Shown here piece by piece: positions 1 through 64,000 of a stretch of DNA of 64,000 bases; position 1 is the stretch's first letter; each line of letters starts with the position of its first letter. The DNA is taken from the NCBI GenBank assembly GCA_038062955.1, contig JBBTWE010000001.1, positions 554,271 through 618,270 of the forward strand, written 5' to 3'. This DNA is from Patescibacteria group bacterium (GTDB taxonomy: Bacteria; Patescibacteriota; Minisyncoccia; Phycocordibacterales; BOKC01). Position numbers and translations under genes: made by a program. The notes below the pieces were generated by a model. The model saw nothing but the letters and a program-made list of their open reading frames with translations, was not told where the DNA came from and searched no databases.

Positions 1-1163
1 ATGGTCCTTATGTTTACATCTTCAGCGAAAGTTTTTTTCCTTGAATGAATTTTTAAAATTTCTTCTCTATCATTTCTGTCCGGCAAATCCAAAGTAACTC
101 TCCTATCAAAACGTCCTGGACGAAGAAGCGCTGGGTCCAATACGTCCGGCCTGTTTGTTGCGGCCATGATTATCACTTTCTCATTCGGTTCAAATCCGTC
201 CATCTCAACTAGAATCTGGTTTAAAGTCTGTTCCCTTTCATCGTTTCCTCCACCAACTCCAGTACCACGAACACGGCCAACAGCATCGATCTCATCCATG
301 AAAATAATTGCTGGCGCAGCATGTTTGGCCATTTTAAAGAGATCGCGCACTCTTGATGCTCCAACACCCACAAACATCTCGACAAATTCTGAACCGGAAA
401 TTGAAAAGAATGCGACACCTGCCTCCCCCGCAACCGCTCTTGCAAGCAAAGTCTTTCCGCTTCCAGGAGGTCCCATCAAAATTATGCCCTTAGGAATTCT
501 TGCGCCGATATCAATAAATTTTTTCGGATTTTTTAGGAAATCAACAATTTCGGCTAGTTCTTCTTTCGCTTCTTTAACTCCAGCGACATCTTTGAAAGTG
601 ATCTTTTGTTTTGTATCGTCCGGCGAAGTCATCCGAGCTTTTGATTGTCCAAAAGTGAAAGCTTGCATCCCCGCCCCCTTAACTTGTCTTGTTAGAAACC
701 ACAAAATAAAAATTATAAAAAGAAATGGTAGAAGAAATGGCGCCAAATTCAAGAGCCAGTAACCCAAACCTGTTTGTCTTTTAATTTCAATTTTAACAGC
801 CGCAAGTTCTTTTGTTTCTACTCCGTAATTTTTGAGTGTCTCTGTAAGCGACGCATCAACTTCCTTTTTTGATTCTTTTTTTTCTTCTGTTTTATAATCA
901 ATCTCGAGTTTGTCGCCAAAAACTGTAATTTGCGTTACTAGCCCACTTTTTATATCCTGCGCTAAGTCGGAAATAGCAATATTGTTTGTAGCATCCCTTC
1001 GTTCAGAGATAGTAGAATAGATAGAAAGTAGAAGGAAAAAAACCAAGAAAGCAGTCAGAAAATTGGTCCAAAATTTGTTTCTGTCTGAACGTGCGGGTTT
1101 AATTTGACGCTTGGTCAAAATTACCTTCTTTTTTTCGTCTTTGTTGTGATTATTATTAGCCAT
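1..1163 (-). CDS. ftsH: ATP-dependent zinc metalloprotease FtsH (N-terminal part; gene continues past window start)
   Basis: Reverse-strand translation gives an N-terminal TM segment, an AAA+ domain ([20 protein letters not shown]..., [11 protein letters not shown]) and start ATG at 1161-1163. Absent from ORF track because it is truncated at the window edge. Confidence 0.85.
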
Positions 1164-1225
1164 TATTTATAGTCTTAATTAAGAGAAATCTAGTATAATC
1201 TATCGAGTCAGACAATACAATAAAT

Positions 1226-1663
1226 ATGCCTAATCTAATCCAAAACCGAAAAGCCCATTTTGACTATGAATTCCTTGAGAAAATCGAGAGCGGTATTGAG
1301 CTACATGGTTTTGAGGTGAAAGCGTTAAGAGAAAGCAAAGGGCGCTTGGATGGCGCATATGTAGTAACTCGTGGTGGCGAATCTTTTATTGTAAATTTTC
1401 ATATTTCTCCGTACCAACCAGGAAATACTCCAAAAGGCTACGATCCAGACCGAGTAAAAAAACTACTTTTAACTAAAAAAGAAATAGCCCATATTGCCGG
1501 CTTCGAAAAGCGTAAAGGCTTGACAATTGTGCCTATTTCGGTATATACTAAGAAGAGTAAGATCAAGATTGAACTCGCAATCGCAAAGGGAAAGAAAAAA
1601 TTTGATAAGCGAGAAACGCTTAAAAAGAGAGACGCGGAAAGAGACATGAGGAGGGATATGTAA
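1226..1663 (+). CDS. smpB: SsrA-binding protein SmpB
   Basis: 145 aa. N-terminus (NRKAHFDYEFLEKIESGIELHGFEVKALR) is typical of SmpB. Immediately upstream of tmRNA. Confidence 0.9.
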   Translation: MPNLIQNRKAHFDYEFLEKIESGIELHGFEVKALRESKGRLDGAYVVTRGGESFIVNFHISPYQPGNTPKGYDPDRVKKLLLTKKEIAHIAGFEKRKGLTIVPISVYTKKSKIKIELAIAKGKKKFDKRETLKKRDAERDMRRDM

Positions 1664-1730
1664 GATCTTTGAAATACTAGAATTCGGTCATTCGCGCAAA
1701 ATTTGTCGCCAAAACAAAGGTAAATTTTGC

Positions 1731-2127
1731 GGGGATGATCGGCCTAGACAGAAGAATAATTGGCTGCATGCAAAGCAGAGCTCCGAGAACTCTTAAAAAG
1801 CTCGGAAACACTAAGTGCAAACAACTTAGTTGCAAAAGCTAAATCTATCGTCTCTCCATATTTTGGAAACGAAAAATTGGCTTTCGTTTACGCTTAAAGC
1901 CTAAACGACGTCTCTTCTTTTGACTTCCGATAAGAAGCGAGAGGTGTCATAAAAATCGGGATAGAAAGTTATCTGCCTCAATAACTTTCGAAGTTTAGAG
2001 GCTAAGACATCGAGATGTTTTGTCTGTTTTTAAGTCTCTTTGTTTAAAATACAAAAACAAACTATGCCTTGTAGATTTGCATCCACTTACCTTTTGCACG
2101 GCGGTTCGATTCCGCCCATCTCCACAA
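1731..2127 (+). ncRNA. ssrA: tmRNA (SsrA)
   Basis: Starts GGGGATG... and ends with a tRNA-like T-arm/acceptor (GGCGGTTCGATTCCGCCCATCTCCACA). Internal tag-like ORF ends ...LAFVYA-TAA. Adjacent to smpB. Confidence 0.8.
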
Positions 2128-2138
2128 CAATGAACAAA

Positions 2139-2166
2139 ATGCTCAGAGTAACCCTCTGAGCATTTT
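2139..2166 (+). terminator. Rho-independent terminator after ssrA
   Basis: Hairpin GCTCAGAG-taaccc-TCTGAGC followed by ATTTTGT. Confidence 0.6.
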
Positions 2167-2226
2167 GTATATGGATTTGAGCGGGTTCTAATATTTCTAG
2201 ATTTCGGCAGAGATGACGAGGCTAAC

Positions 2227-2799
2227 TTAGAAATTAAATACCTTCCATTCACAGTCTTTAAGTAGAACTAATTCGAGATTAGTGGCCGTATTCTGCAAAA
2301 CAGTAACTGCTCCTGGGGCAGGCGGCAGTTCTAAGCTTTCGTAATGACAAACTACACGCAAAGGGGCAAGCCCGAGACCCTCGCGCATTACGTCCTCAGA
2401 GTGAGATGCGCCATATTTTGCGATTGCATATGCTCCGGCAGAAGAACCAGCGACTGTCTTATCTTGGATTAAAGGTCGAAGGGATGGGAATGTTCGCAAG
2501 ACGTCTAACAATTTGTTCGTGCTGCCTCCGTGCATATACACGGCATTAGATTTCTTAATTTCCTCCAAGAAACCGTCCTTGGTTGCGAGAATAAATTTAA
2601 TATCCTTGCCGTCTGCTTCAGATAGCATTCTTTCAGCAAGCTCTTTAAAAGTAGTAGAAGGGTCATTATCGCGCGAAGCAAAGAAAACCATAAGCACTGT
2701 TCCACTATTAGGAACGTCTGTCAAAAACTCTTTGAAGAAAAAGCGGTTTAATTCGTTGTCCTTGCGAGTAAATCCTCCGTGGAGAATAAATTTAGTCAT
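2227..2799 (-). CDS. Peptidase S51 family (dipeptidase E / cyanophycinase-like type-1 glutamine amidotransferase fold)
   Basis: 190 aa. Architecture of S51 peptidases (ILATKDGF..., YMHGGSTNKLL, GSSAGA catalytic Ser motif). Confidence 0.65.
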   Translation of the reverse strand: MTKFILHGGFTRKDNELNRFFFKEFLTDVPNSGTVLMVFFASRDNDPSTTFKELAERMLSEADGKDIKFILATKDGFLEEIKKSNAVYMHGGSTNKLLDVLRTFPSLRPLIQDKTVAGSSAGAYAIAKYGASHSEDVMREGLGLAPLRVVCHYESLELPPAPGAVTVLQNTATNLELVLLKDCEWKVFNF

Positions 2800-2842
2800 A
2801 AGAATATTATACCTTGTCTGTGACGGTTTTTTTATAATTAAA

Positions 2843-2871
2843 AACAGCTACTTCGAAAAGTAGCTGTTTTA
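2843..2871. terminator. Bidirectional hairpin terminator
   Basis: Perfect palindrome AACAGCTACTT-cgaa-AAGTAGCTGTT flanked by T/A runs. Confidence 0.6.
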
Positions 2872-2874
2872 GGA

Positions 2875-3135
2875 TCAGATGCCGGGAACACGAGGAACCT
2901 GTATGAGAGATGCGGGGTTTGGAAAATCCCGCACAGTTTGCTCGAACGTCGTGAAGGTAGACGTGAGCAAGCTCTCGAAGGCGCCGAACGGTTCCGACAT
3001 AAGAAACTTGAGAATGAGGATAGTCAGCAAGAGACCTATCGCACCTCGGATGCCAAATGTACGCATGAAAATGGTTCGAGGGGGAACCCTTATTGAGCCG
3101 ACTAAGCTCATTCTCACCCCCGACACTACTGACAT
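2875..3135 (-). CDS. Hypothetical small protein (hydrophobic core) in GC-rich island
   Basis: 86-aa ORF that ends just before the terminator at 2843-2871. Three overlapping ORFs occur here and this one best fits the terminator placement. Local GC is much higher than surroundings. Confidence 0.3.
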   Translation of the reverse strand: MSVVSGVRMSLVGSIRVPPRTIFMRTFGIRGAIGLLLTILILKFLMSEPFGAFESLLTSTFTTFEQTVRDFPNPASLIQVPRVPGI

Positions 3136-3302
3136 GCCATCTCTGGAACATGCCCCTAATGCCGGGGGTATTTCTTTTTTTGAAGAGCAATCTGTTTAAA
3201 AGCTAGCAAAAAATTCTCTTGTTGTCAAAGATAAAAAATTTTGACTTAAACACAGAAATAAGATATCTATATATCCGGACGATCTTACAAAAAAGGAGTC
3301 GC

Positions 3303-3692
3303 ATGATCAGACCCCGATGTCGCCACAGAAGGAGACAGCACATCGCTCAAGCTTTGGTGAAGCACCATGCTTCCCACACCCGCGGACACTGGTGGTGGAA
3401 ACAAACACACCAGAGCATCATGGTTAGATTCAGAGCGCGTTCATTGGTAAACGCAAGAGGTCAGACTTGGGGAAACATCCGCATGCCACGGGACTTAGTG
3501 GAGATCGGCTTCGGAAAGAAAGACGTGCGAGACCAATTCCCCATTGGCTCAGAAATCTATGTGGCCTTTTCGATTGTAGGAACGCGTAGTTCCCCCCAAT
3601 TTATCTGGGAGGGAGTGAAAAAGATCAAACCAGTTTCTTTTAGTAAGGAGAACTCCCAGCTCCAAGAAGCCCACAACGACAAACCGCGATAG
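3303..3692 (+). CDS. Hypothetical Arg/His-rich protein (GC-rich island)
   Basis: AAAGGAG Shine-Dalgarno 5 nt upstream of ATG at 3303. The upstream ATG at 3219 in the ORF track lacks an RBS. No recognisable domain. Confidence 0.5.
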   Translation: MIRPRCRHRRRQHIAQALVKHHASHTRGHWWWKQTHQSIMVRFRARSLVNARGQTWGNIRMPRDLVEIGFGKKDVRDQFPIGSEIYVAFSIVGTRSSPQFIWEGVKKIKPVSFSKENSQLQEAHNDKPR

Positions 3693-3718
3693 ATAATTGA
3701 ATCATCGCGGTTTTTTTT
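3684..3718 (+). terminator. Rho-independent terminator
   Basis: CCGCGAT-13nt-ATCGCGG followed by T8, overlapping the stop codon. Confidence 0.7.
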
Positions 3719-3810
3719 AATTTCCAAACGAATATTTTGACAGAAAATTTAATTTATGTTTATATAAACCAGGATTTTTTACAAATCGTTCTTCAACAAC
3801 TGGAGGTCTC

Positions 3811-4884
3811 ATGAAAGCTCTTTGGCAAGGTATTCTGGTCGTTGTGGCCATCGCGCTCGGTTTGTCTCTCTATTTCATCTATAACAAGACGGGGGCAAGG
3901 GGAAACTTTGTTCCTGCTGAGATTTCGGAAGAGGCTGTTGCTAGATCAGTCCTAAGCTACGCTATTGACCCGATGTTCTCCTCAAGTAATTTGCTTAGCG
4001 ACCTGAATGGTACAAAAGCAAATCTTGTGATGCACGTGTTGGACGAAGACAAGCTTTACTTCTCTCTTCCAAATACCGAAGATTGGGCACTTGCTAGAGA
4101 TTGTTTGACGAAACAACCGGAGAAGATCGAGTTCAGCAGATCAACCGAGGCACCATACAAACTCGGAAGTCTCATCCTGAAGAAAAGAGACGTCTATTTT
4201 TTCCGGATCGACGCGGATGATTTCAAGATTGAGCCGAACGCCCGTCTTCATATCCCATTCAGACAAGCAGTCTACGATCCAACAGCACGCGAACTTGCGA
4301 AGTTCATCACGAATGAAGTGATTATGTGTGGTAGAGAGTATTTTGCCGCAGAAAAGGTGGGTAAGCGGACTGTTTACGCGGCAAACTTCGGCGCCAGAGT
4401 TACCGTTCCGCGCGAATCATCTCTAACCAGACTTGCGAAAGCAATCGTAGGTGAAGAGAAAGATCAAAGTCGCGCTGTTCAGAAGCTTCTCGATTTTGTG
4501 ACGAATGAGATCGAGTATGACAAGGATGAACGCGAATGGGCGGGCAACAGTCAAGTGGTGAAGCGCGCGAATGAAGTCTTGATGACAAAAAGAGCGACTT
4601 GCGCCAGTAAGGCGGCGCTCTATGCGAGTCTGCTCGAACAAATCGATGGGGACTACATCTTCGCGTACTATCCGAAGCACTTGACCGTGTTTGTTTACGG
4701 ACAATATTCGGATTCAAACGGCCACTCGATAGTATACGAAGGGAAACGCTATCATCTGGCTGAAACGACCAATCCCGGTTTCGTAATAGGCTACACCAAA
4801 ATGGAGCCTGAGTTTTCTCCAGAAAACGACTGGACACATCTCCAGAGACCAAAAGACAGGGACGTCCCGAAAGCAAAGAAGTGA
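3811..4884 (+). CDS. Membrane-anchored protein, possible transglutaminase-like cysteine protease fold
   Basis: 357 aa. N-terminal TM/signal (ILVVVAIALGLSLYFIY). C-terminal region with Cys...His spacing (KRATCASKAALYASLLEQ ... YYPKHLTVFV) reminiscent of transglutaminase-like cores. Fold assignment is tentative. Confidence 0.45.
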   Translation: MKALWQGILVVVAIALGLSLYFIYNKTGARGNFVPAEISEEAVARSVLSYAIDPMFSSSNLLSDLNGTKANLVMHVLDEDKLYFSLPNTEDWALARDCLTKQPEKIEFSRSTEAPYKLGSLILKKRDVYFFRIDADDFKIEPNARLHIPFRQAVYDPTARELAKFITNEVIMCGREYFAAEKVGKRTVYAANFGARVTVPRESSLTRLAKAIVGEEKDQSRAVQKLLDFVTNEIEYDKDEREWAGNSQVVKRANEVLMTKRATCASKAALYASLLEQIDGDYIFAYYPKHLTVFVYGQYSDSNGHSIVYEGKRYHLAETTNPGFVIGYTKMEPEFSPENDWTHLQRPKDRDVPKAKK

Positions 4885-4912
4885 GTTTCGTAATCCTCAC
4901 TTCCCCCTCAAA

Positions 4913-4948
4913 GTCACACACCCACACTGTATCGTGGGTGTTTTTTTA
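4913..4948 (+). terminator. Rho-independent terminator
   Basis: CACACACCCACAC-tgtatc-GTGGGTG followed by T7. Confidence 0.7.
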
Positions 4949-4967
4949 TTACCAAAAAAATCTTGCG

Positions 4968-5402
4968 ATGGTACTCTCTTTATGTTTACATAAACGTAGA
5001 TCCAACCCATTTCGGTTTGGACAGTTCTTGGGGAGACAAAACGTGGACGCCACATTCGAACAAATGCTCATAGAAGCGGAACGTATCAGGGCATCGAGAA
5101 AAACACGTGATTTTATCCTTAGACCCTACCAAAGGCATTTTCATTCAATGAGTGAATATGTCCACAAGCAAGGGTTTATCCCGCGCAGAATAGAAGATTG
5201 GTCAGCTAATGATGAGTACCTCGCATTGTGTACAGAACTGGCCATCTATTTTCTAGAGGAAGACCTTGCCGAGGAAATTGGTTCAGTGCTAGACCTATCC
5301 ACCGAGGAAAAGGTTTCGCTTATCGAACGCGTAAGAAGCAAACTTGAACAAGGGATGAGATTTCATGTATGCGTGGTCCGCGGAGATTCAGACACCGAAT
5401 GA
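4968..5402 (+). CDS. Hypothetical protein (GC-rich island); start uncertain
   Basis: ORF track start 4881 overlaps the upstream terminator. First ATG after the terminator is 4968; alternative start about 5063. No recognisable domain. Confidence 0.4.
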   Translation: MVLSLCLHKRRSNPFRFGQFLGRQNVDATFEQMLIEAERIRASRKTRDFILRPYQRHFHSMSEYVHKQGFIPRRIEDWSANDEYLALCTELAIYFLEEDLAEEIGSVLDLSTEEKVSLIERVRSKLEQGMRFHVCVVRGDSDTE

Positions 5403-5597
5403 AATCCTGAAGTCTCCCCTACCCCATAACGCTCCAAGAACATTCGTCAAACGAATCGTTCTGGGGTGTTTTTTATTCCGGCTAGCGAGCGCTATCGCGA
5501 GAATTTATTCTCATGATCCGCGATCAAAGACGGGGTCGACGGGTTTGGTGTCGACACCTGTAGACGGTCAAAGGGTTTTTACCCTTTATTATCAAAT

Positions 5598-6377
5598 TTA
5601 CTCCCCTAAGAAAAACATAAGTAGAACTCCAACAATAATCGAAATAAATTGGATCAAAGATTTTTTAGCACTATGGGTTTTGTGAAGTTCGGGAACCAAA
5701 TCAGAGCCAGCGATGTAGATAAATGCTCCGGCGGCAAAAGCGGCGATAAAAGGATTTACTCCACTAATAAAGTTAGAAGCCAAAATTGCAACCCCCGCAC
5801 CCAAAACGGCAAATAAAGCACTGGCAAAATTAAACCAAAGAGCTTTGGCTTTGCTCATACCTGAATGAAGCAAAAGGGCGAAATCCGCGACTTCTTGAGG
5901 AATTTCGTGGAGAGCGATCGCGATTGTTGTCGCAATCCCAACTTCAACACTTATACCGAAACTGGCCGCGATAACAACACCATCAACAAAGTTATGAATC
6001 GAGTCAGAGATTAAAATTAGAAAACCGAGTGGTTTTATTTTCTTGCTTGGCAAATCAACCATCTCGAGTGCATGACCTTCTTCCACTTCTTCTCCCCCTG
6101 CATGGTGGTGATGCCAATGAAGAAACTTTTCCAAAACAAAAAAGATTAAAATCCCCCCGATAACAAAAAGAGAAATTATTTCTGCATTTTCTACAGCTTC
6201 GAATGATTCAGGAATGAGATGTAAAAAAGCATTACCAAAAAACGCTCCAGCCGCAAGCCCCACAAAAATAAAAAGTGCTTTCTGTAAAAACTCTGCCTTA
6301 AAAGACAGGGCAAAAATGCCGATTAGGGAAATAAGGCTGATTCCAAAGACACTTAGTAAGATGTATAAAGAAAGCAT
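5598..6377 (-). CDS. zupT: ZIP-family zinc transporter ZupT
   Basis: 259 aa, 8 TM segments, His-rich loop (HWHHHHAGGEE), HNFVDGVVIA and HEIPQEVADFALL motifs. Confidence 0.85.
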   Translation of the reverse strand: MLSLYILLSVFGISLISLIGIFALSFKAEFLQKALFIFVGLAAGAFFGNAFLHLIPESFEAVENAEIISLFVIGGILIFFVLEKFLHWHHHHAGGEEVEEGHALEMVDLPSKKIKPLGFLILISDSIHNFVDGVVIAASFGISVEVGIATTIAIALHEIPQEVADFALLLHSGMSKAKALWFNFASALFAVLGAGVAILASNFISGVNPFIAAFAAGAFIYIAGSDLVPELHKTHSAKKSLIQFISIIVGVLLMFFLGE

Positions 6378-6455
6378 GGATGATAATAATTAATTTCAAT
6401 AATATTGGACAAATCCAATGTTAACATATACAAGAAATATGCTTAAATTAAAGAA

Positions 6456-7562
6456 ATGAAAAAAGTATCAAAAATATCATTACTTCTAATCAGCCTTGTC
6501 GCTCTAATATCGACCTTTTCTGGAGTTGAGACGGTTTTGGCCCAAGAACTTCAGCAAGACTTGCAGGGAGTTTGGCGAGCCGAAGTCTTGAAAATTATTA
6601 AAGAGGAAAAGAAGTTAATTGCGGGAACAGAGACAGAAGTAATCATACAAACTCTCGAAGCTAAAATCCTAGAGGGAGATAAAAGCGGCCAAACAGTTAC
6701 ATTGGTAAACGATTACCTACCACTTCAAGTTGGTGATTCTTTTTTCATGAATTATCTGATCACAATTGATGGCAATGAAATCTATTCAGTAAGAGACATA
6801 GACAGAAGGTCCGCACTCATATTTTTTACTTTGCTTTTTGTGGCAGTAATTATTTATTTTGGTAGGTGGCAAGGACTGCGTTCTATAATGAGCCTCTTTG
6901 GAACTTTTTTAGTAATAATTTATTTTTTACTCCCCCTCCTTCTTAAAGGATATCCTCCGGTTTTGACCAGCAGTTTAATTGCCGCGGCTATACTCTTTCT
7001 AGCAATCTTTCTAACCCACGGTTTTAATCGTGAATCAGGAGTAGCTTTTTCTGGCACAGTTATTGCGGTGATTTTAACCGGAATACTGGCTTCGGTAGCT
7101 GTGAGAATGACCAGGCTTACAGGTTTCGGCAATGAAGAGGCCGTCTATTTAAATTTTGCTACTCTCGGCAATTTAAATTTTTCTGGTCTCCTCTTGGGAG
7201 GAATTATCGTGGGAGTTTTAGGAGTCTTAGACGATATTGCTATTACCCAAGTTGCAGTTGTGCGCGAACTTAAAGAGAGTGTACACAACCTTTCAAAAAA
7301 AGAAATTTATCACAAAGCTATGAGAGTCGGACGAGAACATGCAGGAGCTTTAGTTAACACTTTGGCTTTAGCTTACGCCGGAGCAACTCTTCCATTACTT
7401 TTACTTTTTTCGGTATCCCAAATTGAATTTGGAATGATTTTAAATCAAGAAGCGGTCGCGACTGAAATTATAAGAACTATCATCGGAAGCATTGGACTTA
7501 TTCTCACAATTCCAATCACAACTACCTTGGCTGTTTATTTTCTAGGCCCGAGACACGATTAG
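6456..7562 (+). CDS. YibE/F family integral membrane protein
   Basis: 368 aa. Signal/anchor, an extracellular N-domain and a polytopic C-terminal half with YibE/F-like motifs (GVLDDIAITQV). Confidence 0.6.
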   Translation: MKKVSKISLLLISLVALISTFSGVETVLAQELQQDLQGVWRAEVLKIIKEEKKLIAGTETEVIIQTLEAKILEGDKSGQTVTLVNDYLPLQVGDSFFMNYLITIDGNEIYSVRDIDRRSALIFFTLLFVAVIIYFGRWQGLRSIMSLFGTFLVIIYFLLPLLLKGYPPVLTSSLIAAAILFLAIFLTHGFNRESGVAFSGTVIAVILTGILASVAVRMTRLTGFGNEEAVYLNFATLGNLNFSGLLLGGIIVGVLGVLDDIAITQVAVVRELKESVHNLSKKEIYHKAMRVGREHAGALVNTLALAYAGATLPLLLLFSVSQIEFGMILNQEAVATEIIRTIIGSIGLILTIPITTTLAVYFLGPRHD

Positions 7563-7637
7563 TATATCGGTGCTTGACTTTCTATAACACTAGTAGTACC
7601 TTTTATCAAGGTAGTTCTTTAAAAATTGATCACCAAA

Positions 7638-7753
7638 TGAGACGAGCTTTAAGTGGCTTATATTAAGGTCGAAAATTTCTCATAACTTCGTTATTCGAAA
7701 TCTTTCGACATGATTTTTAAAGTGTAAAAATCAGCCTTTTAAAGCTCGTCTCA
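7638..7753. repeat. Perfect 14-bp inverted repeat (GAGACGAGCTTTAA / TTAAAGCTCGTCTC) enclosing an 88-bp spacer
   Basis: Direct reading. Spacer contains a CGACATGATTTTTAAAGTGTAAAAATCAG palindromic module related to repeats at 19988 and 39700. Abuts the GC-rich island. Confidence 0.7.
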
Positions 7754-7833
7754 TCCCCGAGATAGCGCACCCGTCTGCATCCCGCAGACAACCCGGATCA
7801 GTTCGCTGATCCATGTTCCAGGAGTTGGATCTC

Positions 7834-8430
7834 ATGCTCAACAAACTTCTCTCGGTCATGGTCTTCATGGCGTGGCTCGTTTGCCCCGCCGTGATCGCCC
7901 AGGCGCCGCATCTCCACGCGTTCGTGGATCCGGTGAACCAGTCGGTGAACACGATCAACGTCAGTTGGTTCGTCGAAACAGGAGAGCTCCTGATGTCGAC
8001 AGCCATCAGCCGTGCTCCAATGATGGAGTTCAACTGGAATGAAGAAGACGGCACCCACAACACGCTCACGACCGAAGTCAGCAACACCAAGGAATGGGTC
8101 TTCGAGATCACATCGATCACCGGCCTCGGAGCGTTCGAGAACGGCAAGATCGTCCCGCAAGGACAAGGCCAGGGTCCGGCTCAGAGTTCCTACACAACCT
8201 CATGGGTCGATTCGAATGGTTCAACATGGACAGTGCTCACGCTACGCACCTCAACCACTGCTGCAGGAAGGAAAGAAGAACTCCGAAACCACCTCGAACA
8301 AGTAAGGGAGATGCAATCAGCATTCCCCCCAAGACCCGTGACGCCACCGCCCGAACCGGAGCCGGAGGAAGCGTTCCTCTCCCCGCCACCCAGGTGGCAC
8401 CGATCCGAGGTACGACTCGCGCTTGTCTAG
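7834..8430 (+). CDS. Secreted Pro-rich hypothetical protein (about 60% GC)
   Basis: AGGAG RBS, then ATG at 7834. Signal peptide MLNKLLSVMVFMAWLVCPAVIAQA with AxA site. C-terminus PPRPVTPPPEPEPEE. GC about 60% against a 35% background. ORFs on other frames and the opposite strand overlap it. Confidence 0.5.
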   Translation: MLNKLLSVMVFMAWLVCPAVIAQAPHLHAFVDPVNQSVNTINVSWFVETGELLMSTAISRAPMMEFNWNEEDGTHNTLTTEVSNTKEWVFEITSITGLGAFENGKIVPQGQGQGPAQSSYTTSWVDSNGSTWTVLTLRTSTTAAGRKEELRNHLEQVREMQSAFPPRPVTPPPEPEPEEAFLSPPPRWHRSEVRLALV

Positions 8431-8520
8431 CCCCGATAAGTTGGGCTCAACAAGTGTGACCGAACCAACCTCGGAGGTGATCAACGTCTGTGCTTAGGCA
8501 ATTGTGCCTACAGCACCAAT

Positions 8521-8574
8521 CGACCTTCCAATCATATGTCACATCGTGGCAGATGAGTGGAAGGTCGTTTTTTT
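8521..8574 (+). terminator. Rho-independent terminator
   Basis: CGACCTTCCA ... TGGAAGGTCG followed by T8. Confidence 0.65.
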
Positions 8575-8646
8575 GTGCCAAACTTGCTTTAATATGCACT
8601 ATGTGTTAATTTTTATTGATAAAGCGTTAGGAAATAAAGATCAACC

Positions 8647-9162
8647 TTGATTCAAAAACCAAGAATAAACAATCAAATAAGGGCCAAAGAACTCCGAGTT
8701 ATCGGTCCGGAAGGAGAAAACTTAGGTGTTTTGGTGTTCGGGGAAGCTCTTAAAAAAGCTCACGAATTACAACTTGATCTGATTGAAATTTCACCTAATG
8801 CCGTTCCTCCAATTGCGAAAATAGCCGATTTTGGCAGATTCCAATATGAGGAGAAGAAGAAGCAGAAGTTAGCCAAAACCAAGGCTCACACCGTTGAGGT
8901 AAAAAGTATTCAGGTAAAAGTCGGGACTGGCGAACATGATTTGGCTTTAAAAGCCAGAAAAGCTAGTGAATGGCTTGCTGAAGGAAACCGTGTAAGAGTG
9001 GATTTATTTTTACCGGGAAGATCCAAATATCTTGATTTCAAATTTCTTAAGGAAAGATTGGATCGGATCTTGAAATTAGTAGAGATCCCATATAAGGTAA
9101 CTGAAAGTCCTAAAAAAAGTCCGAAGGGATTGACAGTTGTTATAGAGAAGGCGAATGCATGA
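8647..9162 (+). CDS. infC: Translation initiation factor IF-3
   Basis: INNQIRAKELRVIGPEGENLGVL matches the IF-3 N-domain. Non-ATG start (TTG/ATT) is typical of infC. Confidence 0.85.
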   Translation: MIQKPRINNQIRAKELRVIGPEGENLGVLVFGEALKKAHELQLDLIEISPNAVPPIAKIADFGRFQYEEKKKQKLAKTKAHTVEVKSIQVKVGTGEHDLALKARKASEWLAEGNRVRVDLFLPGRSKYLDFKFLKERLDRILKLVEIPYKVTESPKKSPKGLTVVIEKANA

Positions 9163-9301
9163 ATCCTGTAGTAGAATTTCAGGTTGCAAATAGTTAGAGT
9201 GGAAAATGTGTAAAAAATAATTTAATTTTATTATAGCAAAACCATCAATTTCGAGGATAGTTCTGAGCTTTGCGAGGAACGACCTGAAATTTCACTACGG
9301 G

Positions 9302-18919: not shown

Positions 18920-19369
18920 TTATTTTACAGAACCTTGCGCTTTGATTAGTTTGGCTTTTGCCACTTCAGAAATTAAACATCCTTCCAGAGTGAATTTTTT
19001 AGTTATTTCTCCAGTTCCCAAAATTTTTACTTTTGGGAGTTTGCCGGCTTCTGCTTTAAGCAAACCTTTTTCTGCCAAAGTTTTAGGATTTATTACATCT
19101 CCAGATGAAAAAGCCTTTTCTAGATCAACCAAATTTATAACCTTTGGTTTAACTACCGCGTCATTGACGCTTTCCGCTCGATTTTTTCCATGCCCTCGTA
19201 ATTTTGGAATTCTTTTAATAACGTCCCTGATTTCAGGTCTGATTTTCCTTCCAGTTCTAGAGTTTTGGCCTTTAGTACCACGCCCAGAAGTCTTTCCACG
19301 CTTTCCTCCACGGCCAACTTTAATAGACCTTTTTCTTTTAAATTTAGATTTTATTTGATGAATTTGCAT
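18920..19369 (-). CDS. rplO: 50S ribosomal protein L15
   Basis: Gly/Arg-rich N-terminus typical of L15. Confidence 0.9.
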   Translation of the reverse strand: MQIHQIKSKFKRKRSIKVGRGGKRGKTSGRGTKGQNSRTGRKIRPEIRDVIKRIPKLRGHGKNRAESVNDAVVKPKVINLVDLEKAFSSGDVINPKTLAEKGLLKAEAGKLPKVKILGTGEITKKFTLEGCLISEVAKAKLIKAQGSVK

Positions 19370-19374
19370 AAAAT

Positions 19375-19953
19375 TTAGTTAGATTTTTTGGAAAAGCGGG
19401 AAAGAAGCTCCACCGTAGCCTTAGCGTTATTTAGTCGATTTTTGCTTCGAGAAAAAATCTTGGCGCTGATATTTTTAATACCGGCAAGTTCGATTACGTC
19501 TTTAACAGAACTTCCTGCCAAAACTCCCCTTCTGCCTGTTGGTCTTAGAAAGACATCTGAAGCGCAAAGTTTGCCTCTAACTTCGTATGGAATGGAAGAA
19601 TCTTTTGTGAGATTCAAGGAAACCATATTTTTTCTGGCATCTCTAAAAGCTTTTTCAATAGCAAGTGGCGTATCGGTAGCTTTACCCACACCCACACCCA
19701 CAGATCCTTTTCTGTTTCCAGCAACTAGAGACACGCTGAAACTAAAACGACGTCCTCCAGCAACCACACGGGCTACTCGTCTGATACTTATGATTTTTTG
19801 ATCAAATTCAGGTTTGGTTCGACTTTCTCTTCTTACAGATTTGCTAAATTTCTTCTGTGTTTTGTTGTCTTCGCCGCCAGCATTTCCACGACTAAAAGGC
19901 TGTTTAGCTACAGTTCCAGGCGCTTTAAATTCTTTTTTAATTTTTTCTTCCAT
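19375..19953 (-). CDS. rpsE: 30S ribosomal protein S5
   Basis: VVAGGRRFSF...VGVG motif. Followed directly by rplO with no rpmD between them. Confidence 0.9.
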   Translation of the reverse strand: MEEKIKKEFKAPGTVAKQPFSRGNAGGEDNKTQKKFSKSVRRESRTKPEFDQKIISIRRVARVVAGGRRFSFSVSLVAGNRKGSVGVGVGKATDTPLAIEKAFRDARKNMVSLNLTKDSSIPYEVRGKLCASDVFLRPTGRRGVLAGSSVKDVIELAGIKNISAKIFSRSKNRLNNAKATVELLSRFSKKSN

Positions 19954-19980
19954 TTTGATTTTTTATTTTTAGTCAGAAAT

Positions 19981-20012
19981 TTTATTCCGACATGATTTCT
20001 GTGGTGCAGAAA
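19981..20012. repeat. Palindromic module CCGACATGATTTCTGTGGTGCAGAAATCAG
   Basis: Same module at 39690-39720 and a variant at 7698-7728. Confidence 0.6.
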
Positions 20013-20360
20013 TCAGAACTCAAGTCCTCCGGCTCGTAGTGCTTCAGCCAAAGCTTTAACTTTACCAGTATATATAAATCCACCACGATCAAAAACAACT
20101 TTTTTGATACCTTTTTTAATCGCATCGCTCGCCAAAGTCTTTCCCATTAACTGCACTTTTTCCATCACAGAAGATCCTTTAAGTTCTTTGGTTGTACCAG
20201 CAGCTAAAGTTTTACCAACTTCATCATTGATGACTTGGGCTGACAAATATTTATTAGACCTGAAAACAGCCACGCGTGGACGTTCATTTGTACCAGAGAT
20301 TTTAGCTCTAATTTTTTTCTGGCTTCTTTTTCGAGGTGATGTATGTATTAATTTTGCCAT
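20013..20360 (-). CDS. rplR: 50S ribosomal protein L18
   Basis: Sequence and order. Confidence 0.9.
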   Translation of the reverse strand: MAKLIHTSPRKRSQKKIRAKISGTNERPRVAVFRSNKYLSAQVINDEVGKTLAAGTTKELKGSSVMEKVQLMGKTLASDAIKKGIKKVVFDRGGFIYTGKVKALAEALRAGGLEF

Positions 20361-20366
20361 GAAATT

Positions 20367-20900
20367 TTAAGTTGATTTTTTACCTTGCTTTCTACGTACG
20401 GTCTCACCAGAATATCTTATACCTTTACCCTTATATGGCTCTGGTTTTTTGATTTCTCTCACCTTTGCGGTAAATTGCCCAACTAATTCTTTATCAATCC
20501 CAGCAACAAGAATGGAATCTTTTTCAGTTTTTACTTTTAAGTCTTTTGGAACAATTAATTCAATTGGGTGCGAGAAACCAAGATTCATCACGAGCTTGTC
20601 CCCTCTCATCTCTGCCTTAAAACCAATTCCTTCTATAACTAATTTTTTCTCGTATGGTTTATTCACTCCCTCGATCATATTAGAGATATGAGAAGCGTAT
20701 GTTCCCCAAAGAGAAGCGGTGAAAGGATTGTTTTTGACTGGTTTTAAAGTGATTGTCTTATCCGTAATCGCAATATCAATGAGTGGCTTGAATTCTTTAG
20801 AAATTTCTCCCTTAGGACCTTTGATAGTCAAAACCCCCTCTTTCATTGAAGCGGTTGTGTTTGCAACTAAAGTTATTGGTTTTTTTCCTATTCTAGACAT
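20367..20900 (-). CDS. rplF: 50S ribosomal protein L6
   Basis: Sequence and order. Confidence 0.9.
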   Translation of the reverse strand: MSRIGKKPITLVANTTASMKEGVLTIKGPKGEISKEFKPLIDIAITDKTITLKPVKNNPFTASLWGTYASHISNMIEGVNKPYEKKLVIEGIGFKAEMRGDKLVMNLGFSHPIELIVPKDLKVKTEKDSILVAGIDKELVGQFTAKVREIKKPEPYKGKGIRYSGETVRRKQGKKST

Positions 20901-20923
20901 GATGATTTTTTACAGACAAACAT

Positions 20924-21316
20924 TTACCATATTTCAAACAATACTTCACCGCCCAAATTCAAAGATTTAGCTTCATTTCCAGTTAAAATTCCTTTGGAAG
21001 TTGAAAGTATTAGTTTTCCGAAACCATTCTTCACCGGCTTTATCTCTCTTGATTTAATATAAATTCTTCTTGAAAACTTTGAAACTCTTCTTACCCCCTT
21101 AACACGAGGCTTTTTGTCTGCATCAATTAAAAGCTCAACTTCGATAGTTTTATTTATTTTTTTGCCTCCCTTAGAAACATTTTTGAGAAAACCGTGATTC
21201 TTGAGCAAGGTGACCAAAGCCATCTTTATTTTTGAGTATGGAAAAGAAATAACACTACGGCCAGCGTCTCCGGCATTTTTTATTCTAACAATCATGTCTG
21301 CTATTGGATCGTTCAT
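20924..21316 (-). CDS. rpsH: 30S ribosomal protein S8
   Basis: MNDPIADMIVRIKNA... Confidence 0.9.
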   Translation of the reverse strand: MNDPIADMIVRIKNAGDAGRSVISFPYSKIKMALVTLLKNHGFLKNVSKGGKKINKTIEVELLIDADKKPRVKGVRRVSKFSRRIYIKSREIKPVKNGFGKLILSTSKGILTGNEAKSLNLGGEVLFEIW

Positions 21317-21366
21317 TTTTTTGAAAAGGCAGTATAGAGTTTGTTCTACTTACCTTCTTTTTTTAT

Positions 21367-21552
21367 TTACCAGCTCGATTTTTTAACTCCAGGTATCATC
21401 CCCTCATTTGCTAATTCACGGAAACAGATTCTGCAAAGACCGAAATCTCTCATAAATCCCCTTCTGCGGCCACACTTGAAGCAACGCCTAATAACCCTCG
21501 AAGGATATTTTGGTGTCTTTTTTGCTTTTGCAATCAGGGCCTTTGTTGCCAT
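21367..21552 (-). CDS. rpsZ: 30S ribosomal protein S14 type Z (zinc-binding)
   Basis: 61 aa [12 protein letters not shown]...[26 protein letters not shown] track extension to 21660 runs into a MITE and is rejected. Confidence 0.85.
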
Positions 21553-21562
21553 TTTGGGTGAT

Positions 21563-21682
21563 AAACTCCATATTTGGCCAATTTCTTTGCTAAAACCTCC
21601 GCTTCTCACTCGCCGTATCATTAAATACGTCTCGTTTCGATGCTCAGTTTTATCAAACAACTTGTCTCAAATCTGGAAGTTT
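21563..21682. mobile_element. MITE-like mosaic element (family with GAACTTTCAGATTYG termini)
   Basis: Terminal inverted repeats AAACTCCATATTTGGCC / CAAATCTGGAAGTTT. Internal ACGTATTTAATGATACG-type palindrome module. Confidence 0.5.
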
Positions 21683-21834
21683 ATAATTTATAAGAAAGTT
21701 TTATATGAAAAAAGCTTTTAGAAGCTAGGTAAGAAGCATATCAAAAGCCCGAAAGAAGTCAAGAATGAGGGAGGAGGAAAGTTATAATGTTAAAAGTCCC
21801 TTATAAATAAAAAATGAGCAGTGGAATGGTTACC

Positions 21835-22195
21835 ACCGCTCTCGGTCAGCTTGGGATGTCTCACCCTTTCGCTGGGGTAGCTTGCATACCCGTGGATTTC
21901 TCCACCTGTTGTTTTCCTAATCCCCTACAATAGCAAGAATAGGACGCTAATGAAACATTCCTCGGGGGAACAACAGCAATTCCACACGCGGTCTGCGTTT
22001 CTGTACCTACTGGTCTGGAGGTCTCCACGCATATAGTTTTACCGAGAAATGCCGCTTCCACTAACCCGCTCGGAGAGCCTTCTTTTGTTCGCCTAGAAGG
22101 AATCCGTAGGAAGCCCGGAGGCCAGATTTCAGGCGATGATGGTACTGATTGTTGCACCTCCTTTTAAAAGGTTCATCCATTCAGAGTATACCATA
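21835..22195 (-). ncRNA. Candidate structured RNA of unknown identity (GC-rich, no ORF)
   Basis: About 360 nt at about 50% GC inside an AT-rich operon. No plausible ORF on either strand. GNRA-closed hairpins on the minus strand (GTGGA-GAAA-TCCAC, CTGTTGTT...AACAACAG). Loose resemblance to RNase P P10-P12 segments but no P4/CR-I/CR-V, so not called RNase P. Confidence 0.3.
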
Positions 22196-22247
22196 ATAGA
22201 AATCGCCCTACTCAAAAGATATACATTGCGTGGCTAAAAACAAGAGG

Positions 22248-22796
22248 CTATTTAGCAATCTTCTTAAAAGGAAAACCAAGATAATCAAAGAATGATTTGG
22301 CTTCGTCTTTGTTGCGGGCAGTTGTAACAATTGTGATTGCAAGTCCAAAAACGTCTTTTAGATCTTCATCGGAAGTTTCCGGGAAAATAGTATGCTCTTT
22401 TATGCCGATAGTTAAATTACCAATCTCATCCAAAGATTTTGGTGAAAGTCCTCTAAAATCTTTTGATCGTGGCAAAGAAACATTTAATAATCGGTCCAAA
22501 AAATCAAACATTTTCGCTCCCCGAAGAGTTACTTGATATCCAACAACATCCCCTTCTCGAGACTTAAAGCTAGCAATAGAAATTTTAGCAGGACGTGGAG
22601 AAGGTTTTTGTCCTGTAATTTTTGCTAAACGGTCAGCAACCAGCTCAACTTTCTTTTTATCTTTGATAGAGCCAACACCAACGTTTAAAACCACTTTTAA
22701 AACTTTAGGAACCTGCATAGGATTTTTATATCCACTTATTCCTTTAAAATCCTTAAAAGATTTTTCTAATTTTTCTTTAACTAGTATTGTTGTCAT
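22248..22796 (-). CDS. rplE: 50S ribosomal protein L5
   Basis: Sequence. Confidence 0.9.
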   Translation of the reverse strand: MTTILVKEKLEKSFKDFKGISGYKNPMQVPKVLKVVLNVGVGSIKDKKKVELVADRLAKITGQKPSPRPAKISIASFKSREGDVVGYQVTLRGAKMFDFLDRLLNVSLPRSKDFRGLSPKSLDEIGNLTIGIKEHTIFPETSDEDLKDVFGLAITIVTTARNKDEAKSFFDYLGFPFKKIAK

Positions 22797-22823
22797 GATT
22801 TTAGATATTAGGTAGAACTCGGT

Positions 22824-23042
22824 CTATTTTTTCAGTTTAACATTGGAAACATGTATTGGCATGCTCTTATCGACTAATTGACCCTTTTCTCCGCTCTTCC
22901 GAGGTCTTTGGTGGAATTTATTTATATTTAAACCAGAAACAATAAGCTTATCCGCTTTTGGAAAAACTTTTGTAACTTGCCCGGTTTTACTTTTATCTTT
23001 ACCGGCAATTATTGTAACTTCGTCTCCTTTTTTTATTTTCAT
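22824..23042 (-). CDS. rplX: 50S ribosomal protein L24
   Basis: MKIKKGDEVTIIAGKDK... Start trimmed from the track ORF (23144) to 23042. Confidence 0.85.
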   Translation of the reverse strand: MKIKKGDEVTIIAGKDKSKTGQVTKVFPKADKLIVSGLNINKFHQRPRKSGEKGQLVDKSMPIHVSNVKLKK

Positions 23043-23046
23043 AATT

Positions 23047-23418
23047 TTATACAACCTCTGGCGCCAGGGAAATAATCTTTTGGAACCCTCGCTCTGCCAA
23101 CTCTCTAGGTATTGGTCCGAACACACGTCCAGCCAAAGGCTCATCTTTATCTTTTTCCAGAATCACTACGGCATTATCATCAAAACGAATATAAGAACCA
23201 TCTTCTCTTCTGAATGGGGCTTTTTGTCTTACAACCACTGCTCGCAAAACATCCTTTTTCTTTACTCTTTTTCGAGGTTCAGCTTTTTGAACGGATAACA
23301 CCAAAATATCACCGATACGAGCATATCGTCTCATAGATCCTCCAAGCACCTTGAAAACTCTACCGATTTTGGCACCGGAATTATCTGCAATATTCACAAT
23401 GGATCTAGGTTGTAACAT
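23047..23418 (-). CDS. rplN: 50S ribosomal protein L14
   Basis: MLQPRSIVNIADNSGAK... Confidence 0.9.
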   Translation of the reverse strand: MLQPRSIVNIADNSGAKIGRVFKVLGGSMRRYARIGDILVLSVQKAEPRKRVKKKDVLRAVVVRQKAPFRREDGSYIRFDDNAVVILEKDKDEPLAGRVFGPIPRELAERGFQKIISLAPEVV

Positions 23419-23424
23419 ATTTTT

Positions 23425-23676
23425 TTAAGCTACTACTTTGAAATGCTTGTCTTTTGATAATGGGCGACATTCTTCGATTGTAACTTGAGCGCCTATTTTA
23501 TGGAGATTTCCAGCATCATGAGCCTTATACCTTTTTTTCTCTTTTATATACTTACCATATTTTCCATGTTTAACAAACCTTTGCACAGCAACTACCACAG
23601 TGTCTTTCATTTTGTCTGACACGACAATTCCTTTGAGTTTTTTTGGTCTGCTAATGTTTTTATTTGTAGATTCCAT
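23425..23676 (-). CDS. rpsQ: 30S ribosomal protein S17
   Basis: Sequence and order. Confidence 0.9.
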   Translation of the reverse strand: MESTNKNISRPKKLKGIVVSDKMKDTVVVAVQRFVKHGKYGKYIKEKKRYKAHDAGNLHKIGAQVTIEECRPLSKDKHFKVVA

Positions 23677-23723
23677 ATTTTTTCTTAACTATTTGTTTTT
23701 ATTTTTTCTTCCTTTTCTAAATC

Positions 23724-23743
23724 CCTGCCTGCCGGCAGGCAGG
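23724..23743. repeat. Perfect 20-bp palindrome CCTGCCTGCCGGCAGGCAGG
   Basis: Identical palindrome inside MITE copies at about 46082 and about 51812. Confidence 0.7.
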
Positions 23744-23935
23744 TTAAATCTTTTGTGAGCTGTTTAAGGCTGTTAAAATTCTGGCAATTTCTTTCTTGAG
23801 TTTCTTTCCTTCTTTTACATCCCTGGTTTTGCTGCCCGAAATACCAAAATGGAAATTACGGATATTTTCCTTCTTTTCTTTGAAAAGATTAATCAATTCT
23901 GTCTTATTTTTGGTTTTAAAATCAGTCTTTTTCAT
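23744..23935 (-). CDS. rpmC: 50S ribosomal protein L29
   Basis: 63 aa, order L16-L29-S17. Confidence 0.85.
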   Translation of the reverse strand: MKKTDFKTKNKTELINLFKEKKENIRNFHFGISGSKTRDVKEGKKLKKEIARILTALNSSQKI

Positions 23936-24026
23936 AGATTTACGATTTACGATATAAGATTTATGATTTTCGGTTATAAATTCTATTTTTTCTGTCTTAC
24001 AAATCTGAAATCTTACATCTGATATC

Positions 24027-24446
24027 TTAAATGCGACTTATCACTTTGGTTTTAACCGGCAACTTCGCTCCAGCCGCAACAAGAGCTGCTATCGCGGTCT
24101 TACTATCCACTCCGTCTACTTCAAACAAAACTCTTCCTGGCTTAACTGGGACACAATAGCCCTGTATATCGCCCTTACCCTTACCCATTTTTACTTCAGC
24201 AGGTTTTGAGGTAAAAGGCATATCAGGAAATACTCTGATCCATGATTTTCCGAACTTACCAACTTGTTTTGAAATGACTTTTCTTGCGGCTTCTAGTTGG
24301 TTTGAACGAAGTCTGCCTGGAGTGAGTGCTTTCAGCCCAAAAGATCCAAAAGAAACTCTTGTGCCTCTGGTAGCTAGGCCAACCTTATTCGGATTCTTCC
24401 TTAAGGTGTGCCATTTTCTGTATTTTACTTTTTTTGGGACTAACAT
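24027..24446 (-). CDS. rplP: 50S ribosomal protein L16
   Basis: MLVPKKVKYRK... Confidence 0.9.
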   Translation of the reverse strand: MLVPKKVKYRKWHTLRKNPNKVGLATRGTRVSFGSFGLKALTPGRLRSNQLEAARKVISKQVGKFGKSWIRVFPDMPFTSKPAEVKMGKGKGDIQGYCVPVKPGRVLFEVDGVDSKTAIAALVAAGAKLPVKTKVISRI

Positions 24447-24485
24447 GATAAAAATTTAAGATATACGATTTAAGATTTATGATTT

Positions 24486-25157
24486 CTACTCTCCTTGTTT
24501 TTTGGCAAAAATTTCTCCTTTATAAATCCAGACTTTTATGCCGATTTTTCCATAAGGCAACATCGCCTCAACGCGAGCAAAATCAATATCGGCTCTAAAA
24601 GTTTGAAGTGGGATTCTACCTACTTTACGGTGCTCAATTCTCGCCATAGTAGCTCCGCCCAATCTGCCGGCGAGAAGGATTTTTACTCCCAAGACATTTC
24701 TATTAGCAACAACTTTGCTAATGATTTGCTTCATAACTCTTCTAAACGGCATTCTTTTTTCCAATCCTTCAGCCACCATTTGGCCAACAATTGCGGCATT
24801 GGATTCAGGAGCCTTCACTTCTCTAATATCAATCTTAACTTCCTGTTTTATTTCAGTGCCAGAAAGACGCTTTAATTCTTTTAAAAGTTCGTCCTTAAGC
24901 TTTGTGGCACCTTCACCATTTCGGCCAATAATAACGCCCGGTCTTGAGGTGTCGATAATTATTTTTAAAGCTTTTTGACCACGTTCGATAGAAACCAAAC
25001 TTATAAAAAATCCTTTTAGTCTTTTATTTAAAAATGCTCTAATAAGCAAATCTTCTTTGAGAAGTTCTTTGTATTTCGGTTTAACGCTAAACCAACGAGA
25101 TTTCCAGTCTCTGATTATTCCTAGTCTATGGGAGTATGGGTGTACTGTATGTGACAT
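24486..25157 (-). CDS. rpsC: 30S ribosomal protein S3
   Basis: KH domain and S3 C-terminus. Confidence 0.9.
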   Translation of the reverse strand: MSHTVHPYSHRLGIIRDWKSRWFSVKPKYKELLKEDLLIRAFLNKRLKGFFISLVSIERGQKALKIIIDTSRPGVIIGRNGEGATKLKDELLKELKRLSGTEIKQEVKIDIREVKAPESNAAIVGQMVAEGLEKRMPFRRVMKQIISKVVANRNVLGVKILLAGRLGGATMARIEHRKVGRIPLQTFRADIDFARVEAMLPYGKIGIKVWIYKGEIFAKKQGE

Positions 25158-25177
25158 TTTAATTTAAGATATAAGAT

Positions 25178-25552
25178 TTAAGATTTTATTGGTTTCTTGT
25201 TTTTTATTGAAACTGTTTTTTCTCCGAGTACCAAGATTACCTTACTTGTTCTCTTTCTTATCGGCACCACTCGGCCCCTTGCTCTAAAACGTCTTCGATA
25301 AAGAATGGCTCCCCCATCAACAGATAATCTCTTTATGTAAAGCGTGTCGGCGGTAACATTCTGGCTCTTGGCGTTAGCTAAAGCTGATTTAATCAGTTTG
25401 GTAAGCGGCGCAGAAGATTTTTTTGGAAGCAAACTTAATTCAACCAAAGCACGTTCAGCATTCTTGCCTTTAAGCAAACTTGCAACCAATCTCATCTTTC
25501 GTGGAGATTGTCTGAAGTCATTCAATTTTGCTGTGATTGTTTTTTGTTCCAT
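25178..25552 (-). CDS. rplV: 50S ribosomal protein L22
   Basis: Sequence and order. Confidence 0.9.
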   Translation of the reverse strand: MEQKTITAKLNDFRQSPRKMRLVASLLKGKNAERALVELSLLPKKSSAPLTKLIKSALANAKSQNVTADTLYIKRLSVDGGAILYRRRFRARGRVVPIRKRTSKVILVLGEKTVSIKNKKPIKS

Positions 25553-25560
25553 TGCCTTTT

Positions 25561-25920
25561 TTATTTAGGTTTAGCAGCAGCGTTCGGAGCGGCAACAGCG
25601 GCTTTAGCGCTTTGTGCTGCTGCGATCTCGGACTCTTTCTTCTTCTGCTCGAGTTCCTTCTGCATCTTTCCTCCATGTCTTAAGAATTTTCTGGTTGGAG
25701 AGAATTCGCCCAATCTGTGTCCCACCATGTCTTCGGTAACTCTCACTTCTACATGTTCTTTACCGTTATGCACACCAAAGAGATAACCCACCATTTCTGG
25801 CGCTATCTGGCTGCTACGAGCCCATGTTTTAACCATTCCGACTTCGTCTGGCTTCTTTCCAGAAATTTTCTTTAAAAGCCGTTCGTAGACGTATGGACCT
25901 TTTTTAAGTGATCGTACCAT
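25561..25920 (-). CDS. rpsS: 30S ribosomal protein S19 with Ala/Lys-rich C-terminal extension
   Basis: [13 protein letters not shown]... motif. About 25-aa low-complexity tail. Confidence 0.9.
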
Positions 25921-26005
25921 ATTGTTTAAAAAAAATTACGCTCAAAAGGCGTACTAAGATGTTAGCAGAACACAGCCGTTTGTCAAATTTCCCTGCTCTA
26001 AAGCA

Positions 26006-26491
26006 CTAATTGCAGTCCCGTGGCAGAACTGGCATTGGTTCACCTTCCTTACGAAGGGAAATATTGAGTCTTATTTCCGCACATTTTTCTTGTTGTTTTT
26101 GTTCTAAATCTATTCGCCCCTGCTCCATTTGAGCATTAAATTCTGAATAGGTTCTAGGCCTAGAATCAGGATTAAAAAACAGAATAGACAACCAAATACA
26201 GTAAGGAAATACGAATACGACTGTACCTAGTATTAGCAAAGTAGAGCGAAACACTTTATGGATGTCTTTTCTATAAAACCTGGAAATAATCACGAGAATT
26301 AGAGATAGACCTAATAAAACTAAAGCAGGAATTCCCAAAGCTAGTAATATTCCACCAAATGCAAAGGCATCGCAGTAGAATGCTGAATGGGTTTGAAAAC
26401 ATCTAAACCACCAATAACCTATTACAAGAATATTAAAAATACTTAGCAGTAAAAAAGTAATTCCCAATTTCAATAAAGATTTATTCCACAT
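26006..26491 (-). CDS. Hypothetical 4-TM membrane protein inserted between rplB and rpsS
   Basis: 161 aa, AT-rich like the host, good hydrophobic profile. A candidate internal promoter (TTGACA, 16 nt, TAACAT) lies between it and rpsS. Confidence 0.5.
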   Translation of the reverse strand: MWNKSLLKLGITFLLLSIFNILVIGYWWFRCFQTHSAFYCDAFAFGGILLALGIPALVLLGLSLILVIISRFYRKDIHKVFRSTLLILGTVVFVFPYCIWLSILFFNPDSRPRTYSEFNAQMEQGRIDLEQKQQEKCAEIRLNISLRKEGEPMPVLPRDCN

Positions 26492-26620
26492 AACTAAATT
26501 ATATCACGGAGTCAAGCATTTATTTTGTAGGGGGTTGCGAGCACGACTGGTGCGAGCACTTCAGTTATTTTTTCAGCAGAAAAAATAACGTACCCGGAAA
26601 AATAAAAGCTTGACGAAAAA

Positions 26621-27487
26621 CTACCCTTGTTGCATTCGCTTAGGTTTCCTTCTAGCCACAATCGATCTATTAGAATACTTCTTTGGAGTTCTGGTTTTTT
26701 GGCCAATACCGCTTGGTTTACCCCATTTGGTCTTAGCGCGGCGAAGTCCTCTACCCGATCTACCTTCTCCTCCTCCATAAGGATGATCTACTGGGTTCAT
26801 AGCAGAACCTCTAACCTTTGGTCGAATACCGAGCCATCTGCTTCTTCCAGCCTTTCCTAGATTTACCAAACGATTTTCTTCGTTACTTACTTCCCCAATC
26901 GATGCCCAAACTTTTTCACTCACTCTTCTGATTTCTCCTGATGGCATTTTCAAATCCGCATAGCCTCCGTCTTTGGCAACAAGTTCAGCAAAACAACCAG
27001 CAGATCTGATAAGTTTGGCTCCGTCTCCAGGTTTTAACTCAACATTATAAATAAAAGTTCCAACGGTAAGGCTCTTGAGAGGCAATCTATTACCAATTTT
27101 CATTGGAGCGTTTGCAGAAATCATAAATTGTTCGTCTCTTCCAAACTTTTGAGGAAGAAGCATATATCTTTTTTCTCCATCAGCAAAGACAGCAAGTCCG
27201 ATAAAACCAGTTCTGTTTGGATCGTATTCAACAGAAATAATTTTATAAGGAACTTCTTTTTTATCCAAAACAAAATCCACCATTCTAAAGCTTCTCTTGT
27301 GACCACCACCTTTGTGGCGAACGCTTATTTTACCATCGCTATTGCGGCCAACTCGGCGTTTAAAGCCAGAAACTAAAGATTTTGTGGGTTTGGTTCCAGT
27401 CAAAAGCTGACTGTAATTAATTCCAGTCATCCCCCTTCGGCTCTTGGTTGTTGGTTTATAAAATTTCATAGATTTAGACGGTTTCAA
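26621..27487 (-). CDS. rplB: 50S ribosomal protein L2
   Basis: Sequence. Confidence 0.9.
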   Translation of the reverse strand: MKPSKSMKFYKPTTKSRRGMTGINYSQLLTGTKPTKSLVSGFKRRVGRNSDGKISVRHKGGGHKRSFRMVDFVLDKKEVPYKIISVEYDPNRTGFIGLAVFADGEKRYMLLPQKFGRDEQFMISANAPMKIGNRLPLKSLTVGTFIYNVELKPGDGAKLIRSAGCFAELVAKDGGYADLKMPSGEIRRVSEKVWASIGEVSNEENRLVNLGKAGRSRWLGIRPKVRGSAMNPVDHPYGGGEGRSGRGLRRAKTKWGKPSGIGQKTRTPKKYSNRSIVARRKPKRMQQG

Positions 27488-27851
27488 TCTTGTCTCCTTC
27501 TTTTAAGTAAATATAAGCCTTCTTCACACCTTTTTTTACTCCTCTCTTGCCTCTTATTACAACATTCTTAGCAGGGTTTTTTACAATATTAACCTTAATC
27601 GGAATAATTTTATAAATCTTGGCAAAAGCCAGTCTTACTTCGTTTTTATTGGCCTTAGAATTTATCTCAAAAACATACACATTATTTCCTTGAAGATCTG
27701 TGGCTTTTTCCGTAACTCTTGGCTTTAAAATAATATCGGATGGTTCTTTACTTATTCTAGTAGACAAAACTGAAGTATCTTTTAAAACAGGAGAAATTTT
27801 CTCTGTTGCGACTTTCACTTTTTTTTCTTTTGTTTTTCCAAATAAAGCCAT
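27474..27851 (-). CDS. rplW: 50S ribosomal protein L23 (N-terminal extension)
   Basis: Sequence and order. Confidence 0.85.
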   Translation of the reverse strand: MALFGKTKEKKVKVATEKISPVLKDTSVLSTRISKEPSDIILKPRVTEKATDLQGNNVYVFEINSKANKNEVRLAFAKIYKIIPIKVNIVKNPAKNVVIRGKRGVKKGVKKAYIYLKEGDKIETV

Positions 27852-27861
27852 GTTTGTAGAT

Positions 27862-28572
27862 TTAAGATTTCAGATTTACTTTCGTTTTTTTGTTTTTACC
27901 TGATTCCGAAACAGGGAGTTTATCAGATATACTTTTCAGTGCAACTTTTGGATCAACAACCACCAAATATTTATACTGTAAGAGCATAAGAGGGTTTACA
28001 TTTCTTAGCTCTTCTATTGTTATATTACTGAAATTTCTAAGGCTCATCTCCGCATTTTTATTGCTTTTACTTAAAGCGATAATAGCGTTATTATTTTTCT
28101 TCTCTGAAATTCCTTTAAAACCTTCTACTTTACCTAAATTATTTAAAACTTTTTTAGCATCTTTCGTTTTTGGTTTATCAAAATTTATAGCATCTACAAA
28201 AAGAATTTCATTATCCTTTAGTTTTCTCGAAAGAATTGAGTATAGAGCTTTAGATTTTTTCTTTTTATTGATTTTTTGTGAATAGTCTTTGTCATTACGT
28301 GGACCATGAGAAACTCCTCCACCAACCCAAATAGGAGATCTTGTAGAACCGTGTCTAGCGCGGCCTGTACCCTTTTGTTGCCAAGGTTTTTTACCTCCTC
28401 CACTTACATCCCCTCTGCCTTTAGTGTGAGCTGTTCCACGTCGCATATTTGCTGTCATGCCTAGAGTAACTTCTTTTACCAAATCAGAAGCCCAGGCAAC
28501 ACCAAAAACATCAGTCGGTAAATTTACCTTATCAATCGCTTTTCCTTCCTGGTTGTAAACTACGGATTCCAT
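27862..28572 (-). CDS. rplD: 50S ribosomal protein L4
   Basis: Sequence and order. Confidence 0.9.
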   Translation of the reverse strand: MESVVYNQEGKAIDKVNLPTDVFGVAWASDLVKEVTLGMTANMRRGTAHTKGRGDVSGGGKKPWQQKGTGRARHGSTRSPIWVGGGVSHGPRNDKDYSQKINKKKKSKALYSILSRKLKDNEILFVDAINFDKPKTKDAKKVLNNLGKVEGFKGISEKKNNNAIIALSKSNKNAEMSLRNFSNITIEELRNVNPLMLLQYKYLVVVDPKVALKSISDKLPVSESGKNKKTKVNLKS

Positions 28573-28629
28573 ATTTTTAATTTATTATTTCTTGTTAGAA
28601 CTTTCAGATTTGAGATTTTAGATTACAAT

Positions 28630-29253
28630 CTATATCCCTCTAATTTCTAACAGTGTTCCTCTTCTTCCGGGCACTGCCCCTTTCACAAAAATATAGTTTT
28701 CTGTCTCATTTAAACCGATAACAACCAAATTTTTGACTTTAACTCTATCTCCCCCCATACGTCCTGCCATTCTCATACCCTTAGCAACACGCCCTCCCGC
28801 ACGCCCTCCACCTCCGATAGATCCTGGTTCACGTTCCGAATGTTTCTGACCGTGAGTTCGAGGTCCTCCTCTAAATCCATGTCTTTTTACCACTCCCTGA
28901 AAACCTTTCGATTTAGATATAGCGGCAACTGACACCATATCACCCAAAGAAAAAATGGATGAGTTAATTTTGTCCCCGACTTTATATTTTGATGATTCTT
29001 CCGGAGACACTCTTTCTTCTTTTAAATATTTAAAATTACCGAGTTTTTTCAAATGGCCCATTTGAGGCTTTTTGATGTTTTTAGATTTCCTAAACCCCCC
29101 ACCAATCTGAACAGCGGTGTAGCCATCTTTCGCATCAGTTTTTAGTTGAACAACAGTAACAGGCTCTGTTTTTATAACAGAAGCAGGATAAGACTTACCG
29201 TCTTTCTCAAAAATTTGAGTCATTCCTATTTTTTCTCCTAAGATGAATTTCAT
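28630..29253 (-). CDS. rplC: 50S ribosomal protein L3
   Basis: MKFILGEKIGMTQIF... Start trimmed from the track (29313). Confidence 0.85.
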   Translation of the reverse strand: MKFILGEKIGMTQIFEKDGKSYPASVIKTEPVTVVQLKTDAKDGYTAVQIGGGFRKSKNIKKPQMGHLKKLGNFKYLKEERVSPEESSKYKVGDKINSSIFSLGDMVSVAAISKSKGFQGVVKRHGFRGGPRTHGQKHSEREPGSIGGGGRAGGRVAKGMRMAGRMGGDRVKVKNLVVIGLNETENYIFVKGAVPGRRGTLLEIRGI

Positions 29254-29360
29254 ATCGGCTATAAAAGTTATATATGTCTGCAGCAGATTATAAGTTTTCA
29301 CGCTATAAGTCAATGACTTAGGGCAAATTTACAGAAGGTCATCAATAATCTCTGTTTCTA

Positions 29361-29482
29361 AAACTTTCAGATTTGAGTGCAGTACTAGGCGCGAGCGAGG
29401 AGCGAACCGAGGCCTATTTGGCAATAGGACGAGGGAGCACCGGAGCAAAGTAACGACGTAATGCACTAAATGTGGAAGTTTT
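29361..29482. mobile_element. MITE-like element (same family), abutting rpsJ stop
   Basis: TIR AAACTTTCAGATTTGAG / AAATGTGGAAGTTTT. Internal core is the reverse complement of the core at 36855-36976. Confidence 0.55.
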
Positions 29483-29861
29483 AGATAATTTTGACATCTA
29501 TATCAACCCCTGAAGGCAAACTCATATTCGTAAGCGATTCGATAATCGCAGGCGCCGGGTTAATGATATCTATCAGTCTTTTGTGCACCCTCATTTCAAA
29601 CTGCTCTCTTGCGTTCTTATAAACGAAAGCCGCCCTGTTAACAGTGTACTTTTTTATTTCTGTTGGGAGAGGGATCGGCCCCAACACTTTGGCATCAAAC
29701 CGAAGAGCTGTGTCGATTATTTGTTTAACCGATAAATCTAATACTTTATATTCATAAGCTCTCACTCGGATGCGAAGCTTGGTGATAGCATTCAAGCCTC
29801 CAGCATTTTTTATGGATGCAGCTTTGGTTTTTTTTGTCGTTACTTTTTTAGTGGTAGGCAT
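29481..29861 (-). CDS. rpsJ: 30S ribosomal protein S10 (N-terminal Lys-rich extension)
   Basis: GPIPLPT...HKRLIDI motifs. Confidence 0.9.
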   Translation of the reverse strand: MPTTKKVTTKKTKAASIKNAGGLNAITKLRIRVRAYEYKVLDLSVKQIIDTALRFDAKVLGPIPLPTEIKKYTVNRAAFVYKNAREQFEMRVHKRLIDIINPAPAIIESLTNMSLPSGVDIDVKII

Positions 29862-29909
29862 ATGAATATTTTATTTGTAAAAGTACCAGATAAATCAACT
29901 AGGAGAACG

Positions 29910-31100
29910 TTAGGCAGCTATTTTTGTTACCACACCTGCTCCTACAGTCTTTCCTCCCTCTCGGATAGCAAATCTTTGCTGAACTTCTAGGGCAATTGGA
30001 GCAACCAATTTAACTTTAAATTTAACTGTGTCTCCTGGCATAACCATCTCTACTCCTTCTGGCAAAGTAGCTTCTCCAGTAACGTCAGTAGTTCTCATGT
30101 AAAACTGTGGCTTGTAACCTGAAAAGAATGGGGTGTGTCGTCCGCCTTCTTCTTTCTTAAGAACGTAGATTTCAGCTTCAAATTCTGTATGAGGAGTCAC
30201 TGAACCTGGTTTAGCCAAAACTTGTCCACGATGAACATCTTCTTTCTTGAGACCTCGGAGAAGAATTCCGGCGTTATCTCCAGCCAAACCTTCTGAAAGA
30301 GATTTGTTGAACATTTCAATTCCAGTCACAACAGTTTTAGCTGTTGGATGAAGACCGATAATTTCAATTTCTTCACCAACTTTTACTGTACCTCTTTCGA
30401 TTCTTCCGGTAACCACAGTTCCTCGGCCTTCAATTGAGAAGATGTCTTCAACTGGCATAAGGAATGGCTTATCTACCTCTCTCTTTGGCATTGGAATATA
30501 TTCATCAAGAGTGTTGGCAAGTTCCAAAACCTTCTTTGACCAATCATCATTATTATCTTTAGCTTCGAGCGCTTTAAGAGCAGAACCTCTTATAATCGGA
30601 GCAGTTTTTCCATCAAAATCATACTTGGAGAGTAATTCTCTAACTTCTTCTTCCACGAGATCAATAAGTTCAGGATCAGGAACCATATCGCACTTATTCA
30701 AGAAGACGATAATCTTTGGCACACCAACTTGTTTTGCAAGAAGAATATGTTCTCTGGTCTGTGGCATAACACCGTCAGTTGCGGCAACAACCAAGATCGC
30801 ACCGTCCATTTGGGCGGCACCAGTAATCATGTTCTTGATGTAATCAGCATGTCCTGGAGCATCAATGTGAGCATAGTGTCTTTTAGCTGTTTCGTACTCG
30901 TTGTGAGAAAGAGCAATAGTAATACCTCGAGCTTTTTCTTCTGGAGCGGAGTCAATTTGGTCTACTCCTTTTATTTTTACGTCAAAACCAGCTCGGTGAA
31001 GAACGTTTAAAATAGCTGCTGTTAAAGTAGTTTTCCCGTGATCAACGTGACCGATGGTTCCTACGTTAACATGGGGTTTGCTTCTATTAAATTCTGCCAT
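29910..31100 (-). CDS. tuf: Elongation factor Tu
   Basis: [25 protein letters not shown]... Track start 31127 runs into the MITE, so trimmed to 31100. Confidence 0.95.
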
Positions 31101-31108
31101 AGTGTTAT

Positions 31109-31261
31109 AACTTTCACATTTGGCCAATTACTTTGCTAAAATCTGCGCTTCGATGCTGATTTCTACATCATAGAAATCATGTCGGAAGATTTTTTATCAC
31201 GAAGTGATATAAAATTTCTGACTCAGTTTTATCAAAGAACTTGTCTCAAATCTGGAAGTTC
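31109..31261. mobile_element. MITE-like element immediately upstream of tuf
   Basis: TIR AACTTTCACATTTGGCC / CAAATCTGGAAGTTC. Contains the GAAATCATGTCGGAAGATTTTTTATCACGAAGTGATATAAAATTTC module shared with 50371 and 62280. Confidence 0.55.
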
Positions 31262-31394
31262 TAAGTTATTAGTAAATAATTATTAAAATTTTATCAAAAT
31301 TTAAATCAAATTGATTATTTTTGCTTACATACAAAAACAAAAATAGCGCAAAAGCGTTATCTGACATATTAACAAACATAATAAAAGAGTCAAC

Positions 31395-31459
31395 CCCGTA
31401 GTAGATTTTGGCATAGCAACTTCGTTGCGACAGCAACAATGCCAAAATCTACTACGGGG
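31395..31459. repeat. Long hairpin repeat (family B): CCCCGTAGTAGATTTTGGCAT ... ATGCCAAAATCTACTACGGGG
   Basis: Perfect 21-bp arms. Homologous copy at 63245-63301. The CTACTACGGG motif recurs at 9292, 36493, 54370 and 54466. Confidence 0.7.
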
Positions 31460-31487
31460 TCAAGGGATGATTTAGTTTTATAGGTTA

Positions 31488-31560
31488 ACCCGCCTAAATT
31501 TTTCTTGAAAAACTTTGGCGGGTAAAAGAAAAGACCCGTACCGAAGTACAGGCCCCATTT
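31488..31560. repeat. About 70-bp repeat (family C) at the 3' end of a GC-rich gene
   Basis: TTAACCCGCCTAAATTTTTC...GGCGGGTAAAAGAAAAGACCC. Homologous copy at 42762-42835 in the same position relative to another GC-rich minus-strand gene. Confidence 0.65.
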
Positions 31561-32072
31561 TAGGCTTTGGAATGCACTTGGCGAGAGAACACTCGACAAT
31601 TGCCAAAGCCCCTGTGAGACCACTTGAATGAACTGTGTGTGGTCATAGCGCCAATACGCCAACTACCATCAATCCAGGACACGTAGACAGTACGAAGCGT
31701 ACCTGCAACATCTCTGACATAGAAAATGTTGGCCATGGCATTTGTAAGAAGAACACCACGTTCACGATTCTCTTGCATCTTCATGAGAGAAGACATCACC
31801 GTCAAGGTGGTTTCAGCTTTTGCTTCACCACCAAGTTCATCTATGATGGAACTGTTGCAACAGGGCTGACACAATTCGTGATAACAGAGAGTCTGTTCGT
31901 CTTGTGGCTCCTCAACCTTGCCGTCACCCGCGAAAAACCAAATGTTGAAATTTTTTCTGGGGCAGTTTGGTCTTGCCTTAACTTCTCCACGACCGAACTT
32001 GGTCTTGGCAACCAACTTTTCAGCACTTGCAGACATGACAATCGTCCCAACAGTCTTGAGAATTGCAGACAT
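31560..32072 (-). CDS. Hypothetical Cys-containing protein (GC about 50%) inserted between fusA and tuf
   Basis: 170 aa. AGGAGG RBS 7 nt upstream of ATG. No recognisable domain. ORFs on the opposite strand overlap it. Confidence 0.5.
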   Translation of the reverse strand: MSAILKTVGTIVMSASAEKLVAKTKFGRGEVKARPNCPRKNFNIWFFAGDGKVEEPQDEQTLCYHELCQPCCNSSIIDELGGEAKAETTLTVMSSLMKMQENRERGVLLTNAMANIFYVRDVAGTLRTVYVSWIDGSWRIGAMTTHSSFKWSHRGFGNCRVFSRQVHSKA

Positions 32073-32319
32073 GACACACCTCCTAGATGTGTTTTGAATT
32101 GGATTTGTGACTTAGCGAAGTTGCTTTGCCACAGCAGGAGAAAGCCCAGGTTTTGGGCTGCATTCTGCTGTGGCAAACACGTATTTCTAACAAAGAACAA
32201 TCAAATATAGTATACACCCTTGCAGTATTTTTGTCAAGAACAAATTAGCCCTAGAAACAAGGTTAGTTTATGTATAAACAGGGTAAATAAGGAAAAAATA
32301 GTAGCAAATCAAAATTCTT

Positions 32320-34464
32320 TTACTTGCGAGATTCGATGATTTCAAGAGCTACGTTTTGAGGCACAATAGCATAATGATCAAATTCCATTGTTGAAGTACC
32401 ACGGCCAGAGGTCATAGAGCGTAGGGTTGTAACGTAACCGAACATTTCAGAGAGAGGAACAGTTGCTTTGATAGTTTTAAGATCACCTCGTTCTTCCATT
32501 CCTTCAATCTGTCCGCGTCTTCCACTCAAATCACCAGAAATATCACCCATGAATTTCTCTGGAGTAACGACTTCAACTCTCATGATTGGTTCAAGTAAAA
32601 CTGGCTTTGCTTTTTTGGCAGCTTCCTGAAAAGCTTGGGAGGCAGCAATTTTGTAGGCAATTTCTGAAGAATCAACATCGTGGTAAGAACCGAAAAGAAG
32701 ATCGCAAGAAATATTTGTCATCTTGAAACCAGCCACAATTCCCCTCTCGGTTGCTTCTTTAAGACCCTTTTCTACAGCTGGAATAAATTCTTGTGGAATA
32801 GCGCCTCCTTTGATGGAATCAATGAATTCAAAATCTCCAGTTCTCTTAACATTTTTAGGCACTTTCTTTTCTGGATCAAGTTTCTCCATTGGGGCAATCT
32901 TGATTTTAACGTGACCGTACTGTCCCTTACCTCCGGATTGCTTAATGTATTTAACTTCAGCTTCAGCGGTTCCAGTCACAGTTTCTTTGTAAGCTACTTG
33001 AGGTTTACCAACAGCTGTCTCAACAGAAAATTCTCTTTTCATACGATCAACCAAAATTTCTAGGTGAAGCTCTCCCATACCCATGATGATAGTTTCCCCA
33101 GTTTCGGCATCACTTTTAATTCTGAATGTTGGGTCTTCATCCGAAAGACGTTTAAGAGCCATACCCATTTTTTCTTGGTCGGCTTTTGTTTTAGGTTCAA
33201 TACGAAGAGAAATAACTGGCTCTGGAACAACAATTTTATCCAAAATAATCGGATTTTTCTCATCACAAAGAGTGTGAGAGGTTTTAGCTTCTTTAAGACC
33301 CACAGCGGCGGCAATTTCTCCGGAATAAACCTTCTTTACCTCCTCTCTCTTGTCTGCCTGAAGTCTCACGATACGGCCTAAGCGCTCGGTCTTTCCGGTT
33401 GAGGAATTGTAAATATAGGTACCGGCTTCCACTACTCCAGAATAAACTCTAAAGAATGCGAGTTGGCCCACGAATGGATCGTTTTGCAGTTTAAACACAA
33501 GAGCAGAAAGAGGCTCTTCATCGGATGGATGCCTCAACACTTCTTCATTGGTGTCAGGATGAACTCCCTTTACCGCTTTAATATCAAGCGGAGACGGCAA
33601 ATACTCGGTAACTGCATCGAGAACGAGCTGAACTCCTTTATTTTTAAGAGCGGAGCCAGTAAATACTGGAAAGAGACTACTACTGATTGTTGCTTTTCGA
33701 ATTGTTTTCTTCAAATCCTCGATTGAAATTTCTTTCCCTTCGAGATATGCGCTCATAAGGACATCATCAAATTCAACTACCTTCTCAACTAATTCTGCTC
33801 GGTATTTTTTTGACTCTGCGAGCATATCGGCCGGAATTTCTTTCTCGATAATGTTTATTCCTTTTTCACCGTCAAAATAATAGGCCTTCATCTTGAGGAG
33901 ATCAATCACTCCTTCAAAATTTTCTTCAGAGCCGATTGGCAACTGCATTCTTACAGCATTTTTATTCAAACGATCAAGAATTGAAGCGAAAGATTTATTG
34001 AAACTCGCTCCCATTCTATCGAGCTTATTGATGAAACAGATTCTTGGCACTTTTCCTTCATCGGCATATCGCCAATTAGTTTCTGATTGCGGTTCTACGC
34101 CGGCGACACCGTCGAACACCACGACCGCGCCGTCTAGTACACGGAGAGATCTTTTTACTTCAATTGTAAAATCAATGTGTCCTGGAGTATCGATAATATT
34201 GAAACGAAATTTCTTCGAATCATCCCCTTTTGGCATGTAGGTTGGATTCCAAAAACAAGTAATAGCGGCGGCGGTAATAGTAATACCTCTTTCTCTTTCT
34301 TGTTCCATCCAATCAGTGGTGGTTTCGCCCTCATGAACTTCACCGATCTTATGAATCATTCCGGTGTAATACAAAATACGCTCACTGGTTGTGGTTTTCC
34401 CAGCATCAATGTGCGCGATAATACCGAAATTACGTACTTTTTCTAGAGGATAATCACGATTCAT
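32320..34464 (-). CDS. fusA: Elongation factor G
   Basis: 714 aa, GTPase motifs [17 protein letters not shown]. Confidence 0.95.
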
Positions 34465-34755
34465 ATGATTTAAGATTTACGATTTATGATTTAAGAAATC
34501 AGTTAATTACTTTTTAAAAATTGTTCGAGCGATTATTATTATCGCATGAAATGGGCGATCCCAGTTCTAATTTTAATTGTAAATCAACTAGCAAAGCGCT
34601 TCGCCCATACAAGGAAGCGCTATTCGCGCACGCGCTTTGCGTGAGAAAGTGATTGAGCTTCTTTCAATTACGTTCTGTAAAAATAACTTGGTAAAATTAG
34701 AACAGGATGCTCCATTTTGCTAAGTAATTTTTCGACGGCAAAAGCCGTCTAAAAA

Positions 34756-35226
34756 TTACCAAGCAAAATGGGCAAACGCCTTGTTCGACTCCGCCATTCT
34801 GTGAGTATTTTCCCTCTTTTTCATAGCTTCACCCTCACTCTTGCTTGCCGCAATGAGCTCATCAGCAAGCTTCATGGCCATAGGAACTCCTTTTCGGCTT
34901 CTAGCAGCCTCAATTATCCATTTCATAGACATTGCTTGTCTGCGTTCTGGTCTAACTTCTCTTGGAATCTGATAATTAGCTCCTCCAACACGGCGAGATC
35001 TAACTTCCATAGAAGGACTAGTGTTTTTTATAGCAGTATCAAAAATTTCTAGAGGATTTTCTGTTTTGGCCTTTTCTTTTATGAGATCCATCGCTTCATA
35101 GACAACTTTCCTGGCAACTTCTTTTTTGCCGTCGTTCATCACGTAATTTATAAATTTATCCACCTTAACGGAGTTAAATTTAAAGTCTGGATGAATTTCT
35201 CTTTTTGTTCTGATTTTTCTTCTCAT
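34756..35226 (-). CDS. rpsG: 30S ribosomal protein S7
   Basis: Sequence and order. Confidence 0.9.
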
Positions 35227-35247
35227 AATTTTAGATTTTTAGTGATT

Positions 35248-35664
35248 CTATTTAGCAGCCTTCGGTTTTTTAGCTCCGTACTGGCTTCTGCCTTTCATTC
35301 TTTTCTCTACACCTGTTGCATCAAGCACACCTCTTACGATGGTATACCGGAGACCAACGTCTTTTACTCTACCACCGCGGATCATAACCACTGAATGCTC
35401 TTGGAGATTGTGTCCAATACCTGGAATGTACGCAGTTACTTCCATACCATTTGTGAGTCGAACTCTCGCAATTTTTCGAATAGCGGAGTTTGGTTTCTTA
35501 GGAGTTTTAGTTGTTACTTTAATACATACACCTCTTTTAAAAGGAGCTGGAAAATAAACCGGTCGATTTTTTAAAGTATTAAAACCACGAGCCAAAGCAA
35601 CGGCCTTTGATTTTTTATATACTTTTATTCTTTTTCTTCGGACTAATTGATTTATTGTCGGCAT
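35248..35664 (-). CDS. rpsL: 30S ribosomal protein S12
   Basis: [10 protein letters not shown]... Confidence 0.95.
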
Positions 35665-35751
35665 GTTTCAATCTTAAATCTGAAATCTTCGATCTCAAAT
35701 CTGTTTATACGAATAGGCAATACTTTAATACTTTTCCTATAAAAATGCAAA

Positions 35752-36384
35752 TCAAAATGGTAGGCCGGTTAAAAGACCATAAAGCCAGCCGATGAGTGGA
35801 GAAACGAAATCCCATAAAAAGAAAACGAAAAAAAGAACAATCACGAATCCGAATTGTTCCAAGCGATCTTTGAGACCTTGAAATCGCAAAGGCAAAATTG
35901 AAAATAAAATCTTCGAACCATCTAGAGGCGGAATTGGGATTAAGTTAAAAAGGCCTAAAACTATATTTAAAATAACGATAGAGCTTCCTAAATTTATAAA
36001 TGCTGGAGAAACACCAAAATTTATTCCAAACCTTATTACCAAGCCAAAAATTACTGCTAAAAATAAATTGGTGATAGGACCTGCCGCCGCAACAATTAAT
36101 TCTCCCCACTTTTGATTTCGAAGATTGTACGGATTATAAGGAACGGGTTTGGCCCAACCAAAAATTATGCCGGTGCCCAAAATTTGAAGCATTAAAGGGA
36201 TAAATATTGAACCGACAGGATCAATATGCTTTATTGGATTCAAAGTAAGCCTGCCGGCGTGTTTGGCAGTATTGTCCCCCAAGAAAAGCGCGGCATAACC
36301 ATGAGAAAGTTCGTGGAGAATGACCGACATTATGAGGATTATGATTATAAAAATGAAATCCATCCCGTTAGTGAAAAATGGCAT
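35752..36384 (-). CDS. Site-2 protease family (M50) zinc metalloprotease
   Basis: HELSH within TM1, polytopic, LDG motif. Confidence 0.75.
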   Translation of the reverse strand: MPFFTNGMDFIFIIIILIMSVILHELSHGYAALFLGDNTAKHAGRLTLNPIKHIDPVGSIFIPLMLQILGTGIIFGWAKPVPYNPYNLRNQKWGELIVAAAGPITNLFLAVIFGLVIRFGINFGVSPAFINLGSSIVILNIVLGLFNLIPIPPLDGSKILFSILPLRFQGLKDRLEQFGFVIVLFFVFFLWDFVSPLIGWLYGLLTGLPF

Positions 36385-36615
36385 TATTTGCTCGCCATTA
36401 TCAATTTAATTTATAAACAATATATTAAAACTATATAAATTATATTATTCTTAATTATCTTTCTCGCAAATAAATAAGAGCTATGCCATTTTCTACTACG
36501 GGATCCATACTAAAAGTGTAAATATTCTCCTATTTGATTTTTAACCAGCTTATGATAACATGCCAGAACATATTTTAAGTCCTTATAACCTACAAACTTA
36601 TAACTTTTAAACAAT

Positions 36616-36855
36616 ATGAGAGTCTGTCCAATAACAAATAAAAAAACAATTGTCGGCGGGGGTTACAGTAACAGAACTCGTGCTACCCAGTTTAATCCAA
36701 CTGGTAAAAGAACCAAAAAACCTAATATCCAAAGAAAAAGGATCTATATTCCTGAACTCAAAAAAACTATTTCTATAAATATTTCAACTAAAGGCCTCCG
36801 AACTATCAATAAGAACGGGGCCTACATCACCCTCAAAAAAGCCGGCATCATATAG
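36616..36855 (+). CDS. rpmB: 50S ribosomal protein L28
   Basis: MRVCPITNKKTIVGG... Confidence 0.85.
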   Translation: MRVCPITNKKTIVGGGYSNRTRATQFNPTGKRTKKPNIQRKRIYIPELKKTISINISTKGLRTINKNGAYITLKKAGII

Positions 36856-36976
36856 AACTTGTAATTTTGACGCAACTTCGTCGTTACTTCGCTCCGGTGC
36901 TCCCTCGTCCTATTTATTAATAGGCCTCAGTTCGCTCCTCACTCGCGCCTAGAATTGCATCCAAAATTACAAGTTC
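36855..36976. mobile_element. MITE-like element with perfect 15-bp TIR (GAACTTGTAATTTTG / CAAAATTACAAGTTC)
   Basis: Abuts rpmB stop. Internal sequence is the reverse complement of the 29361 copy's core. Confidence 0.6.
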
Positions 36977-37015
36977 TAAGGAAAAAGAAGGCCTCTGCAG
37001 TAAAGCGAGGTTTTT

Positions 37016-37885
37016 TTATTTATTAGAAAAAGAACGAACGTCTAAATTTTTTCCATCAGACTCAATCAAAATCGTTCCTAAATCATAAGTTCCTAAAATT
37101 TCTATATTATGAGAGTTTAAAATATCAATCACTTCCTTATGGGGATGGCCGTAACTATTATCTTTTCCTGCTTGAATTACTGCGTATCTCGGATTTACCG
37201 TCTCAATAAATGAAGTTGCACTTGAAGTTCTCGAGCCATGATGACCGATCTTTAAAACATCGCTTTCTAAATTTTCACCATCTAAATACACTAAATATTC
37301 TTCAATTGATTGAGGAGAATCTCCGGTAAGTAGGAAGCTCTTTTCTCCATACACCAATTTACCAACAATTGAGGCAACATTTGTTTCGACATCCAACACA
37401 TCTCTATCTGGAAAAAGAATAATAAACTTTGCCCCTCCCCCCAAATCAACAGTCACTCCCCTCCGCGCAACAATTCTTTTAGTGTCTTTTTTTGATAGGG
37501 CAACTTCAAAATTTCCAAGAACCGCGGTTTCAGCGTTAACATTTGGATCTATTTCAAAATCAACATCGTAATTTTTCAAAACCTCGACCAGCCCGCCTAT
37601 ATGATCTTTGTCTGGGTGTGTCGACACAACTACATCAATTTTTCTATCATGAAAAGGAAGAACTTTTGATAATTCTTGAAGAACAGTTTTTCCTGGACCC
37701 CCATCAACGATCATTTTATTGCCAGATGGAGATTTAATAAAAATCGAATCTCCTTGCCCTATATCTAGAAAATAAACTAAAAGTTTGTCGTTTTGCTCCC
37801 AAGCGACCACATACCAAACAAAAACATTCACTAAAATCAAAAGGCTGACAAGATATTCTTTGGAATGTCTAGCTAGTTTTTGCAT
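37016..37885 (-). CDS. ComEC/Rec2-type metallo-beta-lactamase domain protein (stand-alone)
   Basis: N-terminal TM anchor then MBL motifs (HPDKDHIGG, GHHGS). Matches the C-terminal domain of ComEC. Confidence 0.7.
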   Translation of the reverse strand: MQKLARHSKEYLVSLLILVNVFVWYVVAWEQNDKLLVYFLDIGQGDSIFIKSPSGNKMIVDGGPGKTVLQELSKVLPFHDRKIDVVVSTHPDKDHIGGLVEVLKNYDVDFEIDPNVNAETAVLGNFEVALSKKDTKRIVARRGVTVDLGGGAKFIILFPDRDVLDVETNVASIVGKLVYGEKSFLLTGDSPQSIEEYLVYLDGENLESDVLKIGHHGSRTSSATSFIETVNPRYAVIQAGKDNSYGHPHKEVIDILNSHNIEILGTYDLGTILIESDGKNLDVRSFSNK

Positions 37886-38048
37886 TGTAATGATTATATT
37901 TCAATAAAGAAAATAGATATAATATATTTAAATTAAGTCAAAACTCAAAAGGCAAAAATCAAAATTTAAAGTAAAAAGTGTTAAATTTAATAATATTAGA
38001 TTCTTTTTTGACTTTTGGATTTTTAATTGCAATTTTGACCTTTGAATT

Positions 38049-39563
38049 TTGCCTTTTAACTTTACTTTTATGAAACGTCCCTCTAATTGGGTCCTAGGCT
38101 TCATCTCCGCATTTATTATCGGAGTATTCATTCAATCTTTCCTAAATTTCACAGGTCTTTATCTTTTTTTTCTCGAACTAGCCTTAATATTTGGGGGAAT
38201 TTCACTTCTCCATTTCTTTCAAAAAAATAGAATCTCTCTCACTTTTGGTTTTTTAACACTAATACTTATCGCTTCCTCTTTAGGGATTCTTAGAACAGAA
38301 AAAGTTCTATTACCAAAAGATAATCTAGAAAAATCTCGTGATACTGGAGAAATTATAACCTTTATCGGAACTATCGTAGAAGAACCTGACATAAGAGACA
38401 CCAACATAAAATACACCGTTTTAGTTGAAGAAATTGATGAGAGAATCTTAATTACTGCTAAAATTTTTCCAGAGTTAGAGTACAAAGATAGAATAAAGTT
38501 GTCTGGAAAATTAGAAACACCGAAAGAATTCCCAGAATTTAACTATCGAGAATTCTTAATTAAAGACAAAATACACACCGTTTTATACGATCCAGAAATT
38601 GAGTTAATCGAAAAAAAGAATTTTTCTTTTTATCAAAAAATTCTAGACATTAAAAATATTTTAAGACGCTCCACAGAAAAAATTCTGCCTTATCCATACA
38701 GTGAAATTTTAAAAGCGATGATGCTCGGCGATACCAGTTCTCTTCCTCAAGATGTAAAAGATATTTATAAAAATGTTGGTTTAAGCCATATTCTGGCAAT
38801 TTCCGGAAGTCACATCACTATAATTGCCGGAATTTTATTTTCTCTCTTAAACCTTACTAGATTTAGAAAAAAATCTTTTTACATAATTTTGAGCGTGCTC
38901 ATTTTCTATATCGTACTAATCGGGTATCCTGCTTCCGCGGTAAGAGCTGGTATTATGGCCGGAATTTTACTCTTGGGTGAAAAATTAAAACGGCCTTACT
39001 TTATAGAAAGAGGTCTTTTGGTCGCAGCCTTTTTAATGCTTATAATAAATCCTTTGTTCTTACGATACGACATTGGATTTCAGTTATCTTTTCTCGCAGT
39101 TCTAGGCATATCGCAAACCCAAAATATTTTTAAAGATTTTTTCAATAAATTTTTCCGAGGAAAATTACTGTGGTTTCAGGATGTTTTGGCGATCACTTTG
39201 GCTGCTCAAATCTACACTTTACCACTTGTTATATATAACTTTGGTTTCTTTTCTTTATTCTCTCCTCTGGTCAACATTCTAGTTGTTCCAACCTTGCCGA
39301 TGCTCACAATTTTGAGTTTTATCGCGATCTTTGCCGGCGTAATCTGGAGTTTCTTGGGAATTCTCCTTGCTCTGCCTGTTTATCTAATTCTGGTTTACAT
39401 ACAAAAAATAAGTATCTTTTTCGGAAGCATTCATTTAAATTCAATAACAATAGAATCTTTGAGCTTCTTTTGGGTGATTATTCTTTACCTCGTTATTGGA
39501 CTAACAGTCTGGCGTCTCAAAAAGCGGAATAAACGTGCATTACAAAACTCGTCTAATCAATAG
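38049..39563 (+). CDS. comEC: ComEC/Rec2 competence channel domain protein (DUF4131 plus competence domain, no MBL domain)
   Basis: 504 aa polytopic. Competence-domain motifs (LGDTSSLP..., LSHILAISGSHITI). Confidence 0.75.
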   Translation: MPFNFTFMKRPSNWVLGFISAFIIGVFIQSFLNFTGLYLFFLELALIFGGISLLHFFQKNRISLTFGFLTLILIASSLGILRTEKVLLPKDNLEKSRDTGEIITFIGTIVEEPDIRDTNIKYTVLVEEIDERILITAKIFPELEYKDRIKLSGKLETPKEFPEFNYREFLIKDKIHTVLYDPEIELIEKKNFSFYQKILDIKNILRRSTEKILPYPYSEILKAMMLGDTSSLPQDVKDIYKNVGLSHILAISGSHITIIAGILFSLLNLTRFRKKSFYIILSVLIFYIVLIGYPASAVRAGIMAGILLLGEKLKRPYFIERGLLVAAFLMLIINPLFLRYDIGFQLSFLAVLGISQTQNIFKDFFNKFFRGKLLWFQDVLAITLAAQIYTLPLVIYNFGFFSLFSPLVNILVVPTLPMLTILSFIAIFAGVIWSFLGILLALPVYLILVYIQKISIFFGSIHLNSITIESLSFFWVIILYLVIGLTVWRLKKRNKRALQNSSNQ

Positions 39564-39589
39564 TTTTTGAGAGACATTGCGGAGGCGAG

Positions 39590-39720
39590 TCAGAAATTTT
39601 ATATCACGAAGTGATATAAAATCTTCCGACATGATTTCTGTAGTGCAAATCGCGTCGTAAATTTTACACAACTACGTTGTGAAAAATCTTCCGACGTGAT
39701 TTCTGTAGTGCAGAAATCAC
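39590..39720. repeat. Two inverted-orientation copies of the ATCACGAAGTGATATAAAAT / CCGACATGATTTCTGTAGTGCA modules
   Basis: Shared with MITE internal modules (31161, 50455, 62366) and with 19981. Confidence 0.6.
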
Positions 39721-40460
39721 CACCCCTTAAGAACTTCTCTTTCTTCCTCCTGATTCGCAACTTTTTTAAACTTAGCCCCTTTAACCCCCAAAACTATTCT
39801 TTTGCATTCATCCCAAGTCTTATGAGTCATTATTTTTCCATCAACCTTACTTAGATAATATCCAATTTTCGGGGCACGAGATTTTGATTTCTTTTTTAAC
39901 GCAGTTTTAATCTTAATATCGAAAATATCTTTAATTTTATAATCTTTAAAATCGCCAGAAAAAAGTTCGGGAATTTTACCTTCTGCAAAACCCCCAGCAA
40001 TTTCATCTACTCTTTCATTACCCGGAATTCCACTATGACCGGCGACATGTATCCATTCCACGGGTCGGATTTTGGTTTGCTCTAAAAGCTCCTCCCACAA
40101 ATCTTTATTTAAAACCGGCTCTTTATTCATCGTAACCCAATTGCGCCTCTCCCATGAGAAGACCCATTTGGTAATGCCGTTTATAACATAACTTGAATCA
40201 GTGTGGACTTTGATAGAATGCCGCGTCGCCAAATTAGACGCATGCAATAATTCTAAACCTTTTATCGCAGCCATAAGTTCCATTCGGTTATTGGTAGTAT
40301 GCTTCTCTCTCCCACCCACTTCTTTCACTGTGTAATCATTTTCTTTTGGAATCAAAACAACTGCCCCATAACCTCCTGGCCCAGGATTACCTAATGACGC
40401 ACCATCAGCAAAAATAACAATACTATCTGAACTATTTTGAATATTTTTTTTCTTAATCAT
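39717..40460 (-). CDS. rnhA: Ribonuclease HI with C-terminal hybrid-binding-domain-like extension
   Basis: RNase H catalytic residues (FADGASLGNPG..., TNNRMEL, HTDS, HSG..NE.VD). C-terminal YYLSKVDGKIMTHKTWDECKRIVLGVKGAKFKKV resembles the HBD/caulimovirus-viroplasmin motif normally N-terminal in RNase H1. Track start 40535 lies in a repeat, so trimmed to ATG 40460. Confidence 0.75.
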   Translation of the reverse strand: MIKKKNIQNSSDSIVIFADGASLGNPGPGGYGAVVLIPKENDYTVKEVGGREKHTTNNRMELMAAIKGLELLHASNLATRHSIKVHTDSSYVINGITKWVFSWERRNWVTMNKEPVLNKDLWEELLEQTKIRPVEWIHVAGHSGIPGNERVDEIAGGFAEGKIPELFSGDFKDYKIKDIFDIKIKTALKKKSKSRAPKIGYYLSKVDGKIMTHKTWDECKRIVLGVKGAKFKKVANQEEEREVLKGW

Positions 40461-40474
40461 AAATTTCTTTGAAT

Positions 40475-40595
40475 TACAAAACTCGTCGAAATCATAGTTT
40501 TTGAGAGACATTGCGCAGGCTGGCGAGCCGAGCATAGCAAAAATCTAGCAAGATTTTATGCGCGTCTATCAAAAACTTATGATGAGAAAGGGTTT
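40475..40595. repeat. Dispersed repeat family D
   Basis: Near-identical to 62478-62630 except that the latter carries a 32-bp insert also present at 5540-5570. Partial copy at 39555-39583. Confidence 0.7.
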
Positions 40596-40611
40596 TGTAA
40601 TTCAAGGTAAT

Positions 40612-42324
40612 TTATAAAAATACGTCGATAATCCTCAACCTTAATTCTTTTCTTCCTCCAAAAGAAGATTTTTCGAGCGAAGCTACCAGATTCACTTTAG
40701 CATCTGGAAGCAGGAGCCCCAACTTATCTGTACTTACAAAAAAACAAATTCCTTTTACTCTTGTGCCTTTTAAGCCTAGTTCCAAATGATTTTTCTGCTT
40801 TCCAAAAATCTTAACATACCCCACCTCTGCCTGCTCAATTAAAAAAATCGGTTTGGGATTGCTCATTCCAAAGGGGGCGAGCTTATCAATCAAATCAAAT
40901 GTCTTCCAAGTAAGATCGGTGAGAGATAATTTTTCATCTATCGGTGTTTTTGCTCTTTCTCTTCCAGAGGAAGCTTCCTCGGCACAAATTGATTCGTAAG
41001 ATTTCAAAATTGCTTCTGGGAGTGTATGTATTTTTTCAAAAGAAACAGAAAATCCTCCAGCCGCTTTGTGTCCCCCAAATTGCAAAAATTCTCCCGAAAT
41101 TCTCTCCATTATAGCGAGCGTGTTTATCTTTCCATCCCCCCTACATGATCCTTTAATAATTTCCTCCCCATCACGGCCCCAGAGAAACACTGGTTTGCAA
41201 AAATCTTCCACCAAAGAGCCTGCGACTAGCCCCAAAAGAGACGGTCGCCACTTTGGGTTCCCAAGCACTATAACTTTTTCGAAACGCCCAGTATCTTCTT
41301 TGATTCTTGCTCTAACTTCTTTGGCCATTCCTGCGACCACCCCTTTCCTCTCATCATTTATTTTATTTAAAATGTCAGTCTTTTCCCAAGCAATTGTTTC
41401 ATCTGTCGTGGATAAAAGGTGGAAAGCGTCCCGAGGGTTCCCCATCCGACTTGCGGCATTTATCCGGGGCGTGATCATAAATCCAATATCATCTTCAGAT
41501 GCCGAAGATTGATTCACTCCAACTTTTCGAAACAGTCGCTTGAGCCCAGGACGACGAGATTTTCGCAGGACCTTAAGCCCAAAATAAGCCAAAATTCTGT
41601 TTTCACCCAAAAGTGGAACCATATCTGAAAGTGTTGCGAGCCCGGCCATATCGAGAAACCATTTTTCGGCACCCTCTTTCCAAGGAAAAACTTTTTGACC
41701 TGATGCAAGTACTCCTTGGACCAATTTAAAAGCTGTAGCGGCCCCGCAAATCATTGTAAAAGGATATTTAGAGTCTGGATGTTTGGGATTTATAACTGCG
41801 AACGCCTCCGGCAATTTTGTTTTTGGCTCATGATGGTCAGTGATAATCACATCGATGCCAGAATCCTGGGCCATTCTCACTTGCTCTATGTCCGCAATCC
41901 CGCAATCAATCGTGATAATTAATTTGACCTCATCTTTGGAAAAATTTTCAATCGCTTTGAGATGGAATCCGAACCCTTCTAAATGTCGGTCTGGAATATA
42001 GTTGGTAAAATTCTCGTGCCCTGCCGCCCTAAAAAAATCATGGAGAATTACCGCGCCAGGAATTCCGTCAGCATCATAATCGCTATAAATAACTATTTTT
42101 TCTTTCTTTTCGATCGCTTGGAGAATTCTTTTAACCGCCTTTTCCATATCAGCGAGCAAATACGGGTCATGCAAACTGGCATAATCAGGATTTAAAAAAG
42201 TTTCGATTTCTTTTTTTTCCGTAATACCTCGGATGGAAAGCAATTTTCTAAGTAATGGAGATAAATTATCCTCTTTTAAATTATTGGATGTAAAGACATC
42301 GGTATTTAAGGAGTATTTATCCAT
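40612..42324 (-). CDS. recJ: Single-stranded-DNA-specific exonuclease RecJ
   Basis: DHH (ITDHHEP) and DHHA1 motifs, 570 aa. Confidence 0.85.
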   Translation of the reverse strand: MDKYSLNTDVFTSNNLKEDNLSPLLRKLLSIRGITEKKEIETFLNPDYASLHDPYLLADMEKAVKRILQAIEKKEKIVIYSDYDADGIPGAVILHDFFRAAGHENFTNYIPDRHLEGFGFHLKAIENFSKDEVKLIITIDCGIADIEQVRMAQDSGIDVIITDHHEPKTKLPEAFAVINPKHPDSKYPFTMICGAATAFKLVQGVLASGQKVFPWKEGAEKWFLDMAGLATLSDMVPLLGENRILAYFGLKVLRKSRRPGLKRLFRKVGVNQSSASEDDIGFMITPRINAASRMGNPRDAFHLLSTTDETIAWEKTDILNKINDERKGVVAGMAKEVRARIKEDTGRFEKVIVLGNPKWRPSLLGLVAGSLVEDFCKPVFLWGRDGEEIIKGSCRGDGKINTLAIMERISGEFLQFGGHKAAGGFSVSFEKIHTLPEAILKSYESICAEEASSGRERAKTPIDEKLSLTDLTWKTFDLIDKLAPFGMSNPKPIFLIEQAEVGYVKIFGKQKNHLELGLKGTRVKGICFFVSTDKLGLLLPDAKVNLVASLEKSSFGGRKELRLRIIDVFL

Positions 42325-42391
42325 AATGTGAGAGATTATAGCACGGTCAAATAGCGATTTTTCATTAATTTGGTATTATTTACCCAAACAA

Positions 42392-42760
42392 ATGGAGGAT
42401 AAAAACTGTATTTTTTGTAAAATAGTTAAAAAAGAAATTCCAGCAAATATTGTCTATGAAGACAATGATTTTCTAGCCTTTTTGGATATTCACCCACAAT
42501 CCCCTGGGCACACCCAAGTGATTCCCAAAAAACATTTTAGATATGTATGGGATGTTCCGAATGCCGGAGAATATTTTGAAATAGCAAAAAAAGTGGCTCT
42601 AGCCCAGAGAAAAGCATTTAAGACTGACTGGATTTTAAGCAAAATTGTTGGAGATGAAGTTGAACACGCACACATTTGGGTTTTTCCCGGAAACGATGCG
42701 ATTGGAGACAAAAACGACTTCAAACAAAACGCCGAGGAAATTATTAAAAATTTGGATTAA
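42392..42760 (+). CDS. HIT family (histidine triad) hydrolase
   Basis: HAHIWVFP triad, 122 aa. Confidence 0.8.
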   Translation: MEDKNCIFCKIVKKEIPANIVYEDNDFLAFLDIHPQSPGHTQVIPKKHFRYVWDVPNAGEYFEIAKKVALAQRKAFKTDWILSKIVGDEVEHAHIWVFPGNDAIGDKNDFKQNAEEIIKNLD

Positions 42761-42761
42761 C

Positions 42762-42835
42762 CCGCCAAAATTTTTGCGGAGCAAAAACTTAGGAGGGTAA
42801 AAGAAAAGCCCCACACCAAGTGTGGAGCCGGAGTT
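42762..42835. repeat. Family C repeat copy 2
   Basis: TTAACCCGCCAAAATTTTTGC...GGAGGGTAAAAGAAAAGCCCC. Confidence 0.65.
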
Positions 42836-42855
42836 CAACGCATATCTCCAAAGCG

Positions 42856-43512
42856 TTAGTAGCAGAACCAGATTGCCGTCGTGACGAGCCAGCTCAATTC
42901 ATTGCCTGACTCGCCGATTAGCATTCCTTGGTTCTTCTTGTTCCAACCATCCTGTCGTGCCGCGAGCCAAATCTCAACTAGCCTCGTGCAAACAGTGATG
43001 TGACCTATCGTGAGAGTCGCACCTGCCAAACCGTCTTTTCGACCTGCAACGATGATGCAGTACCCGATAAACAGTTGAGGCACACTCTTGAGTAGCAACG
43101 CGATAATGCCTCTGGTGATCGGTTCAGAAACTGTCGCAACGAGCGACCCTTTCCGTCGTGTTACCAGTAGCACCGCGAGACTAACGAGAATCAAAATGGT
43201 GAGTATCGTGTCTTGTCTCGACCACGTGCCCTTGATGGCGATGATGGCGAACAAAGTAAGCCAGAGCAGCAACCAGTTTGCATACACGAGCACCACCTGA
43301 CCAGCCTTTCGACTCTTCGACTGTTCATAAGCTCCGAGAGCCAAGAACAAATTGATGAGAACGAATGCCGAGCAGAACATGGTCCATGTAATGGTCATGC
43401 CCGCAGTGCTCTCAAGAGAACGGATGACTTGCGGCACAGTGAAGGCCCAAGCCATTGATAGCTGGAACCAGAAAAGCAGGTCGCCAGCTAGCCGCTTGTT
43501 TTCGGCAGACAT
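42856..43512 (-). CDS. GC-rich polytopic membrane protein, possible PQ-loop repeat family
   Basis: 218 aa, about 7 TM. Two PQ motifs (VPQVIR, VPQLFI) about 110 aa apart. Local GC about 52%. Confidence 0.4.
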   Translation of the reverse strand: MSAENKRLAGDLLFWFQLSMAWAFTVPQVIRSLESTAGMTITWTMFCSAFVLINLFLALGAYEQSKSRKAGQVVLVYANWLLLWLTLFAIIAIKGTWSRQDTILTILILVSLAVLLVTRRKGSLVATVSEPITRGIIALLLKSVPQLFIGYCIIVAGRKDGLAGATLTIGHITVCTRLVEIWLAARQDGWNKKNQGMLIGESGNELSWLVTTAIWFCY

Positions 43513-43653
43513 TGGAAACCTCTTTCGGTTGATTGTTTGAAGGAACTCAAATCCTTTACTAGGATAGCATACTTGCTACTTGTTTGTCAATAGAATCTTA
43601 TGGCTTTAAATAAGGCCTGATTTGGCAAGATATGCTGAAAAAGAGCTCAGAAT

Positions 43654-44046
43654 TTACTTAGGGATATAGTATAAATCCTCTTCAAATTCATAACCAATTG
43701 ATTCCTGACCCCATTCTTTTGCCCAAACTGCTATTCGTTCGAAAAGTTTGTTTTGATTTTTCTTGAATGCTTCATCTGTAGCAAAAGATACTACACGTAC
43801 AAAATGTTCTTTTATAATTTTGTCTTCTCCTTTTTTACGAATCACATATCCCCCCGTGAGATCATACACATTGTATCCGCCAAAGAGACTAGCCAAAAAT
43901 GAACAGACCTCGTCAACTCTTTGAATAAGCTTTTCACGAGAAAGTTGTTCAGAAATATTACTAGTTGATGGGACATATACTGCCTGTTGTATAGGCAAAT
44001 GTATAAATTTACTTTCTTGTTCTTTCGTTAAATTTAGAACTACCAT
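43654..44046 (-). CDS. Hypothetical protein
   Basis: 130 aa, no recognisable motif. Confidence 0.4.
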   Translation of the reverse strand: MVVLNLTKEQESKFIHLPIQQAVYVPSTSNISEQLSREKLIQRVDEVCSFLASLFGGYNVYDLTGGYVIRKKGEDKIIKEHFVRVVSFATDEAFKKNQNKLFERIAVWAKEWGQESIGYEFEEDLYYIPK

Positions 44047-44076
44047 AAGTTTGTATAATTAACTTATAAATACATC

Positions 44077-45210
44077 TTAGTCCCTCATTAGAACTTCGAT
44101 GCCAGGCAGTGTTTCTTTCAGGAGAAATTCCAACATTGCGCCTCCGCCGGTAGATATAAACTTGAATTTATCTTGAAGATTGAGAGTTGAAATAGCGGCT
44201 AAAGTATCCCCCCCTCCTACCACTGCTTCCACTTTACTTTCGGCAATTATTTTGGCTAATTCCGAAGTTCCTTCGATATACCCTTCTTCATAATTCCCTA
44301 TGGGCCCATTCCAAACCACAATCTTGGAATTTTTTATTACCTTCTTTAGATTTAAAATGGTTTCCGGTCCTGCATCTTCTATTATTTCATCAGCTAAAAC
44401 ATTTTCTGATTTTTTTATTTCTTTTTGACCTTTTTTATTTTTAACCACCACATCAATTGGTAAAATAATTCGTTTACTTTCCAATATTTCTTTTAAGTCA
44501 AAATTACCTTCCGAAACTAGTGATTTTCCAATTTCAAGACCTTTTTCTTTAAAAAAATTATGAGCTAATGCCCCGCCGACAAATACCTTATCAAAGTGTT
44601 TTAAAACTTTCTTGATTAAAGGAATTTTAGTCTCAAACTTTGACCCACCCAGAATAAACAGAGATGGGTGAGCCGGATTAAAAGCTTCCGACAGATTTTC
44701 AACTTCATTTTGAAACAAGAAGCCAGCAAATGAGGGTAGATATTTAGAAATCCCAACTATCGAAGCATGATTTCGATGCGAAACTGAAAATGCTTCGTTC
44801 ACAAAAATATCTCCAAACGATGAGAGTTTTTTGGCAAATTCAGGATCGTTTGTTTTTTCGCCAGGATTGAATCTTAAATTCTCAAAAAGCACTGTGTCCC
44901 CTTCTTTCGTTTTTGAAATAGATGTCTCAAGTTCTGAAAAATCAGAAGCAAACGCAATTCGGGGTATATATTTCTTTAAAAACTCAAATATTGGTTTTAG
45001 ACTTCCCGGCTTGCCTGATTTTTCTTCGAAATGGCTAAGTAAAATAATCTTAGCCTTGTTTTTTATTAAAAAATTTATTGTTGGCAAAGTTTGCTTGATC
45101 CTAAAATCATCTCTTATCTTTCCATTTTGAACGGGCACGTTCAAATCAACTCGGAGGAGAATCCTTTTACCAGTTAAATTTGTTCCATCTTTGAGGCTTC
45201 TTATCTGCAT
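44077..45210 (-). CDS. pgk: Phosphoglycerate kinase
   Basis: RVDLNVP, GGGA motifs. Confidence 0.9.
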   Translation of the reverse strand: MQIRSLKDGTNLTGKRILLRVDLNVPVQNGKIRDDFRIKQTLPTINFLIKNKAKIILLSHFEEKSGKPGSLKPIFEFLKKYIPRIAFASDFSELETSISKTKEGDTVLFENLRFNPGEKTNDPEFAKKLSSFGDIFVNEAFSVSHRNHASIVGISKYLPSFAGFLFQNEVENLSEAFNPAHPSLFILGGSKFETKIPLIKKVLKHFDKVFVGGALAHNFFKEKGLEIGKSLVSEGNFDLKEILESKRIILPIDVVVKNKKGQKEIKKSENVLADEIIEDAGPETILNLKKVIKNSKIVVWNGPIGNYEEGYIEGTSELAKIIAESKVEAVVGGGDTLAAISTLNLQDKFKFISTGGGAMLEFLLKETLPGIEVLMRD

Positions 45211-45986
45211 TATATTATAGACAAAATATCTAGAATTTCAGCGATCTTTTGAGACTCCAAACTAGATCTTCCTGCTAATATACCGCTAACATGGCCTTCA
45301 GAAATGATATCTTTCACATTAAAAGGAGAGACTGAACCACCATAAACTATCGGGGTTTTAAAAGCTTCAACTTGACCAAACATTTCGGAGAGTATTTTTC
45401 TTATAAAAATGGCCATTTGATAAAGATCTTCGCCTTTCATTGATTCACTTTCATTTTTACCTATAGCCCAAATTGGTTCGTAGGCGATAATAATCTTTTG
45501 TAGATCCGATTTTTTAATTTTGTTTAGAGTGTCTTTTATTTGAATTTTCAGTGTTTCAAAAAATTTGCCATCAATATCATGTTCCTTTTCACCAATACAA
45601 ATTATCGGAGTAAGCCCTGCCCCAAGCGCAATTTTTATTTTTTTATTCACTTCCTCATTAGTTTCTCCCATAGATCGTCTCTCCGAATGGCCCAAAATAA
45701 CATATTTCACACCAGCGTCTCTAAGCATCGAAGCGCTTATTTCTCCAGTAAAAGGTCGGCTGCCTGTTTCTGGATTGTCCCAAAAAACATCCTGGGCGCC
45801 GAGTTTTAAGGAAGAAACCTTGTCTATTTTATTTTTAAGATCCGAGAGATATACAAATGGAGGACAAACGACGATATCGATTTTAGGAAATTTCTTAGAT
45901 AATTTCTTAATTTCTGAAAAAATCTTCCTGGCTAAAATCAGGTTTTCAGGATTCATCTTCCAATTACCGATTATAATTTTCTTCAT
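45210..45986 (-). CDS. tpiA: Triosephosphate isomerase
   Basis: NWKMN, AYEPIWAIG, YGGSV motifs. Confidence 0.9.
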   Translation of the reverse strand: MKKIIIGNWKMNPENLILARKIFSEIKKLSKKFPKIDIVVCPPFVYLSDLKNKIDKVSSLKLGAQDVFWDNPETGSRPFTGEISASMLRDAGVKYVILGHSERRSMGETNEEVNKKIKIALGAGLTPIICIGEKEHDIDGKFFETLKIQIKDTLNKIKKSDLQKIIIAYEPIWAIGKNESESMKGEDLYQMAIFIRKILSEMFGQVEAFKTPIVYGGSVSPFNVKDIISEGHVSGILAGRSSLESQKIAEILDILSII

Positions 45987-46066
45987 ATGAGTTTAGGTTA
46001 ACTTCGTAACTTACGGAATATTTTAGCACGTTTTTATAGTTATTGAAGAAAAAATAGAGAATATTA

Positions 46067-46208
46067 AAACTTTCAGATTCCTGCCTGCCGGCAGGCAGGT
46101 GAGACAAGTTTTTTAATAAAACCGAGCACCGAAACGAGACGTATTACCTATACGATGAAGTGAGGCGCGGAGGTTTTAGTAAAAAAATTGGCCAAATATG
46201 GAAGTTCT
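46067..46208. mobile_element. MITE-like element abutting a pilin-like gene stop
   Basis: TIR AAACTTTCAGATTC / CCAAATATGGAAGTTC. Contains the 20-bp CCTGCCTGCCGGCAGGCAGG palindrome and a GACGTATTACCTATACG module. Confidence 0.55.
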
Positions 46209-47751
46209 AAAGCTCTTCCCAAGAAATGGTGGAATACTGATCCGATGTAAGTGGAAAACTAGGCGGTGGACCAAACAATAGATTGGCGTCATAAACAATA
46301 TTCCTTGTGCAGTAACCACTACCTATATTTCCGATTGTTCCTCCACAGTTCCAATTAGATCCAGTGTAGGTAAAACCGTATCGCTGACTAGTTGCAATCA
46401 TGCCGTACAAATTGATTTGTTGTCTATGATAACTGCTACTACAACTAGTATTGTAATAGTAACGCCCAACCCTTCCACTTTGAGCAATTAATGCGGCATC
46501 AATATCTAGAGAATCGGCGCTATAAAGACCGATGTTTATATTATTTTGTGCAATTAAAGCAATAACATCGGTTCCGTTAGTATTCGTATAATTTAAACTA
46601 TCAGTCATTGTGATACTGGTCCTGGTTGCCGCCACATCCGGAAATCTACCCGAAGCAACCGTAACTCTATCTCCGTTTATAGTACCTGAAACCCAAGCAT
46701 GATCTTCAACAAAAATTAAACCGTTCGAGGGAATTTGGTAAGTTCCGATTAAGGTTGTAGATCCTCCGGTTGTGCCGATACTCCAAGTTCCCCAACCTAT
46801 CTGGGTGTCGGTAGCAGGTGGAGCTGGCGCTGCTGGTTTAGTGCATCCACCAGGTGGGTTTCTTAATGTGTTGATTCTATAAATTGAAAAAGTATCCGTC
46901 CCATTTGAAACTGGATTAAAAACTATTCTATATCCAAGCCCGCCAGACGCGGCAAAATAACGCCCGGAAGATTGAGCGCTAGCCTTAATTTGAGCTAGAT
47001 CAGTTGTAAGCCCGACGAAATCCACTGCTGGCACTGGAAATTGCCGGCCGGCTTCAAAAACGTCAGGACGATATGGCACAGGAGTTGTTGGTGGCGCTTC
47101 ATTTGGTCGAAAAGTATCATTTATACCTGTTCCCGGAGGAGCGTTCACATGAGTATGCACACCAAATTCATTTCCACCAGCATGATCTGGATCGTCATAA
47201 TCCGATCGAGCACTTGAGATTATGTTGTGAGATAGACCATCAAATCGAATACCGCCATTTGAATGTATCTGACCAAAAATTTCCGTACCAGCACCAAAAC
47301 GCATATCGCTATTCGAAACAAAAGCATATTTTGCTAAAGATGGAATAGCGAGTCTGGTGCGAATTGTTCTTTGTATCGAAAGATCTTCTACCACAGTACC
47401 TGTAGATTCAATTGTAACAATGGTCGAACCTGATAGCGGAGGTGTAATTGAGAGTGAGAAAGTGCCAATTTTAACACCGTTTTTATCATTAAAATCGTGG
47501 ATGTAAGGGCCGGGATTCCCTGTTCCATCTGTGAAGTCTTGGGGGTCGTGTGCCAAATGCCAACGGTAATAATCAACACCGGCTTCAGCAATTTGAATAG
47601 ATTTTTCTCTTAAAATTGATCTTTTTGCTAATTTTATATTTGCTCCGCTCCAAGAAGAAAGCCCTCCTATGATTAAAACCGCCAAGGCGGCAAATATCAC
47701 TGTTTGGACGAGCATGAAACCTGAATTAGCATTAGAATTAAAAGTTTTCAT
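46207..47751 (-). CDS. Large type IV pilin-like (pseudopilin / minor pilin) protein
   Basis: Class III signal NSG|FMLVQTVIFAALAVLIIGG, then a 480-aa Gly/Thr/Ser-rich beta-rich domain. Confidence 0.65.
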   Translation of the reverse strand: MKTFNSNANSGFMLVQTVIFAALAVLIIGGLSSWSGANIKLAKRSILREKSIQIAEAGVDYYRWHLAHDPQDFTDGTGNPGPYIHDFNDKNGVKIGTFSLSITPPLSGSTIVTIESTGTVVEDLSIQRTIRTRLAIPSLAKYAFVSNSDMRFGAGTEIFGQIHSNGGIRFDGLSHNIISSARSDYDDPDHAGGNEFGVHTHVNAPPGTGINDTFRPNEAPPTTPVPYRPDVFEAGRQFPVPAVDFVGLTTDLAQIKASAQSSGRYFAASGGLGYRIVFNPVSNGTDTFSIYRINTLRNPPGGCTKPAAPAPPATDTQIGWGTWSIGTTGGSTTLIGTYQIPSNGLIFVEDHAWVSGTINGDRVTVASGRFPDVAATRTSITMTDSLNYTNTNGTDVIALIAQNNINIGLYSADSLDIDAALIAQSGRVGRYYYNTSCSSSYHRQQINLYGMIATSQRYGFTYTGSNWNCGGTIGNIGSGYCTRNIVYDANLLFGPPPSFPLTSDQYSTISWEEL

Positions 47752-47912
47752 ATTATTTGAGTCTTCAGAAATTTAATACTTAGTATGCTGAGAGTAAGAA
47801 TTTTCAATTTTCCAATGACCAATTATCAATAGTTTGGTAATTGAGATTTGGAGCTTGATTGATAATTGTGTATTGATAATTGATAATTTTGTCTTAAATC
47901 TTGAATCATAAC

Positions 47913-48533
47913 TTAGGAATTATCCTTCAAGTTCCTGAGCGTCACTTGTGAAGTGAAAGTAAGCGGTGCCGGCAACTTATTTGAATTATTATCAATAACA
48001 ACAGTTACTTTTATAAGTCTGATGGAAAGCAAATCAATCGGAGTAGAAAGTGGCGCGGAAGTGCCGTCATAATTAGTGTCGTAGTACTCAAAAATTGGAG
48101 TGCTAGTTGAGTTGGCAATATCTGTCGCAAGTACAGATACGACTTCAGAGGCTGGATTATAAACAAGCGGAGAACCAACAGGGTTAATGACCCCTTTCAT
48201 GATTGTGCTTCCCTGCTTATAATACCGCACTTGTTCTATAATCGGATCATCGTCAACATCAGAAAAAAAAGTAATCGAGGAAGTTGCGACACTCACGATC
48301 GGAAAAGCACCAAGATTTGAAGAAGCCGATTTACGAAGTTCTGGAATAATAGTTCTCATTACGTTTTGACCTTGAAAATGGGAATTAAGACTAGACTGGC
48401 TCAATCCATTTAAAACAAATATGTCGCTCTCCAAACGAAACACCATAAATACAACGAAAGAAAGAATGCCAATAACCACAACTAATTCCAGTAAGGTGAA
48501 TCCGTTTTGTTTATTTTTATAATACTTAAACAT
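47913..48533 (-). CDS. Type IV pilin-like protein
   Basis: KNKQNG|FTLLELVVVIGILS prepilin motif with Glu+5. Start trimmed to MFKYY. Confidence 0.7.
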   Translation of the reverse strand: MFKYYKNKQNGFTLLELVVVIGILSFVVFMVFRLESDIFVLNGLSQSSLNSHFQGQNVMRTIIPELRKSASSNLGAFPIVSVATSSITFFSDVDDDPIIEQVRYYKQGSTIMKGVINPVGSPLVYNPASEVVSVLATDIANSTSTPIFEYYDTNYDGTSAPLSTPIDLLSIRLIKVTVVIDNNSNKLPAPLTFTSQVTLRNLKDNS

Positions 48534-48550
48534 TTGTAATTGATTGATTT

Positions 48551-50341
48551 TTATAAAGGGGAAAGCAATACCTCTTGTTGTTGCCAATTATTAGAAACAG
48601 AAACCTGTGTGGAGGATGTCGCATAATCTTCGTGTGAAATCGTAAGATCATAAGTGCCAGAACCAAGACCGTTAAAAAGAACTTGTCCTGGAGGAATACA
48701 GCTTGAAGTGAAGGTGAATGAAATATTTGAAACATTTGGAGAAATGCTCGTGTCGGCGGTAGAAAGATATAATTTATATCTCAAGAATTGATTGCTATTA
48801 TGAACTGAACTGATATTAGTATTTGATGTCGTGTAAAATGTGCTGGCTGTGCCGTCCGGACCCAAGAAATTCCACGTTTCTGTATCGTTATTGGTGGCAA
48901 TTTGATACTTAACACTGTCTACTCCGCTTAAAATTGGCTGATCTCCAGGTTGCCACAACAATTGCTGAAAATTATTTGGCGCCCCAGTATCAAAAGTAGA
49001 AGAAGTTAAAGTGCCAGATCCATCGTAAGTCCCAAGAAAATTAGTGAGCTTGAGTTCCCCGCTTGGATTGTCAATATCAACATTGGAAGAAGAAAAATAC
49101 ATGCTTGGGTCGCTTGACGTTGCTTGCCCAGAACCACCGTCCCAGTTAGTTTGTGAGATAAACCCAAGCCCTGTCATAAGAGTTTCATCGTAACCGGTTT
49201 TTTCTAGTCTGACAGTTGCATTAGCAAGAGGTAATCCTGTAGCCAAATCTTTAACAACCGCTAGAAGATTGCGTGGATTTGTTGGAGCAACAACCAACAT
49301 GACTTCTTGTAAAGCGTTCGGCACCAAAGATACTGGGAAAATAGGGTTTGTGCCAGCTAAATCATAAGACGTGTCTGTGAGCAAAAGAGAGTAGGTGTCC
49401 CATTCAAGACCAGATACTGTTTTGGTCCCTGCCCCGCCCGTAATATAATTTTGATCAAATTTAAAAACATCTGGATTGGTACCAATGAGCCGATCGCCCT
49501 TGAGAGAAAAATCTACCGATGACACAGGTGAGCAGGTCTGCGTAACTGTAGAGATATTCATTGTGCTCTCTTCATCAATTATAAAACTTATTTGGGTGAC
49601 TTGTTGTAATGCGACCGTTGCATGCGGTTTAATCGGATTTGGGTTCCCCACTGCCCCGGGCGTGTATGTTTGATCTGAAGTGTATCCACTCTTTGTAATT
49701 GTAATTTCATAGGCTGTATCCCCAGGTGGGACATCCACAATCTGAAGCATCCCTGAAATATTTGTGCTGTCATCGATTATCACAGCAGGGTTAATTTGAT
49801 TGTTTTCAATATGCACAGAAGCATCTTCCACAGGTTGACCATTCGCATTAAAAACTCGCACAAAAAGCGCGCCATTACTTGAAGTAGTTTCAAGATTCTT
49901 TGGGGCTACTTTAGTATTAACAAAAATAGAATTAAAACTGCCACAGAGAGAACATCCGATCTCAAGTTCTACCAGTTTATAATCTGCTGGTGACAAATCA
50001 TTTGGACTACCTCCAAGAGTGCCGTCGTAAGAATCATCAATGTTTCTGATCGTAGCTGTTACGCTAAAAGTAACATTGCTTCTCGTTAGAGTCTGGACAT
50101 GGGGAATCTTTCCGCTGGGTATACCACTCACAACTCCAACATCGACATACGGCAAATTGCGAATAATTTCAAATTGCTCGTTGGCCAAAGCCATGGCAAT
50201 AACCCTATTTCTCGAAACATTTATAACTTTTATGATCTCGGAAAAAGCTTGGAAAGCGCTTATCGCAACAACAGAAAAAAGAGCTACGCTAACGACTAGC
50301 TCCACGAGAGTCAGACCTGATTTATTGCGTAACTTTTTCAT
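48551..50341 (-). CDS. Large type IV pilin-like protein (596 aa)
   Basis: KSG|LTLVELVVSVALFSVV prepilin motif. Confidence 0.7.
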   Translation of the reverse strand: MKKLRNKSGLTLVELVVSVALFSVVAISAFQAFSEIIKVINVSRNRVIAMALANEQFEIIRNLPYVDVGVVSGIPSGKIPHVQTLTRSNVTFSVTATIRNIDDSYDGTLGGSPNDLSPADYKLVELEIGCSLCGSFNSIFVNTKVAPKNLETTSSNGALFVRVFNANGQPVEDASVHIENNQINPAVIIDDSTNISGMLQIVDVPPGDTAYEITITKSGYTSDQTYTPGAVGNPNPIKPHATVALQQVTQISFIIDEESTMNISTVTQTCSPVSSVDFSLKGDRLIGTNPDVFKFDQNYITGGAGTKTVSGLEWDTYSLLLTDTSYDLAGTNPIFPVSLVPNALQEVMLVVAPTNPRNLLAVVKDLATGLPLANATVRLEKTGYDETLMTGLGFISQTNWDGGSGQATSSDPSMYFSSSNVDIDNPSGELKLTNFLGTYDGSGTLTSSTFDTGAPNNFQQLLWQPGDQPILSGVDSVKYQIATNNDTETWNFLGPDGTASTFYTTSNTNISSVHNSNQFLRYKLYLSTADTSISPNVSNISFTFTSSCIPPGQVLFNGLGSGTYDLTISHEDYATSSTQVSVSNNWQQQEVLLSPL

Positions 50342-50370
50342 TTAAAATATTTTAACTCAACCAAATTTTA

Positions 50371-50549
50371 GAACTCTCAAATTCGGTGCATACCTTTGTT
50401 ACTTCGCTCCGAGAGCCTCCCTCAACGTATTATTAAATACGTCTCGTTATGGTTCACCATAGAAATCATGTCGGAAGATTTTTTATCACGAAGTGATATA
50501 AAATTTCCGACTCGCTCGTACCTCGGTCTGCATCCGAATTTGAGAGTTC
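50371..50549. mobile_element. MITE-like element between pilin gene and pilC
   Basis: TIR GAACTCTCAAATTCGGTGCA / TGCATCCGAATTTGAGAGTTC (20 bp, one mismatch). Modules: CGCTCCGAGAGCCTCCCTCAACGTATTATTAAATACGTCTCG, and GAAATCATGTCGGAAGATTTTTTATCACGAAGTGATATAAAATTTCCGACTC. Confidence 0.65.
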
Positions 50550-50552
50550 TAA

Positions 50553-51776
50553 CTAGATAGCGTCGGCGAGGGAGTAAATCGGCCCCAACATGGAAACTGC
50601 AAAAATCCCAACAAAAAGACCGATGCAGACCATCAAGAGAGGTTCTATGATCGTTGAGAAATTTTTAGTTTTCTGGTTAACTTCATCCTCATAAAAATCA
50701 GCGACATTTGAAAGCATGACAGACAATTTTCCTGTTTCTTCACCAATACTTGCCATTTCTCCAACAAACGGCGGGTAGAGATTTTGAACATCCGGTCTTA
50801 GAAAAATAGCTGAAATAACATCCCCTTTTTGAACGCCTTCTTCGGCTTGTTTCAGGACCTTTCTATAAAATGGATTTTGGACTACATCTCGAGTAATTCT
50901 TATCGCAACAAGAAAATCAACTCCAGAAGAAAGAAGGGAGGATAAGGTTCTCGCAGTTTTAGCTGAATTGCTTTCTTTAATAAGGGTCGAGGCAATCGGC
51001 ATTTTAAGTGCTATGAAGCTAAAGAATTTTTTTCCACCTTTGGTTTTTAAAACGAAAGAAAAAGCGGTAATAAAAAGTAAAATTGCTCCAGCCACTACAA
51101 TGTAGTGATTTTTTAGAAAATCGCTTAATTTTATAATTATTCTGGTAGAAAGAGGTAGCTCAACATTTAAATCTTTGAAAGTGGCAGTCAAGGAAGGCAC
51201 CAAAAAAATTAAAAGTAAAACACCAATTATAACCATAACTGTTATGACTATGGCGGGATAGATCATCGCTCCCCGAAGTCTTTTCATCAACATATAGATT
51301 TTTTCCATCTGATCAGAAATAGATTTGAGAGACTTTGCTATTGTACCGCTTTCCTCTCCAGCTTTAACCATAGAGACAAATATTGGAGGAAAAACCTTCG
51401 GGAAACCGGCGAAGCTTTGGCTTAAAGAGTCACCTTTATTAATATTATTTTGCATCGTAACAAAAATATCCTTCAATTTTGGGTTCTTAGTTTGTCTCTC
51501 TAACACTGAAAGAGAGCGAATGAGTGGAAGCCCTGATTCAAGCATTGAACCTAAATTTCTAGCAAAGCTGATTTTGTCATTAGTGCTTATGCGATGAAAA
51601 AAACCTTCCAATTTAAGCTTTAACTTATTATTAGAATTTGATTTTTCTTCTGTAACAGAAATAACTGTATCACCGCTAATCCGAAGATCATGAAAAATGG
51701 AGTTTTTATCCGAAGCCTCTCGAACTTCTTCGTATCGTCCGCCATTGTTTTTTATTGCTATGATTTTAAATTTCAT
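50553..51776 (-). CDS. pilC: Type IV pilus assembly platform protein PilC (GspF family)
   Basis: Two GspF repeats, 3 TM. Confidence 0.85.
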   Translation of the reverse strand: MKFKIIAIKNNGGRYEEVREASDKNSIFHDLRISGDTVISVTEEKSNSNNKLKLKLEGFFHRISTNDKISFARNLGSMLESGLPLIRSLSVLERQTKNPKLKDIFVTMQNNINKGDSLSQSFAGFPKVFPPIFVSMVKAGEESGTIAKSLKSISDQMEKIYMLMKRLRGAMIYPAIVITVMVIIGVLLLIFLVPSLTATFKDLNVELPLSTRIIIKLSDFLKNHYIVVAGAILLFITAFSFVLKTKGGKKFFSFIALKMPIASTLIKESNSAKTARTLSSLLSSGVDFLVAIRITRDVVQNPFYRKVLKQAEEGVQKGDVISAIFLRPDVQNLYPPFVGEMASIGEETGKLSVMLSNVADFYEDEVNQKTKNFSTIIEPLLMVCIGLFVGIFAVSMLGPIYSLADAI

Positions 51777-51798
51777 GTTTGTTGCTTAAATTTTTGTA

Positions 51799-51874
51799 GA
51801 ACTTTCAGATTCCTGCCTGCCGGCAGGCAGGTGAGACAAGTTTTAGTAAAAAAATTGGCCGAATCTGGAAGTTC
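51799..51874. mobile_element. Short MITE-like element between pilC and pilB
   Basis: TIR GAACTTTCAGATTC / GAATCTGGAAGTTC enclosing the CCTGCCTGCCGGCAGGCAGG palindrome. Confidence 0.55.
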
Positions 51875-51875
51875 T

Positions 51876-53624
51876 TTACTCTGATACTACTCTAAGTATC
51901 TCCTCAAGCGTCGTAAGCCCCTGAACCGCTTTAAAAACACCGTCTTCAATCATTGTAATCATACCTTCTTCTTTGGCTTGTTTCTCAATAATTTTATCAG
52001 CTTTTTCTTGAAGAATCAGTTCTTTTATCGCGGGTGATACTTTCAAAATTTCATAAATTCCCATTCTACCGGAGTAACCATCTTCAGAATCTTCAGTTAT
52101 TTTGGGTTTGTAAAAAGGGATTTTGTCCCACTCTGCACCAGGAGGAACTATTGATTCCATCTTTAAAAACTTGAGAACTCTTTTTAGATCCACCGCTTTG
52201 CTTAAAGTATCAAGTTCTTCTTTTTTGAGAAAATATTTTTCTTTTTTTTCAGTAAGTTTTCTCACCAACCTCTGCCCAATGATAACATTCACGGTAGAAA
52301 CTATTAAGAATGGCTCCGCTTTCATATCAATAAGTCTTGGGATAGCGCCAGCCGCTGAATTGGTGTGGAGGGTCGATAAAACCAAGTGCCCAGTGAGAGA
52401 CGCATTTATGGCAAGAGAAGCGGTTTCATTGTCTCTAATTTCTCCCACCATAATAATATCGGGGTCTTGTCGGACCAGAGCTCTTAGTCCGTTTGAAAAT
52501 GTGAGTCCAATTTCAGGCTTAACTTGAGTTTGGTTGACTCGGTTTATCTGATATTCAACTGGGTCCTCAATCGTGGAAATATTCACTCTCGGCACATTCA
52601 GAATCTCAAGAACCGTGTAAAGTGTGGTGGTTTTCCCTGATCCTGTTGGGCCAGTAGTCAAAATCATTCCTGTAGTAGCTCGAGTAGCGCTATGAAGTTT
52701 TTCCAGGCCTTCTCCATGAAAACCGAGAGCTTCTAATGTAAACCCAGAGGCATCTTCCCGTAGTAATCGCATAACCGCTTTTTCACCAAAATATATTGGC
52801 AATGTTGAAACACGAAAAGAAACCTTTTCGCCGTTCATATCTATTTTAAACCTCCCGTCTTGCGGCAATCTTTTCTCATCAAGTTTTAGATTAGACAAAA
52901 CCTTTATGCGAGCAATTATACTTAGAGCGACATTTTTAGGGAGAATCATAGCATCTCGCAGAATTCCATCAATGCGATACCTTACCACGACTTTTTCTTC
53001 TGTTGGTTCAATATGAATATCGGAAGCATTTTGGATAATCGCATGTTTTAGCAAAGTGTCGACTATTCTGACAACAGGCAAATCTTCCGCGAGTTTTTTA
53101 AGATCACTTCCTGAAAGATCTTCCTGCCCTTCTGGAATAGATTTCAAAGAAACTGCTTCTTTTTGAATAATATCTCCGAACTCCGCTCTTAAACTTTTTT
53201 GATACTGCAGTAAAACGCTTTTTATTGATTCAGCATCTGTTAACCTAGGAAGAATCCGAAGCGCAACTTTTTTCCTTACAAAATCAATAGCTGACAAATC
53301 AGTTGAGTCGAGCATAGCGACCTCAAGAAAATCTGGCCCTTTCTTAAAAGCGATAATGTTGTGGTTACGAGCAACTGGCTCCGGAATAAGTGACAATATT
53401 TCAAAATCTATTTTTTGATTCTTTAAATCAACAAAAGGGATACCGAGGATCATTGCTTGAACCCGTCGGAGTTCATTCTGATCAATCTTACCCTTACGAA
53501 GAAGCACTTTCTCTAAGTTTTCATTCTTTTCCAGAGATTCTTTTTCCACTTCCTTAAAATCTTTTAAGGAAATTAAACCTGAATCTATAATGAATTCTTT
53601 GAGTTGTTGATCAGTAACTTGCAT
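51876..53624 (-). CDS. pilB: Type IV pilus assembly ATPase PilB/GspE
   Basis: Walker A GPTGSGKTTTLY, Asp/His boxes, N-terminal GSPII domain. Confidence 0.9.
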   Translation of the reverse strand: MQVTDQQLKEFIIDSGLISLKDFKEVEKESLEKNENLEKVLLRKGKIDQNELRRVQAMILGIPFVDLKNQKIDFEILSLIPEPVARNHNIIAFKKGPDFLEVAMLDSTDLSAIDFVRKKVALRILPRLTDAESIKSVLLQYQKSLRAEFGDIIQKEAVSLKSIPEGQEDLSGSDLKKLAEDLPVVRIVDTLLKHAIIQNASDIHIEPTEEKVVVRYRIDGILRDAMILPKNVALSIIARIKVLSNLKLDEKRLPQDGRFKIDMNGEKVSFRVSTLPIYFGEKAVMRLLREDASGFTLEALGFHGEGLEKLHSATRATTGMILTTGPTGSGKTTTLYTVLEILNVPRVNISTIEDPVEYQINRVNQTQVKPEIGLTFSNGLRALVRQDPDIIMVGEIRDNETASLAINASLTGHLVLSTLHTNSAAGAIPRLIDMKAEPFLIVSTVNVIIGQRLVRKLTEKKEKYFLKKEELDTLSKAVDLKRVLKFLKMESIVPPGAEWDKIPFYKPKITEDSEDGYSGRMGIYEILKVSPAIKELILQEKADKIIEKQAKEEGMITMIEDGVFKAVQGLTTLEEILRVVSE

Positions 53625-53767
53625 AAGTTTAGGTTTTGGGAGATTACCTGCCTGCTGACAAGGGCACTAGGCACTAGGAAACTTTAAAATCCAACCAGAA
53701 AAAACGGTGTGATACTCACAAAAGGAGAATTAACTACAAAAAATTAAAAAATCTTAAAAAATGATTT

Positions 53768-54365
53768 TTATTCTGGAAGTTGAGCTGGAAACAGAAACTC
53801 GCAGCAAACCACAAAGGCAGTAACTGGTACTGATTCTTGACATGTTACGCTCCACTCGTCATCACCTACTGGTTCTGAAATTTCAATTGAAGAATTTGGG
53901 CATGATCCTCCACCTCCAGTTCTCGCTTTTGGCAAACTTCCACATTCAGCGGTAACACTACCAACACCACTAGCACTTCCTGTGGTGCAAGACAGACTAG
54001 AAGCGACAAGGCTAGTTGACCATCCAAGAGTTCCTTCGTTGTCAGTAGCCACCAAAGCCTTGCCGGTCGAAGGAGAACCGCTGGTTATTTTTAGAGTACC
54101 TCCAATTTCAAAGTTGCTGTTAATAAACCCCCCTCCAGTAGAACCTAAAAATCCTCCCCAAAAAGAATCGATTACATTGAATTTGCCAAGTTTAGTCTGT
54201 TCAGAACTCCCCGCATTTATTGGAGCTTCAACGTTTCCACCAAAAGGAGCGGCGGTTGGTCCTGTCCAACCATATACAATACTTATTCCAGCACTCAATA
54301 TAACGGCGAGTGCAATAATTTTTGCAGTTGTGAGATATTTATTGATTTTTTTTGTTAATTTCATC
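53768..54365 (-). CDS. Secreted/anchored Gly/Ser/Thr-rich hypothetical protein
   Basis: Start MKLTKKINKYLTTAKIIALAVILSA (signal anchor). The 26 nt before ATG are identical to the 26 nt before rpmI ATG at 9302. Confidence 0.5.
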
Positions 54366-54475
54366 CCGTAGTGAAATTTCAGGTCGTTCCCACAGAACAC
54401 GCGAGAACTATCCTAGAAATTTGTTTATTATTTTATACCCGCAATTAGTATTTTAAACCTGAAATTCTACTACGG
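54364..54475. repeat. Inverted repeat CCCGTAGTGAAATTTCAGGT ... ACCTGAAATTCTACTACGGG flanking about 70 bp
   Basis: Family B-related. One arm doubles as the 5' leader of gene 53768-54365. Confidence 0.65.
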
Positions 54476-54483
54476 GATCATGT

Positions 54484-54828
54484 TTATAGATTTTGTTGTG
54501 CTTGCAATCGCGATTCTATCGAACTTTTTTCTTCGGTCGATAATTCTTGAACTTCGGTTTCCAACTCTTTTTCAATATTTTCTCTGTCTTCTAAGCCAAG
54601 TTCTTTTTTAGCCCAGCTGCCCAAAACCCTCTTCTCAATACTTATTCTTTTTTCGGCCGAAAACCCAGGATGTTTAGTTTCGAAGTCAAGAAATAGGTTT
54701 GTTTCTGTGTTAATTATAACAAGGAGTCCGATAATTGCTAGGGAGAAGCTCACTATAAAAAACAACCAGTACAGTTGGCTTTTTCTGGCCTTCTTCTCAA
54801 TCTCTTCAATATAAAAATAATGTGACAT
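54484..54828 (-). CDS. Small single-TM hypothetical protein
   Basis: 114 aa, one TM, Glu-rich C-terminus. Confidence 0.4.
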   Translation of the reverse strand: MSHYFYIEEIEKKARKSQLYWLFFIVSFSLAIIGLLVIINTETNLFLDFETKHPGFSAEKRISIEKRVLGSWAKKELGLEDRENIEKELETEVQELSTEEKSSIESRLQAQQNL

Positions 54829-54848
54829 TGTATTTTTTTAAACTAATC

Positions 54849-56114
54849 CTAAAATTCAAGCATTTGAAAAACTCTAGGAATTATATTTACAATCGGACAA
54901 TCACTAAAAGAAACTCCATTATTTATAGACACTTTTGGTTTCTTCGGACCAATAGTAGAGTAAGAAACCTCACAAATGTCTGACAGACAGCTATCTGTTT
55001 CTGCATCGCTCCACAAAAACTCCTCATCGCCTATTGGATTTGTAATTGTTGCCTGATAAGTAACCGTTTGGCCAGGATAAAATACAACTTCATCCACGTC
55101 ACAAGAAACTTCTGGATCAGGTATCGGCGGAATCACTTTGAATTTAACTTCTGTTGTTCGTACTATCTCGCTCAAACTAGAAACTCCTCCAATCGTAAAT
55201 TCATATTGGCCGGTCGAAGCTTCTGGTTCAACTTCTATTGTAACCGAACTAGCGCAATTTGGATTAAGCCAGCTTATACTGCACGGATTGTTTGAAACAA
55301 TAGTAATAGTTACGGGAGAACCAGCTCCTGAAACCACTGAAAGAGTTATAGATTCTTGTGTCATACCGGCAAGCAATTCTCTATCAACGCTAATATTCCC
55401 AGTATTTCCCTGCTCTATCTCTAACTCATAATCTGGACTGGTGTTTGAAAGATCATAATCAAAATCTTCATCTTCCGGAGGACCGAACGAAACATTGTAA
55501 AAATTAATCCAGCCCACAACATCACTCCCCCAAGCACTACCTACCAGTTTTTTTATTTCTTCATCGTAAGTCACTCCACCTGTTCCACTAAACTGCGGAG
55601 AAGGATAATTGGTCTTATTAGACAAACTTATCCAACCATCCCAACCATCAGTGCGAGATGTCATAGAACTACAATTGCCACTTGCTGTGCCAGCACAAGC
55701 CCTAACCCAACCTTCAACTTTACCTTCTTCAGATCCATTAAACTTAATCAGAGCATTACTACCTTGATCAGTGGAAGGAAATCCCGACAACCCATCAAAT
55801 TTTATCCAACCAATATTGTCAGACCATGCTGATCCAGACATTAAGCCGGTTTTATTGTTTACTTTGACTGAATAATCTACCGCCCCGCAATTTTCCGAGC
55901 CTTCTGTTGGGCAATTGTTGAAACTTACCCATCCGATATTGTCAGACCATGCTTGCCCATAAAGAGTTGTTTCGCTAGGTGCGGCTTCAACTTGTTGTTC
56001 TAAATTAAAAATTGGCAAAAAACTAATTACTGTAAGTAAAGTAAAAGTGATCAAAAGAAAAAGAGGTGGATTTAAAAATCTGCCTTTTGTGATTCTCACA
56101 TGGAGCTTAGACAT
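54849..56114 (-). CDS. Secreted repeat protein (AWSDNIGW motif repeats)
   Basis: Signal anchor. Three copies of G-x-AWS-D-N-I-G-W-[VI]-x-F and a related WDGWISL. Cys-rich C-terminal half. Confidence 0.5.
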   Translation of the reverse strand: MSKLHVRITKGRFLNPPLFLLITFTLLTVISFLPIFNLEQQVEAAPSETTLYGQAWSDNIGWVSFNNCPTEGSENCGAVDYSVKVNNKTGLMSGSAWSDNIGWIKFDGLSGFPSTDQGSNALIKFNGSEEGKVEGWVRACAGTASGNCSSMTSRTDGWDGWISLSNKTNYPSPQFSGTGGVTYDEEIKKLVGSAWGSDVVGWINFYNVSFGPPEDEDFDYDLSNTSPDYELEIEQGNTGNISVDRELLAGMTQESITLSVVSGAGSPVTITIVSNNPCSISWLNPNCASSVTIEVEPEASTGQYEFTIGGVSSLSEIVRTTEVKFKVIPPIPDPEVSCDVDEVVFYPGQTVTYQATITNPIGDEEFLWSDAETDSCLSDICEVSYSTIGPKKPKVSINNGVSFSDCPIVNIIPRVFQMLEF

Positions 56115-56187
56115 TTTATAATTATAAAAGAATAGAAGAAAAAACCCTAATGGGGTTTATTAACATTAAACAAATCTTAAGGTATGA

Positions 56188-56304
56188 AAGAATCGATCGC
56201 TACTCGATCATTCCCCTTGTTGGATAAATTTTCGTTTTTCAAACTCAAATTTATGCTCAACAAGGCTTCGATTCTCTAAACATGCGATTAAGATCGCATG
56301 TTTC
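56188..56304 (-). other. tRNA-linked composite structured element, copy 1 (90-nt element plus hairpin) downstream of tRNA-Pro
   Basis: Minus-strand: tRNA-Pro, then GAACGAAGTGA, then hairpin AAACATGCGAT-ctta-ATCGCATGTTT, then 90-nt element closed by GAGAATCGA/TCGATTCTT. 62-nt core identical to the copy at 57689-57778. Flanking stems differ by compensatory changes. Confidence 0.6.
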
Positions 56305-56318
56305 GCTCTCACTTCGTT

Positions 56319-56388
56319 CGGGGCGCCGAGAATCGAACTCGGGCCACATGATCCCAAATCATGTATACTACCGCTATACTACGCCCCG
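56319..56388 (-). tRNA. tRNA-Pro (anticodon UGG)
   Basis: Manual cloverleaf: acceptor CGGGGCG/CGCCCCG, anticodon loop UUUGGGA, T-arm CCGAG-UUCGAUU-CUCGG. Confidence 0.7.
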
Positions 56389-56479
56389 TTTTTAAACAAA
56401 CAAAACTTATACTTAATGCGACATCGAAATAAATGTTATGTTATGCTAGCATATTCCTGTTCGGTAATGAAATTCCAAA

Positions 56480-56797
56480 ATGAAAATTGATAGGAAGTTT
56501 CAAAGAACAGTTGAAGATTTTAAATGCACACATTGTGGAGCTGAAATTAAAGGAAATGGCTACACAAATCATTGTGAGAACTGTCTCTGGAGTAAACATG
56601 TAGACAAAAACCCAGGCGATAGGTCTTCAAATTGCAATGGCGAAATGCCACCATTGAGTGTATTCCAAAGAAAAGGAAACTATTTTTTGGTTCATAAATG
56701 CACGAAATGTGGTTTAGAGAAAAACAATAAAGTGTCCGGCAAAGATGATTTTGAAAAGGTGCTTCATCTTTCAAGTGGTATAGAAAAGAAAAAGTAA
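56480..56797 (+). CDS. RNHCP-domain zinc-ribbon protein
   Basis: CTHCG...NHCENC...CTKCG motifs. Confidence 0.6.
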   Translation: MKIDRKFQRTVEDFKCTHCGAEIKGNGYTNHCENCLWSKHVDKNPGDRSSNCNGEMPPLSVFQRKGNYFLVHKCTKCGLEKNNKVSGKDDFEKVLHLSSGIEKKK

Positions 56798-56807
56798 AAA
56801 ATGTAAA

Positions 56808-56881
56808 GCGGGATTAGTTAAATGGTATAACTCCAGTTTTCCAAACTGGTGTCGGGAGTTCGATTCTCCCATCCCGCACCA
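56808..56881 (+). tRNA. tRNA-Gly (anticodon UCC), CCA encoded
   Basis: GCGGGAT acceptor, anticodon stem CCAGU / loop UUUCCAA, T-arm GGGAG-UUCGAUU-CUCCC, 3' ATCCCGCACCA. Confidence 0.8.
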
Positions 56882-56896
56882 ATAGAGCGAAGCTGG

Positions 56897-57026
56897 GCGG
56901 GATAGAACGTGCCTGCGCACGTTCGTGGGAGAATCGAAAGGGTTTTCGATGTTTCTGAAAAGCTTTGTTTTGAGGAAACCGAAAACCACCTGACTACGTG
57001 ATAGCCGATTCTCTCACCCCGCACCA
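56897..57026 (+). other. tRNA-like composite element, copy 3, downstream of tRNA-Gly(UCC)
   Basis: Begins GCGGGATAG (same as the tRNA 5' end). Then 8-bp hairpin GAACGTGC-ctgc-GCACGTTC. Then long element closed by GAGAATCG...CGATTCTC. Ends CCCCGCACCA (copy of the tRNA 3' end). Confidence 0.5.
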
Positions 57027-57042
57027 ATTTAGTATCAGTTCC

Positions 57043-57438
57043 CTACTCCGGCACCACATCTTCAATAATTTTTACTCGAGCAACTTTCTTAATCGGGTCA
57101 AAAAGAATTGAAATGACTAAGAAATTCCAATCCGAATCTTCTTTGTGTTTGCTCCATAAGTAAACCTGGATTGTTTTAGAAATTCGACGAAGTTTCCCCG
57201 CATTTACTTTTTCTTCCGGACGAGGACGATTTATCAAAGACAAAGATTCTAATTGTTTTAAATCCACCGTTTCTGTTTTTACCTCAACAAAACATATTTG
57301 TTTGTCTTTTTCAGCAACTATATCGATTTCGCCGCATTTTTTAGAATAATTCCTATCTAAAATTTTATATCCTTTTTCTATAAGGATTTTGCAGGCTATA
57401 TCCTCACCTTTATTCCCTGTTTTCTTTTTCTCAAACAT
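57043..57438 (-). CDS. yraN: YraN family (UPF0102) endonuclease-like protein
   Basis: GEIDIVA...FVEVK core. Confidence 0.7.
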   Translation of the reverse strand: MFEKKKTGNKGEDIACKILIEKGYKILDRNYSKKCGEIDIVAEKDKQICFVEVKTETVDLKQLESLSLINRPRPEEKVNAGKLRRISKTIQVYLWSKHKEDSDWNFLVISILFDPIKKVARVKIIEDVVPE

Positions 57439-57676
57439 TAATTAGAAATAAAAAAACAATTTTTTAGACCTTTTTAAACAGACTAAATGACCAGAATAAC
57501 CTTAAGGGACTGCTTTTTGTCTTTAAATACACATTTCCACAGACTTATCCACAGTTCCTAAACAAACTTTTTAGATTAAATTTTTCAAAGAGGGCTTATT
57601 TTATAAACTTTCCAAAAAAATTATTTTTAATTTATACCTTAATATTGCCTAATCAATATTTTTAAGGACATTTTTT

Positions 57677-57803
57677 GGTGCGGGTGCCGGGAATCGACCG
57701 TTACTCGGTCAGTCCCCTTGTTGGATAAATTTTCGTTTTTCAAACTCAAATTTATGCTCAACAAGGCTTCGATTCCCTGAAAAAGTGCTTCCGAGCACTT
57801 TTT
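57677..57803 (-). other. tRNA-linked composite structured element, copy 2, downstream of tRNA-Gly(GCC)
   Basis: Minus-strand: tRNA-Gly, then GAACGAAGTGA, then hairpin AAAAGTGCTCGGAAGCACTTTT, then 90-nt element (GGGAATCGA...TCGATTCCC), then GGCACCCGCACCA. The last 22 of 24 nt match the tRNA-Gly(GCC) 3' end GGTTCGATTCCCGGTACCCGCAC. Confidence 0.6.
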
Positions 57804-57835
57804 CTACCCTTTCTAATTTCACTTCGTTCAATTTG

Positions 57836-57906
57836 TGCGGGTACCGGGAATCGAACCCGGGTCTCGTCCTTGGCAAGGACGTGTCATACCATTAAACTAT
57901 ACCCGC
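57836..57906 (-). tRNA. tRNA-Gly (anticodon GCC)
   Basis: GCGGGTA acceptor, anticodon stem CGUCC / loop UUGCCAA, T-arm CCGGG-UUCGAUU-CCCGG. Confidence 0.8.
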
Positions 57907-58029
57907 TTTTTTTTAAGTGCTACTCGAAAAGAATAGCAAAGATTTGCGTTTGTTTCTAGTTAGAAATTTACTAGTAAATAAAAAGAGCCTAAAGCTAGAA
58001 CTTAGGGCCCTGTGATTTGTATACGCTTC

Positions 58030-58295
58030 TCAAGAACAAGTTTTGGGACAGTTATGTGTCTCACCAATCTGAAACTTTGCGCCGCAGAGATTGCAGATCT
58101 GTAGTGGAAGCATATGTCCTGTCATGAATATTGCACCACAACAATCGCAGCCATAAGCGGTGGCATCATCCCACAAGTCACGGCTCCCACACTTCATGCA
58201 CCTACCAGTAAAGTGTCCTGTGGGCAAATTGTTAGGATTATTAGTCATCTGAAGCTGGGCCAGTTCATTCACGTCTGTGATTGGTGTCTTCATTA
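58030..58295 (-). CDS. Small Cys-rich (10 Cys) zinc-ribbon-like protein, GC-rich
   Basis: GAGAGG RBS then ATG (MKTPITDV...). CxxC...CxCC...CxxC...CxxxC pattern. GC about 50% against AT-rich flanks. Confidence 0.45.
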
Positions 58296-58396
58296 TTTCC
58301 TCTCTTTTGAAAGAACAGAGATATTGGTAGTTTTGAGAGACACACCAATAATCTATTTTCATACTCGCATACAAACACCAAGAGGTCAAAATTTTG

Positions 58397-58468
58397 TGCG
58401 CCCGGCAGGACTCGAACCCGCAATAACGGTTCCGAAGACCGTTGTGATATCCATTTCACCACAGGCGC
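58397..58468 (-). tRNA. tRNA-Arg (anticodon UCG; anticodon call tentative)
   Basis: Acceptor GCGCCUG/CGGGCGC (one G-U), D-arm GUGA...UCAC, anticodon loop CUUCGGA, T-arm GCGGG-UUCGAGU-CCUGC. Confidence 0.6.
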
Positions 58469-58539
58469 AGTACATAATGTGAATTTAAGATTATAATGAA
58501 AAATTAGTAAAAAGACAAAGAATGTAATAAAATTCAGCT

Positions 58540-60006
58540 ATGAAATTTGAAATTCCAAAAGAAATTTTGAGCATCTCTCAAAAAATAAAAGAAGCTGGAT
58601 TTGAGGCTTATTTAGTTGGCGGATGTGTCAGAGATTTAATTTTAGGCAAAAAGCCTAAGGATTGGGATTTTGCAACTAATGCTAAACCGGAAGATATAGT
58701 TTTACTTTTTACGAAGACTTTTTATGAGAACGAATACGGCACGGTTGGAATAGTAAACGAGGGTGTTTCAGATGAAACCTTAAAAATCGTCGAAATAACT
58801 CCTTTCAGAACAGAATCAGAATATTCAGATTCAAGACGACCCGACAAAGTAAGTTTTGGAGCAACACTTGAAGAAGATCTGAAAAGACGTGACTTTACAA
58901 TCAATGCAATAGCCCTAGATGCTGATAAAGGACATTTATACGATCCACATAAAGGACAAGAAGATATAAAGGACAGAATTATAAAAACTGTTGGAGATCC
59001 TAGAGTAAGATTTGGAGAAGACGGTCTACGAATATTACGAGCAATTAGGTTTAATGCCGAGCTTGGTTTCATGATTAACGAGGAGACAAGTCAAGCAATA
59101 AAAGCCCGCGCTTCCCTACTTCAAAATATATCTAAAGAGAGAATAAGGGATGAATTTATTAAGATCATCATGTCTGATCGTCCGATGGAAAGTATTATTT
59201 TAAGCCAAGAATTAGGAATCTTAAAGATTATAATCCCGGATTTAGAATCGACAATTGGAATAGAACAGAACCAAGCCCACTCTTTCGATGTTTGGCTTCA
59301 TCTACTGAAGTCCTTAAATCATGCGGTCAAGAAAAAAATGTCTCTAGATTTACGTTTGGCGGCCTTATTCCACGATATTTCTAAGCCGGAAACCAGAAGA
59401 TGGTCACCCGAAAAGAAAGATTGGACATTCTATGGCCACGACGTAGTCGGCGCCAAAAGAGCCGTCAAAATCCTTAAAGATTTGAGGTTTTCAAACGATT
59501 TAATAGAAAAAGTAGAGAAGTTAGTCAGATGGCATATGTTTTTCTCTGATACTGAACAAATTACTCTTTCGGCCGTTAGAAGGCTCATTGTTAACGTTGG
59601 AAAAGAAAACATTTGGGATCTAATGAACGTGAGAATTTGCGATAGGATAGGCACCGGTAGGCCCAAAGAAAGCCCTTACAGGCTAAGAAAGTACCGTTCT
59701 ATGATTGACGAAGTGTTAACAGACCCAATATCCGTAGGAATGTTAAAAGTGGATGGTGGTAAAGTTATACGTGTAACCAAACTGTCTCCAGGACCAAAAA
59801 TTGGTTATATTCTTCATGCTCTACTAGAAGAAGTACTGGAAGATCCGAGTTTAAACACCGAAGAATACTTAGAAACCAAAGCACTTAAATTAGCTGAATT
59901 GCCTGAAAACGAATTAAAAATTCTAGGAGAAAAGGCCAAAGAAAAGAAAGAATTGGAAACGGAAAAGAAAATAACCGAGATTCGTGATAAGCATTGGGTT
60001 AAGTAG
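58540..60006 (+). CDS. cca: CCA tRNA nucleotidyltransferase (PolyA-pol head plus HD domain)
   Basis: GGCVRDLILGKKPKDWDFAT and RDFTINA motifs. C-terminal HD-like region. Confidence 0.8.
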   Translation: MKFEIPKEILSISQKIKEAGFEAYLVGGCVRDLILGKKPKDWDFATNAKPEDIVLLFTKTFYENEYGTVGIVNEGVSDETLKIVEITPFRTESEYSDSRRPDKVSFGATLEEDLKRRDFTINAIALDADKGHLYDPHKGQEDIKDRIIKTVGDPRVRFGEDGLRILRAIRFNAELGFMINEETSQAIKARASLLQNISKERIRDEFIKIIMSDRPMESIILSQELGILKIIIPDLESTIGIEQNQAHSFDVWLHLLKSLNHAVKKKMSLDLRLAALFHDISKPETRRWSPEKKDWTFYGHDVVGAKRAVKILKDLRFSNDLIEKVEKLVRWHMFFSDTEQITLSAVRRLIVNVGKENIWDLMNVRICDRIGTGRPKESPYRLRKYRSMIDEVLTDPISVGMLKVDGGKVIRVTKLSPGPKIGYILHALLEEVLEDPSLNTEEYLETKALKLAELPENELKILGEKAKEKKELETEKKITEIRDKHWVK

Positions 60007-60087
60007 CAGATAACACTAATTTGTAATTTTAGGTATTTTAGCCAAAAATTATAGTTTCATAAGAAACAATTAATGCACTCAATTTAC

Positions 60088-60122
60088 CTATTAGGTTTAG
60101 ACATTATCAACAAAACTGGTAT
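60088..60122 (+). promoter_or_regulatory. Strong sigma70-type promoter with extended -10
   Basis: TTAGAC, 17 nt, TGG-TATAAT. Confidence 0.5.
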
Positions 60123-60124
60123 AA

Positions 60125-60290
60125 TTTTTGGAATCTTTTAGAAGATAATTATTCAAAAGAAAGCGATATTTTGTGATTTTCTTGGTTTTATACAGATAAC
60201 CCAACCATCTAGTTTAATCTAATACTTTAGAGCTAAAATAGAAAATACGTTTCATGAATAACCGCCAAGCGCGGTTATTTTATTATTAGC
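60125..60290 (+). ncRNA. Candidate small RNA between promoter and terminator
   Basis: Promoter at 60088-60122, then about 160 nt with no ORF, then terminator ATAACCGC-caag-GCGGTTAT followed by TTT at about 60262-60290. Confidence 0.3.
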
Positions 60291-60479
60291 TCGAACCGAA
60301 ACACGATCTTCAAGTTTAGAAAAATTTAAAAATTATTTTTTGACTTTTTTTTTAAATTAAGATGCAAATAATTTTTAGTGGTGTTGGTTACTATTTAACT
60401 TTTTAGATGTTTCATAAGAAACTTTTTGAGTTTTTATAAATTTGAAACTTTTTGACAAAACTTTTTTATATTGGGAAAT

Positions 60480-60900
60480 TAAATTTAGAAAAAATTTGGA
60501 AACGAAAAGTCCACATCGAGCAGAGGGCTTGACATGGACTTCGGAGCGATCGGAAATAATCAGAGAGATAACCTACCACTAGTTTTAGTTTATTTGTGGA
60601 TGGTTGGTAGTTATCTATCGGACATTTCTTCCTGCTTAATGGAGACCCTTTGGTGTCTCCTGAGAAGAACAAATATCCTCAAACACTCGAGAGGACATCT
60701 GACACTATTATACATGAATATTATAAAGGACAAAAACTGTCTGTGGATAACCCCCACACCTATCAAGACATCTCGAGAGATTTTTTAAAAAATTATGATT
60801 TTAAGCTAGATTTCAGGCTAAATTTTGGATATTTCCCGAATTGTGGTCTCGCAGAAAAATCCATGCCTTGATAGGTATGGGGGATAACTGTCCTTTATAA
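60480..60900. other. Structured non-coding region with nested long inverted repeats
   Basis: GATAACCCCCACACCTATCAAG / CTTGATAGGTATGGGGGATAAC (about 23-bp arms, 105 nt apart), GGAGACC...GGTGTCTCC, AAGTCCA...TGGACTT. No credible ORF. Confidence 0.3.
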
Positions 60901-60911
60901 TTTAAGATTGA

Positions 60912-61694
60912 CTAAATTTTGATTTTTAAAGAGATAGGACAATGATCCGAACCATATATTTTACTTAGAATTTCAGTCGAAACCAGATGAGGAATTGTTT
61001 CTTTACTTACAAAAAAATAATCTATTCTCCATCCGACGTTTCTTTCTCTAGCAAAAGTTTTCATATCCCAGTATGTGTATGTATCTTTCAGATTAGGAAA
61101 ATAATACCGAAAAACATCAACATACCCCTTATTTACCAACGTATCGATCCATGCCCTTTCTTCTGGCAAAAAACCTGTGTTTTTGGAATTTTCTTTTGGC
61201 CTAGCTAGATCTATTTCTTTGTGAGCAGTATTTATATCTCCACAGAAAATAATATTTTTATATTTTTTTCTTAATTTTTCAACAAATTTTAAAAAAATTT
61301 CATAAAATTCAAGTTTATACTTTAGTCTAATTGGCCCACCTCCACCATTAGGGAAGTAAACATTTAAAAGAACAAAATCCTTATAATAGGCCGTTATTAA
61401 GCGTCCTTCTTGATCAAATTCTTTACTATCCATACCTTCTTTTACACTTTCTGGCTTTTCCTTAGAATAAATAGCAACACCGCTGTAGCCTTTTCTGCCT
61501 TTGGAGTGATCAAAAAAACTGTAGTAACCTTTTGGATTTCTTACTTCTTCTGGGAGCTGTTCTGGCAAACTTTTAGTTTCTTGAAGACAGAGAATATCTG
61601 GATTTGCAGAAATGATTTCTGTAAAACAACCTTTTTTATGGCAGGCTCGAAGTCCGTTTACATTCCATGAGATTATGTTGAGGTTTTTTTCCAT
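60912..61694 (-). CDS. xth: Exodeoxyribonuclease III
   Basis: ISWNVNGLRA, CLQETK, GDINTAH, SDHCPI motifs. Confidence 0.85.
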   Translation of the reverse strand: MEKNLNIISWNVNGLRACHKKGCFTEIISANPDILCLQETKSLPEQLPEEVRNPKGYYSFFDHSKGRKGYSGVAIYSKEKPESVKEGMDSKEFDQEGRLITAYYKDFVLLNVYFPNGGGGPIRLKYKLEFYEIFLKFVEKLRKKYKNIIFCGDINTAHKEIDLARPKENSKNTGFLPEERAWIDTLVNKGYVDVFRYYFPNLKDTYTYWDMKTFARERNVGWRIDYFFVSKETIPHLVSTEILSKIYGSDHCPISLKIKI

Positions 61695-62010
61695 TTGACC
61701 CAGTCTCAAAAATAACCTCTAGTAATAAAGTTATAAACGCTTGAACAACCAAATGTCCAAATTTCGGCAAAAAACCAAGTTTCGACAGTCACCTTACTAT
61801 AAGTAGGTTTCCTGTCTCATCCTTGATTTTTTCCTTCGAAATTTTGCCATTTGTTTAGTTCATTATTTTTGAGACTGGCTCTTAATTCTACTTTTATCTC
61901 CCAAATATTCCAAATAATCTTGACCCTTAAAAAGCCTGAATTTCTGGCTTTTATAGCCCATTGGAGCATAAGACTGGTCAAAAAAATTGTTTTATGATAA
62001 AATGGGAGCC

Positions 62011-62280
62011 ATGTTAGCTAAAACCAAAAAACAAAAAATCATCAAGCTTGTTAAAGTTCATGATACAGACACAGGATCTCCAGAGGTTCAAGTTGCAGTT
62101 TTGACCAAAAGAATTGAAGAACTATCAAAACATTTAAAGAAAAACACCACGGATAAGCATTCGAGGAGAGGGCTTTTAGGATTGGTAGCCAAAAGACAGA
62201 AACAAATGAACTATCTTCTCAAAAGTAGCCCTCGAAGATTTAATTCTTTAGTTAAAAAGTTAGAACTCAAGAAGAAGTAG
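62011..62280 (+). CDS. rpsO: 30S ribosomal protein S15
   Basis: TKKQKIIK...DTGSPEVQVA...HSRRGLLGLVAKRQKQMNYL. Confidence 0.85.
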   Translation: MLAKTKKQKIIKLVKVHDTDTGSPEVQVAVLTKRIEELSKHLKKNTTDKHSRRGLLGLVAKRQKQMNYLLKSSPRRFNSLVKKLELKKK

Positions 62281-62466
62281 AACTTTCACATTCGGCGTAT
62301 CTCTGCGTTACTTCGCTCCGAGCCTCCCTCAACGTATTATTAAATACGTCTCGGTACGGTTCTGATTTCTACACCATAGAAATCATGTCGGGAGATTTTT
62401 TATCACGAAGTGATATAAAATTTCCGACTCGCTCGCGCCTTGATCTGCATCCGAATCTGAAAGTTC
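62280..62466. mobile_element. MITE-like element overlapping rpsO stop
   Basis: TIR GAACTTTCACATTCGG / CCGAATCTGAAAGTTC. Module content near-identical to the 50371 copy. Confidence 0.65.
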
Positions 62467-62477
62467 TATAAGAAACT

Positions 62478-62630
62478 CATTGAAATCATAGTTTTTGAGA
62501 GACATTGCGCAGGTCGACAGGTTAGGTGTCGACACCTGTAGACGGGCTGGCGAGCCGAGCATAGCAAAAATCTAGCAAGATTTTATGCACGTCTATCAAA
62601 AACTTATGATGAGTAAGAGTTTCGAGATAA
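62478..62630. repeat. Family D repeat with 32-bp insert
   Basis: See 40475-40595. Insert TCGACAGGTTAGGTGTCGACACCTGTAGACGG also at 5540-5570. Confidence 0.7.
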
Positions 62631-62646
62631 GGTTAAATAAAAAATT

Positions 62647-63222
62647 ATGGCAGTCATTAAACACGCTGATCAAAAAGTAGGGGTCTTTATAGATTCTCAA
62701 AATCTCTATCATAGCGCTAAAAACTTATATAAATCTAAGGTTAATTTTGGGCAAGTTTTAAAAGATGCTGTGGCAGACAGGCTCCTAATCAGGGCCATAG
62801 CTTATGTTATAACGACAGAATCTGGCGAAGAAAAAGCTTTTTTTGAAGCTCTGGTTAAGTTAGGAATAGAGACCAAGACAAAAAATCTTCAAGTATTTTT
62901 TGGTGGCGCCAAAAAAGGGGATTGGGACGTAGGAATAGCAGTAGATGCTATAAAATTTGCTCCGAAGCTTGATACAATCATATTAGCCTCCGGAGATGGG
63001 GATTTTGTTCCTCTAGTAGAATATTTAAAAGTTAACCAAGGATGCCAAGTGGAAGTCGTTGCTTTTGGACGTTCGTCGTCAAGTCGTTTGATAGAAGCCG
63101 CAGATGATTTTACCGATTTAGATAAAAATCCTAAAAAATACTTAATTTCCCGAAATCCTGTGAGACCAGGAAAACAATCACCTAAAAATAAACCAATTCC
63201 TCCTTTAGAAATCAAAAGCTAA
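62647..63222 (+). CDS. NYN-domain (LabA-like, PIN-related) protein
   Basis: VFIDSQNLY...ILASGDGDF. Confidence 0.7.
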   Translation: MAVIKHADQKVGVFIDSQNLYHSAKNLYKSKVNFGQVLKDAVADRLLIRAIAYVITTESGEEKAFFEALVKLGIETKTKNLQVFFGGAKKGDWDVGIAVDAIKFAPKLDTIILASGDGDFVPLVEYLKVNQGCQVEVVAFGRSSSSRLIEAADDFTDLDKNPKKYLISRNPVRPGKQSPKNKPIPPLEIKS

Positions 63223-63244
63223 AGACGGGGTTGACCCCTGAGTT

Positions 63245-63301
63245 TCTTTTGGCATCGTCACATTCGCAACGGAAGTTGCTATGGCAAAATCTACTACGGG
63301 G
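63245..63301. repeat. Family B hairpin repeat copy
   Basis: TTTTGGCATCGTCACATTCGCAACGGAAGTTGCTATGGCAAAATCTACTACGGGG, homologous to 31395-31459. Confidence 0.65.
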
Positions 63302-63454
63302 TTGACTGGAACACTATAAATAATATACAATTGGGTACTAATGGTTCGCCCGCAAGGCGAGCCAAATTTTTTAGAAAAATAAGACGCAAAGCGACTATAT
63401 TTTTCTTAACCCTAAATAAGGTGTTCTAGAAATTAATCGCTTATTACAAAATTA

Positions 63455-63575
63455 GAACTTTCAGATTTGAGACAAGTTTGTTGGAAAAACTGAGCACCGA
63501 AACAAGACGTATTTAATAATACGATGAAGTGAGGAGCGGAAGTTTTTACGACAAAATTGGCCGAATGTGAAAGTT
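63455..63575. mobile_element. MITE-like element upstream of nusA
   Basis: TIR GAACTTTCAGATTTGAG / CCGAATGTGAAAGTT. GACGTATTTAATAATACG palindrome module. Confidence 0.6.
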
Positions 63576-63583
63576 ATAACATC

Positions 63584-64000
63584 ATGTTTGATTTAAAAGT
63601 AATAAATTCAGTCATCCATCAATTAGAAGAGGAAAGAGGAATTCCTAAAGAAAAAACCATTGAAGCGGTTGAGGTTGCTTTGGCTACCGCTTATAAAAAA
63701 GAATATGGTAGCCGAGGACAAATTATAAAAACAAAATTTGATCCTAAAGAAGCTTCGGCTAGTTTTTATCAAATAAAGGTTGTGGTAGATGAAAAAAATA
63801 CTTATGCCGACAAGGAAGAGTGGATGAAAGCTCGAGAAGCCAGCTTGAAAGAGAAGACCGAAAAAGAGGGAACGGATTCTCCTCTAGAAATAAAGGAATT
63901 ATTTAATCCAGAACATCACATCTGGCAGAGTGATGCTCAAAAAATCAAAAAGGGGGCTATGGTTGGCGATGAAATGATTTTCCCTTTGGAATCAAAACAT
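63584..64000 (+). CDS. nusA: Transcription termination/antitermination factor NusA (N-terminal part, continues past window end)
   Basis: MFDLKVINSVIHQLEEERGIPKEKTIEAVEVALATAYKK... matches the NusA N-domain. Not in the ORF track because no stop occurs in the window. Confidence 0.8.
   Translation, partial: MFDLKVINSVIHQLEEERGIPKEKTIEAVEVALATAYKKEYGSRGQIIKTKFDPKEASASFYQIKVVVDEKNTYADKEEWMKAREASLKEKTEKEGTDSPLEIKELFNPEHHIWQSDAQKIKKGAMVGDEMIFPLESKH

Follow-up and report, generated by a model that had tools for sequence, protein, structure and literature searches.

A predicted minus-strand promoter and structured small RNA beside DnaA boxes downstream of cca in a Paceibacterota bacterium

The gap downstream of cca in this CPR/Paceibacterota bacterium, whose genome is tiny, appears to be a control region near a replication origin, with a minus-strand promoter driving a structured small RNA; we modestly favor this reading. 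Its core is a predicted sigma70-type promoter on the minus strand, which is conserved in relatives. The sequence elements of the gap, their conservation and positions, a switch in GC skew and covariation in one group of relatives (subfamily A) were observed directly; transcription, its regulators and any role in replication are inferred. A wider proposal, possible but less likely than not, is that Paceibacterota, a major CPR class, have an origin around cca that is unlinked from dnaA. A 9-base operator, the A box, would organize this origin and would also form the promoter of a class-wide, Rfam-absent structured RNA under a DnaA box. This RNA, peculiar to these ultra-small bacteria, would be an origin-coupled regulator or a priming/licensing RNA.

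The gap between cca and the ExoIII-like gene

The window, i.e., the whole 64,000-nt stretch of DNA analyzed, contains a gap of 905 nt between cca (58540-60006, plus strand; PolyA_pol, RNA-binding and HD domains) and an Exo_endo_phos/ExoIII-like gene (60912-61709, minus strand). The two genes converge on the gap, which is the longest non-coding gap of the window (window median 99 nt), in agreement with the original prediction of a convergent and unusually long non-coding space. The gap had also been described as ORF-free. Mechanical ORFs of 84 aa (60534-60788, plus strand), 73 aa (plus) and 68 aa (minus) are present, and a Pfam search of these three found no match; the reading frame of cross-locus similarity shifts among relatives, and both strands are concerned. 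Since the similarity among relatives is not frame-consistent and the ORFs have no Pfam match, the gap is effectively non-coding. A small conserved minus-strand protein was rejected, as the cross-locus matches change frame and fall on both strands. The GC-richer segment of about 400 bp was also found as described, with 31-43% GC in 60500-60900 against 18-24% in 60300-60500. The fold of 60480-60910 beats shuffled sequences on both strands (z = -4.6 on plus and -7.1 on minus).

The comparison covered 160 related Paceibacterota loci from genomes and metagenomes; over the stretches compared, several loci of the metagenome set cannot be told apart from loci of the genome set, so the sets are not fully independent. 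The closest relatives obtained from cca scans of genomes and metagenomes share at most 68% protein identity, and an exact-protein look-up for closer relatives returned only members of the same population (100% and 99.94% identical). The position next to cca is syntenic across the 160 loci, and one relative, L002, is the sole one that can be aligned with the window region. The suggestion that the gap is a mobile-element remnant gained no support: a degraded gene or mobile element was rejected after the Pfam search of the three ORFs and a blastn search of the gap against 72,556 plasmids and 50,697 phages both came back empty, and the locus is syntenic. The sole hint of a mobile element is a 355-nt segment between exact 14-nt direct repeats that is missing from L002.

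On the plus strand, a near-consensus sigma70-type promoter had been predicted after cca, followed by a clean terminator, and both are real as sequence. The promoter (TAGACA-16-TGgTATAAT, 60098-60125) has 11 of 12 matches, its -10 element is preceded by TG, and it is the best sigma70-like site of the 64 kb on either strand. Its spacer contains a DnaA-box-like sequence with one mismatch (TTATCAACA, 60104-60112, plus). The intrinsic terminator (60256-60287, plus) consists of a 10-pair stem (60256-60280, GAATAACCGCC...GGCGGTTATT) followed by a T-run. Promoter and terminator delimit a candidate small RNA of about 155 nt (60132-60290, plus) with a fold z of -2.4. The unit is absent from L002, and a strong plus-strand promoter (score of at least 11) was found in none of 67 relatives; the small RNA of the original prediction is a lineage-specific candidate here.

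Between this unit and the GC-richer segment lies an AT-rich tract (60300-60490, 17-20% GC) with four AACTTTTT repeats, and within it 60324-60443, at 16.7% GC, is the fourth most AT-rich 120-nt stretch of the window. The region also contains two copies of a parS-like 14-mer, GTTTCATAAGAAAC, at 60054-60067 and 60409-60422. These are the direct repeats noted earlier; the second position agrees, and the first, given as 60049, was off by about 6 nt. Eight matches to the 14-mer were found at up to two mismatches against 1.4 expected, and it also occurs in more than 10 related loci. Sites of the form GTTTC-N4-GAAAC numbered 111 and 146 in two locus sets, nearly all at or left of cca, and 11 relatives among the first 79 have perfect parS cores (GTTTCACGTGAAAC). 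The three copies in the window deviate from the 16-bp parS palindrome TGTTNCACGTGAAACA at 3-4 positions, mostly central ones, and parAB genes were absent from those window ORFs that were checked. The lineage may have gained a further ~490 nt between cca and the terminator of the minus-strand RNA, adding the two parS-like sites, the AT-rich tract and the strong plus-strand promoter, which would yield the ~155-nt terminated transcript.

The long inverted repeats that had been reported were also found, upstream of the minus-strand promoter (60748-60901; arms 60720-60771 and 60863-60901). The inner arms (60748-60771 and 60863-60886) are 24 nt long and 88% complementary, and the outer arms (60720-60732 and 60889-60901) form a perfect 13-nt match. 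The distal arm holds a DnaA-like sequence (TTATCCCCC, 60879-60887, minus) and an inverted A box (60889-60897), the A box being the 9-base motif TAAAGGACA. Judged by these motifs, the 24-bp inverted repeat is a duplicated DNA module (an A box plus a DnaA or DnaA-like box) instead of a set of RNA helices. This bears on the layout of the original prediction, namely a plus-strand small RNA at 60132-60290 followed by a structured plus-strand RNA with inverted-repeat helices, or else a decayed mobile element. The quality of the plus-strand promoter and terminator, the plus-strand fold of 60480-60910 and the 355-nt segment missing from L002 all speak for that layout. We nevertheless consider it improbable: no plus-strand promoter precedes the structured part, none of the 67 relatives has a comparable one, the minus strand folds better, and the motifs that make up the arms act like sites on double-stranded DNA, since they are found in both orientations. 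Its mobile-element variant further lacks a transposase or other domain and any plasmid or phage similarity, and faces the synteny across 160 loci. A structured plus-strand RNA common to the window and L002 was also rejected, as the consensus fold of the two is weak (-9 kcal/mol on either strand).

The minus-strand promoter and its predicted RNA

The minus-strand promoter (60707-60747) has a -35 element TCCACA at 60747-60742, a -10 element TATAAT at 60725-60720 and a second TATAAT at 60712-60707; TCCACA-16-TATAAT gives 10 of 12 matches. Its architecture was found in about two thirds of relatives. There, the reverse complement of tandem A boxes (GTAAAGGACATGTAAAGGACAT) supplies the -35 element (GTCC-TTTACA) and fills the spacer, and a good -10 element comes next; a promoter scan of locus L071 confirmed TTTACA-16-TGnTATAAT. 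The register in the window is unlike that of the relatives, as the A box here gives the -10 element and not the -35. Minus-strand sites scoring at least 11 were present in 28% of relatives, compared with 1% of shuffled sequences, while the plus strand gave 0%, and those scoring at least 10 were found in 46 distinct sequences. In the relatives, one perfect DnaA box lies one or two helical turns upstream, at a distance of 17-18 or 27-28 nt from the -35 element, and the initial transcribed sequence CAGAU is conserved. Regulation of the promoter by DnaA is what we infer from the position of the box and this helical phasing.

The promoter probably drives a structured RNA of about 210 nt (60713 to 60497, minus strand; 5' ...CAGAUGUCC...), in which GUUCUU lies at about +50. 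The fold of this RNA has a z of -4.76. It would end at a minus-strand terminator (60496-60541), a hairpin at 60541-60507 followed by UUUUCGUUUCC. In L002 the T-tract is kept and the pairing of the stem is preserved through 2 two-sided changes; blocks of sequence are conserved in addition to the terminator. Terminators on this strand were found in 41 of 46 relative sequences, 210-390 nt after the promoter, and GUUCUU stands at +46 to +60 from the -10 element in most relatives examined. A promoter and a Rho-independent terminator on the same strand occur in the units of both strands, but only the minus-strand unit is conserved in relatives. A sign of conserved RNA structure came from subfamily A, where a closing helix, a large internal loop and a terminal stem were recognized: 95.4% of cells are paired, 13 pairs changed on both sides, and several pairs are G-U on the minus strand. 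Shuffles gave 7.6 +/- 1.6 two-sided changes (0 of 500 reached 13), and sliding gave 0-3. The transcription unit is conserved in relatives, and covariation was observed in subfamily A; the expectation that the gap likely encodes such RNA gained a conserved minus-strand promoter and a terminator conserved in L002, on a strand and in a layout that differ from those first drawn.

For the minus strand, too, the consensus fold with L002 is weak (-9 kcal/mol). RNAs of different subfamilies can be aligned at the promoter and GUUCUU only. A common structure for group E and the window was tried and rejected, as MAFFT shifted the hairpins by 1-2 columns and RNAalifold gave no pairs. Across relatives, the two strands are predicted to be equally stable (-44.7 vs -44.8). 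Many hairpins are perfect DNA palindromes with palindromic centers, and this would suit a function of the DNA as well as one of the RNA.

The identity of the predicted RNA was sought in Rfam 15 (4227 families). No family matched the gap at the gathering score, and only chance-level matches appeared at E <= 10; this was the check proposed with the original prediction. At E <= 10, locus L060 gave one chance match. The 34 related loci gave tRNAs only at the gathering score, and over all scans of the window and these loci the matches were tRNAs and tmRNA. It is highly improbable that the minus-strand RNA is a very divergent RNase P RNA, 6S RNA or SRP RNA beside cca. The neighboring cca is a tRNA-maturation gene, motifs of group C (e.g., GCAAAACUCCCCUGAGG) loosely resemble conserved regions of RNase P by eye, and the closing helix, large internal loop and terminal stem of subfamily A would suit a housekeeping RNA. 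On the other side, none of the RNase P, 6S and SRP models reaches even E = 10 in the window or in L060, the 34 loci gave nothing of this kind at the gathering score, and the RNAs range from ~210 to 390 nt and have no shared core. For RNase P in particular, GAAAAGTCC and AAAGAAC are similar to its conserved regions I and V, but they pair locally, in the terminator stem; by eye, the window RNA has no P4-type long-range pairing. This candidate was rejected, as it also gave no covariance-model match and its element order was wrong.

DnaA boxes, A boxes and the skew switch

Two tRNA genes, a small ORF and cca lie between two clusters of boxes, and the DnaA boxes of one cluster are oriented opposite to those of the other. 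In the 160 related loci, perfect DnaA boxes and A boxes are limited to -1800 to -4000 and +200 to +600 from the cca stop, and none occur at +800 to +4000; the parS-like sites gather at the same locus. The A boxes are phased at 11 nt and found in either orientation, and all five perfect A boxes of the 64 kb fall within 58926-60897. One of them, at 60724-60732 (plus), is in the right-hand cluster, as is the inverted copy noted above, and three lie within the coding sequence of cca (58926-58975, plus), where they occupy two reading frames. Lys-Gly at the A-box site of cca is encoded by AAAGGA in 114 of 130 cases, compared with 46 of 254 elsewhere in cca. A DnaA-like box inside cca (CGATCCACA) was dismissed as window-specific (1 of 44).

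One of the two perfect DnaA boxes of the window is in the gap (TTATCCACA on the minus strand, 60742-60750), and 73 of 140 relatives (52%) have a box at the same place; 244 strand scans of 122 control stretches gave 3 matches. In its 900 nt the gap contains one perfect, one one-mismatch and seven two-mismatch boxes, and these nine DnaA-like boxes (at most two mismatches) place it at the 98th percentile for the window. The upstream (left) module lies outside the gap (57519-57553, plus) and consists of a degenerate inverted A box, ATTTCCACA and the other perfect TTATCCACA. The module has a tandem pair of DnaA boxes, its class-wide consensus is TGTCCTTTA-TACACA-TATCCACAG-ag-TTATCCACA, and 75 of 93 relatives carry the perfect box. 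An AT-rich stretch (57556-57675, 19.2% GC; sixth lowest among the 120-nt stretches of the window) follows the tandem boxes immediately on their 3' side and is the best candidate for an unwinding site. A 12-mer, AACTTTTTAGAT, occurs only at 57565 in the upstream module and at 60397 in the AT-rich tract of the gap.

Strand-corrected GC skew turns from negative to positive at the cca locus in the 160 Paceibacterota loci, which is the polarity of an origin. Split by gene strand, top-strand GC3 skew in the 79 genomes was -0.12/-0.14 left of cca and +0.03/+0.05 right of it (p = 6e-8 and 1e-15). The change was reproduced in the 80 metagenome loci, and in a per-locus pairing the right skew exceeded the left in 90 of 107 (p = 4e-14). 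The sign changes just upstream of cca in the pooled relatives, about 2-3 kb left of the gap, and the cumulative skew minimum of this genome is at 57-58 kb (over 73 kb); the switch is thus closer to the upstream module than to the gap, which likely lies ~3 kb to the right of the replication origin. A dnaA gene was not found within 5 kb on either side of cca in any of the 160 loci, nor from -57 to +13 kb in this genome. This origin neighborhood, with its DnaA boxes, parS-like sites and AT-rich tract, had been missed in the original prediction.

These data allow for a reading in which the gap is the right half of a bipartite oriC and acts at the DNA level only. Both clusters would be bound, and the DNA looped, by DnaA and an A-box protein, 60300-60490 would serve as an additional or alternative element for unwinding, and the promoter-like signals would reflect transcriptional activation of the origin or be by-products of the A boxes, with no functional RNA. 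Bipartite origins are established, and distal DnaA boxes can act via DNA loops (PMC6669920). The two oppositely oriented clusters around cca, the density of DnaA-like boxes in the gap, the AACTTTTT repeats and the 12-mer common only to the upstream module, the phased A boxes in both orientations, and the palindromic hairpins that fold equally on both strands agree with it. However, protein-binding sites alone leave unexplained a well-spaced -10 element, the conserved CAGAU, the constant distance of GUUCUU and a downstream terminator; the covariation with G-U pairs in subfamily A also speaks against this reading. The gap has just one perfect DnaA box, and cca separates it from the skew switch. 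DnaA-trios are defined as at least three 3'-NAN-5' repeats no more than 16 bp from a box (PMC8287927), a criterion that is very permissive in AT-rich DNA; by eye, no clear run of them was seen beside the boxes at 57545 or 60742. We regard a purely DNA-level role as possible but unlikely.

In the favored reading, a control region with a minus-strand RNA, DnaA through its box and an A-box-binding protein would set the output of the minus-strand promoter. One factor could couple the state of the origin to expression of the RNA, since the A box is kept inside cca and is found, in addition, next to the tandem DnaA boxes where the skew switches. The long inverted repeat, as an inverted duplicate of A box and DnaA box, may provide extra operator sites or a cruciform.

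Comparison with known systems

To our knowledge, almost nothing is known experimentally about the start of replication in CPR/Patescibacteria, and we found no description of their origins, of the A-box motif or of the minus-strand RNA in the literature. If our reading is right, it offers a testable origin map for the whole class, in which tandem DnaA boxes and an AT-rich tract precede cca and a second module follows it. The reading would also provide a new DNA motif whose binding protein could be isolated, and a new conserved non-coding RNA with its promoter wired to DnaA. The DnaA/A-box pair would mark the origin in fragmented metagenome-assembled genomes, and such a marker would aid coverage-based estimates of growth rate and checks of assembly correctness.

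The candidate origin resembles the incAB/incC origin of Bacillus subtilis and oriC1/oriC2 of Helicobacter pylori in having two DnaA-box clusters parted by a gene, in that one cluster (here the left) has tandem boxes and then an AT-rich stretch, and in its location at a GC-skew switch. Two putative AT-rich elements beside boxes are present here, judged by base composition. In contrast to those origins, the genes embedded between the clusters are tRNA genes and cca instead of dnaA, only one perfect DnaA box is present in the right cluster, and an extra 9-bp motif outnumbers the DnaA boxes.

The mioC, gidA and dnaA promoters of E. coli are origin-adjacent promoters controlled by DnaA boxes. Similar to these, the locus has a DnaA box that overlaps or immediately precedes a predicted sigma70 promoter near a putative origin, and a predicted short transcript near an AT-rich region, and the plus-strand promoter has a DnaA-like box in its spacer. 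Here, the product is apparently a terminated non-coding RNA and not an mRNA, and the promoter is built from a repeated operator-like motif. The orientation of E. coli R1 relative to the unwinding element offers a further analogy, as the boxes of both modules point toward adjacent AT-rich DNA. As in the basal unwinding system (PMC8287927), the upstream module has tandem boxes in the same orientation with the better one proximal to the AT-rich DNA; however, no convincing run of at least three trios was seen by eye within 16 bp of either perfect box, and the downstream box is flanked by A boxes instead.

With parS/ParB (TGTTNCACGTGAAACA), the locus shares GTTTC/GAAAC palindromic arms in multiple copies at an origin-proximal position, whereas the window copies depart from the 16-mer at 3-4 positions and are best described as parS-like. 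The predicted RNA differs from the Rfam small RNA families, matching none of the 4227, and its sequence is conserved only at the promoter, in the first bases and at GUUCUU. It is nevertheless like intrinsically terminated bacterial small RNAs in having its own promoter, a length of 200-400 nt, stem-loops and a Rho-independent terminator, and in lying between convergent genes.

The gap downstream of cca

The gap between cca (58540-60006, plus strand) and an ExoIII-like nuclease gene (60912-61709, minus strand) spans 905 nt and is the longest in the window (median gap, 99 nt). The original prediction had called this non-coding space unusually long, and the elements it listed are present: a promoter, TAGACA-16-TGgTATAAT (60098-60125), that is the top sigma70-type match on either strand of the entire 64 kb; a terminator (60256-60280); a GC-richer block (60500-60900); an inverted repeat with 24-nt arms, 88% complementary and extended by perfect 13-nt outer arms; and the 14-mer GTTTCATAAGAAAC at 60054 and 60409. 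The sequence from 60480 to 60910 folds better than shuffles on both strands (z -4.6 and -7.1, minus stronger). The suggested Rfam search of the gap found no family. The idea of a mobile-element remnant is judged wrong, as the gap holds no Pfam domain in its mechanical ORFs and no plasmid or phage similarity. Among the few other sigma70 matches in the window scoring at least 11 is TTGACA-18-TATACT at 1520 (plus strand, 1520-1555), about 180 nt upstream of a tmRNA gene found by Rfam (1731-2127).

To the right lie rpsO, an NYN-domain gene, nusA and more plus-strand genes; at 16-56 kb nearly all genes are on the minus strand. The NYN-domain gene (62647-63222) is flanked by long gaps (366 and 310 nt) and by two copies of a long hairpin element (62278-62468 and 63453-63578; arms TAGAACTTTCACATTCGG / CCGAATCTGAAAGTTCTA and TAGAACTTTCAGATT ... 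GCCGAATGTGAAAGTTATA) with no Rfam match, and a 40-nt inverted repeat (62329-62368 / 63488-63527) lies nearby.

The window is part of the 703,865-bp contig CAYIIC010000001.1 (GCA_964363395.1; 0 mismatches over the 11,354 overlap bases checked), whose coordinates equal window coordinates plus 556,561. Relatives were collected by their cca protein (56-68% identity) from Paceibacterota/Parcubacteria genomes and groundwater metagenome contigs. This gave 79 genome and 80 metagenome loci anchored on cca, two sets that are not fully independent because some contigs look identical over the compared stretches. Across the genome loci the post-cca gap measures 447 nt at the median, and on its far side usually lies this nuclease gene, converging with cca. 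L002 is the one locus with ordinary sequence similarity to the window (nhmmer E = 2.6e-7); short motifs, by contrast, show striking conservation, and a minus-strand promoter is kept.

Compared with L002, some 490 additional bases separate cca from the predicted RNA's terminator here. Within them lie both parS-like 14-mers, the plus-strand promoter, which is very strong and has TTATCAACA in its spacer, that promoter's own terminator, and a 17-20%-GC tract carrying AACTTTTT repeats. The 14-mer GTTTCATAAGAAAC is a recurrent variant of the parS-like site GTTTC-N4-GAAAC, which occurs 111 and 146 times in the two locus sets, nearly always at or left of cca, with perfect parS cores in 11 loci. A 355-nt segment between the two exact copies (60054-60422) holds the window's strongest promoter and the terminator. 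It has no counterpart in L002, where a single inverted 14-mer follows the cca stop, and it may be an insertion or duplication between parS-like sites.

DnaA boxes, A boxes and strand asymmetry

About half of the loci have a perfect DnaA box, TGTGGATAA in cca orientation, within 1 kb 3' of cca. Copies of a 9-base motif, the A box (TAAAGGACA), precede it at -22 and -12, and an inverted copy is often present at +10. Perfect DnaA and A boxes are restricted to two zones, one at +200 to +600 from the cca stop and one 1.8-4 kb upstream, in which the DnaA box is oriented the other way; none occurs in the next 3 kb to the right. This confinement was reproduced in the 80 metagenome loci, and a downstream region holds on average 2.3 A boxes versus 0.025 in a control stretch. 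In the window, perfect DnaA boxes occur only at 57545 and 60742, and the 64 kb contain five perfect A boxes, every one within 58926-60897. Three of these lie inside cca, within 50 nt and in two reading frames (58926-58975). In relatives, AAAGGA encodes Lys-Gly in 114 of 130 cases at the conserved cca site but in 46 of 254 at other sites of the gene, a far greater frequency that implies selection on the A-box DNA motif within cca.

The upstream module of relatives has the consensus TGTCCTTTA-TACACA-TATCCACAG-ag-TTATCCACA, that is, tandem DnaA boxes and an inverted A box. Its counterpart lies in the window's third-longest gap (57439-57834): the tandem boxes are ATTTCCACA and TTATCCACA (57533-57553), the inverted A box is degenerate, and DNA of 19% GC comes directly 3' of the module. 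A small Cys-rich ORF (58030-58300, minus strand) without a Pfam match lies between tRNA-Gly and tRNA-Arg, within the interval bounded by the two modules.

To keep the direction of transcription from imitating the signal, GC skew was computed separately for the genes of each strand, with genes called mechanically. In the genome set, top-strand GC3 skew left of cca was -0.12 in plus-strand and -0.14 in minus-strand genes, and right of cca it was +0.03 and +0.05 (p = 6e-8 and 1e-15). The metagenome set agrees, and in paired comparisons skew was higher on the right in 90 of 107 loci (p = 4e-14). A change from negative to positive is the polarity of an origin. Pooled raw skew of the relatives changes sign just upstream of the cca start. 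Over 73 kb of this genome (window plus source contig), GC3 skew rises, being -0.08 in 65 genes and then +0.04 in 13 genes (p = 0.02), and cumulative skew reaches its minimum at 57-58 kb, coinciding with the 57439-57834 gap. No dnaA gene is within reach of cca in any locus. These sequence data indicate with high confidence that the cca locus lies at or adjoins the replication origin in this class. The left module (57519-57675) is the better candidate unwinding site; some 3 kb from it, the 905-nt gap is the putative right-hand module. Read by eye against the definition in PMC8287927, neither perfect DnaA box has a convincing run of DnaA-trios beside it.

The minus-strand promoter and its predicted RNA

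Sigma70-type sites were scored from the cca stop to the DnaA box in 67 distinct relatives. Plus-strand sites scoring at least 11 were found in none, and minus-strand sites in 28%, versus 1% of shuffles. The minus-strand sites are homologous: the -35 (GTCC-TTTACA) derives from the reverse complement of the proximal A box, a second A box occupies the 16-18 nt spacer, and the -10 is TATAAT, TATACT, TACAAT or TAAAAT. Counted from start to start, TTATCCACA and the -35 are 17-18 or 27-28 nt apart, which gives two classes separated by one helical turn, and a promoter-scanning tool confirmed the architecture in one relative (L071). Predicted transcripts start ...CAGAU..., contain GUUCUU between +46 and +60 relative to the -10, and in 41 of 46 cases reach a minus-strand hairpin and T-run, typically 210-390 nt 3' of the promoter. 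Some of these hairpins were initially read as cca terminators and were reassigned to minus-strand units. The downstream sequences are non-coding, because similarities jump between frames and strands.

In the window, the promoter register differs from that of relatives. The -35 (TCCACA, 60747-60742, minus strand) overlaps the DnaA box, and the -10 (TATAAT, 60725-60720) is formed by an A box; a second TATAAT (60712-60707) stands as far from CAGAUGUCC as the relatives' -10 does from CAGAU. The predicted RNA (about 60713 to 60497) forms four hairpins, with a 15-pair stem at its end followed by UUUUCGUUUCC (fold z = -4.76). L002 keeps the U-tract, GUUCUUC, AAUGUCCGAUA and an A-rich loop block, and the stem pairing survives two changes on both sides. 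The expectation of non-coding RNA probably holds, but on the other strand, where the conserved promoter lies. The long inverted repeat had been read as RNA helices. In its distal arm the A box recurs inverted, together with a DnaA-like box (TTATCCCCC), and 13 extra bases in the proximal arm create the perfect DnaA box; because these box-built arms lie upstream of the minus-strand promoter, the repeat is interpreted as regulatory or structural DNA outside the RNA. The stem of the longest hairpin in the predicted RNA is formed by ATAACCTACCACT (60569-60581) and its inverted partner (60601-60615). At 10 of 12 positions ATAACCTACCACT agrees with AAACCTACCACC, the 12-mer DnaA box of Thermotoga maritima, a likeness that may be coincidence.

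Over their first 200 nt, the relatives' predicted transcripts are more stably folded than shuffles (mean z = -2.6, p = 2e-10). There is no Rfam match in 34 related loci. An alignment of 8 members of one subfamily, which align well, gives six helices with 95.4% of cells paired, several G-U pairs on the minus strand, and 13 pairs changed on both sides, versus 7.6 +/- 1.6 in shuffles (0/500 reach 13) and 0-3 when partners were slid. Predicted stability in relatives is on average strand-neutral, the consensus fold with L002, the sole alignable relative, is weak on both strands, and many hairpins in relatives are perfect palindromes down to the centre (GGCC, TGCA, TCGA, ACGT), which suit a function in DNA no less than one in RNA. 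For these reasons, a purely DNA-level right half of a bipartite origin remains a serious rival. In one group, the post-GUUCUU hairpin was a perfect DNA palindrome in 8 of 8 examined (e.g., L006 5753-5822, L007 4019-4088, L010 1755-1824 and L027 5625-5694), with a centre that is itself a 4-6 bp palindrome; centres such as CTGCAG, TGTACA, TGGCCA/GGCC, CTCGAG and TACGTA resemble restriction-enzyme targets.

Proposed function and comparison with known origins

In sum, the gap is best read as an origin-adjacent control region whose conserved core is a minus-strand promoter. The DnaA box and A boxes would control the promoter, which would drive a predicted structured RNA absent from Rfam. The individual elements are of known kinds and their combination is new: a putative origin unlinked from dnaA and built around cca, a new operator motif that recurs at this origin, within the coding sequence of cca and in the promoter, and a putative, unclassified RNA family. 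The locus is worth experimental follow-up. B. subtilis and H. pylori provide established cases of bipartite origins and of distal DnaA boxes that act through looping (PMC6669920); unlike in those systems, the gene embedded here is cca rather than dnaA.
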